Assembly: GCA_051362555.1 (NCBI GenBank) | Contig: CM120640.1 | Location: 32,569,967 to 32,633,966 of the forward strand | Source: Lingula anatina | Lineage: Eukaryota > Animalia > Brachiopoda | DNA: 64,000 nt | Reading direction: 5' to 3' | Part shown: in pieces, positions 1 through 64,000 of the stretch | Numbering within the stretch: the stretch's first letter is position 1 | How the letters are laid out: every line of letters starts with the position of its first letter | Made by a program: the position numbers and the translations under genes | Notes under the pieces: generated by a model | Told to the model about the DNA's origin: nothing | Seen by the model: the letters and a program-made list of their open reading frames with translations, nothing else | Databases searched by the model: none

Positions 1-1823
1 GATGTACTGCTCATCTTGTACTTCATATTTGCCTCAGGTTTGGCAGTGATGAGAGGAATGGTATATAAAATATATTTTTTTATCTTTTTAACAAATAACA
101 TGGGACATTTTTGAATTACATATGACATTTTATGAAAAGAAAATGTAGCCCAGTAGTTGCACACTTGCTTTATTAAAGGTAAAAGACTTCCTTACTTAAA
201 GCGGCACTTGAAGAGAGGAAAAGGGTTAGATCATAGAGGGGATATGTAAATAGAAAATAGCATATGTGTGGCTAGTATGTTTACATATAAGGCTTCGTTC
301 ACATGGAATGTCTATTTTCTAAAAATCTATTTTCTATTCGCGCTATCTTATGATCACGGTCTGTGCCCTGAATATCCCGCCGCGTAATTACTGGCAGCGC
401 GAGCCAGTTACTTATAGTAACTTATAGTAACTGGCTCGCGCTGCCAGTAATTACGCCGCGGGATATTCAGGGCACAGACCGTGATCATAAGACATACCGC
501 GAATAGAAAATAGAATTTAGAAAATAGACATTGCATGTGAATGAAGCCTAAGTTGCATGTACAGTGGATATATTGAACATGCTCACCAAGAGGAAGATGG
601 TAAAAACAAGCCCTCAGTATTACTACATAAAAATTTGTGTTAAACAACCGTACTTATATCTAATCCCCATACATATCAATTGATCAGCTATAATACTCTG
701 TTTCAGGCTTGTTTAGACTCATCCATGGAGTTTACAAGGCAATACAAGTTGCAGTATGAACCATATCTAGGAGACCCTGGGAAATTTGGTACAGTACAGG
801 TATGAATATAAACCTGCATTGAAGAAGTAATTTAATAGACTTGTGTGGTTCATCAGCTTCAAAAAATGTTCTTGGATAAAAAAAAAGAGATAACCTAACT
901 TTTTCGTAATTGGGGGTCCTGCCTCAGATGCTTACGACTTGTCTGGATAATCTCTGATTGTCCATTCACACTGTGTTCTACTTATTTGCAGATCACATAC
1001 CTTATTTATTGTTTCATTGGTGTAAAAATAGATACATATTACAAATCATGTACCCAATTGTACCCAATTATTTAATTCAGTTTTAAATCTTTAAATAAGT
1101 TTATGGTTGATTTCAGCATATTTTTCTTCAGTTCCACCTTTTTAAACATTTTAAAACGACATTGTAACTAACTTTTAAATCTTTTTATGCCCAGATGCTG
1201 ACCTATTTGTTTTACTTCCTACCATACTATTTCCTGAGCATGTATGGTTTGACCAATCCAGGTTGTTCTTGGATGTTAGATTGGTCAATAATACACGCAG
1301 GAGCAGCCGCCCAGGTAATATATTCTGGTGCCGTGGTATTTGGTGCAACTTGATATATAATGAACACCAATCAAAAGTATTATCTCTTTCATAAATATAA
1401 AGATAATAATAATAACTTTTATGTTAATTTGAGAGTAGTTGATTCTGCCACAAAAGTCGAGGACAGATTTAGTTCATCTTTAAAACAAGTTGTCTGATAT
1501 TATTTCATGAACAACTATATTATCACTTCGACTTCGATCGTTGGTTTTAGTAATTGAATTGAACTTTTTTTTTACAGGCTCAGGTGTCTTATATAGGGTC
1601 CTCTCTCCATTATCGCACACCATATCTTCTGCGGGTTCCACAGGACATGCACGTGCAGATTGTGTTTTGGAGTATCAATTTAAGTCTACTTATTGTCCCC
1701 CAACTGGTCATGTACAGAGTCGTCCAGTATCCACAGTTCTTCCTTGAGAAATCCAAGACATCTTCCACAGCAGGAGACAACAGTTGGAACTCCCTAAACT
1801 CCAAGCCTGTGAAACAGCATTGA
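1..1823 (+). CDS. TM6SF1: TM6SF1/TM6SF2-like EXPERA-domain membrane protein, last four coding exons (5' part lies outside the window)
   Basis: Exons 1-60 (DVLLILYFIFASGLAVMRGM), 707-799 (ACLDSS...YEPYLGDPGKFGTVQ), 1195-1314 (MLTYLFYFLPYY...PGCSWMLDWSIIHAGAAAQ) and 1578-1823 (AQVSYIGSSLHYRTPYLLRVP...stop). All introns are GT-AG, phase 0. The motifs match TM6SF1 EPYLKDP / PGCSWMPD / HAGGLAQAQFSHIGASLH as recalled. Confidence 0.88.
291..548. mobile_element. Fold-back MITE, PIF/Harbinger (Tourist)-like
   Basis: Almost the whole element is a palindrome (GGCTTCGTTCACATG...CATGTGAATGAAGCC, ~120-bp arms). It is flanked by TAA on both sides (288-290, 549-551) and lies in a TM6SF intron. Confidence 0.8.
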
Positions 1824-3905
1824 AGAAATTTAATTTAGTGATTGTCATGTGTCAGAACATACAGAGTAAATGCTTTTTAAAGTTGCAAAATTGATCTTTA
1901 TTCTTTGTATTGATTTTTTTATGCTTTCCACAATTGATTTTAATTTACTTTCACATTGACAATTTGTTATATATTTTAAAGATTTTTGCAGCAAATTATT
2001 TTCATTTTATTTTCTTTTACTGGTATAGATTATGTGAATTCTTTAGACATATTTCAGTCAAATGTTAAGTTTTTGTTGTACTTAAGGTTTTTGTTTAAAC
2101 GTGTGTAGATATTGGTATTCTTACATATATAATGGTGATTAAGTTGGTTGAATGTTACTGACAATTACCTAATTACCTACAGAGATATAAGTCAACTGAA
2201 GCAGATGTTTTATCACTTTCATTGTTAATTGAATATTCTTTGAATTTACTCATATCTTGTTCGTTGTTTTGCCTGTTTACACAAACATTGTTTTCACAAT
2301 CAGTCTGCAGTTATTTTTGCATGATATTTAATTGAATCTCTGCAGGTAAAAATTTAATGCACTCTGATGCTTCATATTACATATTATTATACAGGTGCTA
2401 TTGCAATAAACATTTTTGTTCAGTGTTAACTTAAAAGTATTACCTTTGCTTCAGCAATTATGTCAACAAATTTGTGCTTCAACATTCTGATGAAGTTTGT
2501 GTCAAACAAAATATAAACATACATATCTGTTGACAGACTGCACATTGATTTTAAATAAAGGTTGAAAACATATTCTACCTTCATGAACTCTACATGGAAT
2601 TTTTACACTTTTGAATCAAAATGTATACGTTCCAGAAGGTGCAGTTCTGGTTAATCATGGAAGTTTTTTTTTTTTGTTTTTTTTTTGTTTTTTTTTTTTT
2701 TTTTTCGGTCAGGCCTTTTGTTATCTTGAATTCCAGCATTATGTCTTTTTCTCATTTTGAATGTATGAATTCTCAATATTCCAGTTTAATTCGAATGTTT
2801 TGATGAGTTGGGTGTAATAGAGTTTTTCCCCAGTTGTTTAAAACTGATTAACAAAATGCCACATCTTTTTAGAATCAGGCCTTGCATAAAAACAGGGCAT
2901 GTGGAAGCAGCTATTGTAGTATAATTCTGATTGAATAAAAAAGTTTGAAACAATGAAAGTAAAACAAGTTAGTCAAGCAAAAAAATGCAATAATCTTCAG
3001 ATTTAATTTGTACATTTAATGCGTTGAACTCGTTTTATAATAGTGTTGGCAGCATTGCGTTAGGTTGTGCTCTTCACAAAGCACAACTACTCAACTAACA
3101 CATTAAATTTTGTTTTTGCATAAGAGTGACTTGCCTGCTCGCTGCAAGGACTCAACACTATAATGAGGGCTAATGTTGCCTCTGACAGTTTACAGTTCAA
3201 GTTGATGTAAATTAAAATCTGAGGAAAGTTGCTATTGCTATTGTCAGTGGGGTTAGACCGATTTTGAAGGCTGCATTCTAGTAGATGCCGATTACTAGCT
3301 GATTTGCCTCAAACAATTGGAAAGTAGATTTACCTTAGGCTATATAGAAACATTTTTGGTTTTATATATCCGACCAACTTTCAAATTTTAAACTTAAGAC
3401 AGTTGTTTTGAGGTAGGTTGATATACAACTTCAAAAAAACTGCAATAAAATTCCACCCTTAAACGTGCATGTTTTTGCGTTTAATTCTGATCGCTTTCAG
3501 ACCACAAGCTCAGCACCCAAAATGAATACACGTAGTACTTAGTCCCAAATTCATGATTTATGGTTAAATTGTTGGGTTACCCAAGCCTGCAGCCAGGGGA
3601 GGGGGGGTCGAATGAACCATCATTTTTGTTAGGGAAAGGTCCACTTTGGGAAAAGAAATTGATCTGTACATATGAAGGTTTTATGGTAAAAGGTCCACTT
3701 TTTTTTCAGAAAAAAGAACCAAATTAAAATAGCTGATTACTAGCCAATGTAAACCATTTCATTTTAATTTCTCTCGGTGTTGAATGAACAACACAAAATG
3801 CCATAATAACTGTCATTAAGTCGGGTAAGTACATGAAAGTAACCAACAGAGAGTAAAAAAACTAACTGCACGGTAACTGATATACGGTACATAAATCTCG
3901 TAATC

Positions 3906-4988
3906 CAGGGCTCCGTATCTCGAAAGTTTCGCTATGTTGCGCACGTGCGCTAGCATGGCGAGCGTGCGCTATCCCATATCTCGAAAGCTTCGCAAATCCC
4001 GGCCGTGGGCTAATGTAGAAATCACCTTTAGTTTCGAGGCTATTATTTGCGGCGGGGCCGTAGCGATAGTCCGAAGGTTTAATAGTCCGAAGGTTCATTG
4101 GTCCGAATGTTCACTATAGAACCTTCGGACCAATGAACCCTTGATTAAAAAATCGATGAAAATGTTACCACTTTTCGGACCAATGAACCTTCGGACTATC
4201 GAGACGCCCCCATTTGGGGCGATATAAACTAGTCTTAAAGGCCTCTGCGTATGAATAATACGTCATTTTAATGTGTCTTTCATGTAATTAAACATGGTGG
4301 CAAGTTCGGGTTGCTAGTCATAATAGCATATAATAAAACATATAACAAAATCATGGAAGCTTTTAATTGATTGAATCACTGGTACCTCTGATAGAAAAAC
4401 TTGCGGTAAATATTCACGTGAAGAATGCTAAAGTCATGTTTTATTATGCAGAAAAACTTCAAAATTAAACATTTCATACATCATTTTATATTTTCTGGTG
4501 AATTTAATTCATCTGTGTAGTTTATTGATAATAATAATAAATTTAAAAGTGTCATTTTCTACACAAAATGAAAAAGCAGAAACAAAGCATTCGGTCGCAC
4601 CGTGACCTTCCTCAATGTCTATTATTGTGAGACTGAACATTACTCACCAATGTGTCAGTAATTGTGTCAGTCCAAGCTTCGCTTATTGAATTGTTTTTTG
4701 ACATTTTATTGGTGTCAAATACTTCAAATATCAGTATTTGTAATTATGATATTCCTATAAATAAAAACAACCTCTTGATTTGCGTCATGGTGAAAAAAAT
4801 TACATTTTGTGTAATTGTGTTATGACGTCTTCACTTTATGCGGCAATCGAATTTTAGTAGAGTTTGAGGTTATAATTGCGTTGCGTTTGCTAAGGCTTCG
4901 AGATAGCAGGTGGGTGCTATCGCACTAGCAAATAGCGCACGCTCGCCATGCTCTCGCACGTGCGAAGCTTTCGAGCTACGGGGCCCTG
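3906..4988. mobile_element. Non-autonomous TIR DNA element
   Basis: Termini CAGGGCTCCGTATCTCGAAAG...CTTTCGAGCTACGGGGCCCTG, plus subterminal inverted matches (GCATGGCGAGCGTGCGCTAT / ATAGCGCACGCTCGCCATGC). No clear TSD. Confidence 0.65.
4054..4211. mobile_element. MITE nested in the 3906-4988 element; second copy at 40978-41152
   Basis: GGGGCCGTAGCGATAGTCCGAAGG...CCTTCGGACTATCGAGACGCCCC with internal GTCCGAAGGTTCA repeats. Near-TSD atttgcggc/atttggggc. Nearly identical to 40978-41152. Confidence 0.8.
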
Positions 4989-5162
4989 CTCAAAAACCGC
5001 AATTTAGTAACGTCACATGATCTTTTTCTTTTCCAGAGAGAGGCTGTGGGCAAATCTCAGAGATAAGCAATGTAAATAACATTTGACCTTCCAGAATACG
5101 CAGTTGTGAACAGTCACGATAGCTGACGCCAATATCGATTCGGGGAGACTGGCTACTAGGCA

Positions 5163-5173
5163 GTGACAAAGCA
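5163..5173 (+). promoter_or_regulatory. Candidate antioxidant response element (Nrf2/CncC) upstream of AS3MT-A
   Basis: GTGACAAAGCA matches RTGACnnnGCA. It lies in a CpG-richer, promoter-like stretch ~850 bp upstream of the ATG. The motif is short and may be chance. Confidence 0.3.
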
Positions 5174-6009
5174 GAAAACCTCACGCTCAGTGGCAGGAAA
5201 GAAAGAACAAGTAAGGAGCGGATGCTGGCAAACATTTCTCTTGTACTAGTAAGTTGTTTCTTGGAGCCGTTTCTAGTACACAAGATTATTCAATGGCGAA
5301 GCTGCAGCTGAAACGACAGCCAACGATTTGGTTTTTGCGTGCGGTAAATGTCGGTGTTTGCGGTTTCTTCCAGTAATCGGTGAAAAGAGTTGGCTTCTTT
5401 AGTAATTGTGACAGTCAGAACATAGGCGAATAATGCGCCCACACCGTATGTAAAATCTTGTCTTAAAACAAAAGTAATGTATCAGTGCTCGTGCCAAATG
5501 GCAATATTTGGCATGTTCTATATCTAGGTTAATTACCTATGACATGCATTGCAACTCACATATGAAGCATTTTTACCGTGTCCCTTGGCTGTAGATTATC
5601 GACGTTGGTTTCAGGCCTGCAAAGATAAATGGTTCAAGATGTCTGGGTTTATTAAGTGCATAGCTTTTATCATAACCTGAGGAATATAATTTGATTTGTC
5701 TGAAAATAGCTGATTGCCTTTTTCACTGCTTCTTTTTCTGCAAGAAAATTTAATGAATAATCTTTTGGTGCACTTTGGTGACAGCAAAAGATGCTAGTAA
5801 ATGTTTTAACTGTTTGATTTATAAAATCCCTGTATTTTGATAAGTCCAACCCCTTGGTTACCAGTCAAATGCTAGACTATAGCTTATAATTTTTTATCAT
5901 TGAAGAAGTGGAAATAAATGAAGCATTGCTACTGATTATTATTGAATTTTTTTCCCCAGAACTTGTAGGAAAACAACCTCTTCTGGTTTGCACTCCAATT
6001 CCTGTCAGG

Positions 6010-6213
6010 ATGTCTTGCTGCAACTCCACCCCAGACAACACTATCATAGATGATGTGAAGGAATACTATGGCAAACGCTTGAGGCAGTCAGCAGACCTCC
6101 AAACTGGCGCCTGCACCACTGGCAGTGCACCACCAAAATATGTCCGGGAAACACTCGGTCTTATCCATGAAGAGGTGGTATCCAGGCAAGTTATATTGAA
6201 GAGTGGCATATTA

Positions 6214-6255
<42 letters not shown>

Positions 6256-6770
6256 AATTTATATAAAAATTATGGAATATTATTATGAAATATGTTTTAT
6301 GAAAAAATTCTCTAAAGATGTGGTATTGCTATGGATTGTAATCTGTAGGTAGTTTCATTGGAATATTGAAATGTTTACTGGGGTAGCGCTAACACTCGCC
6401 AATTTAGCCAAATGCTAAAACTGACTTCAATTGGCTAAAGAAAAAGGGCTTGATTTGACATGTTTTAGCCAAATTATAACCATTTTGGTAACAAATTGAC
6501 AAAAATGTGGTGATTTGGCTAAGCAAAAAAAATTGCTAGCGCTACCCCAGGTTTACCTGCTTGACATACAGTATGACATCATAAAATTTTAATGTAGATT
6601 TGTGGTTTGTTTATTGTGAAACCAACTTGTAATTTATCATGTCACACCTTGTGAAGAGATAATTTGGTATTTTATAAGTACAGCATTAAATTGTTTTCAA
6701 GGGGCTGTTTTTGCTGATATTGTCCTCTTGTCATTTTGTATAACACATTCATGAGCATGTCCCCTGTGCG

Positions 6771-6809
<39 letters not shown>

Positions 6810-7327
6810 GCATTTTATGTGACTACATATATTCTTGAGCTTAAAAATATGCTTAGGTTAAATCAGGGCAGGATGTTAACTTAGAGTTGCCTACACCATG
6901 AGATTAAAATATACAAATTTGCAGATGTTCTTAAAAGGTGATTGAAATGTTGTTTACTGTTGACAGGTACTATGGATGTGGTCTTGTGATCCCACAGTGT
7001 TTGACTGACATGAAGGTTTTGGACCTTGGTAGTGGCTCAGGACGGGATGTCTATGCTCTCAGCAAGCTAGTGGGAAAGAATGGCCATGTGACTGGAGTAG
7101 ACATGACAGATGAACAGGTTCTTTTCTAATTTTTAGTCATTTTCTCATTTTTAGACATTTTTAGCATTTTTTTCTTCAGTCAGTCATAAGAGAAAGGGAA
7201 GCTTCTCAAAACCTTCTTCAGGATAACAACTTCTTCAGGTCTGTAACTAGCATTTTGAAAGGTTTTAATTTTTTTTTCTGAAAAAGAAAAACTTTTTTAC
7301 CCCCTCAGTTGACCAAGCTTGAGAAAT

Positions 7328-7380
<53 letters not shown>

Positions 7381-10300
7381 CAGACTATGAGTGGTTATTT
7401 CTAACCCTCGACCATTTTGCCAATGGGTTTGTCTGAAATTCCCCCTATCTTAAATCTTTAGTGCAGATGAACAGCAAAATAAAAATCATTACTGCAAAAA
7501 AAAACTGTATGGTTAGCAAGGGGGTTGAACAAAATATTCATTGGTGGTAGGTGAATCTTGTCAAATTGTCTTTTAGTATGTATAGAAAAGAAATGCACTC
7601 AAAATAATACATGTATGTGAACAAAGTAACTACATGTACATGTACATATCTTGATTTTCTTTGTTTTGAAATGTGCCCTTAAAATGTGCTACAGGTGCTA
7701 GGTTATATTGAATATCCAATTAAGGTGACATTTGGTGAACCACCTGATGCACATTAAAATCGTGGCACTCAATAGCTCAGCATCTGTGCCGTGTTTTATG
7801 GCTACATTATGGAAGCCATAAGTATTTACTCCATGCACATCTTAATAGTTTGGGGTGCTCTTCTTGTCTTGACATACAAAAAAGTGAAAATGTTAAGATT
7901 TAACTATCTCTTAGGGTACTTCCATTTTTTGAAACCATACTACAGGTCTGTATAAAAAGATTTGATAATTTTTTATTTTGTTTCTTAAAGATTTTATTTA
8001 TGTGTTACACAGTCAGATGGTAATTCAGTCACATAAATGTTCCATTTAATGTGTTTAAATGCTTGCAGTATGAATGATGACGCCATTGTTTACTCATTTT
8101 TTACTCTTTTGTAGCTCGAAGTTGCTAGAAAGTACATCACTTATCATGCAGAGAAATTTGGCTATGAGAAACCCAATGTCGCATTTGTCCAAGGATACAT
8201 TGAAAAACTGCTTGAGTTGGGAATTCCAGAGGGAACCTTTGACATCATAGTGTAAATACATTTGTAAGAAATATGTACATATAAGTTGTTTGAAGACTTG
8301 TTATATCACAGATTACTATAAGTATATGTTTAAGATATTTGGCAAAAGCTGTTTTCAGTTGATATAAAAATACATGACATGAAAGAGGATTGAAATGTGA
8401 AAATATTTTGATAAATTATTACATGGTGATTTATGTCATTACATTTACATATATATAGTTGCCTACTAGTACTTGAATGTTGTACTCAAAGCTTTTCCTT
8501 GTCAGCTCCAATTGTGTGGTGAATTTATCACCTGATAAAAAAGCAGTTCTACAGGGAGCATACTCATTACTGAAGGTAATAAGTAAACCAACACAATGAG
8601 AGACAAAACCATCAGGTTTAAATTGAATAACACATCCTTTTGCAATTTGAAAAAAATCAGGGAGCATGGCCTTTCATCAATACCATTTTTAAAGTTTTTT
8701 TTAAAGGATGGTCTTTTCTTGACATCTTCATGCATTTCATTACATTATTTGGTAACACTAGGTATTCAAACTTCTGTCCCTTTAGAACTTTTGTTTCTTT
8801 AATGACGAACTTTTTTTTTTCAGTCTTCAGTAATTTTAGTCTTAATACTAATATTGTGAAACCTGTTTTTTATATATATAGAACAGCAGTGGTCACATAA
8901 TTATGCTGTTGTCGCACATATGGTAAACATAATGAGTTTTAAACTGATTTGCAGTCCTTGTGACCTTGCATTGACCCCTTGTGACCTTGAATTAACCCCT
9001 TGAATATGTTTATTGTTTGTAGGAAGGTGGAGAACTCTACTTCAGTGATGTGTATGCAGACAGCAACCTACCAGACACGATTCGAAAGCACAAGGTGTTA
9101 TGGGGTATGATGGTATTTTATTATTTACGCCCATACAGATTAATTTACAAAAGGAGAGTATTAATCATTATAACATTTAGCATATTTTAGCAAGTCTGTA
9201 CCTAGAAGTGTGTTGGCTGAAAATTAATTTCAGCAGTTTATGATGGATTTGACTGGGCATATGGTAGAGTCTTTTGGTTGAGAACATTTTAGTTATTAAG
9301 CCAAAAGTGAAAAGACTAGTAGCAACCTAGAACCATAAGAAACCAGTTTATATTTTATGCAAAACTTTCTCACACGAAATTTTTTTATTTCAAAATGACA
9401 GAAATTTGCTATAGGCAAATGATCAAAGACATTTGAGTAATTGATTGCACTGTGCACATTAACTTGATCTTTTAGGTGAATGTATAGCTGGTGCCCTCTG
9501 GTGGCAGGATCTAGTGAAGATAGCAGAAGAAGTTGGTTTTACCACAACACGTCTTGTACATGCCACACCCTTGCCCATTAACAATGATGAATTGCAGAAA
9601 GTTGTCGGTATGTCAGATTACAGATATCAGTCAGTTTTCAAAATTTAGATGAAAATGTGTGTTTATGGATCTTCAGATTGTTTGCACTTCAGGGATCACA
9701 GACTGGGGTAGCGCTAGCAATTTTTTTCGCTTAGCCAAAACACCACATTTTTGTCAATTTCTTTAAAAAATTGTTATAATTTGGCTAAAACATGTCAAAT
9801 CAAGCCCTTTTTCTTTAGCCAATTTAAGTCAGTTTTAGCATTTGGCTAAATTGGCGAGTGTTAGCGCTACCCCAGACAGATGTCTTACTTTCAAAAATGC
9901 AAATTGCATCTTACAGTACAGTATATAGTGTTTAGTATAGTCAGGTTTCATTGAGTGTGGGAAAAAACTTGCGCAGTATTGGTTAAGTAAATGAATATAT
10001 CATCCTCCTTGCATACAATTATGTCTGGCTGCTACTTAAAACAACACACATTCGAGCTTAAGTCACCTTTATTCCTACACCTCTAAAACTACTGAACAAA
10101 GGCACAAGATACATGTAATAGTAGTACAATTAAAAGGCCCAGTGTCTTTAGCACGATAACTTCCAGAGGGGGAGGAAAAGAAAGAAAAAAAAAATTATAC
10201 AGTTAACACATTGCAAAGTTCATATAATCTACGATGAGCTCCGATGGCTTGCTGCTGCCGCTGTGCAGTTTAAAGCTGTGAGTGACCGTTGGGCAGTTTC

Positions 10301-11473
10301 ACGTGACCAAATATCCAAACGAGGCAGCTGATTTGATTGGACTGGCCACTGGTCAGTAACACGTGACCACTGCATGTTAGAACAAAGAGGATGCAGGGAT
10401 AAAGGTCCCTATGCAGCCCTCCTGTGTGAGTTTTAAATACCATTTAGTTTAAATGGACACAATTATTTCTGGCATATATTTCCAGAGGGTCACCAGTTTG
10501 TGTCTGCTGAGTATCGTCTGTTCAAGCTTCCAGCCAAGCCCAGCAGTCCATGCCAGGTTATATATAAGGGTGGTGTGTTAGGAAGTGAAGAGACTTTCCA
10601 GTTGGACTACAGAAGACAGTTCAAGGTATTTATGTTTATTTTCCTTCTGTACTGTAATTTTTAAGAAACTATTATAATCTTATAATCTAATTTTTCTTAT
10701 TTTTAGATACCAGTTAAATTATGAAATATGTAAAAGCAATTTTTTCACTTGAGATTTCAGGCCAGACATATCGTATCTGATTTTTTAAAAACTTTTATTT
10801 ACTTATTTTTTTCTTGAGGGGGGATTTACAGTTGGACTCTTTGTTAATCTCTTTGACATATGTATGTTGTAGCTATTCCACTTTCATCCTTCCCATTAAG
10901 TTTTTTTATAGAAACCATCTTGTCCCTGTTTTCCGTGTCCATCCAAAATTTAGACTTGCAGTTTTTTGCTCATTTCAGAAAAATGAACCTGTGACTGTGG
11001 ATGAACAGACTGCAAGCATTCTTCAGAACACAAGATTTGCAGATTGGTTCAGTTTTCAACCCCTACCTGACAACCAGACGCAGGAAATGGACAAGGTGAT
11101 CAATTACTCTGTCTGCCATCAATTCTATAATGAAATATTTACATTTTAATAAGCTAATCAAGACATTCAGCCACAATGCATCAGTGCATCTTTTATTTTT
11201 TCTGTGATTTGATTTCTTTCTTTCTATACTTTTTCAATATAATCCAGCAGTTCATAAGTGTGTGTGTGTGTGTTCAAATAAAGTACTAGTATCCGTACGT
11301 ACAATATTAAGCTTTAGCAAAGATTTATTCGTTAACAGTGTATCTACTTTCAGGAGAACTGTCTGGACCCATTTCTCTATATCTCTACCAAGGGTGTCAA
11401 GGCACCTAGTGGTGGGTGCTGTGGGCCTTCCAAGAAGAGTGACAAATGTGCAGAGGTCAAAAAATGCTGTTGA
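6010..11473 (+). CDS. AS3MT: Arsenite S-adenosylmethionine methyltransferase, canonical copy A (374 aa, 9 coding exons)
   Basis: Exons 6010-6185 (GC donor), 6967-7117, 8115-8251, 8506-8575, 9023-9104, 9476-9607, 10486-10625, 10979-11095 and 11354-11473, 1125 nt in frame. Motifs LQTGAC35, RYYGC63G, LDLGSGSGRD, GVDMTDEQL, SNC158VVNL, GGELYFSDVY, LWGEC208IAGAL; C-terminus GGCCG...KKCC*. Confidence 0.95.
6378..6550 (+). mobile_element. 173-bp MITE in AS3MT-A intron 1
   Basis: TIR CTGGGGTAGCGCTA...TAGCGCTACCCCAG with 5-bp TSD GTTTA. A ~95% identical inverted copy lies at 9703-9875. Confidence 0.85.
6767..6808. repeat. (GC)n(AC)n microsatellite
   Basis: gcgcgcgcgcgc followed by an (ac)n run. Confidence 0.85.
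7330..7379. repeat. (TA)n microsatellite
   Basis: Uninterrupted TA run in AS3MT-A intron 2. Confidence 0.9.
9703..9875 (-). mobile_element. 173-bp MITE in AS3MT-A intron 6 (inverted copy of 6378-6550)
   Basis: Same TIRs, 5-bp TSD ACAGA. Its reverse complement aligns to 6378-6550 with about 8 mismatches. Confidence 0.85.
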
Positions 11474-12260
11474 ACTCCTTATACAGAATACAAGTTCTGG
11501 ACTTGCTCCTGCATAATAGATGTCAAACAAATGTTCCACATATTCTGATTTGGCTTTGAAAAGTGTGAAATATTTCTGATAATTTTTGCTAGATTAACAT
11601 TGATTTTGTTAAAAAAAAATTGACATGCACTAAAGTTAATAATGTGCAAAGAGGATTGGAGATGCAAATCACATGACTCGTATCGTCCGTAAATTTGAAC
11701 TGAACAACAACAACGACACTGGCTTTAAAATCAAATAGCGACTGTAATACTCTTTACAGAGAGAAAATAAGCAAATTGACATTTAGAGTCCGTAAACACG
11801 CATACTGACTCCATTGAAAAAACCATTATGGTTTTAATGGCGTAATACAAATTGTACTTTTATAATAAAGAAATCATTGAAATCGGAAAGAAAATGCATA
11901 CAGTGTATCGCTTTCTTTTTCTCTTTCTCCCTCGTTATTATTATTACGTAAGAACATTCTCTACTTCTATGGTAAGAAGTATGTTATAGATGTTCCACCA
12001 GAATAGTGGTGGGGTCGCTGTTGGTGCTGCTGTGTATGATGCAATTGTATGTTCTACAGGTACATGTAAGCTCTGCATTGTTCTTTCTCGGGCAGAGAGA
12101 TTTTAGTTATCAAAATAGTGCTTAACAGTTTTTTAAGACACCAAAGTGCTCAAACAATAGCATATGCCTATTTATACGTTAGGATGTCTGGCAAATTTTA
12201 GATGTGCTCAGATGTAATGAAGCTGAAATTGAAAAGTTGTAAGTAAGCTGTATAATACAT

Positions 12261-12392
12261 TTATGTCTCCTTGATCTAAGCTAATTTAAATGATATGACA
12301 TGCAGATAAAATAATGGAACAAACTCGAGTATGTTGATCGAAATTTGGCCGATGACGGCCGCATTTATTGAAAGTCCTATTACTAAAAGAAA
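12261..12392. repeat. Dispersed repeat; direct copy at 30721-30840
   Basis: Core TCGAAATTTGGCCGATGACGGCCGCATTTATTGAAAGTCC versus TCGAAATTTGGCCGGGAACGGCCGCTTTTATTGAAAGGTCC. Both start with TTATGTCTCC. Confidence 0.6.
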
Positions 12393-12884
12393 TGAAGCTG
12401 ATAAATGATAAACATTGAATAGTATGCTGCATGTGCAGTTTCGATTTCGTGACAACCTTGCAGTCATAACACTTTATATATATATGCCTTTCATTGGTAA
12501 TAAATTTTTCATCCAATTCCAAAGAAAATATGTTTTAGTCTATTGAACTTGACAACAATAAAACTGTCACAAAATTTGAAAACAGTTTTCTTTATCACGG
12601 CCTTGCAACAAGCTTGTATACGCCTTTAGTCATGTTGAGAGGTGCGATTTAATAACAAGTTAAAGAAAATGTTCGCAGGTTGCAGGCCAAGTTGGAAGTA
12701 TTAACAAGGCATAAATTATATCTCTCTTTATGAGTCTGGTTTTATTTATGATTTAGTTTGTCGGCTTTCAGTATTTTACATTTTGATAAAATAGGTAAAA
12801 ATAAAACTGTGACATGCAAGCTTTTTTTAACATATTCCCAGGATAGAATTAGCTGCTCGATGATACATATACGTTTGTACCATT

Positions 12885-15800
12885 TTAGTCTGCCTCAGCA
12901 GAAGGGCATCCACCATTTGGTGCCTTGATGTCCTTGGTAGCGATATACAGAAATGGATCCAAACTGCCGTCCTAAAAGTAGACAGTTTGTAAAACATTTA
13001 CACTTGATTGAACTATTGGTGTAACCTTGAACGAATGATATGATATTGTCAGTCTCAATGATATCCTGATCATTTAAATCTGATTAGCATGGGTCGTATA
13101 CATTGGTTCAGTCATCTGACTACCAGTTGTTTCAGTCATCTGACTACCATCTGTAACGTTACGTTATGGTTGCAATTTAAATTGAGACATATTAGTGAGT
13201 CAAGGTCATGAAATAATGCCGTTTGTGTTGAAAGACCTATATCATTATTTGTCATTAGAAAATGCTTACTGCTCCTTTCTTAATTTCAACATCTGTAGAC
13301 GACCTTGAAAGCCAATGGGCACCTCAACTACCAGTATAGACACCTTCGCATGTCTCGTGAGAAAATGTTAATCTTCAAGGAGGGCAACTCATACGCAAAG
13401 ACACTAGCAGCGGTTTCCACAGATGATATGTTGGGAAAACAGAACACCTTTATGATTTGTTTTTTAGATCAACAGATATTTGGACCCGCGAGTCTCTGCT
13501 TTATCGATCTGTTGATTCCTCATAGTGTACTATTGCAATCTTTTAATGCTTCAAACCAATGAACAATTGGGCTATCTACACGCATGATTTCATTAATGAT
13601 CGTACGACTTTGCGTAATTGAACAAAAAAAATTATCTTACCTTGTCTACTTCCTGCGTCTGGTTGTCAGGAAGGGGGTTAAAGATGAACCAATCTGCAAA
13701 CCTGGTGTTCTGAAGAATGTTTGCTGTCTGCTCATCAACATTGACAGGCTCATTTTTCTACAAAGAAAGAAAGAATAACATCTAAAAATCTGAAATTCCA
13801 CCCCAGTAGTTGCCGATTAAACTGAAATTTCAAAACTGCAAAATTCAAATAGTTATTATGGCGCTCACTGTATTCAATTTAATGAATTCAGCAGTAGATA
13901 AAAAACACTTAGAATATATACTTTGGTTGACAGAAAATGAATATCAGATATCATACTATATAGCGAATAACGCCTAAAGCAATCAGAGTTGGGCGAATTA
14001 TAAATTACTCACAGTGTCGGTACTTTTTATTTGATTGCTCCTGTTCTCATAAAAAAATGTGGGTACTTATGTTTCCTCAAGTTTGCGAAGGTTAGACTCT
14101 GATTATGATGGGTTAAAACATACTGTATAATCCTCAACTTATAGTCTGAATTCAACAAACATTTATTCGTAAACGATGCCACAAACTTCATATAAGAAAC
14201 TGTCAATTTTGATTGTCAAAAGTTGGTGCGACTATCTCTTGATCTTGGGTGTTTATTATACAAATGGTGCCAACATTGCCAATTGTGGTTTGACTGAATG
14301 CCCCGTCAAGAAACTGGTGTACGGGAACACTCAAAAGTAGACAAACTGGTTCTTTACCATCCATGTGTAATGGATTTGGCCACCATGCCGTAAGACACAC
14401 CCACACAGATGTTGGTCTTGTTATCTTGCAATTTATGGTATTACTGGTGATAATGTTGGATGCTGAATTACATCTCCATGGGAACACATCACTCATTGTA
14501 AAGCAATGCCATATCCAGTACGAGTAAATTATTTTAATTACAGTGTTCCACGTAACTTTTAGAATCGAAACCTAACCTGAATACCAACCTACTCAAAACC
14601 TGTGTTGCGTAAAGAGTTATCTCAATAATTACCGTCAGTACCTACACACAATGGACAATAGAAGTGTCACGTACCCCTACTGAACCAATGCTTTGGGGGA
14701 GATAAATGACTGTGGAATGATATGCACCTGGTATCATTTTATTAACATCAAATTTCACAAAATAAAATAAAATAAAATAAAATAAAATAAAATAAAAACA
14801 CAAAATGTAGGCCATGCATTATAACTACTCAAGATCTGCCTACTTTGATTATTGATTACTTGATTATTATTTGATTACTCTGATTCAGGGGGTGACACTT
14901 CTATTGTCCATTGTGTGTAGCTTTCTTCATCTAGTGGTTTACCACAGTGATAACAGTAACAAAAGACGGTTTGGTGTAAACAAGGCAGCAAAGCTGTCAA
15001 ATGTACAGACAAAAAAATAGAAAATAAAGATGCAAAAATAGGTCATTTTGTCAATTTTGATGCAATAATAAATAATGCTTATAATAGCGCAGTCAGTCAA
15101 CACTGAATTTTAATCATGCACAACTGGTAACATGGTGTTTAGACCAGTAAAGTTTAATATTAATAAAAATGAAAATTGATTCAATCAGAGTCGCGGGCTT
15201 AAGCACGCAACTCGTAATTTGTTTTGTTATAGTGAAATATGAGGACAACGGTCTGGAGCTTTCGAACGTTTATTCACCAACTATCTCTTCATACAGCTTC
15301 ACACAAATTTATACTCAATTTTTTCCGTACTGATCATGTATTTACTTGTTTTCTTTTCCATTGTCTTTGCGTGATTACAAAATTTTTTCCCCCATGCAAC
15401 ATTTCCTTATTAGGTAATCCCTAAGAGACTTGTTTTCAATTAAAGATATCTAAAATATTATTTGGATTACTCATGCTTAGACCTTATCTGAAACTCAGTT
15501 ATCATGCAATAAACAGTGGATCAAAATTAAAGGGATAATAACTCTTCGTATGAGGTCTATATTTCACAATAAAAACATTGTGAATAACTCATAGAAATAT
15601 CTATTCTGTTTTACGTCAAAAACGGCAATTATAGCTATTATTCTGATATCTGAGCTTGTCTTCAGATCACGTGACCTCCATTTATTGCTATACTATGTTA
15701 TAATCTCTTAAGAGATTTTAACGAAAAACCAAACTTAAAAAAAAAAAAAACAGGGACTAACTTTGAATGTAAAAATAGATTCATTAACCATTGGTAATTA

Positions 15801-18800
15801 TGGGAAAATTGTTGTTTACTTCAGGAAAATTCATTTTTTGGCCAAAACGAAGAGTTATTATCCCTTTAAAATATGTTATGAAATTATCCAATCACATTAA
15901 CTGTTACTGACTTTGACCTTTGTCATCTTTTCCTGACACTAAAAACATGTTCTACACTTGTTGACTCCAGGGGCGTAACCAGACCTTTAAAAATTGTACG
16001 CACAGATTTTTAAAATTCCCAGCAAAATGTAGACTAACGCAAGAGATGAAGGACACCGTAATTACAGCATATGTACCACACATCGCAGCTTAATTTCCAT
16101 TAATAATAACATCATTATTTAGTCGGAAATTTTCTCGCAATTGAAAAAGTTTCAATATTCCTATTACCCAGTTATATTTATTTAAAAGGAGGCTAGCTTT
16201 GCATATGATGTTGAACCCCCTTCGAATAATCCTGGATCCACCTCTGAGTTGAACTAACATACAGTTTCATTCACCTTACATGTGGATGCATGGCTCCCAA
16301 AAACAACCAATTGTACGACACGACAGAGCTCTGATACATCTTAGTTTATTATTTGTTTGTAAAAATTGCTCATGTCACCCTGTTAGTTTGGAGGGGTAAG
16401 CTGGGTCAAGTCCATGTCAAAATTCTTTGAAGCTTTGCAGGAGAAATTCTTCCTTTGTTTCTCTAGCTCCTTCTTAAACCTGGTGTCCAGATTTTATCTA
16501 GTGCCCCCAGGGTTGCAGGAGCTGCTGTTTGAAAGAGGTAAAGGTAAAGGAAGTTTCAGTTAGATGGAGGATTAAGATAGGACTTGTTCAGGTTACAGGC
16601 ATTGTTTACCTCAGTTTGCAAGACGAGGGGGGGGGGGGTCAGAACAATTGTGCCTTTAGAATTGATACAGATGACTTTAATAAGCAGAGGATTTTCTTTT
16701 ATATTCCGTGAAAAATAAAATAATATCATGGTTGGCCAAAAAATTGTACGCACAGTGCATCCGTGCGTATGCCTAGTTACGCCCATGGACTCTTGGTGAA
16801 ACTTAACTCCCTCTCAATAACTCTCTATCATTTTACTCTTTTGATTCCGCTTTAATTGTTATCTGTAATTAGTGAAAGCGTAAGTCATTCGCTTTACAAC
16901 AATTTCAATAGAAGTAAGATATCTCTTATCTAACGTTAATAGACTCTTTTTTCCTTTATCTCATCTTCTATAATTGTAGCATATTCACAGTAAAGATAAA
17001 TGTCTGTCACGCCAAGTTTAAGTATAAAATCGGGCTACGACCTGACAATAAAGGAGTTTTGATTTTGGTAACTAAACGGTGGTGTTGTGTTACTTTTCTC
17101 TCTGGGCATAACCCAAGTCAGGAATCGTGTACCGTACCTAGAATCTTCCAGCATAGGATTAGAGTCCCTAGCGTACAGATTATACCCGTGGTATATCCAA
17201 GAACCTAGTACAATGGTCAGTAACAGGAGCGGATCCAGGGATATTTTCTGACAGTATTCCAAAGTACTAGTATCTTTGTTGATCCATCCTCCAATAGACC
17301 CAGAAAAACCCAGAAAATGGTCTCAATCCACCCCTTCAATGAGATTACAGTTTCAAGACCATGAGAGTTCAAATTCACATAATGAAAGTCCCAATATTTG
17401 AAAAAATGATGACAGTGCATAAAGTAATATTACATGATGCTTAAAGACATAAATACCAATACAACTGCTTATGTGGAAATACAGAAAATGTGCAGAGCCT
17501 CAGGTGTATCACAGGGGACATTTTGGTCTGAGTTACTTCTCCAGCAGGTAACACAACAGCAGTGATATGTTTTCCAGAGATCAACTACAAACTGACTGAT
17601 CTCTACGTTTATTTCTCTGGCTGAGAGATCTGGAGTCTCCTAAGACAGCAGGGACAATCCAGCTATCGGTTCAACTGACCAAACTCACTCTGATCAGCTC
17701 TGATCTCCAATCTCTGATTACAATACAAGTTCTTCTTCTTATATACTAATACACACAAAATGCATTACAGTGAATCCTAAAACAAGTCAGAAATATTGAA
17801 GCCAATTAACAGAATTAAGACATATTAATTACTAGTGACTTTAACATAATTAAATTCAGACTGCTTTAAACTTTAACTTGGAGATGAAGCTGTAAATAAA
17901 GTTATTAAATCCTTTTAAAACTGAAAACATCCTTTAAAACTTGGTTACAGTTCTTTCCAATGAACAAAATACATTAACAGATTCATGTAATATCATCTTT
18001 TTAATTTGATTTCAAATGTGAAGGTTTCTAAAATGAAGTTTGGTCGTGAAATCACCACTATGACAGGTGGATGGGAGTTCAAGGTCACATCATAAAAAAT
18101 TTTACATAAAACAAAACAATCAATTTACTGTCATTTTTATATGACCAACTGAGAAAAATGTTGCCTAAGGAAAAATACCAATAGAATAATTTAAAATGTC
18201 CAATTTGCTCCATTCTGAGATTCTTAACTTAGTGAAAGATTGAATCTGACAAACTGCAATGATATGAGTTCATTTCCATTTTTGATACTTTATTACACAA
18301 TACACGATAACAGGTTTACTGTCAATTTTATATAATCAACTACCAATTTTGTTAAGAAGCAGAAAATGTCAAAACAACACTTTTACATATCTAATTAGTT
18401 CTATAATGAGACTCTTAACATGCCTAAGAATAAAAATCTAAAGAAAAACCACTTATAATACTAAAAAAGGCATAACTTCATCAAAACTTACTAATCAAGT
18501 TTATTTTCAAATGTGGATCTGTATATACTAGTCAGACTGATCACTCCTGTGAGTTGCAAGACAAAGTGCCGATCGGTTTTCCTTAAAATGCATTATCAGT
18601 TTTGCATATATGCAGAAAAAAGCAAAAAAACAGTATAACTTTTGTGAAAATGGTCCTATCAAGCTGATTTTCAAACTTGATCTGCATATCATGAATATTC
18701 TTCAGTTCTGTAAGTTTTGAACCAAAAGGTAAAATGGTTTTCCACTTATCGTGTTATTGTTGTTGCATATGATGAAAAAAGTAAGTAAGTAAGTAAATTT

Positions 18801-20820
18801 TTTTTTTTTTTTTAAGTAAATTTATTTATTAGTATCAGCATTTCATTGCACTCAGTACATTGTTAAAGGGTCTATATCTATAATAAAGGGTTTATTGTGT
18901 TCTTTGCAATATATAAGACATATATTGAATGTATATGTATAAAAGTATAAAGATGTAGTACTAAAATAGAGCTTTAAGATAAATTCTAAGTTATAAAACC
19001 AATAATGAGGTTAAAAATGGTGATTCGTTGTTATTTTCAAAAGCTAAAAGTTAATGGATAGACCTAGATCATTGACACGTATATAAACAGTATGGGATAA
19101 AAGTGTTTCTATATCTTTTTGTCCGACATTTTGGTAAAACATATCTATAAACATTCCTTAGGTCCTTTTCTATGACACGAGTGTTAGGTAAAAGATGGTT
19201 CAATCTATGTGTACACAGTTTTATCTCATTAAATAATTTTTTGCATAAGTCAGTACGCCGAGATTTCAAGGTAGGTAATTCAGTGATGTCCATTGCTTCG
19301 TTGTAAGTGAGTTCAGGGTATATAATATGAAGAGCCCTTTTTTGGATGTTCTCTAAGGCTTTAGATTGCTGTGCGGTAATTCCAGCATGCCATAGCTGAC
19401 AAGCGTACTCAAGTGTTGGTCTGAGATTGCTTTTATAAATTTGTAAGAGGTCATGTCTCGGCACCCCAGCGTGTTTGACCATGCATAAGAAATACAGTCT
19501 GGATGCAGCTTTTGAGAGAATTTTTTCTATATGTAAGTCCCATTTCAAATTAGAACTGATATGAACTCCCAGCAGTTTGGCATGTGAAACTTGTTCGATT
19601 TTTATACCATCAATTATTAGGTTATCAGGTACAGTAGGGTTTTTACTGAAACAGATAAACAGTTCAACAGTTTTTTTAGGATTGATTAGCATGTTATTTT
19701 GTTTTGTCCATTCATATAGGTTTGAGGCTGCTATGGGAAGTTTAGATTGTGTAGGTTTGGCACCTTGTTCTATTTCCCTTGGAGATGGTTGGTGAACTGT
19801 CTCATAAACTGTAGTGTCATCCACATATTTTACTGCTGGTAAAAAACATTCCATGTCATTTATCATTGTAATGAAAAGGAGAGGTCCTAATTTTGTACCC
19901 TGGGGCACGCCCCCATGAATATGGCACCATTGTGACATTACTGGTCCACACTTGATCCGTTGCTGTCTATTTAGTAAAAAGGCATGGACCCATCTGATTA
20001 ATACTGGAGGTACTCCATAGCTGCAAAGCTTGCCTAGCAAAATATTGTGGTCTATTAAATCAAACGCTTTTCTAAAATCAAGTAATAAAACCCGAGACTG
20101 TGCCCCATGAGTGTCACTGGCCTTGGCCCAGGTGTCAAATAGCTCGATTAAGGCCATTGTTGTGGAGGAACCTTTAACATTGCCAAACTGATCTTTCTTA
20201 ATATGTGGTCCTAGTATCTCCCACAGCCATGTAAAAATGAATGTGAAAAGTGAAAAAACAGCATAATTTTTATAACAAGGCAGCAAAGCTGTCAAATGTA
20301 CAGACAAAAACCAGAAAATAAAAACGCAGGAAATAGGATACTGTCAATTCTGATGAACTAATGTATTATGCTTACTGTAACTGCATAGCCAACATCAAAA
20401 TCTTATTCTGCATAACATTGGATTAGGATGAAAGTAAAATGTGTATCAAGCATTAGACTAAGTTCCCATACCTAGATCAATCTAACAGGATCAATCCAAC
20501 TCCAAGGGGTTTCTCACTAAATTGCTTTCAGTTTGATAGTCTTAGGATTCTGGCATGCCAGTTTCAGTAGGCGTGACAGACAACTAAGCCACTTACATTG
20601 ATTGCAATTTAGCGAGAATTCCCATGGAGATAGATCGATCCACAGTTAGCGTGATAGGGTCTGGAAATAGTCCCTAAGGTGTCAGGCTGATAAGAGTTAA
20701 ACTTTGGAAATGCCAGAATGAGGTACAGTGAAAATTACACACAAAAAAAATTGCTTAAACTCATTTTCAAGTTGTGACTTATCACTCCCATCTGCCAGGA
20801 GCCCTGTACTCTTACTTTGT

Positions 20821-20891
<71 letters not shown>

Positions 20892-23800
20892 AATTTTTTT
20901 TTTTATTGCCTGTATGTCAATCTTAAGAATCATTCTTGTAACTTAACAAAATACAGAAAATGTAACAAAGTAAGAGTACAGGGCTCCTGGCAGATGGGAG
21001 TGATAAGTCACAACTTGAAAATGCCAGTATAGCACTCTATAAACCTGCATTGCCTCCAAACAGAAAACAATCACACTGGTTTTCAAACACAAGCTGCGCA
21101 CTTCTGTCTTATGAAACTTTTCACTAAGTTTCAGTATCGTAAGTAACATGGTTTTCCCTTAATCGCTATCCTGGCAGCAGTGTCCAAAATAGGGTTTTCT
21201 TCAACTTTCATGCAATAAAACATAATACTTAACAGCATTATGACCATCAAATTTTTTATAAAAAAATAAAAGTATCATGAATATTTAGAAAATGTGATTT
21301 GGGAAGGTCTTCAAGGCCATGGAAGTTCAGAGTCACACTTTCAAAATGCCAAAATGTAAACAAGAGATAACTGTACTGAAATGATTTTCTTTCCATTTTC
21401 AACACCTTTTTTAAAACAAAATGATCAATAAACTGTCATTTTTAAATGTTCAACTAGGAAAATTGTTGACATAGGAAAAATATCAATAGAACAATTTTCA
21501 ATGTCCAATTTGCTCCATTTGCAGATGCTGAACATAGTGAATGATTAAATCTGACAAACTGCAATGATGAGTTCCTTTCCATTTATGATACTTTATTACA
21601 CAATGCACAATATTATAACAGGTTTACCGTCATTTTTATATAATCAACAAACAATATTGTTAAGAAGCAGAAAATGTCAAAACAACACTTTTACATATCT
21701 TATTAGTTCCATAATGAGACTGTTAACATGCCTAAGAATTAAATCTGAAGAAATAACAATTATATACAAAAATACAGAAAATGCACAGCACTTCTGGTGG
21801 ATGGGAGTATAAAATCACATCTTGAAGGTGCTAGTGTTTGAAAAATTTTAAATAAAACGTAAAAAAATACAATAAAGCTGCTATTCAAACTTTTAATCTA
21901 GCTGTATTAACTTGATATTAATAACCCCACCAAGTTTGAGAAAAATAAAGCACTGATATTCATCTATAGCATGTTGGCATAACACATTCTTTTTGTTGTA
22001 AATTTATTTGCAATGTTAAACACCATTTATCTGCACAATTATCACCAAATCCCAATTTTGTGACACAGTTAAGAGAGCTAAACCTATGGGACTTTACAGG
22101 GAAATCTCAAGGAGTGTATTATGTAATCTCATTTAATGACCAATTGAAAATTAATGAGTAGGCAAGTGACTTTATAGACCTTAATTTAATTAGTGATCAC
22201 CCAAAGGACAATTTTATAGACTGCCATCCATACAGTACCATCATATAGCACAAAGGTGTTGCATACATGCTGAAAAAAGTGAAAAAACAGCATTACTTCC
22301 CTAAAAATGACCCGATCATGCTGATTTTCAAACTTGACCTGCGTATTATGAATATTCATTAGTTCTGCAAGTTTCAAACCAAAAGGTAAAATGGTTTTCC
22401 ACTTATCATGTTATCAGTGTTGCATATATGCTGAAAAAAGTGAAAAACAGCATAACTTCCCTAAAAATGACCCAATCATACTGATTTTCAAACTTGACCT
22501 GCGTATTATGAATATTCATCAGTTCTGTAAGTTTGAAACCAAAAGGTAAAAAGGTTATTCACTTATCGTGTTATCGGTGTTATAATAATGCAAAAAAAAG
22601 TGAAAAAACAGCATAACTACCCTAAAAATGACCCGATCATGCTGATTTTCAAACTTGACCTGCGTAATATGAATATTCATTAGTTCTGCAAATTTCAAGC
22701 CAAAAGGTAAAATGATTTTTCACTTATCATGTTATCAGTGTTGCATATATGGTGAAAAAAGTGAAAAACAGCATAACTTCCCTAAAAATGACCCGATCAT
22801 GCTGATTTTCGAACTTGACTTGCGTAATATGAATATTCATCAGTTTTGTAAGTTTCAAGGGAAAAGGTAAAATGGTTTTCCACTTATCTTGTTTTCGGTG
22901 CTGCATATATGCTGAAACAAGACGGCACTGTTCTGCAATGGGTTTACTTCCATTTTTAAAACACTTTTTTAACATAAAACAAAATAAACAGTTTTCTACC
23001 ATTTGTATATGATCAACTAAGAAAATTGATGAGATGGGAAAAATATCAATAGAACAGTGTTAAATGTCCAATTTCCTCCATTCTGAGATAATGAATATAG
23101 TAGATGATTGAATCTGACAAACTCCAATGATATTTGTTTATTTCCATTTTTGACACTTTATAACATAATACACAATAACAAGTTTACCATCATTTTTACA
23201 TAATCAACTAACAATGTTATTAAGATGCAGGAAATGTCAAACAAACACTTTTACGTATCTTATTAGTTCAATAATGAGACTGTTAACATGCCTAACAATT
23301 GAATCTGAGGAAATGTGAAAAAACAGCATAACTTCTAAAAGAATGGCCCGATTATGCTGATTTTGGAACTCAACCTGCATTCTAGTTAGTTTGACTACTC
23401 CTGTGAGTATAATGACAATTGGCCTATCTGTTTTTCTTATATTGTGTTATTAGCGTTGCATATATGTTGAAAGAAGTGAAAAAACAGCATAACTTCCCTA
23501 AAAATGGCCCGATCATGCTGATTTTTTAACTTTATCTGCGTATTATGAATATTCATCAGTTCTGTAAGTTTCAAGCCAAAAGGTAAAATGGTTTTCCATT
23601 TATGGTGTTATCGGTGCTGCATATATGCTGAAAAAAGAGAAAAAATAGCCTAAATTCACTAAAAATGACCCGATCATGCTGATTTTCGAACTTGACCTGC
23701 GTAATATGAATATTCATTAGTTCTGCAAATTTCAAGCCAAAAGGTAAAATGATTTTTCACTTATCGTGTTATCGGTGTTGCATATATGGTGAAAAAGTGA

Positions 23801-26800
23801 AAAAACAGCATAAATTCCCTATAAGTGACCCCATCATGCTGATTTTCGAACTTGACCTGCGTATTACGAATATTCATCAGTTCTGTAAGTTTCAAGCCAA
23901 AAGAAAAAACAGTTTTCCACTTATCATGTTATCGGTAAAAGTGCATGACGACGGCGACGACAGACGCAGATGATGGCTATATGTACAGACACATCTGTGT
24001 CTGTACATAAAAATGAGTTAAAAATCGATGAAAACAGTTCAACGTATCGTTATTAAGAAAAGCATCAGTTTGCCTATGGAATCCACCAATTATGTCTGAA
24101 ATTATAGGATTAATAAGAATCTTGCTGGTCCAGTTAGTCCACTTGAGGTTTTTCAGTAGTTTTATCGTAAAACACATTCATTTTAACGTCAACTCACTTT
24201 CATGCAGAGCATTGACTTCTAATGCATACAAACCAGAAGAAGATAATTTTGACACGCTGAAGCATCCATCTATGTAGATCTACTGGTTGTCTTCAAAAAT
24301 TTTATTACAAACCATGCCATATAACCAAACTGTTTGTTTGTCTACCTTACCTTTTCAATATATATTCGACATTTATTCTCCCTCCAAAGGAAAATATTTA
24401 AACAATTTTCAGTCAATGTGTCCAAAATTTTGAGACAAAAACGATTGCTATGTTTAATTACATATTGAAATATTATACATACAAGTATTCCATTCAAATC
24501 GCCTCGAGTATAAGACAGACGTAAATAAACACTCGTACCTTAAACTGTCTTCTGTAGTCCAACTGGAAAGTCTCTTCACTTCCTAACACACCACCCTTAT
24601 ATATAACCTGGCATGGACTGCTGGGCTTGGCTGGAAGCTTGAACAGGCGATACTCAGCAGACACATACTGGTGGCCCTCTGGAAATGTATCCCAGAAATT
24701 GGTATAAGTAGCTATTTTGCATAGATCCAAACACATACGGTAAAATATGTAATTCTGTTTTTATTTTTTATCTTTGTATATTTTTCAATCAACCTTATTC
24801 ATTCCATTTTCATTTTCTTTTTTTGAAATGTGGATTTTCCTAGATTATTTCATGCACATCCAATCAACCCTGGGATATATTCAACGTACCCACAAGCTTT
24901 TTTAATTCATTGTTGGTTATAGGGAATTGTGTGGCATTGACAAGTCGTGGGGTTGCAAAACCGACATTTTCTGCTATCTTGATTAAGTCCTGCCACCAGA
25001 GGGCTCCTCCAAGACCTTCACCTGAAAATGAAATTCGTGACAGAAAGAGATATCTTGTCCCCGAAACTGATTTAATTCTATGTTTGGTAATGGAATGTGA
25101 ATGTCAGTTTGATTTGTAATGATTGCATCATGGATGAAAATTGATAAACAACAGGCATGGGACTGTGTTAAAAGATAAATTTTTGTTTTTCATATATATT
25201 TCTGCTGATAGGCATTAAAATGATAAAGCGGAGAATCAAAACTACCCTTATGATAGACTATGAAAAAAGCTGTAAATAATGCTGATTCACAGAAAAAAAT
25301 CATTCAGTGAGACCTCACTTCATAAACATGAACATTTTGTACCAAGTAACTGGGGTAAGCTGTTTTTATCAATTTGTTTAGGCAAACCATTGATAACGAT
25401 AAAAAAAAAGTTATATGCTCTATGTTCCTTTGTGCCAAAATCTCAATATAATATTACCCTACAATATATACACGTGTCAAGAAAAACAGTGCAGATGCTT
25501 TTGTCTCCTCTTCCATGGTTCTTATTTTGAATAAATGGTGCATGTTTTCTTTTGTCCCAAGAGTCATCTAATTGCCTTATTAGGTACAGGGACATGAGCT
25601 GAATAAATAATTGTGTTTTGCAAAAATCTCCTCATCTCTACATGTAGATTCGCTTATGGTTTAGCTACAAACAAATGCATCCCATACCCCATAGAACCTT
25701 TAGTCTTCTTATCTTTTCTGGAAGGTCACTGTCTGCGTAAACATCACTGAAGTATAGTTCACCTCCTTCCTGAAATAATAATAGTAATTCTCAAGAAAGT
25801 CACACCAAACCACTCACAGACAGGTGTAAATAACAGAGGCAAAACTACAAATGCTCTGACCCATGGATATGTATAGACGACCTTGGCTGACATAACATTA
25901 TGTTAACATTGACAGACCCAGAATTGTATTCAGACTGGCATGGCCCCATACTTTCAAAACAGGTTTAACAGGTGGCCCTAGGATACGGGGGAAATGCAAA
26001 TCTCCTCTTGAGAAAAAAGTGAAGACTTTTTTATTCTATAGAACAACTGTTAAGTCACATTCAACTGGAATATTGCCATTGCCTTACCTTCAGTAGTGAA
26101 TATGCTCCTTGGAGAACGGCTTTTTTATCTGTTGATAAATTGACAACGCAGTTGGATCTATTAAGAAAAAAATTTACAGTGATGCAAAGCATGCCAAGCA
26201 ATTCAATAAATGTATAGAATAATCAATGAAATGTTGACAGTAATCGTGCTTAAATCTTTTCTGGATATATATATCTATGGATTGATTGATTGATTCAGAT
26301 ATTGCTTTCTTGCTTTCTTTCAAAATACCTTCAGATCAACTTTACTGATTATTTTTTACTTACACTATGATGTCAAAAGTTCCCTCTGGAATCCCCAACT
26401 CAAGCAACTTTTCAATGTATCCTTGGACAAATGCAACATTTGGCTTCTCATAGCCAAATTTATCCGCATGATAATTCATGTATTTTCTAGCAACATCCAG
26501 CTAGAACCAAAAAAATACCTATAGCATCATCAGATCATTATATAATCCATTATTTTTTATATTTAAAGACCTTCATTAAATTTTATGCATAAAAAATATA
26601 GATATTGCAAATGTGTTATATATATGACTGCAACTATGAATGTCACACTGGAACTTAAAAATCGCCAAAAACAGACCTGTTCATCTGTCATGTCTACTCC
26701 AGTCACATGGCCATTCTTTCCCACTAGCTTGCTGAGAGCATAGACATCCCGTCCTGAGCCACTGCCAAGGTCCAAAATCTTCATGTCAGTCAAACACTGT

Positions 26801-28510
26801 GGGATCACAAGACCACACCCATAGTACCTGACAACAGTAGAAAAAATAGAGTGCCCATCGTGTGTCTTAAAAATCTATACATTGTAAAAGAAAATGGAAC
26901 ATCAATGAAACCTAAGAGAAAAATGAAGACTTACACAGGTGCTCATCAGATAAGCAACAACTTTTTCAAAACCTTCTAGTATCTAGCATTTGGAATGTTT
27001 GTGGGAATGTGCAATTTTTATTTAACATACTAGATATTTTACTAAAATTTGATCTTTATACCGAGGGATTCAATAGTAAGAATGATTCTTTTATATAGTG
27101 GTACCAAAATGTGCAAAATCATGAGGCTTAAAGTATGCTCACACAGCAAAAGGTACCTTGATAACAGCTTGTTATCGAAAAATTAAGTCAAACCATCTCT
27201 AAATTGATTCCAATTCCAATTCCAAAGATGGATCCAGATTATAAGTAGTTAACCATTAATGAGAAGACCAATAGCAGGGGTACTTTCACTGTCTTTAGAC
27301 TACAACTTTCTTGAAAAGATTTAACAAAAGTACCCATGAAACCTTCCAGTACGTGTGCTTTATATGGTGAGCCCAGTCTGGTTTTCATAAGTAGCACCCC
27401 CTCTGCATAGTTTTCTCAGTCGGATAGTGAATAGTGATTGCATGTTTCGACTTTATTGCCACAAAGTTAAAACATACAGCTACTGAACAAATTTTGATTT
27501 GCTCAAATACCTGATTTTCATGGAAAATTGAAAAATAACGTGTTGTTAAAATGTTTAAGCATCAGTATATAATTTGAAAGATATAACTTATAAATCTTTC
27601 AGTTTCTTATGAAAGGATTATTGATTATTATTTTACCAATTTAATCATTTATTTTTCACTTAATTGTTACCATTTATCATTTCATCCTATGATAATGATT
27701 TGTATAGTAAAGTCTACTGAAGATTCCATGGTCTTGAGACCCTTAAGAAAAATGTCATCATCATTATTATTATTATTATTACATTGTATTATCAAAAGCG
27801 TAATACAAATTATTCGTCCAAGCTTTAAAGGGTGGTGCTACATTCCTGACACGCATCCACTTTGCACTGGGGAATGTCTCTCTTGCGTCATTATATTTTA
27901 TCAAATTGTAATTAAATCTTTAAAATTCTTGAAATTGTCCTGTTTTCACATTTGTAGCACAAAAGGCACATGAGTCTGTTTTTAATGTTCTACATTAGTT
28001 GACAACATTTTCACCAGACTGGCGTAATGTTGCAATTTTGGTAAATAGCCGAGAACTTTGGTTCCCAAACTTCTTTATGATCAGTATGGTGTCTCATTTA
28101 TTTGGGAATTTGACATGAATGTCCATTCACACAGAATACGTTAATTTTGACAGTTTGTACAACACCCTGCTTGAAATCCGAAGTCGAGAAAATGTATGGG
28201 GTTTGGGGTTTCACTAAAAGAAAATAAATTTACTATAATTCGAAATTTGGGTCCGTTTCTGTGGAAGAGTAATAAGAGGCTTGTAAAATTGGTAATAACC
28301 TGTCTTTACCGTTATATTATTTTAGACGACTCACTTTGAAACCACCTCCTTGTGAATAAGATCGATGGCGTCCTGGGCATATTTTGGAGGTCGGCTGCCA
28401 GAGCTGCAAGCGCCAGTCTTGAGATCTTCTGATTTGGTTAACTGTTTCCCATAGAATTCCTTAACACCATCTATGATCGCTTTGCTATCGGTAGGTTTGG
28501 AGAAGGACAT
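12885..28510 (-). CDS. AS3MT: AS3MT paralog B, cysteine-depleted, with Gly at the catalytic Cys206-equivalent (363 aa, 9 coding exons)
   Basis: Exons (minus) 28510-28335, 26827-26677, 26500-26364, 26157-26088, 25769-25688, 25021-24890, 24678-24539, 13757-13641 and 12971-12885. Exon lengths and phases match copy A for exons 1-8; all introns are GT-AG; there are no internal stops. Sequence runs MSFSKPTDS...KTGAC, YYGCG, LDLGSGSGRD, SNCVVNL, LWGEGLGGALWW ...GGCPSAEAD*. Confidence 0.92.
14645..14917. mobile_element. Tc1/mariner-like MITE
   Basis: TIR CACACAATGGACAATAGAAGTGTCAC / GTGACACTTCTATTGTCCATTGTGTG, flanked by TA. Contains (AAAAT)n. Confidence 0.7.
15531..15865. mobile_element. Kolobok-like MITE (TTAA target)
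   Basis: TTAA|AGGGATAATAACTCTTCGT...ACGAAGAGTTATTATCCCT|TTAA. Confidence 0.7.
15968..16787. mobile_element. Non-autonomous TIR element
   Basis: CAGGGGCGTAAC...GTTACGCCCATG with 5-bp TSD GACTC. The subterminal motif AAATTGTACGCACAG appears at both ends. Confidence 0.7.
18781..20232 (-). mobile_element. 5'-truncated non-LTR retrotransposon (CR1/L2-group LINE) with intact RT C-terminal ORF
   Basis: ORF 20307-19069 carries the RT motifs QFG, LDFRKAFD, GVPQGTKLGP, YVDD and the C-terminal HRLNHLLP/RTKRYRNTFIP. The 3' UTR ends in AATAAA, poly(A) and (TTAC)n at ~18781-18830. Inserted inside a satellite unit (GATGAAAAAA | GTGAAAAAACAGCATAA). Confidence 0.9.
19069..20232 (-). CDS. Reverse transcriptase domain of the LINE (N-terminally truncated, no endonuclease)
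   Basis: RT motifs as above. The first ~25 residues of the called ORF derive from the flanking repeat. Confidence 0.75.
   Translation of the reverse strand, partial: TWLWEILGPHIKKDQFGNVKGSSTTMALIELFDTWAKASDTHGAQSRVLLLDFRKAFDLIDHNILLGKLCSYGVPPVLIRWVHAFLLNRQQRIKCGPVMSQWCHIHGGVPQGTKLGPLLFITMINDMECFLPAVKYVDDTTVYETVHQPSPREIEQGAKPTQSKLPIAASNLYEWTKQNNMLINPKKTVELFICFSKNPTVPDNLIIDGIKIEQVSHAKLLGVHISSNLKWDLHIEKILSKAASRLYFLCMVKHAGVPRHDLLQIYKSNLRPTLEYACQLWHAGITAQQSKALENIQKRALHIIYPELTYNEAMDITELPTLKSRRTDLCKKLFNEIKLCTHRLNHLLPNTRVIEKDLRNVYRYVLPKCRTKRYRNTFIPYCLYTCQ
20762..21023. repeat. Perfect 59-bp inverted repeat enclosing a (TA)n microsatellite
   Basis: 20762-20820 is the exact reverse complement of 20965-21023. 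(TA)n lies at ~20824-20888. Confidence 0.85.
22260..23935. repeat. ~160-bp tandem satellite arrays (about 4 + 4 units)
   Basis: Unit GTGAAAAAACAGCATAACTTCCCTAAAAATGACCCGATCATGCTGATTTTCAAACTTGACCTGCG...GCATATATGCTGAAAAAA. Units start at ~22280, 22440, 22600, 22761 and again in 23315-23935. More units lie at ~18470-18780. Confidence 0.9.
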
Positions 28511-31311
28511 CCTGAAGAGGATATGTTGTAAATTTGCGATAGGAGTTTGTCAAAAAGCCCCCACCCCACCCCACTAAGTCCTATGTGCTTTTGATTACAA
28601 ATGATCACGAGACAGCTGTTTACAGTTTTAATAAGTGATTTTATCCGATGTACCACATTTAACATGACTTGGGGTATTCAAAAAAGTGAAATAAAATAGC
28701 CATAAAATTTTATAGACACCACCGAATGTCATGCAAGCGGTGACTTCAGAGGTGGCTACAGGCGTCATCAATACAACGCACTTGCCTCCATTTTTCGTCT
28801 GGTAATTGATTTGTTTCAAACACGCAATGCTTTGAGAATGGAACAAGGGCCCTGATACTAACCCTATTGAGCACCTGAAAGGTGATTTGGAGTGCGCGAT
28901 GCAGAAAAGAATCAACCCCCTAACGATCTGGAACAAATCAAGCCCCACTCGAAGAATGGGACAATACCCTATACAAAACATGCCTGAATCCCTTGTTGGA
29001 GGCAAGCCGCGTCGCGCACAAGTGAGGTAGTAGGCCAAAGACACAAATGTCAATAGACAGATGACTATTAAAGACCGCATTCTGATGACGTTCGGTGGAA
29101 TTATTAATATTTGAATGATTGGTATGAGATATGGCTATCTTCACCGGTATTTTGGATTTTCTCTACCTTAAGTCATGTTAAATACGGAAAATGATGTTTA
29201 AAAGACACAATTCAGAACGGTTTACCGATTTGTTAAAATTTAGTAAAGCCAAGTTAAGTTGACTTTTCTAACATAAAAGAATACAATTCTACCATGGCCT
29301 AAAGGAGCCTATGCGTGCGTCTTTTAGACGCCCCTTTACATGCGAAAACGACAAGGCCTATGCCGCATTCGTCTTTTATTACAGAGCTTTGAGAGCCGAA
29401 AATGACATGGCTGTGTCTGTTTCGCCACTTACTGAACTTCATAGATGCGAGATTGACACGACTCATGTCGCGTTCGTCTCTTACTGTGGATTTTTGAGCT
29501 TCAAATGGCTATGTTATAAAACTCGAAATTCACATAATCATGTCTTGTTCGTCATTCACTTAGACCCATAGGTGCGAAATTGACCAGGTCCGCGCCGCAT
29601 TAGTCTTATACTATGGGCCATGGTACAATTCTTTTTCAAATAATTACAGAAAATAGCATAGCCTTGTTCAACAATGGGAGCCATGGGAGTGGCAGCTTGA
29701 CTACTTGGAGTACTAACATTTCGTTGACTGTCAAACAAGCGGTTAATAATAGTTTAAGACCATGGCTAACAAAAAAAATCACAATGTACAATCAACTTTT
29801 GCACAATTGTTAGACTCAGCCGCCTGACTACTGGGGGCGGGATGGCTTCTTTCTACAAGGGGTACACGACTGTTATGTTCCGTTCTCACTAGCTTGAATC
29901 GGTTTACAGCTTTGATGTGATCATTTGTAAACAAAAGCACATGGAATTATAGGTGTGACAATCTTTTCGCTCAAAAATGTATAAGTAATGAATCAAATTG
30001 TGTCATCTTTTTAAAACTACATTCCATCTTTTGGTAGCATTCATAAAGATGTGTTTGTTATAAGCCAGGCTAAATTTGACAGTCAGTCATCATCGTTTTG
30101 CCCAAAGCCTATTTTAAAAACAAGTGGCATCGATATGAAAATTTTAATTCATCTTCTAGCCATCCTGTTTTGAGTGTTTGAGTAAAAACAAAAGACTGAT
30201 GACTTGCTTTGCTGTCTGACTAACGCAACTGCAATATTTCGTTTGTGCAATATTCCCGTCTTCTTGCATTATCAGGGAGTTTTCACAAATGAGTCAGGGC
30301 ACAAAATATACATTATGTAGAAATTAACTTTCTTTTGAACTGTTCTTTATATTACAAATTTTGATTGGAAAGGCCATTATTTCATTACATGTAGCAACAC
30401 TGGATTCTTAGATATCAAAGTTTACCTTGTGAATGTATTAGCTTCTATTTGTTACCAAAATATATCTTCCTCTACTGCAGGTGTGGTCTGAAATGGTGCG
30501 TCACTGTCAGTGAAACTTAAGATGGCGGTTGTGAAATCTTATGTCACCTTCGTCTTGGTGAAACCCTTCTGTGGTTTTATAATGGTTTTGGTCATAACTT
30601 TACATTTAAATCACGCCGATGCTTATACATGTAGGTAGAACAACACCTTGGATTTGTACCCTTGGATTTTCACATTCTTGCCAAAAAGATCACGTTTCAC
30701 AACAGAATAACAAGCATTATTTATGTCTCCTCATTAACCCAAGCGAAGGTATAAGTAAATGACAAACACAAATATGGTGTTCGAAATTTGGCCGGGAACG
30801 GCCGCTTTTATTGAAAGGTCCCTCTCTAGTAAAAAGAATAGTGTTAATTATTATATAGCATTAGATAATGTTGAATTATTCAAAATTACGTAATGTTATA
30901 GCCCTTTTACCCACAGGATAACTGTCCAGAGGACAACAATTTTATCCAATGAAGGGACCAGTGTTGATGAAACTGGGTCCAGATGATTATTACATATATA
31001 TTGTAATCTCATCAAGGATTTAAGAAGTATTGCTCGTTGATATTAAATGGACAACTGTTAAAAATTTCCATAAATTCTATATAAATTGAGGGACCTATAT
31101 AACGCACACGCACACTGTATTCCGTCATTAATTAATGGTTTCCTCGTTTAAAACGAGATGAACTTTGCAAAAAGCTTTGGTAAAATTGTGTTAGTGCAGA
31201 TTGTGTGACAGTGTTGTTGGTGCTGTGCTGGTGGTTGTCAACAGTCTCTTAGCCATTGCGAGAAATTCTTTTTACCTTCAGAGGACCCGACTCCAGTTCT
31301 TCTTTAGTCAA

Positions 31312-31581
31312 CAGAGGCGGATCCAGGAGTATTTGACGGGATTATTTGAAGGGGGCGCAGATGCGAAGCCGACACCCCCCCCCCCCCCCCCCTTCAGGTG
31401 GGGTTCAGGTCCCGAAAATTTTTGGTATTTTAGAGGTCGAACGGTGCCATTTTTTACGTTTTAGAACTATGATTCAGCTAGTCAAAATTGTAATTTTAAG
31501 AGGGTACCGTTGGTGTGATTTTTTTTTCAAACGTCGAAAGGGGGGCGGGCGGATCCCCGACATGCCCTAAATCCGCCACTG
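31312..31581. mobile_element. CAG(G/A)GGCGGATCC-type MITE
   Basis: CAGAGGCGGATCCAGG...AAATCCGCCACTG; flanks gtcaa/ttcaa. Confidence 0.65.
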
Positions 31582-32802
31582 TTCAATACTTCTTTCATGA
31601 CAAAACATAACATTTTAATTAGCCAGTAAAATGTCTTGATGATTAACAAATCATTGTCCCTTAATCTCATAACTTTAAACCATATGCATTATAAAAAGAT
31701 CTGACCAACGGATACATTTTAATTAGTTTTAAATGTGGAGATCCTGATATATCACTGTTCTACATGTATCTCCCACCAGCAAATTTGACCTTGACAATCA
31801 TTTTTACCCTTGGTCAATTAAATAGGTTCGAACAGTGGTCTTGTGTATGCGATTCTCAACAGAATGTAGAAAAATATTCAAATTTCATTTCTGTGAAATT
31901 AAAGGAATTCTGTATTTTGAGTGGTTCTGGTCCTTTTTTCAAGATTCACTTTGACATATACTATGTATCTGACCTTTGACTCTGAGGACTTCCAAACTAT
32001 TGTCGAATCATAGAACCCATGCCATCCAAGTGTTTGAAATGAGCAACACCTCTGGTTACTTCAGTCATTGGGTTTAGTTTTTCAATATTTTTCACATTTA
32101 TCACATGGAACAAAACAGGACTTCAAGGAAAACTGAACCGCTTTGATGTATTCGGACCTGCGCCAATTTAAACTTCCTTTCATAATACTATTATTCTAAG
32201 ACATTTTTCATATTGTGAATATAAAATTTTATTCTTTATAATAGCATTTACATGTATATTTATATTTGCATATGGAATGCAGATTATATAAAGCACGATC
32301 ACCTGTACTAGATATTTTGTCCCCATATTGCCACACTGGCCCTGAAGTTACATCAACATTTTGTAGATTCTTGCAGCATTCATTAAAATCTTTTATTTAA
32401 TAATGATATGTTTGATAATAATATATTTTAATATAAATGACAAAACAGTTATGTGTATAATTTACATACAATTGCCATTAAGTTGAGACAGCCTTGTATT
32501 TTTATTATAAGATCAACAAATAACTATATCAAATTCTACATAATCAACTGGTTACAAAATATTTTTGCCTTGGATATTAAATAAATAATTTCAAATGTTA
32601 ATAAAGATATATAAGTTAAATGTCTTCTTGTGAAATCTTCTCTCACAAAAGAAGAAAAAACACCTTTAATATATTTCTTTTAAGAGTATTTTTTCCAAAG
32701 CAAAAAATGTGAATATAAATTCTGGGGTGTAGGAAGAAAAGGCACCTTTTACATCACCAACAACTGGCTTTTAGTTGAACATACAAAACCAATGGAACAG
32801 AC

Positions 32803-35800
32803 TTATTCTGTGTTCTTTTTTAAGTCAAGTTTCCTCAGTATAAGCAGAGGAGCCACCAGTAACACACCACCTATAGAGTAGCAGGCTGTGGACCCTAAAC
32901 TCCAGTAAACTATATCAAATAGAAAGAAAAACATAAACTTGGACAGGGCTGTAGTGCTATCAGATGAGCTTTTTTTATTCCCTAAATTAAATCAAGACTG
33001 AAGATGTGCAAGATTTTCCCTAATTAAAATTTATTAATTAAAAATGAACAGTAGCAAAATTAACAACATGTTGTTTAAATTACTGAATGTGCTCAACTTT
33101 GTGTTTCTACTTTACAAAAAAAGTTTTAAAAAAGACCCTGAATTAAAATGAACATAAAACAAATAACAGCAAAGGTGAATTACCCAGTTTTTAATTTACC
33201 CAATATAAGACCTTACCAATAGATGCAGCCATTGGTCCCAGTGCTCTGGCCAGCGCCCCTAGAGATCTAAATATCCCCATCACAGTCCCCTTCTGGTCAT
33301 CTTGACCATAGGAAGACATCAGAGTGGTCAAGCAAGGCACAACTGTGGCAGAGGCTGCAATTTATATAGCATGATTTAATACAGTGAGCTATAATTAAAC
33401 AGCAATTAGTAATAAGAGAATGACAAACAACAAAGTACAGGAGAAAAATAATTCTCTGAAGTGGAAAACTTTCATTAGATCTTATACTTGCACATCAGAT
33501 ATTGATACCATAGACACCTAGAAAAACAGCACATAATACATTGAAGTACATTTCAGTTCTGGGTGACTAATTAACCACTGGGATGTTGTAAGGTATAAAA
33601 TCTAGCATATCTGTTTCAAAATTGACACTGGCACACCAATTCTGGTTACCCATGACCAAAAGATATGTTCCACGGAAACTTACCAAAGGAGAAAAGTGCC
33701 AGTCCACAGTACATCACAGTGGTAGTGGAGGCTAGACCAATCACAAGGAATGATGGAATGACTAGGCCAATGCCCTAATGGAAAATATATATGTATGCAT
33801 TATGGTGGTTTAAATTATTCAATATACTATGTTATAACATCAAAATTTACTGGGTAGGCATATTCTCCATTACAGATACATAATCTTAAGCCACATTTGT
33901 GTGCACATTTGGTCACAACTGTAACATTTTTCTGCAATGTTCCTTTAAAAGTACATTGCACATATGCCAAAATATACAGTACATATACAACTAACAGACC
34001 ACTCAGTGAAGAGATAAACTTACTATAAGAATATACAGTACATATACAACTAACAGACCACTCAGTGAAGAGATAATCTTACCATAAGAGCAACTTTCTT
34101 TTCTTTGCCTGGCTTTATCCTTCTTACATAACCTCCTGGAAAATGCAATTCTGATTTGTGCCTAATTTATATCAACTTTGCTAAACTCCCATCTAACAGA
34201 ATAATTCAGCTTACAGAAAATGTACAATTTTAGTTTTACTAAAACATTTGAGTAAAGACTGTAGTTGAAATATTTGGTGTGATGGATTATTTGTCAAACA
34301 GCCAACTCTAAGGCTCTGTTCTCACAACTTTTAGATCGATCTATCACCGCGGGGAGTCTCACTAGATTACTGTCAGATAATCCGCCTTAAGTGTCCGTCC
34401 CCGCCTACTACAAGCTTTAAGGGGTAATTGACTTTCGTGTCCACCCGGCTGACAGCTATTTAGCGTGAACCCCCAGGGAGTTAGGTCGATCCAATGTAGG
34501 TCGATCTAATCTATGAGAATGGGGTGTAATTCATAGGACCCACCTTGCACTATGGACATAATAATTCCTATAAAGAAAAACATCTTCCCTTGTTTCATAC
34601 TGAAAATATGAACAAAAATGTTACAGGTAGATTTTAAATAATTTATCATTTTTTTCAATATGTACCTTCATGATAGTATACATAATAGTACAGCAAACAG
34701 TGTGTTTCATAAAATATTAAATTCCTCACAAATATCAAGACTTATTACACAGATATAATAAATTTGACAAAAATTCAAACCCTTAAATTTTAAAGCTCAA
34801 TCAGCAATGCCAATTATCAGCTACAGAATGTCAATTACAAAACCACTAAAAAAAATTAAATGTAGATTTCTTCAAGAGTTTTGTTGTTCCAAATGAAAAG
34901 CAAAACACTAACCTATCATATTGGAATCGATTGTGAGTTAGAAATGTGAGGGTAAACTCCAGACCCGAGTACAGGAAGAGATATAAAAAATAAACAAGCC
35001 CAATCCTTTGCATTTGATCCAGATCTGAAGAGGAAAAAGACCCACTGCAAAACTGAAAAATACCACTTTTTTATAGAAGTGTAAAGATGCTGAAGAATTC
35101 CTTTGGAAATACTGGTATCACCACAAAGAAAGGTCCCTTTTAAAATACCAAATAAATCCTCAGGAAAATTTGCTTTAAAAATATTTAAATAAGGCCACAT
35201 ATATTTAGTCATAAAATAAATATTTGTTTCTAATACTTAAGTGTTCTCCCATAAAATATGTCTTCAACTGCCACAAAACAAATGAGAAATACTGATCACA
35301 TTTCCCTGAGAAGACACCTATCAAGCCTTATTAACTGTTCATTCAGACTGTAACCCCTATTGGTTCACTAAACCAACAATCAATTCATTGTATCCTTTTT
35401 ATTTATTTATTTTATTTTATTTATTTTATTATTATTTATTTATTTATTTTTTTTTTTTTTTGTGGTGAGCTGGATTCTACAGAGACAACTCAGACATCAC
35501 AATCCCTGGTGAATTATGTGCTTAAGACATTAAAGGCATATAATGCAATATTGTATATTTTCTATATTTATATGGCAAAAATGTAATTTCTCTGAAATTT
35601 TCAACAATTTTTCTTTTATCACCATGGTATTTTCTATTGAAAAACAAATGAAAGTCATGATCTATTAACAAGTGAAATTCACCAGTCTCTATCTCCATTA
35701 TGGGAGTGACTAAAAAAATAGACACAAACTCAAAAAGTGGGTTAACAGATAACAATTCACAATGGTTTGCCTTGGTGATGAAAAAAAAAGTGACGTTTCC

Positions 35801-38562
35801 ATGAAAATAAATTTTTTGCTGTATAAAGATCTCAAACTCATTATGTGCCTTTAAAATGAAACCAATTTAAACCTGGGCATAGTTACCTGACTTTTTAGCA
35901 TGGTGTACTGCAGAAAATTTAAAAAGTGACACTGGCTGGATAAGATCATATGCTTCCTGGAGCTTGCTGCCAACAGAATGAGCCTGGAACAAAAGAAATG
36001 TACCCCTGCTCACATTTGTACAGAAATGCAAAAATGGAGAAGAGAATTTGTCTTTCAGCACATGCCTGAATTAACCCATAATGCAAGCGTGCAATCTCCC
36101 TGCACTCTGAGCAGAGGATCAATCCTGACAAACTGAAATACTTTACTCTACTACTCTACTCATATCCTCATGTTTAACTATTTATGTAACTATGATGTTC
36201 ACTTAAATGTTTATTTATTGGTGTACTATTTATTGATATAGTTACATGTCATGTCCATGATTGTCCCTTTTGTGTGAAGGTCTGTATCAATATCAACAAA
36301 GAATCTGAATCTGTACACTCATATCTACCACTGTAAACCACTTGCAGACTGGCATCATGAAACTGCAGATTTCACCACAAGTTGTATGCACAAACACAAA
36401 TAAGCCATTGAAAAAATTAAGTAAAAATAAAAAAAAATTGTGCACACATGTTTCTGTGTGTATGAACAAAGTACTTGATAATAATTTTAATTTATTAAAA
36501 TAATTTCATGCAATAGTTCCACTTACCCTTTTCTCCTGTGGTAGAGTTTCTTTGAAGCAGGCATAAACAAACACCACATTTATCACTGCCAAAGTGAGAG
36601 CAAATAAAGCAGGGGCAACAAAAAACATCCCCTCATGTTCTCGCACTTGTTTAGCAAAATATGCACCAATCAATGGACCAATCAGGAATCCCACAGAAAA
36701 GGCAATCCCTATGAGGGCCTGGGTGTAAAAAGTGTATACATATAATAATATTTAACTTAATAATTTCATATTTTTGTGTTGTATTAAAACAGTGTAATTC
36801 ACATAATTTTTTATTATGTTATTTTTTAACAAAAGTAACCTTTTTTTTCATTCAACACTAAAAAAATAAGTGTTACCTCAACTTGCCCATCAACATATAC
36901 ATGTTAATATATAATTCAGTCTTGAAAAGACACAAAAATACCCATAACATTACATCATGATATAAAACATAATTCTAGCATACCAATTAAAACACAACAG
37001 GGTTGTCAATACTAAGGATCTTGAACAACAGCCTTACACCTTATAAATGGGATTTTGTCAAAGACTTCTTAAAATTTGTTTAAGCGCAAAGAGTTCCCTT
37101 GATCCAGACACTCCTTAATATTCAATGTAATAAAGAAATGATACAATGAATTTCCTCCTCACCATTCCCTTGCCTCTGGTCTGTGGTGTGGAGATGTCTG
37201 TCACAATAGCTGTGCTCAGGCTGATGTTACCCTTGCTGATGCCTCCCACTATCCGTGCCAGTACAAAAATTGTGAAATTAGTAGATACTGCCCATATGGC
37301 GTAGGAAACAGCTATACCAATCTGAGAAAGAGAAAATAAAAATGCTTTCGAACAAAAGTTATGGTTTCTTTCTCTATGCATATCAGAAACACAAAACTCA
37401 CAAGAAAAGATTACAGAAATCTAGTTTTAACTATCAATGAATTAGTAAAATTTTAGACTTCTTACACATTTATAACAAACCCTACCAAATTCAGTAACAT
37501 CAACGGTTTTCTGCCATAGTAATCTGATGCTGCACCAATCATGGGAGAAGCTAAAAACTGCAGCAGGGAAAACAGGGAACCAATCAAACCTGGGTAGGAA
37601 AACAAAACAGGGAACCATTCAAACATTAGAAGTTTAACATATTAGGGTTCAAATTTACTGATCCTGGAGAAAAAGAAAGCTTACATTTGCATAAGAACAT
37701 TTCTCAGCATGTTTGGAGAGGAGGGGAAGAGTATAAAAGCAATGAACTGAAAAAGCTACAAATGATCAGATGGTGCATTGTGATTTAAATACATCAAAGG
37801 TGATGTTCATTTCATTCATTTCAAAATATATTAAAGAAAAATAAATCAATGATCATAGCAAAAACAGTAACAAAAATAAACAGACCATAAAAAAGCATCA
37901 TTTATAAGTGGATTTATAGTCATTACCTCCAAAGAGCACAGAGTTCCACCTTGGCGTGTCAGGAGCTCCTATCAGTGACCTCAAGCTATGAACATATTGC
38001 AGTAACACATGGTATAGGCCTCCCTATAACAACGTACATAAAACTGTGTCATGAAATGCATTGCCTTACAGCAAGTAGATTGGGCAAAGAAGTTTTCCCT
38101 CATATAGATTTTAAATCACAACTTCACAGCATAGCACACTTGAAAAGCAAAAGATGCACTACTGCAGACAAATGTGTTGTAAAAATTGATTGGGTTATAA
38201 ATATCAAGATTTATCAAATTCATTCTTTCAAATGACCCATCTTTTAATCTTTAGAAGAGTAAAGAGACATAATAAATATGTATTAGCTTAACCTTGCATT
38301 AAGTCAAAACAAACTCAATTATTTAAAATTTAATAATTATAATAATTGAATGCCAAGCAGTACACTGCTAGGCCATTAAACTTACCTCATCATGGTGTCC
38401 ATAGTAATCCAGTAGAGAGGGCAGCAGTGGCAGAATCATCGTAAATGCAAGCAAGTCAATTATCAAGGAGATGAACACAACATACACCATTTTTGAAGAT
38501 TTGTTGGTCCCAACTTTTTCTCCAGTTTCGTTGATGCCATTTTCACTTACACTTGTGGCCAT
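32803..38562 (-). CDS. MFSD10: Major facilitator superfamily domain-containing protein 10 (TETRAN-like efflux transporter), 460 aa, 12 coding exons
   Basis: Exons (minus) 38562-38386, 38023-37927, 37589-37486, 37321-37163, 36718-36527, 35983-35887, 35024-34913, 34599-34544, 34135-34083, 33774-33684, 33354-33217 and 32909-32803, 1383 nt in frame. Motifs DLLAFTMILPLLP, NSVLFGGLIGS, GAASDYYGRKP (MFS motif A), GGISKGNISLSTAIV, SGLEFTLTFL, FRSLGALARALGP. Confidence 0.93.
33971..34088. repeat. 59-bp tandem duplication covering the MFSD10 exon-9 splice donor
   Basis: 33971-34029 and 34030-34088 are near-identical. Confidence 0.85.
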
Positions 38563-40529
38563 TTTGAGTATTTTCTCAATCCCTAAAAAATATTTTTCAA
38601 AAAATAATAATAAATAGTTTTTTCGGGAAGGAAATTCTATAAGTATAAGACATATAAACCATTGGTATGACTAATAATTCAAAGAAAAATATATTATAAA
38701 ATATGTATGTAAACATGCACTTACATTAAGCCCATTTACATGTAGGTATGGATGCCCACATTCAGTTCTTATCAACAAGATGTTGTCAAGCAAATGAAAT
38801 CACATCAAGTATTTAATAGCAATATTTAATGACTACCAGGACAACATATACTGGTAGCCATAAATATCACGATATGCATTAATTTTGCAGAATGAACATC
38901 TTGTCATAAAGACTTGCATACAGGCACATACACGTACATGTTTCAGCTTAATTCATCTATTCAAACTCCATTTTGGCCAATTACTGAGCAACTATTGTTG
39001 AGTATACATTAAATATATCCAGACACTAAATGACTGTATTTAAATAACCACACACCATGCAGGCCTGTCTATGGGCAGTTTCATGGATGACGGTCTCTAA
39101 ATTATACTTCCCAGCTCAAATTACTGTCCCATAAGTGCCACCAGGTGTTGTCAGTGTCATTAAATCACATTATGTAAATTTAGAAATGAGTATTAATTAA
39201 TATATTTTGTTTCCCTTTCTCTTCTTATTAAGGGTTTGGGGAATGTTGTAGGGTGAAAGGCACACTGTGTACATTTTTTGTGTACGTGTTGCAGCATGAA
39301 GCAGTTTCTGTCGCATCACTGTCACAGGTGTCTATGAGATAGCAGATAGCTATTATTATTATTGTGTTGGGACGACCTACTGTATAGTAGCTAGTGTGAT
39401 CTACCTCCATATAGGCATAGAGTGAATGCAAATTAAACAGACTAAAATGCCTCCTGGTGTTGAGTAGAATTTGTAAAATACATAAAAAACTGGTAATTAT
39501 ACAAGTATGTTGGCAACAAGAGGAGGCGTGTTTAGTCGACCTACCTCATTCTGAAAACCTCCTAAGACATCAAGAGCTGATACACAAGACCAGATATTTC
39601 ACAACTTTAGTCAAATATGGGAGGGATCACAGAAGAATTATAAGGCGTATTCTCATTCATCTTGTGACAATTTATTATATAAGTATACATACACACTGTA
39701 CTCGTACCGTAACCTCAGTGTATCATGTGATTGAGATAACTGACCATCCCAATCACCTGGCCACAGTAAAATCAAGTGGAATCAATAACGTAAGGTTTGG
39801 GTGGGACAACAGAGGCATCAGACTGGCTTCTTAAAGTGAGCTAATCATAATGTATTGCATGTACAACTTGTTCTACTGAGATGCAATAACAATAGTTAGG
39901 CTGCCACAAATGAAATGCACCACTAGATGAAATGATATGGTCAGTTCCCTAGCTGGCACCTCCCCAATGTCTCAAGTGGAAAAAAAATCATGTTGTAAAG
40001 AATAATGTTACTGTTAATCTCATCTAGTCATTTGGAGCTGGTCTCATATGTCTTTAGGCCGTGCCATCCTAGATGCACATTCCACAATAACAAAAGTGCC
40101 AGAATCTTTATAAATATTTTTTTTTTCAAAACAATCATGTAATTATTAAATGTAGACAAAAATGTAACAATGCGACCCACTGATAAGCACATGTGCATGT
40201 AAAAACTTCATTAACGCAATGTCCTTTTGAAATACACAACAATATTAACATGTCTCAATAATAATTCATTTATGTTAACACTCTCTCAGAAAGTGGCTCG
40301 ATCAATGTGACCTGGTCCTCGGTGCAAACTTACAGTCAGATAAGGTGTACCCATTTGCGCAACAGGTCAAATCTTAACATGGTGTGACCCCATGCAAAAC
40401 ATCCGAGTCATCTGTGTCGCGGTATCGGTGCTTACAAGTTCAAACCAAAGACAAAGTTACTTATTATTAATGTTATTAACCATATGTAACACCCGAATTA
40501 TTTGTAAGTGTACTCTTCGTGAAGTTTCT

Positions 40530-40720
40530 CACCTGGATATATTCTGTCACTCGCGCAGGCTTCTGCATGAATACAACCCGGTTATTGTTAAGTACACATC
40601 ATATGTGTGATCGAGTCTGCTGAATCACAACACCGAAGCACAATCATAAGAGACACACATTTTGACGGTGAGTCGTGACTTGCTCATGTGGAGTAATTTC
40701 CGGTCTTTTTCTGAATGAAC
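40530..40720 (-). promoter_or_regulatory. Probable MFSD10 non-coding first exon and promoter
   Basis: CpG-richer segment with a minus-strand donor CAG|GTGAGA (~40533), ETS-like CCGGAA (~40698) and ARE-like GTGATTCAGCA (40618-40628). An acceptor lies just upstream of the ATG at ~38583. Confidence 0.4.
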
Positions 40721-40977
40721 GATGTGCTTAGCACAACTACTGCAATGCTTGCTACAGAATCTGTAGAATTATCGTGACTGGAGTATACAAACATAGAACA
40801 ACTAAATACCCGGTAGAACAATTAATATTTATAAGTATTATCAATTTATTCACCCGGTCTCATGGGCTGAAGATTGTGCATTTATCAAAAACATCAAAAA
40901 GCAATGGAATGTACGATAAAAGATGCCTCTACAAAGAGTAAATTTTATCTGAAAATCTGCCTAGCTGTGATAATTCT

Positions 40978-41152
40978 GGGGGCTGTAGCGATAGTCCGAA
41001 GGTTCAATAGTCCGAAGGTTCATTGGTCCGAATGTTCACTATAGAACCTTCGGACCAATGAACCCTTGATTAAAAAGTCGATGAAAACGTTACCACTTTT
41101 CGGACCAATGAACCTTCGGACCAATGAACCTTCGGACTATCGTGACGCCCCC
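40978..41152. mobile_element. MITE, copy of 4054-4211
   Basis: Same TIRs and internal repeats. Direct flanking repeat TAATTCT at 40971-40977 and 41153-41159. Confidence 0.85.
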
Positions 41153-41600
41153 TAATTCTGCATGTGTGGAATTTCCCAGGAAAAAACTTAGTTTGAACAA
41201 AAATTGTCTTTGGACGACCAATATAAAGATTTAAGTAATTTTTCATTTAATCAAAAATCAAACCATCTTAAAATGCGTGAAAAAAAAGAACTAAATGCTT
41301 TTTGTTTTTTTTTTTAATCTGAAGTGTCTTGTATGTCATGGTAGGCTATTTATAAAAATGTCAATGACTGAATATTCATGCAAATGCTAAATAAAAAAAT
41401 ACACATGACGTTTAGACCGCCATGCCTTCCTGTAGGCCTACATTTCAGAAAAATATGCACATCGGGTATACTTTTATTTATGGGATTAGGGCCTATATTA
41501 CCTTTGAGGTATGAATTGAGGGAATACAAGTATTTTTCTTAGTATTGCAAGAGCGAATCCAGGATTAGTAACTGGACAAACACGCAAACCTTTATTCTCT

Positions 41601-41877
41601 TTTTACCTCCACCAAGGAGGTTACATGTATGTTTTCACCCATGTTTGATTGTTTGTCTGTCTGTCATCAATATAACTCAAAAGTTATGAACCGATTTTGA
41701 TGAAATTTTCAGGAACTGTCAGAAGTAGGCCAAGGAACAGATGATTAGTTTTAGTGGTGATCTGGATCAATAATCAATCAATAATCAAAAATGTCGAAAA
41801 TTTAGGGGTGAAACGGCATTGGATGGAGACTTTGCTGCCTTGGCGGAGGTCTGCGCTCTCTGAGTGCTTTTCTAGTT
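41601..41877 (+). mobile_element. Short Helitron/Helentron-like non-autonomous element
   Basis: 5' TTTTACCTCCACCAAGGAGG hairpin, (TGTT/TGTC)n, subterminal inverted CCTTGGCGGAGGT, terminal hairpin GCGCTCTCTGAGTGC and CTAGTT end. Confidence 0.7.
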
Positions 41878-41906
41878 GCTTTATTATTTCTAGCTCTCTA
41901 CTGTGA

Positions 41907-42074
41907 CAGGGGCGGATCCATAGCTATTTTCTGACAGTCTTCCAAATTATCTTTATTGATCTATCCTCCAATTTTGACCGTCTTCCAACAGAAAAAATAA
42001 GATACCTTTTAATGTAAACTTGAAAATCTGACCGTCTTCTGGAAGACCCAGAAGACGGCCTAAATCCGCCCCTG
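41907..42074. mobile_element. CAGGGGCGGATCC-type MITE (related partial copy ~17224-17336)
   Basis: CAGGGGCGGAT...ATCCGCCCCTG with flanks actgtga/actgtca. The internal TATTTTCTGACAGT..TTCCAAA is shared with 17224. Confidence 0.7.
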
Positions 42075-45000
42075 ACTGTCAGCCTACACTCTATTATGAA
42101 AATTATAATGGTAGCTTTTACAATGACGACAAGGAGCTAAAATGCATTCGGCCAGATCACAGTCAACCTTTACCAAAACCTATACGGATAAATGCCAATC
42201 TACTACTAGTTTTGCTGCGTTCAGGTAGCTCTGCAATGCGTGTCCATTGCGACAGACCCTGACAGATGGGAAACTGACTGCTGGTAGACAAGGAAAAAGA
42301 AAAAAACTAACACAGCTCTTGAAATAATTTTTTCAGAAATGTCTAGGGTGACACCTTACCCCCATCCCACCCCACGGAGTATACGGCCCTAAATATTTAT
42401 TTTGAAGCATGAAGCATAAGAGAAGTAATTCGTCTCTATCGCAATTGTGCACTGATAGGGCGTTTTGCCTTATGCCTGATGGCTAGCCAAATCGTGTATT
42501 CAAATCGCAAAAGACATGAGCCGATACTAGTTGATCATTAGTCAGAGGTGTAGGGGGCGAAACTTAATTTATGATAATCCTTGTTTACTTGCTCAATAAG
42601 GTCGCATTGAAGAAGCAATGTTCAGATAATGCTCAGAATTGTGGGGATTATTGTTAATCGCAATTTGATGGTTTAGCTTGAAGTAGTATTTGAATGAGAT
42701 TCATCCCGGGGCCGATATTAGGGGAGGATTTCTTGTTTAAGAGTTACGAGAGACCAGATTTGAATTTTCCTATTCGTAACAACACAATATTTTACCTGTG
42801 AACGCGTTCTTCATATATATATAGTCTAAGGCCCATTTCGTGTTTAAAAACTTGTGAAGGTAGCATTGCCAAATATTGTTCAAGAGCAGACCAAGTTCAG
42901 CTGGAATGCTTGCGTTTGTACGCGTGAAACACTAAATATTACTGCAAAACGCATACCGGTATTTATCTTTTATCATTATTCATCAAAATGGTTTTCCCTA
43001 TTTTCAGGAACGCGCTTGCCCAACATGATATGCCTTATATCTTTTTAAAAAATTTTTCTAGTAGAGTTTCCTAAAAAAAATACACTGAGCACAATTACCT
43101 GTATAAGCCCTAGATAATAAAATTTGATAATAAAGAAGTGCCTCAATAAAGTTTGTCGCATCGCCCCCGAAGAGGCCTCTCGTTTCAGGTTCCACCTTCA
43201 CTTGCAGCCATAGTGACAATCTCGCCCGAACTAGTGGTTCATTACAACTGTCAACAATTTCAACTAATTGAAAAGATATACAGTGCCCTTATCTCTGCAT
43301 TGCGGAATACCTGGCACCATAGTTGAGACCCAGGGGTCCTATAAAACGGCTAATAATCAAAATAAGACCTACTATATCCTTAATACGGCATGGGAGTGAT
43401 ACTGGGAAAAAAATCACAAAATTGATTTTGCTGAAATTTGGCACCAGATAGACTGCGACTGGTGGTCAAAAATTTCAAGTTATTTGATTCTTGTCAACAG
43501 CGCGTAAGTAATCGTGTTTTAAAGGCATAGGGCACGGATTATTGGTGCGAAATACCCAAAAACGGATTTTGGTGACACTTTCGACGCTTTAAACTTATTC
43601 ATTATTTCGAAACATGTAGGCCTACGTCTTCCAACGCGCTTCCACATTCTCTTATGAAGTAATGGGATTATTTGTTGCGATCTCTCTCCAAATAGATACA
43701 TATGAAGCTAGAGTAAACTCCCTGTTACGTGTTTGAATTGTTGAATTGTTTATATCAGAAATAAAATCCCCATGCCCCCCCCCCCCAAAAAAAAATGATT
43801 ATTAATAATCTCCCATGCAACTGAAAAGGGCTTAAAAACTGCATTTTCCAAGAATTACTGAATGCAAATTTGACCTTCTTATTTCCCCTCCAATCCGTAA
43901 ACCACAGAATGTAAGCAGAAAATATCTGTGTAGATTTCTTTTTTTTTTTTTTCGTGAAATATTGTAACGGAACTCTGTAGTATTCAATTAAAGTACTCTA
44001 TACACTATACATGTATATCGTGGCATTTGATTGATGATTTTACATAGATACACGCTTGATATGAATATTTAAGAAACTGCGACCATGACCTCAAATTTCA
44101 AACCTTTTTTTTATTTATGAAGTTTCAGGTTTTTAATATGATATTCCAAAGTTAAATGACTGCTCTTAAACATGATTCTCGTTTTATTTTTATACATATT
44201 AATTCGCGCCAATGTTTTTTGTGTTAAAAAACTGGTAAAACCCACGGTTAAAAGTGGTCAGTGCCATTTATTTGAATTCCTAAATATTTTAATAGGCCCA
44301 CTGAAAAAATAAATATTTTGTAGGTCTAAGTTACAAAATGACAAATTCTTTCTCAAACGATGCCAGGCCCTAGATTAAGGACAATTGCTCAAAGTGAAGT
44401 CTTAAATCATCGTTTTTTTGTTTGTTTGTTTGTTTTTTTTACATTATAAAATGTGCATTACCAATAATTGAGAGCAAGATTTCTGTTTATAAATATTTTC
44501 TATTTCCTTTACAGCAAAGACAAAATGTAAATGAAACTTGATAAAAAAAGACCATGTTATATAAAACAGACTATAAGAACCACTTGCTTTTTTTCTCTCT
44601 AAAAACCCCGAATCCTTGCTCATTTTACTAGTAGGCCTATTGGATAACATGCGAATTAATTATCATAATTATCAGTACTTTCAACAAACAATTTACAACA
44701 GTCATATAACAGGGGTGGTGATATAAATAGAAGCCTAAAGAAATAAAGCATAAATTACGAAAAATTTATCAAAGTAATAAACTCGGATCAAAAACAATAA
44801 AACTGAATGATCCTCGCTTAATCGAGTTTATATGCTTTTTTTGTGTGTGCTATGCGCTAACGGTAGCACTGGCGTCGCATTTATCGCGGTTTTAGTCGAT
44901 ATCTCCCACGTTTGAATACAAGTTGCAACTTGTTGAGTCAAAGACTATACGCACTAAAATATATCTAAATTATTCAATAAAGTGCCTTGTTGAGCTATAG

Positions 45001-45388
45001 TGTTAGGAACAACAGTGTTTGTCTGGCATATTTACGATGATGTAGCAGTTTAATTGCAAAGTCATATCCGATAAAGAAAAAAGTCAAGATTCGTTATTAC
45101 TAAAAGATATTTGTAATTAGGTACCGCTTCAAATTGCTTCAATCTAACAGCTCTTGTTGTATCAAAGAGGAAGTATGACAAAACGCTTTCAAAATATTTT
45201 TATCAAAAATATCTGATAAAACTTTTAATTTATAATTTCTTTGCGACTCAAAGCGTTATTGTTCCTTATTCATATTCATCAATTAAATGATTATCTTTGA
45301 AATATGTTTCAAGGGATAAAACTTTCTCCCCACTCATACCCCATGTAAATGCAATTATCACAAGATTGTACTGAATATATATTTTTAC

Positions 45389-45394
45389 TTTATT
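45389..45394 (-). terminator. Candidate HHEX polyadenylation signal
   Basis: AATAAA on the minus strand ~650 nt after the stop codon, just downstream of TGTATATA (45410-45417) and AU-rich sequence. Confidence 0.4.
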
Positions 45395-46041
45395 ACATAA
45401 ATATATAAATATATACAAGTACATATAAAGTCAACTTTTGTTGTTTATAAGTACAAAGAACGCGCGCGCATACGGTGGTCCACCCGTTTTTGACGCTCGT
45501 TATACATGATAACGTTACGGTATTCCTACGTACATGTACTAGTATGTGATTTTAAATGATAGACGGGTATATGTTAAGCAAGTCAGTATGTCGTCAGCGT
45601 TTGTAATAAACGTATATGGATATATGCAGTATGTATTAAAAAAACATTATGCAAAGTATTGCCAATAAATAGAATATTTGCCTGCATGTGTTGCATAGTC
45701 AACAATTTGTTTTGGTCAAGTCAGTGAATGCATGTAGATGCGCAAGGGTTGCACACTCAGGAAGGCTCTTGTGGCCTTCAGCACTTTTCGCTTAAACATA
45801 CCACACAAAATAATTTTAGTATTTGCTAAAAATAAAATACTGTGTTTTTTTCTCATAGCTGTTTTTAATGCTCCCATATATAAAATTTTGCTTGTTCGCC
45901 TGGTGTGATATGCCAAGCGCAATGTTTACAACGGTACAGGCCGTCCACACGTGACAAAGTGCAGATGATTATTAACGGAAGTTCAGATCTGAATTGAGCC
46001 CCAGGAGGTCACCGATAGAACGGCGCTTCATTCCCCAGAGT

Positions 46042-49000
46042 TTAAGTTTTCGATGGGTTCTCGTCACAAATATCAACTTTGACTTCGCCGCAGTCTTCGG
46101 TCGATTCGTCATCTTCGTTTTCGGAATCTGAGATGTCGCTTCCCGGATGATCGCTCGATGACGTGTGAGAGTCTGCGATTATTCCTGAATCGTGCTGCGT
46201 GTCGTCGGACTTGTCACTGGAATCCTACAGAAGAGATTTGAATGAAATATTTTTTCCATTTTAAAATCAAAATATTTTATGTGTTCTTTATTGAAAAAGA
46301 ATATGTTAATATCCGTTTCAACCATTACATCTATCACTGTTTTCCAAACAACACCGGATTCTTTTACTAAGCTCGTATGACCATACACAGAAGGTAACGG
46401 TATTTGACTTGGAGGGAACTTTTTAAAACACTATACGCCTGCGAAAGTCTTTTTTTTTAATCCACGACCAAAATGTAGCCTGTATGCATTTCAACTACTT
46501 CTCTTTAACTTGCTGCTATATTTATTGATTGACACTTGTCAGAGATACTGTATCATAGTGTCGACGTTAATTTTTTTCTACAACTTCAGTTTAAGATAAG
46601 TTTTATTTGTTTTAACATTTGATTGGGGGAGTAGCATTCGGCTTTACCTGTTTTAGCCGGCGCCACTTCGCTCTTCTGTTTTGAAACCAGGTTTTGACCT
46701 GAAAAGGATTTCGATGTACATATAACAGATCTCTTCGAAAGAAAAAATTAACTATAGTCATTGCAACAAGTGATTGCCAGACCATTAAGTTCTTCATACG
46801 GCAACCGAGAAACGTAGACTTATTACACTTTTCTCTTTCAAAAGAAGTATATGGTCACTAGAACTGCTAAACTATCTAAATAACAAACACTTATGTCGCT
46901 AAGAATTAAAAATTCATTGAACAAAAGCAATGGCATAGTAATAAATTACTCCTCCTTGTCAGCGATGTCCCTTCTTATCCACTACGTGGGGTTTCAAGTA
47001 AGTTCCACGGCTATAACGTCCGAATTGGTCAACATTTATTTCAATTGAGACTTATTAGACGTGATCAAAATAATAGAGGTGGGCCTAATCGGAAGCAATA
47101 GAGAAGTTAATTTTCTTCAATGTTGTTCTTTTCTCGCGAAGAACTGTCAAGCATCGCCCCCTAAATAAATTCCATCTACAAAAGTTCCCTGTGTAGGGCT
47201 CTATCACGCTGACGATTACATTTCAATCAATTTTCTGAGTAAACAGAGAGACTGAAGATCAAATTTAGGATAGGTAAGATAAGTTCGACATTAAATCTGG
47301 CCGCATAATCTGGTCGTCGTTGAGCCCCCTGTGTTGTCGGGTTGCTTTCCTAACCTTCATTTCGACCAAACTTGCTGCTCACAGAATATAGTGAATTCAC
47401 TTCTTTATTAAATCCGCAACACAAAAATGGATCGCGAAAACCGTGCCTTAATTCATCAGTACAGTATCTTAATTTTATAACGTGATTATTCGACAATATC
47501 GCGGATTTGCAATGGGAGAAATTCTATATGCTTTTATGGTATCGTGCTTTCAAGGTGACACTTAAACTGAACTTAATGTTTACGATACACCTGTTTGTAT
47601 TGTATTACTTTTCTTACCTGTCTTTCAGTCAGTTGTAAAACTTTGGCTAATCTTTTCCTCTCGGGAGGCGACAGGTATTTTTGACTTTCAAACTTCTTTT
47701 CCAATTCCACCGTTTGGTCGTTTGAAAACCGTACTTGTCCACCTTTCCGTTTGTGAAGACTGCGTTGCATAAATGGATTCCAGAGAAATGGGGCTGCTTT
47801 TGGCGGAACTGAAGCAAAAGGCAGAAAAAAAGCTATTAAAACATTTCGAAAAAAAGTACACCAAAAGCAATAAACAGTTGTCTGTTGGTTAGTCACCACC
47901 ATTTATATCTATGGTTTCTATCTGTTTTGAAATTAGAATAATTTGTAAAAGCACAGTGGCTTCCGCTATGTTTATCCAAAGTATTTTGCACTCTGCCCCT
48001 CCGTCTTCCCTTTCACCATGCGGTTCACCCGCTGTAATCACAATCTTATCTTGACTAAAATATGGTGCATCAAAAATTAATTTTTGGATTAAGTTTGATC
48101 CTTTAACGAGACAAAGAATCCATTATTCTTAAGGTGGCATTTGAAGTGATTGATTTTTAAATCATTTTGCATCAAGTTAAATGCAATTAGGGGGAGACCG
48201 GGGCAGACTGGCGCCCATAGACCGCCTCGTCTCTGCCTCATAAGGAATTGTGAAGGATATCCTGCACGACAAGGCATAATGTGCGTAAAACTCTGATATT
48301 AAAAAAGCTTCTTTTATTTCTTTAATTGATTCTAGCTCTTTTTTCATTATAACCAATTTCTCCCAATATTCCCGTATCCAGAAACAAGTATGTCTGTCAA
48401 ACAAAGGCTAAACTAAAAATATCTATGATTTCACTACTCGGTGAATTTCTATTCTCTTAACGCGTGGATTTTTTATTTGTTCTGTGTTCTTTTTTATATT
48501 CTTGCCTGTCTGCATTCACTTATAAGTACGTTTTCTAAAGATCCCACACTCGCTAAGTCGATGTAGTCGCTGACATAAAAATTTCTTTCTTTAAAGTGGT
48601 GCTTACTTAACTCGGTCATAAAATCGCGCGTTTCCTGAATCACTAGTGTGTCTGAAAAATGAACAACCTTACTCTCATATCCTGACCAATATCTCTTTTA
48701 GCATATTTCCGTGGTTATTTTATCTTAGCTTATTTTACGATCAATCAGATTGCAGTGTTTTCCGGCTTCGTTATTGTATTGGTTACATTGTTAGCTGTCG
48801 ACTGCCAATTAAAGCACTCTTAAATGGATACATCGTTGGGCTGAGTGTAGTTTTTTGTTTACAAAATACCAAGAATGTCTTCTATCTGTGTTGACTGGGC
48901 GGTGTGTATCGCTTTAATATTGAGCGACCAATTAGTTGAAACAATACCGCAAGACATTTTTAGCAGCATGCGGAAATTTGGCAGTCTTTTTAAATATATT

Positions 49001-51246
49001 TTAAAAGCATGCCCTTGAAGCGCCCATAAAACAAATCAAACATTTTGGGCACTTGGCGCTAAGAAGTATCGAGCAATTTTAAGACCAATACCGGGGACGT
49101 TTTTGGGCAAATAGTAGGCTACGTCATTTCTCTCACTAACAACAGAGGCATTGTTTTCAATCACGAGGCACTAGGCATCGAACGATTCTTCCGACTGTCC
49201 CAGCAATTCCTCAATCTACTAGCTATCAAGCTCTTACACGTGGTTGTTGGATGTTTATGGAGGAAACCTCCACTTGTCGACACAAGGAAACGTAGGAGGC
49301 CTGGCCGACACAGATAAGACACTACAAACCAAGAGCGTGATGTTTTTAGAAGTGTTGGAAGAAAATAAGCACAATATGTTTAGTGTGTTCCGCTTTATCT
49401 CCCAAACGATTGGCTTGTTTCCCTTTTATTTAAAACAATAAAAAAAATGAGTGGTAACCATAATCTTTGTTCAACTTTCTTTTATCATACGAAGACACAA
49501 GATGCGTGATTGTATCATATATCAGTTTCGGGTTCTGTTTTTATCAAGTAATGAAAATAATTCTCTAAAAGATGGAAAAATAGGGTAATAGACCAAAATG
49601 TTTTGTCCTGTAAAAAAAATAAATATTTGCTTATAGTAGTACGGCTATTTCGGGTAAGTTGAAACTAGTCTTCTTATATAACACAAATTGGCCTATTAAA
49701 TGAAAACTCGAAAAGAATACTTTAATAAAACAATTGTACTTTATTTGATATTTATTGATATATCATTGAAGCTCTTGATGCCAGACATTTTATTCTTTTA
49801 TTACCTGTGCGATATTACTCCAACTTCGGAATTCATGTGATATTTTTGATTTACACGCATACACACTTATTTTTCTTCGATATATTAGAGTATAAATAGT
49901 ACATGTACATATATTATATTTCAATATGTTGACCTGCTTTTAACACATTCATAAATGTTAACAAAAGATTTTTTGCCCCTTGTGTCTAAACTTTAAATAA
50001 GTTAGCTGTTCAAGCAGCAGGGGATTCCAGCCTTTGTACTTAAGCGAACCAGGAAAGAGCAGTATTTGACATATTTGTTGTTTGTCGTGACGGGAAGAAC
50101 TAGAGAAGATAACCCTTAATTTGTAAAAAAAAAGGCTCATATAAAATCAATAATTCTCCTTGTGTCTGTGACCTTTTGAAACAAAGCACTACAGCTGGCT
50201 TATAAACGAGGAAAAGGTCAAACGGAAGACATGTATATTTGGTTCAATATCGGCGTGTGTGCGATAAGTGGCTCAAAACATAGTGTAATCTGGTTTCATA
50301 GGCAAAGCTAAAACTAACCATTATTTTTGAATGGTTTAATTTTGCTTGCTTGCTTGTAAATCATTTTTGATGAATTTAAATTGAAACAAGTTAGTAAACC
50401 GAAAAGTCATACCTGTTAAACAAAACTCTATATGCCACATGCTCGAACACTGAGAAAAGTAAACTGCCTTATTCTGGCTGCAAACAATTTTTTGCAATTA
50501 TGATAAAATCCTACAGCAGCATGTTATAGAAACCCTTCAATTGATCTTATGTGGATGGTAATAACTTCAAAAGAAAAATAAATAAAAAAAAACAATGCAA
50601 GAATACCCCTAACTTCAAGCTAAATTAATCAGGACACAGAACACTAAAATGGATACCTACATTGCAGCCTACCTTTCGCCAGTAGCCCTTGCCTCTCGAA
50701 CAGCGTTTGTGCATAGTCGAGTCGTGGGTAGGTAAGAGAATAGAAAGGGTTCCCTAGCCCGTTAGCAAACCCAGACGGCAGCCCATTAGAATACCCCGCA
50801 GCCGCGTGCGCCGCCAGGTAGGAGCTGGCGATAGGGTTCATTGTCTCATAGAGGGCCGTGGGTTTATATACGCCCCCGCCAAGCCCCGGGGAACTCGGCA
50901 CGTGCACAGTGAGCGGAGATGTTTGCAACGCCGCTGGGTTGACTGGAGTCGGTCTTGCAGGGTTTTGTGGTGTGGCACTGGTGCTGATCCCAGTGTTATT
51001 GTTTATGTTCGCACTGCTTCCACTGCTGGCAGTGGACACCGCAGAGGACGTTTTCGTTCCAAGAATGTCATCTATCATGAACGAAGAGGAGTGTGCTGGG
51101 GTGTGTTCCCTAAAAGCCCCTAGCCCGATGGGTGGGGAGCCGCTGAACGTGTGTAAGTGCAGGCCGGCCGGCAGTGGCTGGGGTGCGTAGAATGCCGTCG
51201 CGTAGCTGCTGGCAGGGTCCCCATGGGGGATAGGGTGCAACATCAT
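46042..51246 (-). CDS. HHEX: Hematopoietically expressed homeobox (Hhex/PRH), 332 aa, 4 exons
   Basis: Exons 51246-50673 (FYAP, eh1 motif SSFMIDDILG, ARPTP), 47808-47618 (PFLWNPFMQRSLHKRKGGQVRFSNDQTVELEKKFESQKYLSPPERKRLAKVLQLTERQ), 46698-46648 (VKTWFQNRRAKWRRLKQ) and 46224-46042 (acidic tail, stop). 999 nt in frame. Confidence 0.97.
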
Positions 51247-54200
51247 CCTGCTGAGATATCCTTAATGATGATGACGACGACCGGTATAAGTAGCTTCTCC
51301 GTCTAAAATGTAATACAGAAATGGAATAAGTGAGTTTATAATTTATAAATCACGTGCGCTCATTCGAAGTGTTTGTCATGGCTCTTTTGGCACTTGACTG
51401 TGAAGCTTGTCATCGGGCGAGTTATCATTTGAACCGGATAGGGAAAGAGTCATTGCATATCAGTTGACATGTGGGTGACTCAAGTCTGCAAAGTTCCCCT
51501 ACCATAGAGGCATGCACAGCGCTTCTTCACTGAACGCCACTGAGTGCAGAGGTTCTTATTTACGAAGTCCGGTTTGGACCGTGTGGCGCTACATGTGCCT
51601 TTTCATGTAACTATTGCGTCCTCTTATCTCGCGAATTCTTAACTTGACGTGGAATATTTTGGGTAGCGTGGTTGCCGGCTTAATTGCCTAGTGTATTATA
51701 CCGGGCTATCTTTAACAACCAGAAACGTGTACCGTTCTCACCACTTCAAGTGGCAATGTGCGATATGAGGATGAATGACACTGCACTTCAGAGGGGTGAC
51801 AGCTTATCAAAACGCTTCACGTCTTCTTAATTACCACAATGAGTGTGCAACCGTAAAACAATACTAACATCTCTCCTGCCATTCATGCTATTTCAGCGCG
51901 CCTATCGGAGCTCATAGTTTGGTGCAGCCCATGAAATGTTCATGTCAAACCGAAGCCACGCCCCTTCTGGGGCTGTCAATCGACCTGTCCACGTCAATCC
52001 TAATATGCTTTCTTTTCTAATCCCTAGGAGGAGCAAATTGCCTTAGTTGTTAGAGACCCAATATACACTAACTTATGTTAATCAGATTGTTTGCTATACT
52101 CCCGCTATGGCTCCGCCTCTAAACAATGATATCCAGTGAGATGATAATTTTGCGTTCAATAACTTGTTGGTTTATTATTGACCATTTATCACGACTCACT
52201 GTCCAGAGGACTTCAGTAAGCAGTGCAGAAACTGTGTGAAAATCAACAATTTTTCATTGAATAGATTTGAAAATTGAAAGAAAATCAAGAGTTTAGACAT
52301 CTGACTTTTTACTCTGGTTTTGACCATAAAATACACTAGTTTACTTATATTATATAAACTTGCATGGACTGCAGAATAATGTTCACGATTCTCTGCAATT
52401 GCTCTTCTCAACGAAAAGAATGATACGTGACTTAATTAAAGAATTAACAAGTGTGAAAGCGACACCCACTCCTGTGCACTCAAATACAAATTACACGATA
52501 TCTCTCCTATCATTGTCTTTAACCAACATGTAAATCATTACCCTTTTTCTATCAACAACACCGCTATTTTTATTCATAAAATACCACACTCATCAGACTT
52601 GGGTCCTGCTAATTTAGGCGCAGTAGCCATAATGTACGATGTGTCTACCGATAGCAAAGTGAAACAATTTATTCTATATTCGAAACAATCAGTTTATCAC
52701 CGATTATCGTTGTGTCAACAATTAAAACAAGCGTGTTTAGGTGTTGTATCACGGGGTGGAAGCTGATTGCGCTCGGTGGCATCAAATTAATTGCATGTGA
52801 ATTCTTACCTCCCCTCGTTAAGATTGGTAATATAAATAGCAAATGATGCTCTGTTTAATTTAATTTTTTTTTTCATGTTCATTGTGCAAAGTGCACCTTT
52901 AGAACAGAAATATCTCTAAAAAAGATCAAATCGACAGCTGTTATTCAGTGATCACTGCAATCACTAAGATATACGAGAATTTGCCATGTGATTACTTAGG
53001 TTGGAAATACTGAGGTCGCTATTACCGCAGCTCGAACGAGGAGCGTAGTTTCTTCACCTTGGAGAAGCGGGTCTTAATCGCACCGTGATGAGAAATTACC
53101 AGTCTGCCTATAGCTCTATCTACCTTGGGTGATTAGCTCTATAGACTTCTCTTGATATACAGGTTTAAGAGCGGTGGCAGACAAACTTATCAAAGCTTAA
53201 TTTATTAGGTTTATGTTTGCCACTGGCGCCAGCGCGGCTTGACCCGACTTCGGATATATGTTTGTACACCTTTTGCAAAGTTGTGTGTTTAGCTCCAATG
53301 GTTAACTCCTATGTGAGTGATAGTGTTTGTTTTCTCATTATGGCCGCGAAACTGTATACTATTACATATGTTCTGTCATTCAGCTGTAAAGGCAATGATT
53401 CTGGCAAAATATTTGATTTTTTTACACGGTATTGATCCTTTCACGTCACGTCAAAATGACACATCCCAAAGATCAATTGACAGGCATTTCGCGGTCAATT
53501 TATTACGCTGTCTTTTAACGTGCCCCTGTCATGCTACGAAAATATTTTGAGCTTCACTTAAACCATCACAGAACAAAACCACAAAGCACGACCTCGTGTT
53601 TTGAAAATTTCTTAACTTTGTGACTTAAGAAGTCGGGTTAAACCTCGACGACGTTTACTAAGCAAATCGCAGACAATTAAGAAGCGTTGCTTAATGACTT
53701 TGAGGAAACAATATTTTCATAAACTATTGTTGACCGTCGGATGAGTGGGTACTTTACAGAACCAACAACTTCTGAGCGTAGGGGCTAAACGTTTGTCACC
53801 CGGCGCCTAACACTTCACGCCTTTGTCCATCTTGAAAGGGCAGAGGAAAAGCACACCTCGTTGACAAGCTTAGAGGATTGGCTTATGGCAGGGTGGGGCA
53901 TATCACAAAATTTTTCTTTAAATTTCGATGCTGAAAAAATATTAGACATTGAAAGTAAAAAAATGTACAAAAATATTCATGCATTAAGACGACAATTTTG
54001 TTCGAATACAGATAGTGGAATATTTCAAACATTTTGCATATACTATTTTTATGCTTTTCCAAAATTTCGACAAGTGCCCCCGTCTAATCCGAGCTCGCGT
54101 CGCGCGGGTCGTTGTGAAAACGTCAGCTTGATTCAAGTGGTCTCGCTAGTTGACGGAAAAGGTTAATCAGATAGAACAACGGGTTAATTAAAGGTAAATT

Positions 54201-57200
54201 TAGCTTTATATAATGCTGAATAATAACGAGTGCTTCCGTGAGTGTTCGCCAATTTGAAGAGAATACTTGACTCGCAATAAAGTGGCTTCCGAGTGGACAG
54301 GCATTCAAAGGAGTGAACTTGGCCATCTTAGATAAATGTCCCTTCTTCCTCACCCGGTAAATTATCAGATTAGAAAAAACAATGACAAAATTTATTAAAC
54401 GGCACTGATAATTTTCGCTTGTCATTTATTAGGAACAAATTAAGTGAAAGATATTGGTTTCCGGATGAGAAAAATCAATCACATCCATTTGCCTTCATCA
54501 AATTAATTAATAATACATGGCCCGTAATCTGAAATTTGAATTTAATGGCATTATAGACATAACGGCGAATGCAATATCCAATCTAATCTGTCAGAACAAT
54601 AACGTTAATAGACAATTACATTTACGCATTATCGGGGTCTAGAGTCCTTAATCCTATTTCTTAATGATGCCTGGTCGATGGAGGTCCTAATCGAAGTGTT
54701 AAAGAGAAACAATGGAATACGATATACGTGTACTCCCACAGTAGTAAAGAAGATAAATTTCACTTAATCTTTTGTGAAAACTTGAAATACCAGCTAGCGT
54801 TTTCAGCCATTGTCTTATGTTCACAAGCATCACATTAAATATGTAGTTGTTGATTAGACGCTGTTTCATTCATATTTAGCTTCATATAAAGATATTGTTA
54901 GATCATAGTCACTGTAAAAGGTGCTCATGCCGTAATAAATAAAAATTAAAAACAAGGCTGTAAAAAAACGTACATTGGATATACAAAAAATAGCGGAAGC
55001 ACATATTACTGACTTAATCGACGTACTCAAGAAATTTCAAGAACTCACAGCCTTTCTATATTTCGAATTCTAAATTCAAATTTGCCCCCCCCCCTCCCCG
55101 CCAAAAAAATGATAACTGTTTTTAGTCGAATCCATTTCTTTGCATGTGAAAATGCCATTGTCGAGCAGCAGAGATTTTATTATTCAAAAGGAATATTTGA
55201 AGCAACTAGAAAGAAAATGGAAAGTTTAGGACAAAAAAAATGTTAAAAAAATATTTACCATCTCTTGTAGTAATAAGTTAGGGCATTTCCCTTATAGGGA
55301 GGACTCTTACTTTTCGTTTTATTCAAAGTAGCAATTCTAGAGAAAAACGGAAGACTTGATGAAGTTTTATCTTTACAGTACAATCGCTTTTTCCAACTGT
55401 CATTTCTATCAAAATAAAAGGATAAATACTTCCTGAACAAAATTGTGACGTCTTACTTTAAATCACAGTCAAGCGGCCTTGTTGGGAGCACTGCTTCTAG
55501 TTCACATACCTGAAGTCAATCAACTGATCAGATCTAAAGGAATGATGTATTTTCCATTTCTTTATAAAAGTCACAATATCTCGGTGTTATATCGTAAAAT
55601 AGCTACCACAAAAGTTTCGTATTCTATTAGTCATAAACGGTAGCAAAGAGGCCCATATCAGCTACTGTGAAAAGGTCAAACTGAAGTTGGTGCTCCTATA
55701 TCTCTTTATTCAATACTTATCCAAAAACTGACAAGCACTTAGATACCTAATTGATACGCGCATGATTCATGATTGCCACTACGATTCTCTCCAATTCAAG
55801 TGTCATTCTGCAATCATTACTCTGCTTGTGAGAAAGGAAGTTAAACAGTTTGTAAAAATGATATTTTAATTAGATATATAGACGCACCATTGTTCCTTGC
55901 GCTGCTCCTGCACTTTACCGACCAATACTCTAAAATCCTGACCGAAGTGAGAGAAGACTCTACCTGACCCACAGGGAAGTCTGGCCCGTGTCATGGCTGT
56001 CCTTTTACAAGACAGACTGGGTTATCAAAGTATATAAACACATTAATTCTACAGCTATTAAATTCATCGGTGGCTTGTCAACAAACTAGACCTACCTGTA
56101 GTTGAAAACCTCGTGTCTGAAAACTCTAGTCCGCTATCAAAATAATGGTCGTCGAACCTGGCAGCAGACATCGACGGGTTATCATTTCAACTTGTTCACG
56201 ATGACATTATCAGGATCATTGCGCTTTAATTACTGGATAGTGCACAATTATAGCCCCTATCGTTAATCAGTCAGAATCAGAGCATACTCATACTAGTGTT
56301 ATCTGCATGGGCGCTGTGTTACACCCTCCCCCGCCGGGTGCAAATATGACGTACGTCCTTGTAATAGTTTATACGTCTGTATTAGGTCTATTTTTGAAAT
56401 TGATACTTGATGCACGTTTTTAAAATTCGTAAAATCAGATTCAGATTTTCATACTGCATGCAATTAACACATAAATACATTTTGTTTTCTATTTCATTTT
56501 CTATCTTTTATCTTCTATTTTCATTTTATTTTTGCCCTTTGGTGAGACGCTGTTATTTACATGTATAGCTGTGGTCTCTGCCTGGCTTGTATTATTCACA
56601 TGCTGTACACCTACATTTCCTGATAAATAATGTATCAATAAAAACGATAATCGATACGAAAATCACTGTGATTATTAGACCTTCCGGTTCTCACACTAAT
56701 CACGACATGGTGGAGAACAAGTGCACACGATAATAATAAATCTTTTTTTGCAAGAACTGAAAGTTTCTCACGCTTAATTATACAACCCCTCTTTCGCCAA
56801 GGACAGAATTTACATGTACAGCGCGACTAAAACGTCTAGGAAGTGGATTAGGGGCCAAACATCACAGATTGCTGTAAGAATTAAATTAATATAATGTATG
56901 TTTGGCATATCATTGAGGAATAATACCCATATCATTTGGACAAACGTTGACCAGTCTGAGTCATCTTGACCACAAAATGTCCAATGGTATTTACAAATTG
57001 TCGAGAGTTTTTAAACTAAAAACTTTTAACTTGGTCTGCGCAACTGACCGAAGTGCCGAGCTAAATCGCACTTGTATTGGAAGACTGCTATGCGGAGCGT
57101 GTGCGTTCGACTCCGCTGTAATACTCAACACGATTCCGGTGTCATTTCGACGATAATTGCCGACATTTACTCCTTTCGCCATTGCCACGAGTAGTGCTTG

Positions 57201-59943
57201 AGATTGCTATTTATCATATGTTTAGGAAAGTATAATTGAATTTGGTTTGAATAAATGCAAACTTTGTGATTAAGATAATCAATCACTGTGACATTTTGCT
57301 GTCAATCGAAAGATATGTGTTTTCCCACGAACCTATTCGAAATCAGTTAGAACGGTTAATGGCAAATTATTTAAATGTTGTTTTTAATTCTGTACAAAAA
57401 ATATTCGCCATGCAACTAATCATTAAAATTTCGGGTTACACATATAACTTAGGAAGCTCAGGTTTGAAATAATGAATTTTTAAAAAAATAATATTGACTT
57501 TTTATTCCATACAGCCCTGTCTACAAACATACAAAAAAGATATATACAAAATAACACAAAGTGTTACAAATTCAAAATTCATTGTGTGCACACATCTGAA
57601 AGTCGATGACCAAGTATATGTGGGAGACATATTTCAACATGATTTTTACACATTAGAGGCTTATGATCTACGTTTTGCACGCTTAGAGTGTTTTTCGCCG
57701 CACTATTTACATAAACAATACAAACTTTGAAAATATTCTATCCCTATACGTCTACATTAATGTCCGACAATGGCGTTTAATTGTTGTATTTAGTTAAATA
57801 TGTCAATCAATTTCACGATGCTGTTTTTTCATTTCTTAATCAACTGTCATATCATTTTGTCATTAATAGTTGCCATGAAATTTTGACATTTTGTTTGACA
57901 TATGTAAAAATATCTAGGATAATATTTACGCTTATATGTCTGTAAATGTTTGAAAAATATAAAGAAAAAATAAATTGCAAAATATAATCGAAATCTTATT
58001 CAAGTACCGCTGGACATAAAGGTGCTTCTTGTTGTGCATGTACATTCCAACTTATGCTAATACAACTTGGAATATTTATCTTTATATTTCGTTCATTTAT
58101 AACCATTTTATAGATATTTTCTTTTACGAATTGCCCTGTAGTCAATGCTATATTATATCTATGTGCTAATTCTATTTAACGACACACTCGACTCTGCTTT
58201 TTAAACAGAACTTGCTTTGAGAAGGATGGTAATCGTTAACACCACCGGCTCAGGTGTTACTAAATACATTTACCTTTTGTCTTCTTCTTGCTTCTAATTT
58301 AACTAGCAACGCTGCCCATAATTAAATAAATGGAGTGAGTAAAATTTGGAAAAGTCTGTCAATATTATGCTTTACGTGTCAAAATTCACAGTTCGACAGT
58401 TTACAGAGAAACTTTATTTTTGGATCTAAAACTCCCACATTTACATCCATTTTTGCTCACAGCTCACTCGATCACACCAAATTTAATAGCATATCTCCAC
58501 TTTGAAAGCCGAAGCACCTTGTTTGCGCCTTGGTCAACTCCAAACAGCCGGAGTCATAGCCAGACTGTGGCGGACTACGGGAGCCACGGGTCAAACAATT
58601 ATGCTTTTTTTGATTAAAATTTCACATTTATCGTAGACTACCTGGGTTGTACAAACAGTATAAAGCTAATATTGGGGTAATTAAACTGATAACCAATCAA
58701 TCTACGAGCAAAGTGATATAGAAAGGGGTGCTGTTTACGACAGTTGCGTCATTGTAGCGCTATACAAGCGTCTGGGCTTTGAGAACCTGATCTACGAATA
58801 TGTGAAATGAAAAATATAACTGCTTTAGATTTTTTAAGTGTTTTTTTTTTTACTTTCTTTAATGTTTTGTCAAGTTTAATTTATCTTTTAGTCGATATAA
58901 TAAAGATTGCCAGAAAAGCATCCATACTTAGCTTAACTGTTGTGAATGGACAAGACTTAATGGCGTGTGATTTAATACATATTCCGATTTCGTGCTTTTT
59001 TAAAAAATACTATTACCGTTATTGTTGTCTAAAAAAATATGGAAAAATACAGGGATAATTTATTCAGCAGACAAATGTAATAGGCATATTACTACAACCT
59101 TTTATGAAGACTCCACCCTTAAATCCCACTGTGATATTTGGGCACTTTGTAAAACGTCATGAAATGTCATTTAAAACGGGGATTACTCTCCACCGCATAA
59201 CTGAAAACAGGTTTTTCACTAAATATTTGAAGCATTTATGCGGTTGTGTTTGCCGAGGGAGATGGCTATAAAACCTCAGTTTTGTTTTGTAGCTTCCCAC
59301 CTGAAGATTTTATGTCAACAACTATTAAATTTTATATCATTGCTCGGCAATTTTTTTTTACACAAAACGTATGTTATATAACACTTTTTTCTGGAACAAA
59401 TCCTAATCCATATCTTAAATTCTATTGCATTCACGCGAGTAATAGTTTATATTTCAGGCATCAGTCTCGCATTTAGAGAACATTATTTTTCTACTTTAAA
59501 TAATATTTTTAGTTAAAGAAACCAATCTATTTGGTTTAAATTCTCAGACATCATTTTTGCAATTCAAATTATTATTCAGAATTTAGATGAGTGTGACTTG
59601 GGGACGGCATTGGTGTAAATTTAAAATCAGGTTTATGTAGTTTTTTTTAAATTAAAAAAAACTGTTTTCTTGATCTTTCCGACCAGTCGCGTTTGTGTGC
59701 AATAGTTAGATTTCACGTTTTCATAATATTTATTGATAGAAGCACAATTGTAGTAAAAGTTATACTTCTACATATAACACAAAAAATATAAAAACGTTTA
59801 CATTGCTATTATTTATGACATGATCATTGTTTTTTACTTGACTCGGGATAAACAGTGGAATGTAAAGAAGACCTGTATTTATTTAGATTTTAGAAGAATT
59901 CTGATGGCACATATACAATGAACATGACTACCCTGCAGGTTCC

Positions 59944-59947
<4 letters not shown>

Positions 59948-59991
<44 letters not shown>
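59948..59991. repeat. (CA)n microsatellite
   Basis: Direct inspection. Confidence 0.9.
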
Positions 59992-59992
<1 letters not shown>

Positions 59993-62369
59993 CAACTGTT
60001 TGTTTATAGATCAGTGAAGACAATACTTTTTAAAAATAGTTAGATGTTTTACAAAAGGATATGTATCATAAACACATCTCGAATAGAGCGCGATCACATA
60101 AACAAATTATGTGTTCCGCCTGCTATATGCATATATTATGTGCAGTGTTTGCTTAATAAGGCTTATCTAATAATCAAATTTGATTGATCACATAACATTA
60201 CTTTGCTGAGATTATAAGTACGCAATATGATATTTAAAATTTCAATAATCAAGAAATACTTAAAAGCGTCCAAAAAGAAACATTACTCTTTTTGTAAAAT
60301 TGAAAACAAATGTTTATAGCTATATTATATTTTACTGTGTAATAACCTCAGTGAAAAGTATCATCCACCTACTTACCTAATTTTGACCACTTGTTTGCCG
60401 TGCGAAACTTCCTTCTTGAGGATTGTGACCTTCTTTACGTTTGAACGTAGGTAATTTTTTTAAACAATTACCCAACCTGAATTTTTCTGTGGTTTAAAAA
60501 GTCTTGCGCAGATGTTAAAAAAAACTGTAAGCGATCAAATAATCAAGCAAAGGGAAAAACGAATTTCCCAAATAACATTCAGCGACTAAACGTCCAATTT
60601 TGACAAATATGTTAAAATTTTCTGCGTTGTTTTAACTTTTTCGACCCTGGCAGCATTGAGTACTCCCAGACGACGACTGTTCTCTTGAAGAATTCCTGGC
60701 CATCTGATTGGCTCTTACGAGTGCTCCATGTATAATTGAATTTCACAGACAGGTGTAAAGGAGGCTTGAATAAGCTGTGAAACACACGGCAGTTGTCTGC
60801 AGGCTGGTAACTATACTGAGGCTTCCCCGGGGAGGACACTTTCCTTGCACTGACCACCATGATCTGTACGTGTACTGTGCTGATTAAAGTATATGGATGT
60901 AAACTGATAATTGGCGCATCCAGTCATTTCGAACAATGTTTACAAAACGTGTGTGTCTTTGTGTGCACATGCAAGGTCTAGTTTTGTGTGTGTATAAGTT
61001 AAAGCAACTAAATAAATATTTTTGTCATCGAAAATACGAAACTTGTGACTATCTTATCATTTTTCCATAACAAGAAAATGACTTTTTGATTACAAAGTAT
61101 GGAAAGAATAATTTTAATTCCCGAATTTTTTATTCCAATATATGGAAAAAAAACCATTTTCAACAGTGCACTTTTTTGATGAATAAATCTTTGTTAACGC
61201 ATTCTTCACTTCAGTTTAATACATGATTATCAATTTATCAGTTTCAATAAGCTAAGGAGTTTTAGAGTAAGACACCACCATAAGATTTCGGTTTGAAAGC
61301 ACCACTTTGAGCCCCGAACACTGATGTGGTAGTGCCCAACCCGGGGCCGTTTAATAAATCTGTCACCACGAGGAAAGATACTTAGTAGTCTCCCACTTTG
61401 TGGCACCAGAGAGATCAACCGATAAGCCCAGCTTGGGGTCCGATTTCACTGGGAGAGGCGGATTTAAAAATGTCAAATCTTCTTGCCCCGATCAAATCGC
61501 GTTCTGATTAGGTGTATTGGTAAGATGCAAGCCGAATAACCCTCATTGTTCCACGTGGAGTGTTGACGTTGGTTACGCGCGCTGATCCACTTGGTCTGGC
61601 GTTACGTAAGCATGAGCGGTCAACGACGGAGTCAGGTGTTCAGAAATAGGTAAAATGAGACCCCATTGTCACTGTTTCTTCTGAAACTGTAACGTTGTGT
61701 ACCCATATCGCGTAGTGTCACCTAGACGTATGCCTTGCCAATAAGCCCTCTCGCTTTCAAGAAGCATTGGAGACGGTGCCATTGCTTGAAATTGAACGTA
61801 ACGGCATGTTGACTTCAAAAAGTCAAGAGTTAGAGGAATTACCAAAGGGGGGCCCTACGTTTAGCCAAATACCTAGTTGTTTGAATTTCGCATTCTACTT
61901 TTGATGGATAATATGTTCAGAATTATATCAAGTTTCAGCAATTGGCGTGCATTTCTAGAGTATAAAAACAGACAACTATTTTGAAAGTACGGAGATGTCT
62001 ATCTAGTTAACCATCTATAAGCGCGATACATATGTTTTCGCATTCATGCCAACTGTTGTAATTGCATCAGGTTTCTGAAAGGAGCATCTTTTCCTTCCAC
62101 ATAAAATTTTATTTTTCTTCCAAAAAGATGTCTTTCCCTCACGAAAGAGGAGCCGCTTTACTGCATCATGCAATACACCATTCCCAGCATTATTACGTCA
62201 AATTAAAGCATCGTTACAAGTGCTTTGAAACATCGTTAAATGATTCCATAAGACAAATCAAAGTTCTAAAATTAGTACTTAAGTAAGCTGTGCGATTCCA
62301 ATGCTAGCTGAAACAAAAGCAAAAACATCCAAAACAAAGAGAATCAGACGTGTTAGACGTTTTCAACAA

Positions 62370-62371
<2 letters not shown>

Positions 62372-62406
<35 letters not shown>
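62372..62406. repeat. (CA)n microsatellite
   Basis: Direct inspection. Confidence 0.9.
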
Positions 62407-62408
<2 letters not shown>

Positions 62409-64000
62409 ATAAAACAACAAAATGAATTTTAAAAAGGTGGTTTTAAGAAAATTAGCAAAGTGATTTAGTACTTTAGAAAATACATTTTTATAAGTTAACA
62501 CTAAGAAGAATGAATCAATTCAAAATGACAATAATTGCCTTCAGTGTCACCCTCCACTCCCAGTAAGATTGGTCATAATGCGGACTTCTGTTTGTCCAGA
62601 ACCATCATATCTTTACAACTATATCTGAAGAATTGGCATCATATCTACCCTCTCAGCGGGAGATATATTGGCGCAATACTTCTTAAATAAGACAATAAAT
62701 TAAACGGGTAAGTGGTTCAATAACAGACAAGTGCTTATTACACTTGCCGAAAGCGCTCCGAACGCAACAGAAGCTGTGAAGTGGCATGTAAAAATATAGG
62801 CAGCTGAAGTGGACGACGCGATTATTAATTCACCTAACAAGATGCAATAACAGGAACAGGTGGTTCTTAACCTCTCGAAGTTGGAATTTCAAAGGTTTAT
62901 TCTTTTATGGATATACTATTTATAATTTATATTCGTTTATCCTTTCTTTTTGTTTTTAATATTGTGTGAACGGCATTTAATTAATACTTATCAAATTTGA
63001 AAAAATAAAATTAACAAAAGAAATCGATATTACTAAAACAAAAACTCGATCAGTCTCAATGCATAATTGATCGTAATTAATGTTTAGTTTCCATTTCCAC
63101 ACCTTTTTCTCAAGCACACAATCATGGTTTAGAAAATAATGGCACAAATTTATAACCGTCATACCGAACCCTAATAAACATGTTTTGTATTGTATTCATT
63201 TGCCAATTATTGATTAAAAGTCATTTCAGGAAAAGATTGGACGAAAATATAAGTGCACGTCCTGGCGGAGTATGATGCACTGAGTGCTACATTGGGATGT
63301 CATCAAGAAATTGATACGTGCTCGTTAAACAGCACAAACATAATTTGAAAGTGGTGCAAATCCTAGAGGCGTCATGGCAGTCGAGGGCCATGTTTGATCG
63401 CGAAATTGAGAACGTATCAGACTCTTGACTCGAAATAAAAATGCAAATGGTGATTGATGGCGATGGTATCACTTGCTTATAAAACTGCCTCCTTGAGCGG
63501 ATCGAATTTAGGAAGGATGATGCCGTGTTACTGTATATTTTGTAGTTATCTCTTCAAAACAAATGATATATACTGATTAAATAGCGCATCGTGGGTTTGT
63601 GAGTCACTGCCATAATATCTAATATAAATGTCTCGGTAGCTAGACTGTATTAATATACCAACACGTTTAGATGAATTTCCAAACAATTAAGTAGCCGTTT
63701 GATAGCTGAACGAACGACTCCTGCGTTGCTCCTATCATATTCAAACGTTTACTTATATATTTAACAATTTCATTAAAAGTAAGCTATATTTCATTAGAAT
63801 GACTTGATCAAGCGTAGTACTAACTTAGCCCGTCGTCTTATTTATCTCAAGCACTGATAATGTAGACCCGCCAGCTGGAAATTTATCATCATTTTCGCTG
63901 CATTATGGCATTAAGTTCCAATGAAAGTTTTGATAAATTTTAGCTCTTGAGAGGAGGGGATTAGTGAGTTCAATTATGCGGATTAACGGGGTTTCACGGC

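What the first reader, a model, noticed from the sequence alone, without database searches (positions are those of the whole stretch)
12885..28510. Intact AS3MT paralog that has lost a catalytic cysteine and its terminal Cys clusters: candidate neofunctionalised methyltransferase
Seen: copy B keeps all 9 exons, splice sites, the reading frame and the SAM-binding motifs. Codon 208 (25016-25014) is GGT (LWGEGLGGAL) where copy A has TGT (LWGECIAGAL, 9481-9483). Other Cys losses run the same way: MSCC->MSFS, ENCLD->DGSLD and GGCCGPSKKSDKCAEVKKCC*->GGCPSAEAD*, giving 14 Cys in A versus 6 in B. C35, C63 and C158 are kept. Established: the Cys156/Cys206 pair of human AS3MT (Cys174/Cys224 of CmArsM) binds trivalent arsenic and is needed for canonical methylation; some microbial ArsMs with fewer Cys act only on MAs(III). 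Inference: B is not decaying. It may do a different job, such as a later step on already methylated arsenicals in a two-enzyme relay with A, or S/Se/N-methylation of another small molecule.
Basis: partly seen in the sequence, partly recalled or inferred. Interest (0 to 1): 0.8.

Follow-up and report, generated by a model that had tools for sequence, protein, structure and literature searches.

The report
Recurrent one-cysteine-short arsenic methyltransferase duplicate
This lamp-shell gene is an intact, expressed duplicate of the arsenic-methylating enzyme with glycine in place of one arsenic-binding cysteine; the same swap recurs beside normal copies in other animals and bacteria and in a hot-spring alga-like gene, and it likely marks an untested enzyme that would add the third or fourth methyl group to arsenic.

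Summary
Observation confirmed. Copy B (minus strand, 9 exons, 363 aa) has GGT at codon 208 where copy A has TGT. A source labels it Lingula anatina arsenite methyltransferase. GGT also stands in two other DNA samples. B is spliced, including across its 10.8-kb intron 7, in 1 of 6 RNA runs, with a trace in one more. It is under purifying selection (dN/dS on B at most about 0.34).

The same Cys-to-Gly change recurs. It occurs in scallop, electric ray, frogs, sawfish, lamprey, Nematostella, Ciona, Methylosinus and a close relative of the model enzyme CmArsM, and a 44-row tree needs at least 11 changes. Of 107 representatives keeping C158, 90 have Cys and 15 Gly. In Methylosinus Sm6 a canonical and a Gly copy sit in tandem beside arsCDA-acr3.

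Human C206S is dead on As(III) and MAs(III) (PMC3877260), so B likely acts on dimethylated arsenic (about 0.5, inferred, no assay). Ten literature searches found no description, but most ArsM enzymology papers were not searchable.

The parts
6010..11473 (+). Copy A, canonical four-Cys AS3MT (C35, C63, C158, C208), 9 exons, 374 aa, GC-AG intron 1
   Evidence: allele of P0003; junctions spliced in 4 of 4 RNA runs
9481..9483 (+). Codon 208 of A, TGT (Cys; aligns with Cys224 of CmArsM and with the matching Cys of human AS3MT)
12885..28510 (-). Copy B, AS3MT duplicate with C208G, 9 exons, 363 aa, tail to tail with A (stops 1.4 kb apart)
   Evidence: identical to P0002; AF2 pLDDT 89.8; best fold match human AS3MT 8xt7, rmsd 1.9
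25014..25016 (-). Codon 208 of B, GGT (Gly)
   Evidence: unchanged in the X6 contig and both X7 haplotype contigs
28335..28510 (-). B exon 1 (C35; Y19F); 72% identical to A
26677..26827 (-). B exon 2 (C63, SAM motif); 98% identical to A, likely recent gene conversion
26364..26500 (-). B exon 3; 90% identical to A
26088..26157 (-). B exon 4 (C158 kept; P164T)
25688..25769 (-). B exon 5; 78% identical to A
24890..25021 (-). B exon 6 (G208; Q237, F238); 74% identical to A
24539..24678 (-). B exon 7 (F254Y); 97% identical to A, likely recent gene conversion
13758..24538 (-). B intron 7, 10,781 nt, spliced out in RNA; holds a reverse-transcriptase ORF at 19069-20343
   Evidence: 47 junction reads in X15; Pfam RVT_1 E 1e-19
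13641..13757 (-). B exon 8
   Evidence: junctions
12885..12971 (-). B exon 9, shortened C-terminus with one Cys left
   Evidence: 60 junction reads in X15

Best explanation
Copy B is an intact, expressed AS3MT duplicate with Gly in place of one arsenic-binding Cys, and it likely works as a late-step arsenic methyltransferase that would take dimethylated As(III) from copy A and add a third, perhaps a fourth, methyl group. Shown: intact gene, splicing, purifying selection, AS3MT fold in the model, SAM motifs, C35/C63/C158 kept, and repeated independent origin of the same C-to-G change next to canonical copies. From the literature: As(III) binds three Cys, MAs(III) two and DMAs(III) one, and removing this Cys kills the first two methylations. 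Inferred: a substrate with two As-C bonds needs only one thiol (C158 in B); removing the whole side chain (Gly, not Ser) would leave room for the extra methyl; C35/C63 would still re-reduce the product. Predicted products are trimethylarsine or its oxide, and possibly tetramethylarsonium or trimethylarsonio compounds made from dimethylarsino-sugars.
For: (1) Selection: unconverted exons dN 0.130, dS 0.774; upper bound for B 0.34. (2) Recurrence: 15 of 107 representatives that keep C158 have Gly, 90 Cys, 2 other, one of these misaligned. A 44-row tree without column 208 needs 14 changes, at least 11 forced by starred branches. One clade of four animal Gly copies is rejected, p-AU 1e-31. (3) Gly specifically: it is 1 of 7 single-step replacements of a Cys codon, and made up 2 of 52 replacements at non-catalytic C70/C272. 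(4) Pairing: a canonical copy lies in the same genome in Lingula, scallop, Narcine, Pristis, two Methylosinus, a gammaproteobacterial MAG and the L001 contig. (5) Arsenic context: in Methylosinus Sm6 the order on one strand is arsC-arsD-arsA-acr3-arsM(Cys)-arsM(Gly); the MAG Gly copy is 3.5 kb from arsS. (6) Gly rows keep C35 in 11 of 12 and C63 in 13 of 13 covered. (7) C206S and C224A are dead on As(III) and MAs(III), and DMAs(III) binds one Cys (PMC3877260 passages); DMAs-to-TMAs is called rate-limiting (PMC6950371 passage). (8) Exons 2 and 7 are homogenised with A, while exons 1, 5 and 6 stay 72-78% alike.
Against: No assay of any Gly form was found. In the published scheme DMAs(III) leaves from the very Cys that B lacks (PMC6138428 passage). 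Canonical enzymes already make some TMAs or TMAO (PMC6138428, PMC12608789 passages), so a second enzyme is not required. The M. sporium pair has a TonB-receptor gene, not ars genes, in the 4 kb upstream, and the contig ends downstream. In Sm6 a gap of about 470 bp follows acr3, so co-transcription is not shown. C158 is also replaced now and then (6 of 96 rows keeping C208; coelacanth P0112), so duplicates can lose either Cys. B RNA was absent from 4 of 6 runs that express A. Secondary changes are only partly shared among seven sister pairs (F254Y 2, P164T 2, V188 changed in 4). No arsenic speciation data for Lingula turned up. If CmArsM8 is the Gly form (not determined), its reported As(III) methylation (recalled, paper not held) would contradict this reading.
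Confidence: 0.5

Rival explanations
1. B has moved to a non-arsenic substrate and methylates a thiol, selenol, Sb species or small amine, using the opened pocket.
For: B evolves about 5 times faster than A (branch 0.12 vs 0.024). It changes near-invariant residues: Y19F (Y in 118 of 118), P164T (116 of 118), F254Y (117 of 118). Its expression is restricted and not tied to A.
Against: Gly forms keep C35, C63 and C158. Bacterial Gly copies lie beside a canonical arsM, ars genes or arsS. The same single change recurs in very different organisms, which fits a substrate the parent enzyme itself makes.
Confidence: 0.17
2. B still methylates As(III) or MAs(III) but binds through another Cys pair (for example C63/C158) and releases a different product mix or works at a different rate.
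For: Three catalytic Cys remain. A one-Cys arsenite methyltransferase exists in Thermus (PMC8649762 passages). CmArsM7 and CmArsM8 are both described as active (PMC9812998 passage), and a C224G relative of CmArsM exists; whether it is CmArsM8 is unknown.
Against: C206S and C224A are inactive on both substrates (PMC3877260). The Thermus enzyme is distant (25-32% identity to other ArsMs) and is proposed to use histidines.
Confidence: 0.15
3. B is a selected pseudoenzyme: it binds or hands on methylated arsenicals, buffers SAM, or modulates A, without net methyl transfer.
For: It has lost a catalytically essential residue. Gly copies usually co-occur with a canonical copy.
Against: SAM motifs are intact in 14 of 14 covered Gly rows. 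A dead binder would not need Gly rather than Ser, Arg or Tyr.
Confidence: 0.14
4. B is an early pseudogene kept open by gene conversion from A.
For: Exons 2 and 7 are recently homogenised (5 of 68 vs 86.5 of 179 synonymous differences, p 4e-10). No B RNA in 4 of 6 runs.
Against: In the seven unconverted exons dN/dS is 0.17 and the bound for B is 0.34; 1 of 5000 neutral runs lacked a stop. Splicing is accurate. Polymorphisms are 6 synonymous to 1 replacement. The change recurs across lineages.
Confidence: 0.04

Closest known systems
Human AS3MT (PDB 8xt7) and Cyanidioschyzon CmArsM (PDB 4fr0, 4fsd, 6cx6)
   Same: Sequence homolog (E 5e-101 and 1e-74); same fold in the model (rmsd 1.9 to 8xt7); SAM motifs; three of four catalytic Cys.
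   Different: The Cys206/Cys224 position is Gly, breaking the pair needed for As(III) and MAs(III) methylation (PMC3877260).
Laboratory mutants C206S (human) and C224A (CmArsM, PDB 5jx7)
   Same: The same position is removed.
   Different: These are Ser or Ala and inactive on As(III) and MAs(III); the passages read report no test with DMAs(III). B is natural, has Gly, and is under purifying selection.
Reduced-Cys microbial ArsMs (Bacillus sp. CX-1 ArsM; Thermus TtArsM)
   Same: Natural ArsMs with fewer than four Cys.
   Different: CX-1 relies on two conserved Cys, 145 and 195 (PMC6950371 passage), which I recall to be the C-terminal pair. TtArsM is distant, with one Cys and proposed His ligands (PMC8649762). 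B has the opposite pattern: N-terminal pair kept, last Cys lost.
Pathway-specialised ArsMs (arsinothricin BgArsM; arsenosugar ArsM with ArsS)
   Same: Precedent for an ArsM acting on an already alkylated arsenical downstream of another enzyme (PMC8552651).
   Different: BgArsM keeps four Cys. B scores far below the NCBIfam cut-offs of these families (116 vs 500; 82 vs 400).

Membership tests
AS3MT/ArsM protein family | Homology and three-domain ArsM fold | tested here: met
   48-57% identity to the listed animal AS3MTs; AF2 pLDDT 89.8, top 13 fold matches all AS3MT/ArsM
AS3MT/ArsM protein family | Class I SAM-binding motifs | tested here: met
   Motif at 78-86, G102, D104 intact and invariant in alignment A1
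Canonical arsenite methyltransferase (EC 2.1.1.137) | N-terminal Cys pair (Cys32/Cys61 human; Cys44/Cys72 CmArsM) | tested here: met
   C35 and C63 kept
Canonical arsenite methyltransferase (EC 2.1.1.137) | Arsenic-binding pair Cys156/Cys206 (Cys174/Cys224) | tested here: not met
   C158 kept, 208 is Gly. B belongs to the protein family but should not be filed as a canonical arsenite methyltransferase.
Canonical arsenite methyltransferase (EC 2.1.1.137) | Methylates As(III) to MAs and DMAs | not testable with these tools
   needs an enzyme assay
Arsinothricin or arsenosugar ArsM (NF040538, NF038099) | NCBIfam cut-off | tested here: not met
   116 vs 500 and 82.5 vs 400 bits; copy A also fails them, and both copies fall below the general NF008823 cut-off of 263
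Pseudogene | Disrupted frame or splicing, dN/dS near 1, no transcript | tested here: not met

The most novel reading that the evidence does not exclude
Cys-to-Gly ArsM duplicates are an overlooked, repeatedly evolved class of finishing enzymes that turn dimethylated arsenic into tri- and tetramethyl species. They would be the missing host enzymes for tetramethylarsonium and for the trimethylarsonio group of arsenobetaine-type compounds in aquatic animals, reachable from the canonical enzyme by one base change.
Probability: 0.3. Interest if true: 0.9.

Novelty: new variant of a known kind. Interest (0 to 1): 0.72.

Why it matters
A review passage says tetramethylarsonium is high in some clams, gastropods and annelids and that its origin is only postulated (PMC8419240). 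AS3MT duplication was called rare (PMC5398495), and a family survey reported Cys72, Cys174 and Cys224 conserved in all retrieved sequences (PMC5552862). A Gly variant that arose many times beside canonical copies contradicts that picture and gives ready test pairs that differ at one catalytic codon, including intronless bacterial and algal-type genes and a close relative of the crystallised CmArsM. If it is a late-step methylase, it bears on seafood arsenic speciation and arsenic volatilisation. In any case, databases label these proteins arsenite methyltransferases although they likely cannot do that reaction.

Tried and rejected
No whole genome is held for this window, so further Lingula copies outside it were not excluded; within the window blastn found only A and B. 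Two short-region protein searches meant to enrich Gly forms returned only B itself, so animal Gly forms were sampled by chance, not censused. A fold without alignment failed (pLDDT 32) and was discarded. The ESM Atlas gave only generic methyltransferase and ArsM clusters. A family search around Methylosinus found this ArsM type in 3 of 151 genomes; Gly copies in 2, and the third has Cys only. No indexed RNA holder was listed; unindexed raw RNA runs were laid instead. Assembly error was rejected. One ancient Gly lineage was rejected for the animal tandem pairs; over residues 180-250, 6 of 7 Gly copies are closer to their Cys sister than to any other Gly copy, the gamma MAG being the exception. 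An MAs(III)-only role was rejected on mutant data. My recollection that frogs are rich in tetramethylarsonium was not confirmed (1 irrelevant hit). Three key papers were not held, so the identity of CmArsM8 is open. The scan's earlier notes gave nothing on this variant. No paper supplements were read; the alignments in S7 Fig of PMC5398495 and Fig S7 of PMC5552862 may show such Gly rows.
Full report
Observation. The window holds two AS3MT-like genes, tail to tail: A on the plus strand (6010-11473) and B on the minus strand (28510-12885). Assembled by coordinate, both give open frames with matching exon phases. A is 374 aa with 14 Cys, B 363 aa with 6 Cys, and codon 208 is TGT in A and GGT in B. 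The B product equals database protein P0002, which its sources name arsenite methyltransferase isoform X1 of Lingula anatina. Alignment to PDB chains places residue 208 at CmArsM Cys224 and at the matching Cys of human AS3MT, and 35/63/158 at the other three catalytic Cys (the human chain starts after the first). A model from a 40-sequence alignment has pLDDT 89.8, and its 13 best fold matches are all AS3MT/ArsM structures.

Is B real and alive? DNA contigs from two other samples cover codon 208 without a difference there, including both haplotypes of X7. Six of their 7 coding differences in exons 5-6 are synonymous. Six RNA runs were laid, about 6% of each and 25% of X18. X15 has B junctions exon 6-7 (28 reads), 7-8 across the 10,781-nt intron (47) and 8-9 (60), against 86 and 108 for the last two junctions of A. 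X12, X13 and X18 have none for B but 18-26 for A exon 8-9. X16 has a trace of B (depth up to 2) and X17 none. So B is strongly expressed in 1 of 6 runs; the tissue is not known. Between A and B, the seven unconverted exons give dN 0.130 and dS 0.774. Even if all replacements fell on B, dN/dS would be 0.34 (bootstrap 0.23-0.49), and 1 of 5000 neutral simulations stayed free of stops. This is a bound from a pairwise count, not a branch model. B has changed about five times faster than A at protein level. Exons 2 and 7 are 98% and 97% identical between copies, against 72-90% for the other collinear exons (synonymous differences 5 of 68 vs 86.5 of 179, p 4e-10). I read this as gene conversion that has spared the exons around the arsenic site.

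The change recurs. Among 118 close homologs, 116 have Cys and 2 Gly at 208, a scallop and an electric ray protein. Each has a Cys sister on a contig of the same length in the same species. Among 150 representatives at 50% identity, 137 cover the site: 103 Cys, 21 Gly, 7 other, 6 gaps. Restricted to the 107 that keep C158 and align without gaps, 90 are Cys, 15 Gly, 1 Arg and 1 misaligned. Named Gly carriers include Rana, Lithobates and Aquarana frogs, sawfish, lamprey, Nematostella, Ciona savignyi, Seison and Closterium. A DNA pattern allowing any codon not starting with T at this site gave 5 hits in prokaryote genomes and 8 in metagenomes. Ten resolve as ArsM, all with Gly; two show no ArsM match and one fragment is unresolved. 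The pattern could not see Ser(TCN), Tyr, Phe or Trp. Five of the metagenome hits are near-copies of one gene that aligns end to end with crystallised CmArsM (E 5e-230) but has Gly at 224 and a stop after residue 372.

Independent origins. On a 44-row tree that I chose (18 Gly rows, their nearest Cys sisters and a spread of others; column 208 left out), the Gly state needs 14 changes, at least 11 forced by well-supported branches, and is no more clustered than shuffled labels (304 of 500 as low). Holding the Lingula, scallop, ray and frog Gly copies together is rejected (p-AU 1e-31). Gly is one of seven single-base replacements of a Cys codon; 11 of 14 events going to Gly would have a probability near 1e-7 (the event counts are rough). 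At non-catalytic C70 and C272 only 2 of 52 replacements are Gly (rows not independent). Gly rows keep C35 (11 of 12 covered), C63 (13 of 13) and the SAM motif (14 of 14), and are enriched for F254Y and V188M. In seven sister pairs these secondary changes are shared only partly. Against specificity, C158 is also lost in 6 of 96 rows that keep C208.

Genomic context in bacteria. In Methylosinus sp. Sm6 the order on one strand is arsC, arsD, arsA, acr3, a gap of about 470 bp, arsM with Cys, then 154 bp on arsM with Gly. M. sporium has the same tandem pair, but with a TonB-receptor gene upstream and the contig end downstream. A gammaproteobacterial MAG has its Gly copy 3.5 kb from arsS and a Cys copy elsewhere. 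Contig L001 has a Cys and a Gly copy 3.5 kb apart, 92% identical. Thus all 4 genomes examined carry both forms. Whether frogs, lamprey, Nematostella or Ciona also carry a Cys copy was not tested.

Mechanism. From passages of PMC3877260: As(III) binds three Cys, MAs(III) two and DMAs(III) one; human C206S and CmArsM C224A methylate neither As(III) nor MAs(III), while loss of the N-terminal Cys spares the second step. B therefore likely cannot do steps one and two. The step left is methylation of an arsenic that already has two As-C bonds, which one review calls rate-limiting (PMC6950371 passage). I infer that C158 holds the substrate, that Gly frees the space of the lost sulfur for a methyl group, and that C35/C63 recycle the enzyme. 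This explains why the replacement is Gly, why the other three Cys stay, and why the variant travels with a canonical copy. It is not shown. The published scheme has DMAs(III) leaving from Cys224 itself (PMC6138428 passage), canonical enzymes make some trimethyl product unaided, and CmArsM8, described as active (PMC9812998 passage), might be the Gly form. I put late-step arsenic methylation at 0.5, another substrate at 0.17, altered early-step activity at 0.15, pseudoenzyme at 0.14 and decay at 0.04.

Novelty. Nine answered literature searches plus one resent listed no paper on a natural Cys-to-Gly ArsM. I read passages only, of ten papers: PMC5398495, PMC6950371, PMC3877260, PMC8419240, PMC6138428, PMC12608789, PMC9812998, PMC5552862, PMC8552651 and PMC8649762; no supplements. 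PMC5398495 includes Lingula in its alignment and calls duplication rare. PMC5552862 reports the site conserved. PMC8419240 says the source of tetramethylarsonium in clams, gastropods and annelids is postulated only. Much ArsM enzymology is in journals this library lacks, so earlier notice cannot be excluded. High tetramethylarsonium in frogs is my recollection and was not confirmed. Verdict: a real, selected, new variant of a known family, with a clear and cheap test.

Noticed in passing
window 19069-20343 (-): 424-codon open frame with a reverse-transcriptase domain (Pfam RVT_1, E 1e-19) inside intron 7 of B, on B's strand; likely a LINE fragment.
   Followed up: partly
window 9547-9549 (+), codon 230 of copy A: Copy A has Thr where B and 118 of 118 homologs have Pro, so the canonical copy has its own odd change.
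   Followed up: no
window 6186-6187: Intron 1 of copy A uses a GC donor, while B has GT.
   Followed up: no
window 9021 / 26364: RNA joints in all 4 runs link the end of exon 3 (mapped on B because A's exon 3 lay outside the stretch) to A exon 5. This is likely skipping of the 70-nt exon 4 in A, which would shift the frame.
   Followed up: no
window 9607 / 24678: RNA joints from A exon 6 to the B copy of exon 7; likely A alleles whose converted exon 7 matches B better.
   Followed up: partly
window 24986-24987: One X7 haplotype of B carries two adjacent synonymous bases matching copy A nine to ten codons from codon 208, a possible micro-conversion, while codon 208 stays GGT.
   Followed up: partly
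window 6378-6550 and 9703-9875; 346-492: A 173-nt element in inverted orientation in introns 1 and 6 of A (95% alike), and a 67-nt-arm hairpin at 346-492; MITE-like.
   Followed up: no
P0112, P0132, P0155; P0219, P0221, P0241: A mirror variant with Gly at C158 and Cys at 208 occurs (coelacanth paralog among them), as does a distinct clade lacking C63, C158 and C208.
   Followed up: no
L001 5425-9733: A contig labelled as a Bacteroidota MAG carries two arsM copies that group with algal-type sequences and appear to have introns; possibly eukaryotic DNA in the MAG.
   Followed up: partly
G002 contigs C85, C112, C120, C143: Methylosinus sp. Sm6 has five arsM homologs of this type, four with Cys and one with Gly.
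   Followed up: partly
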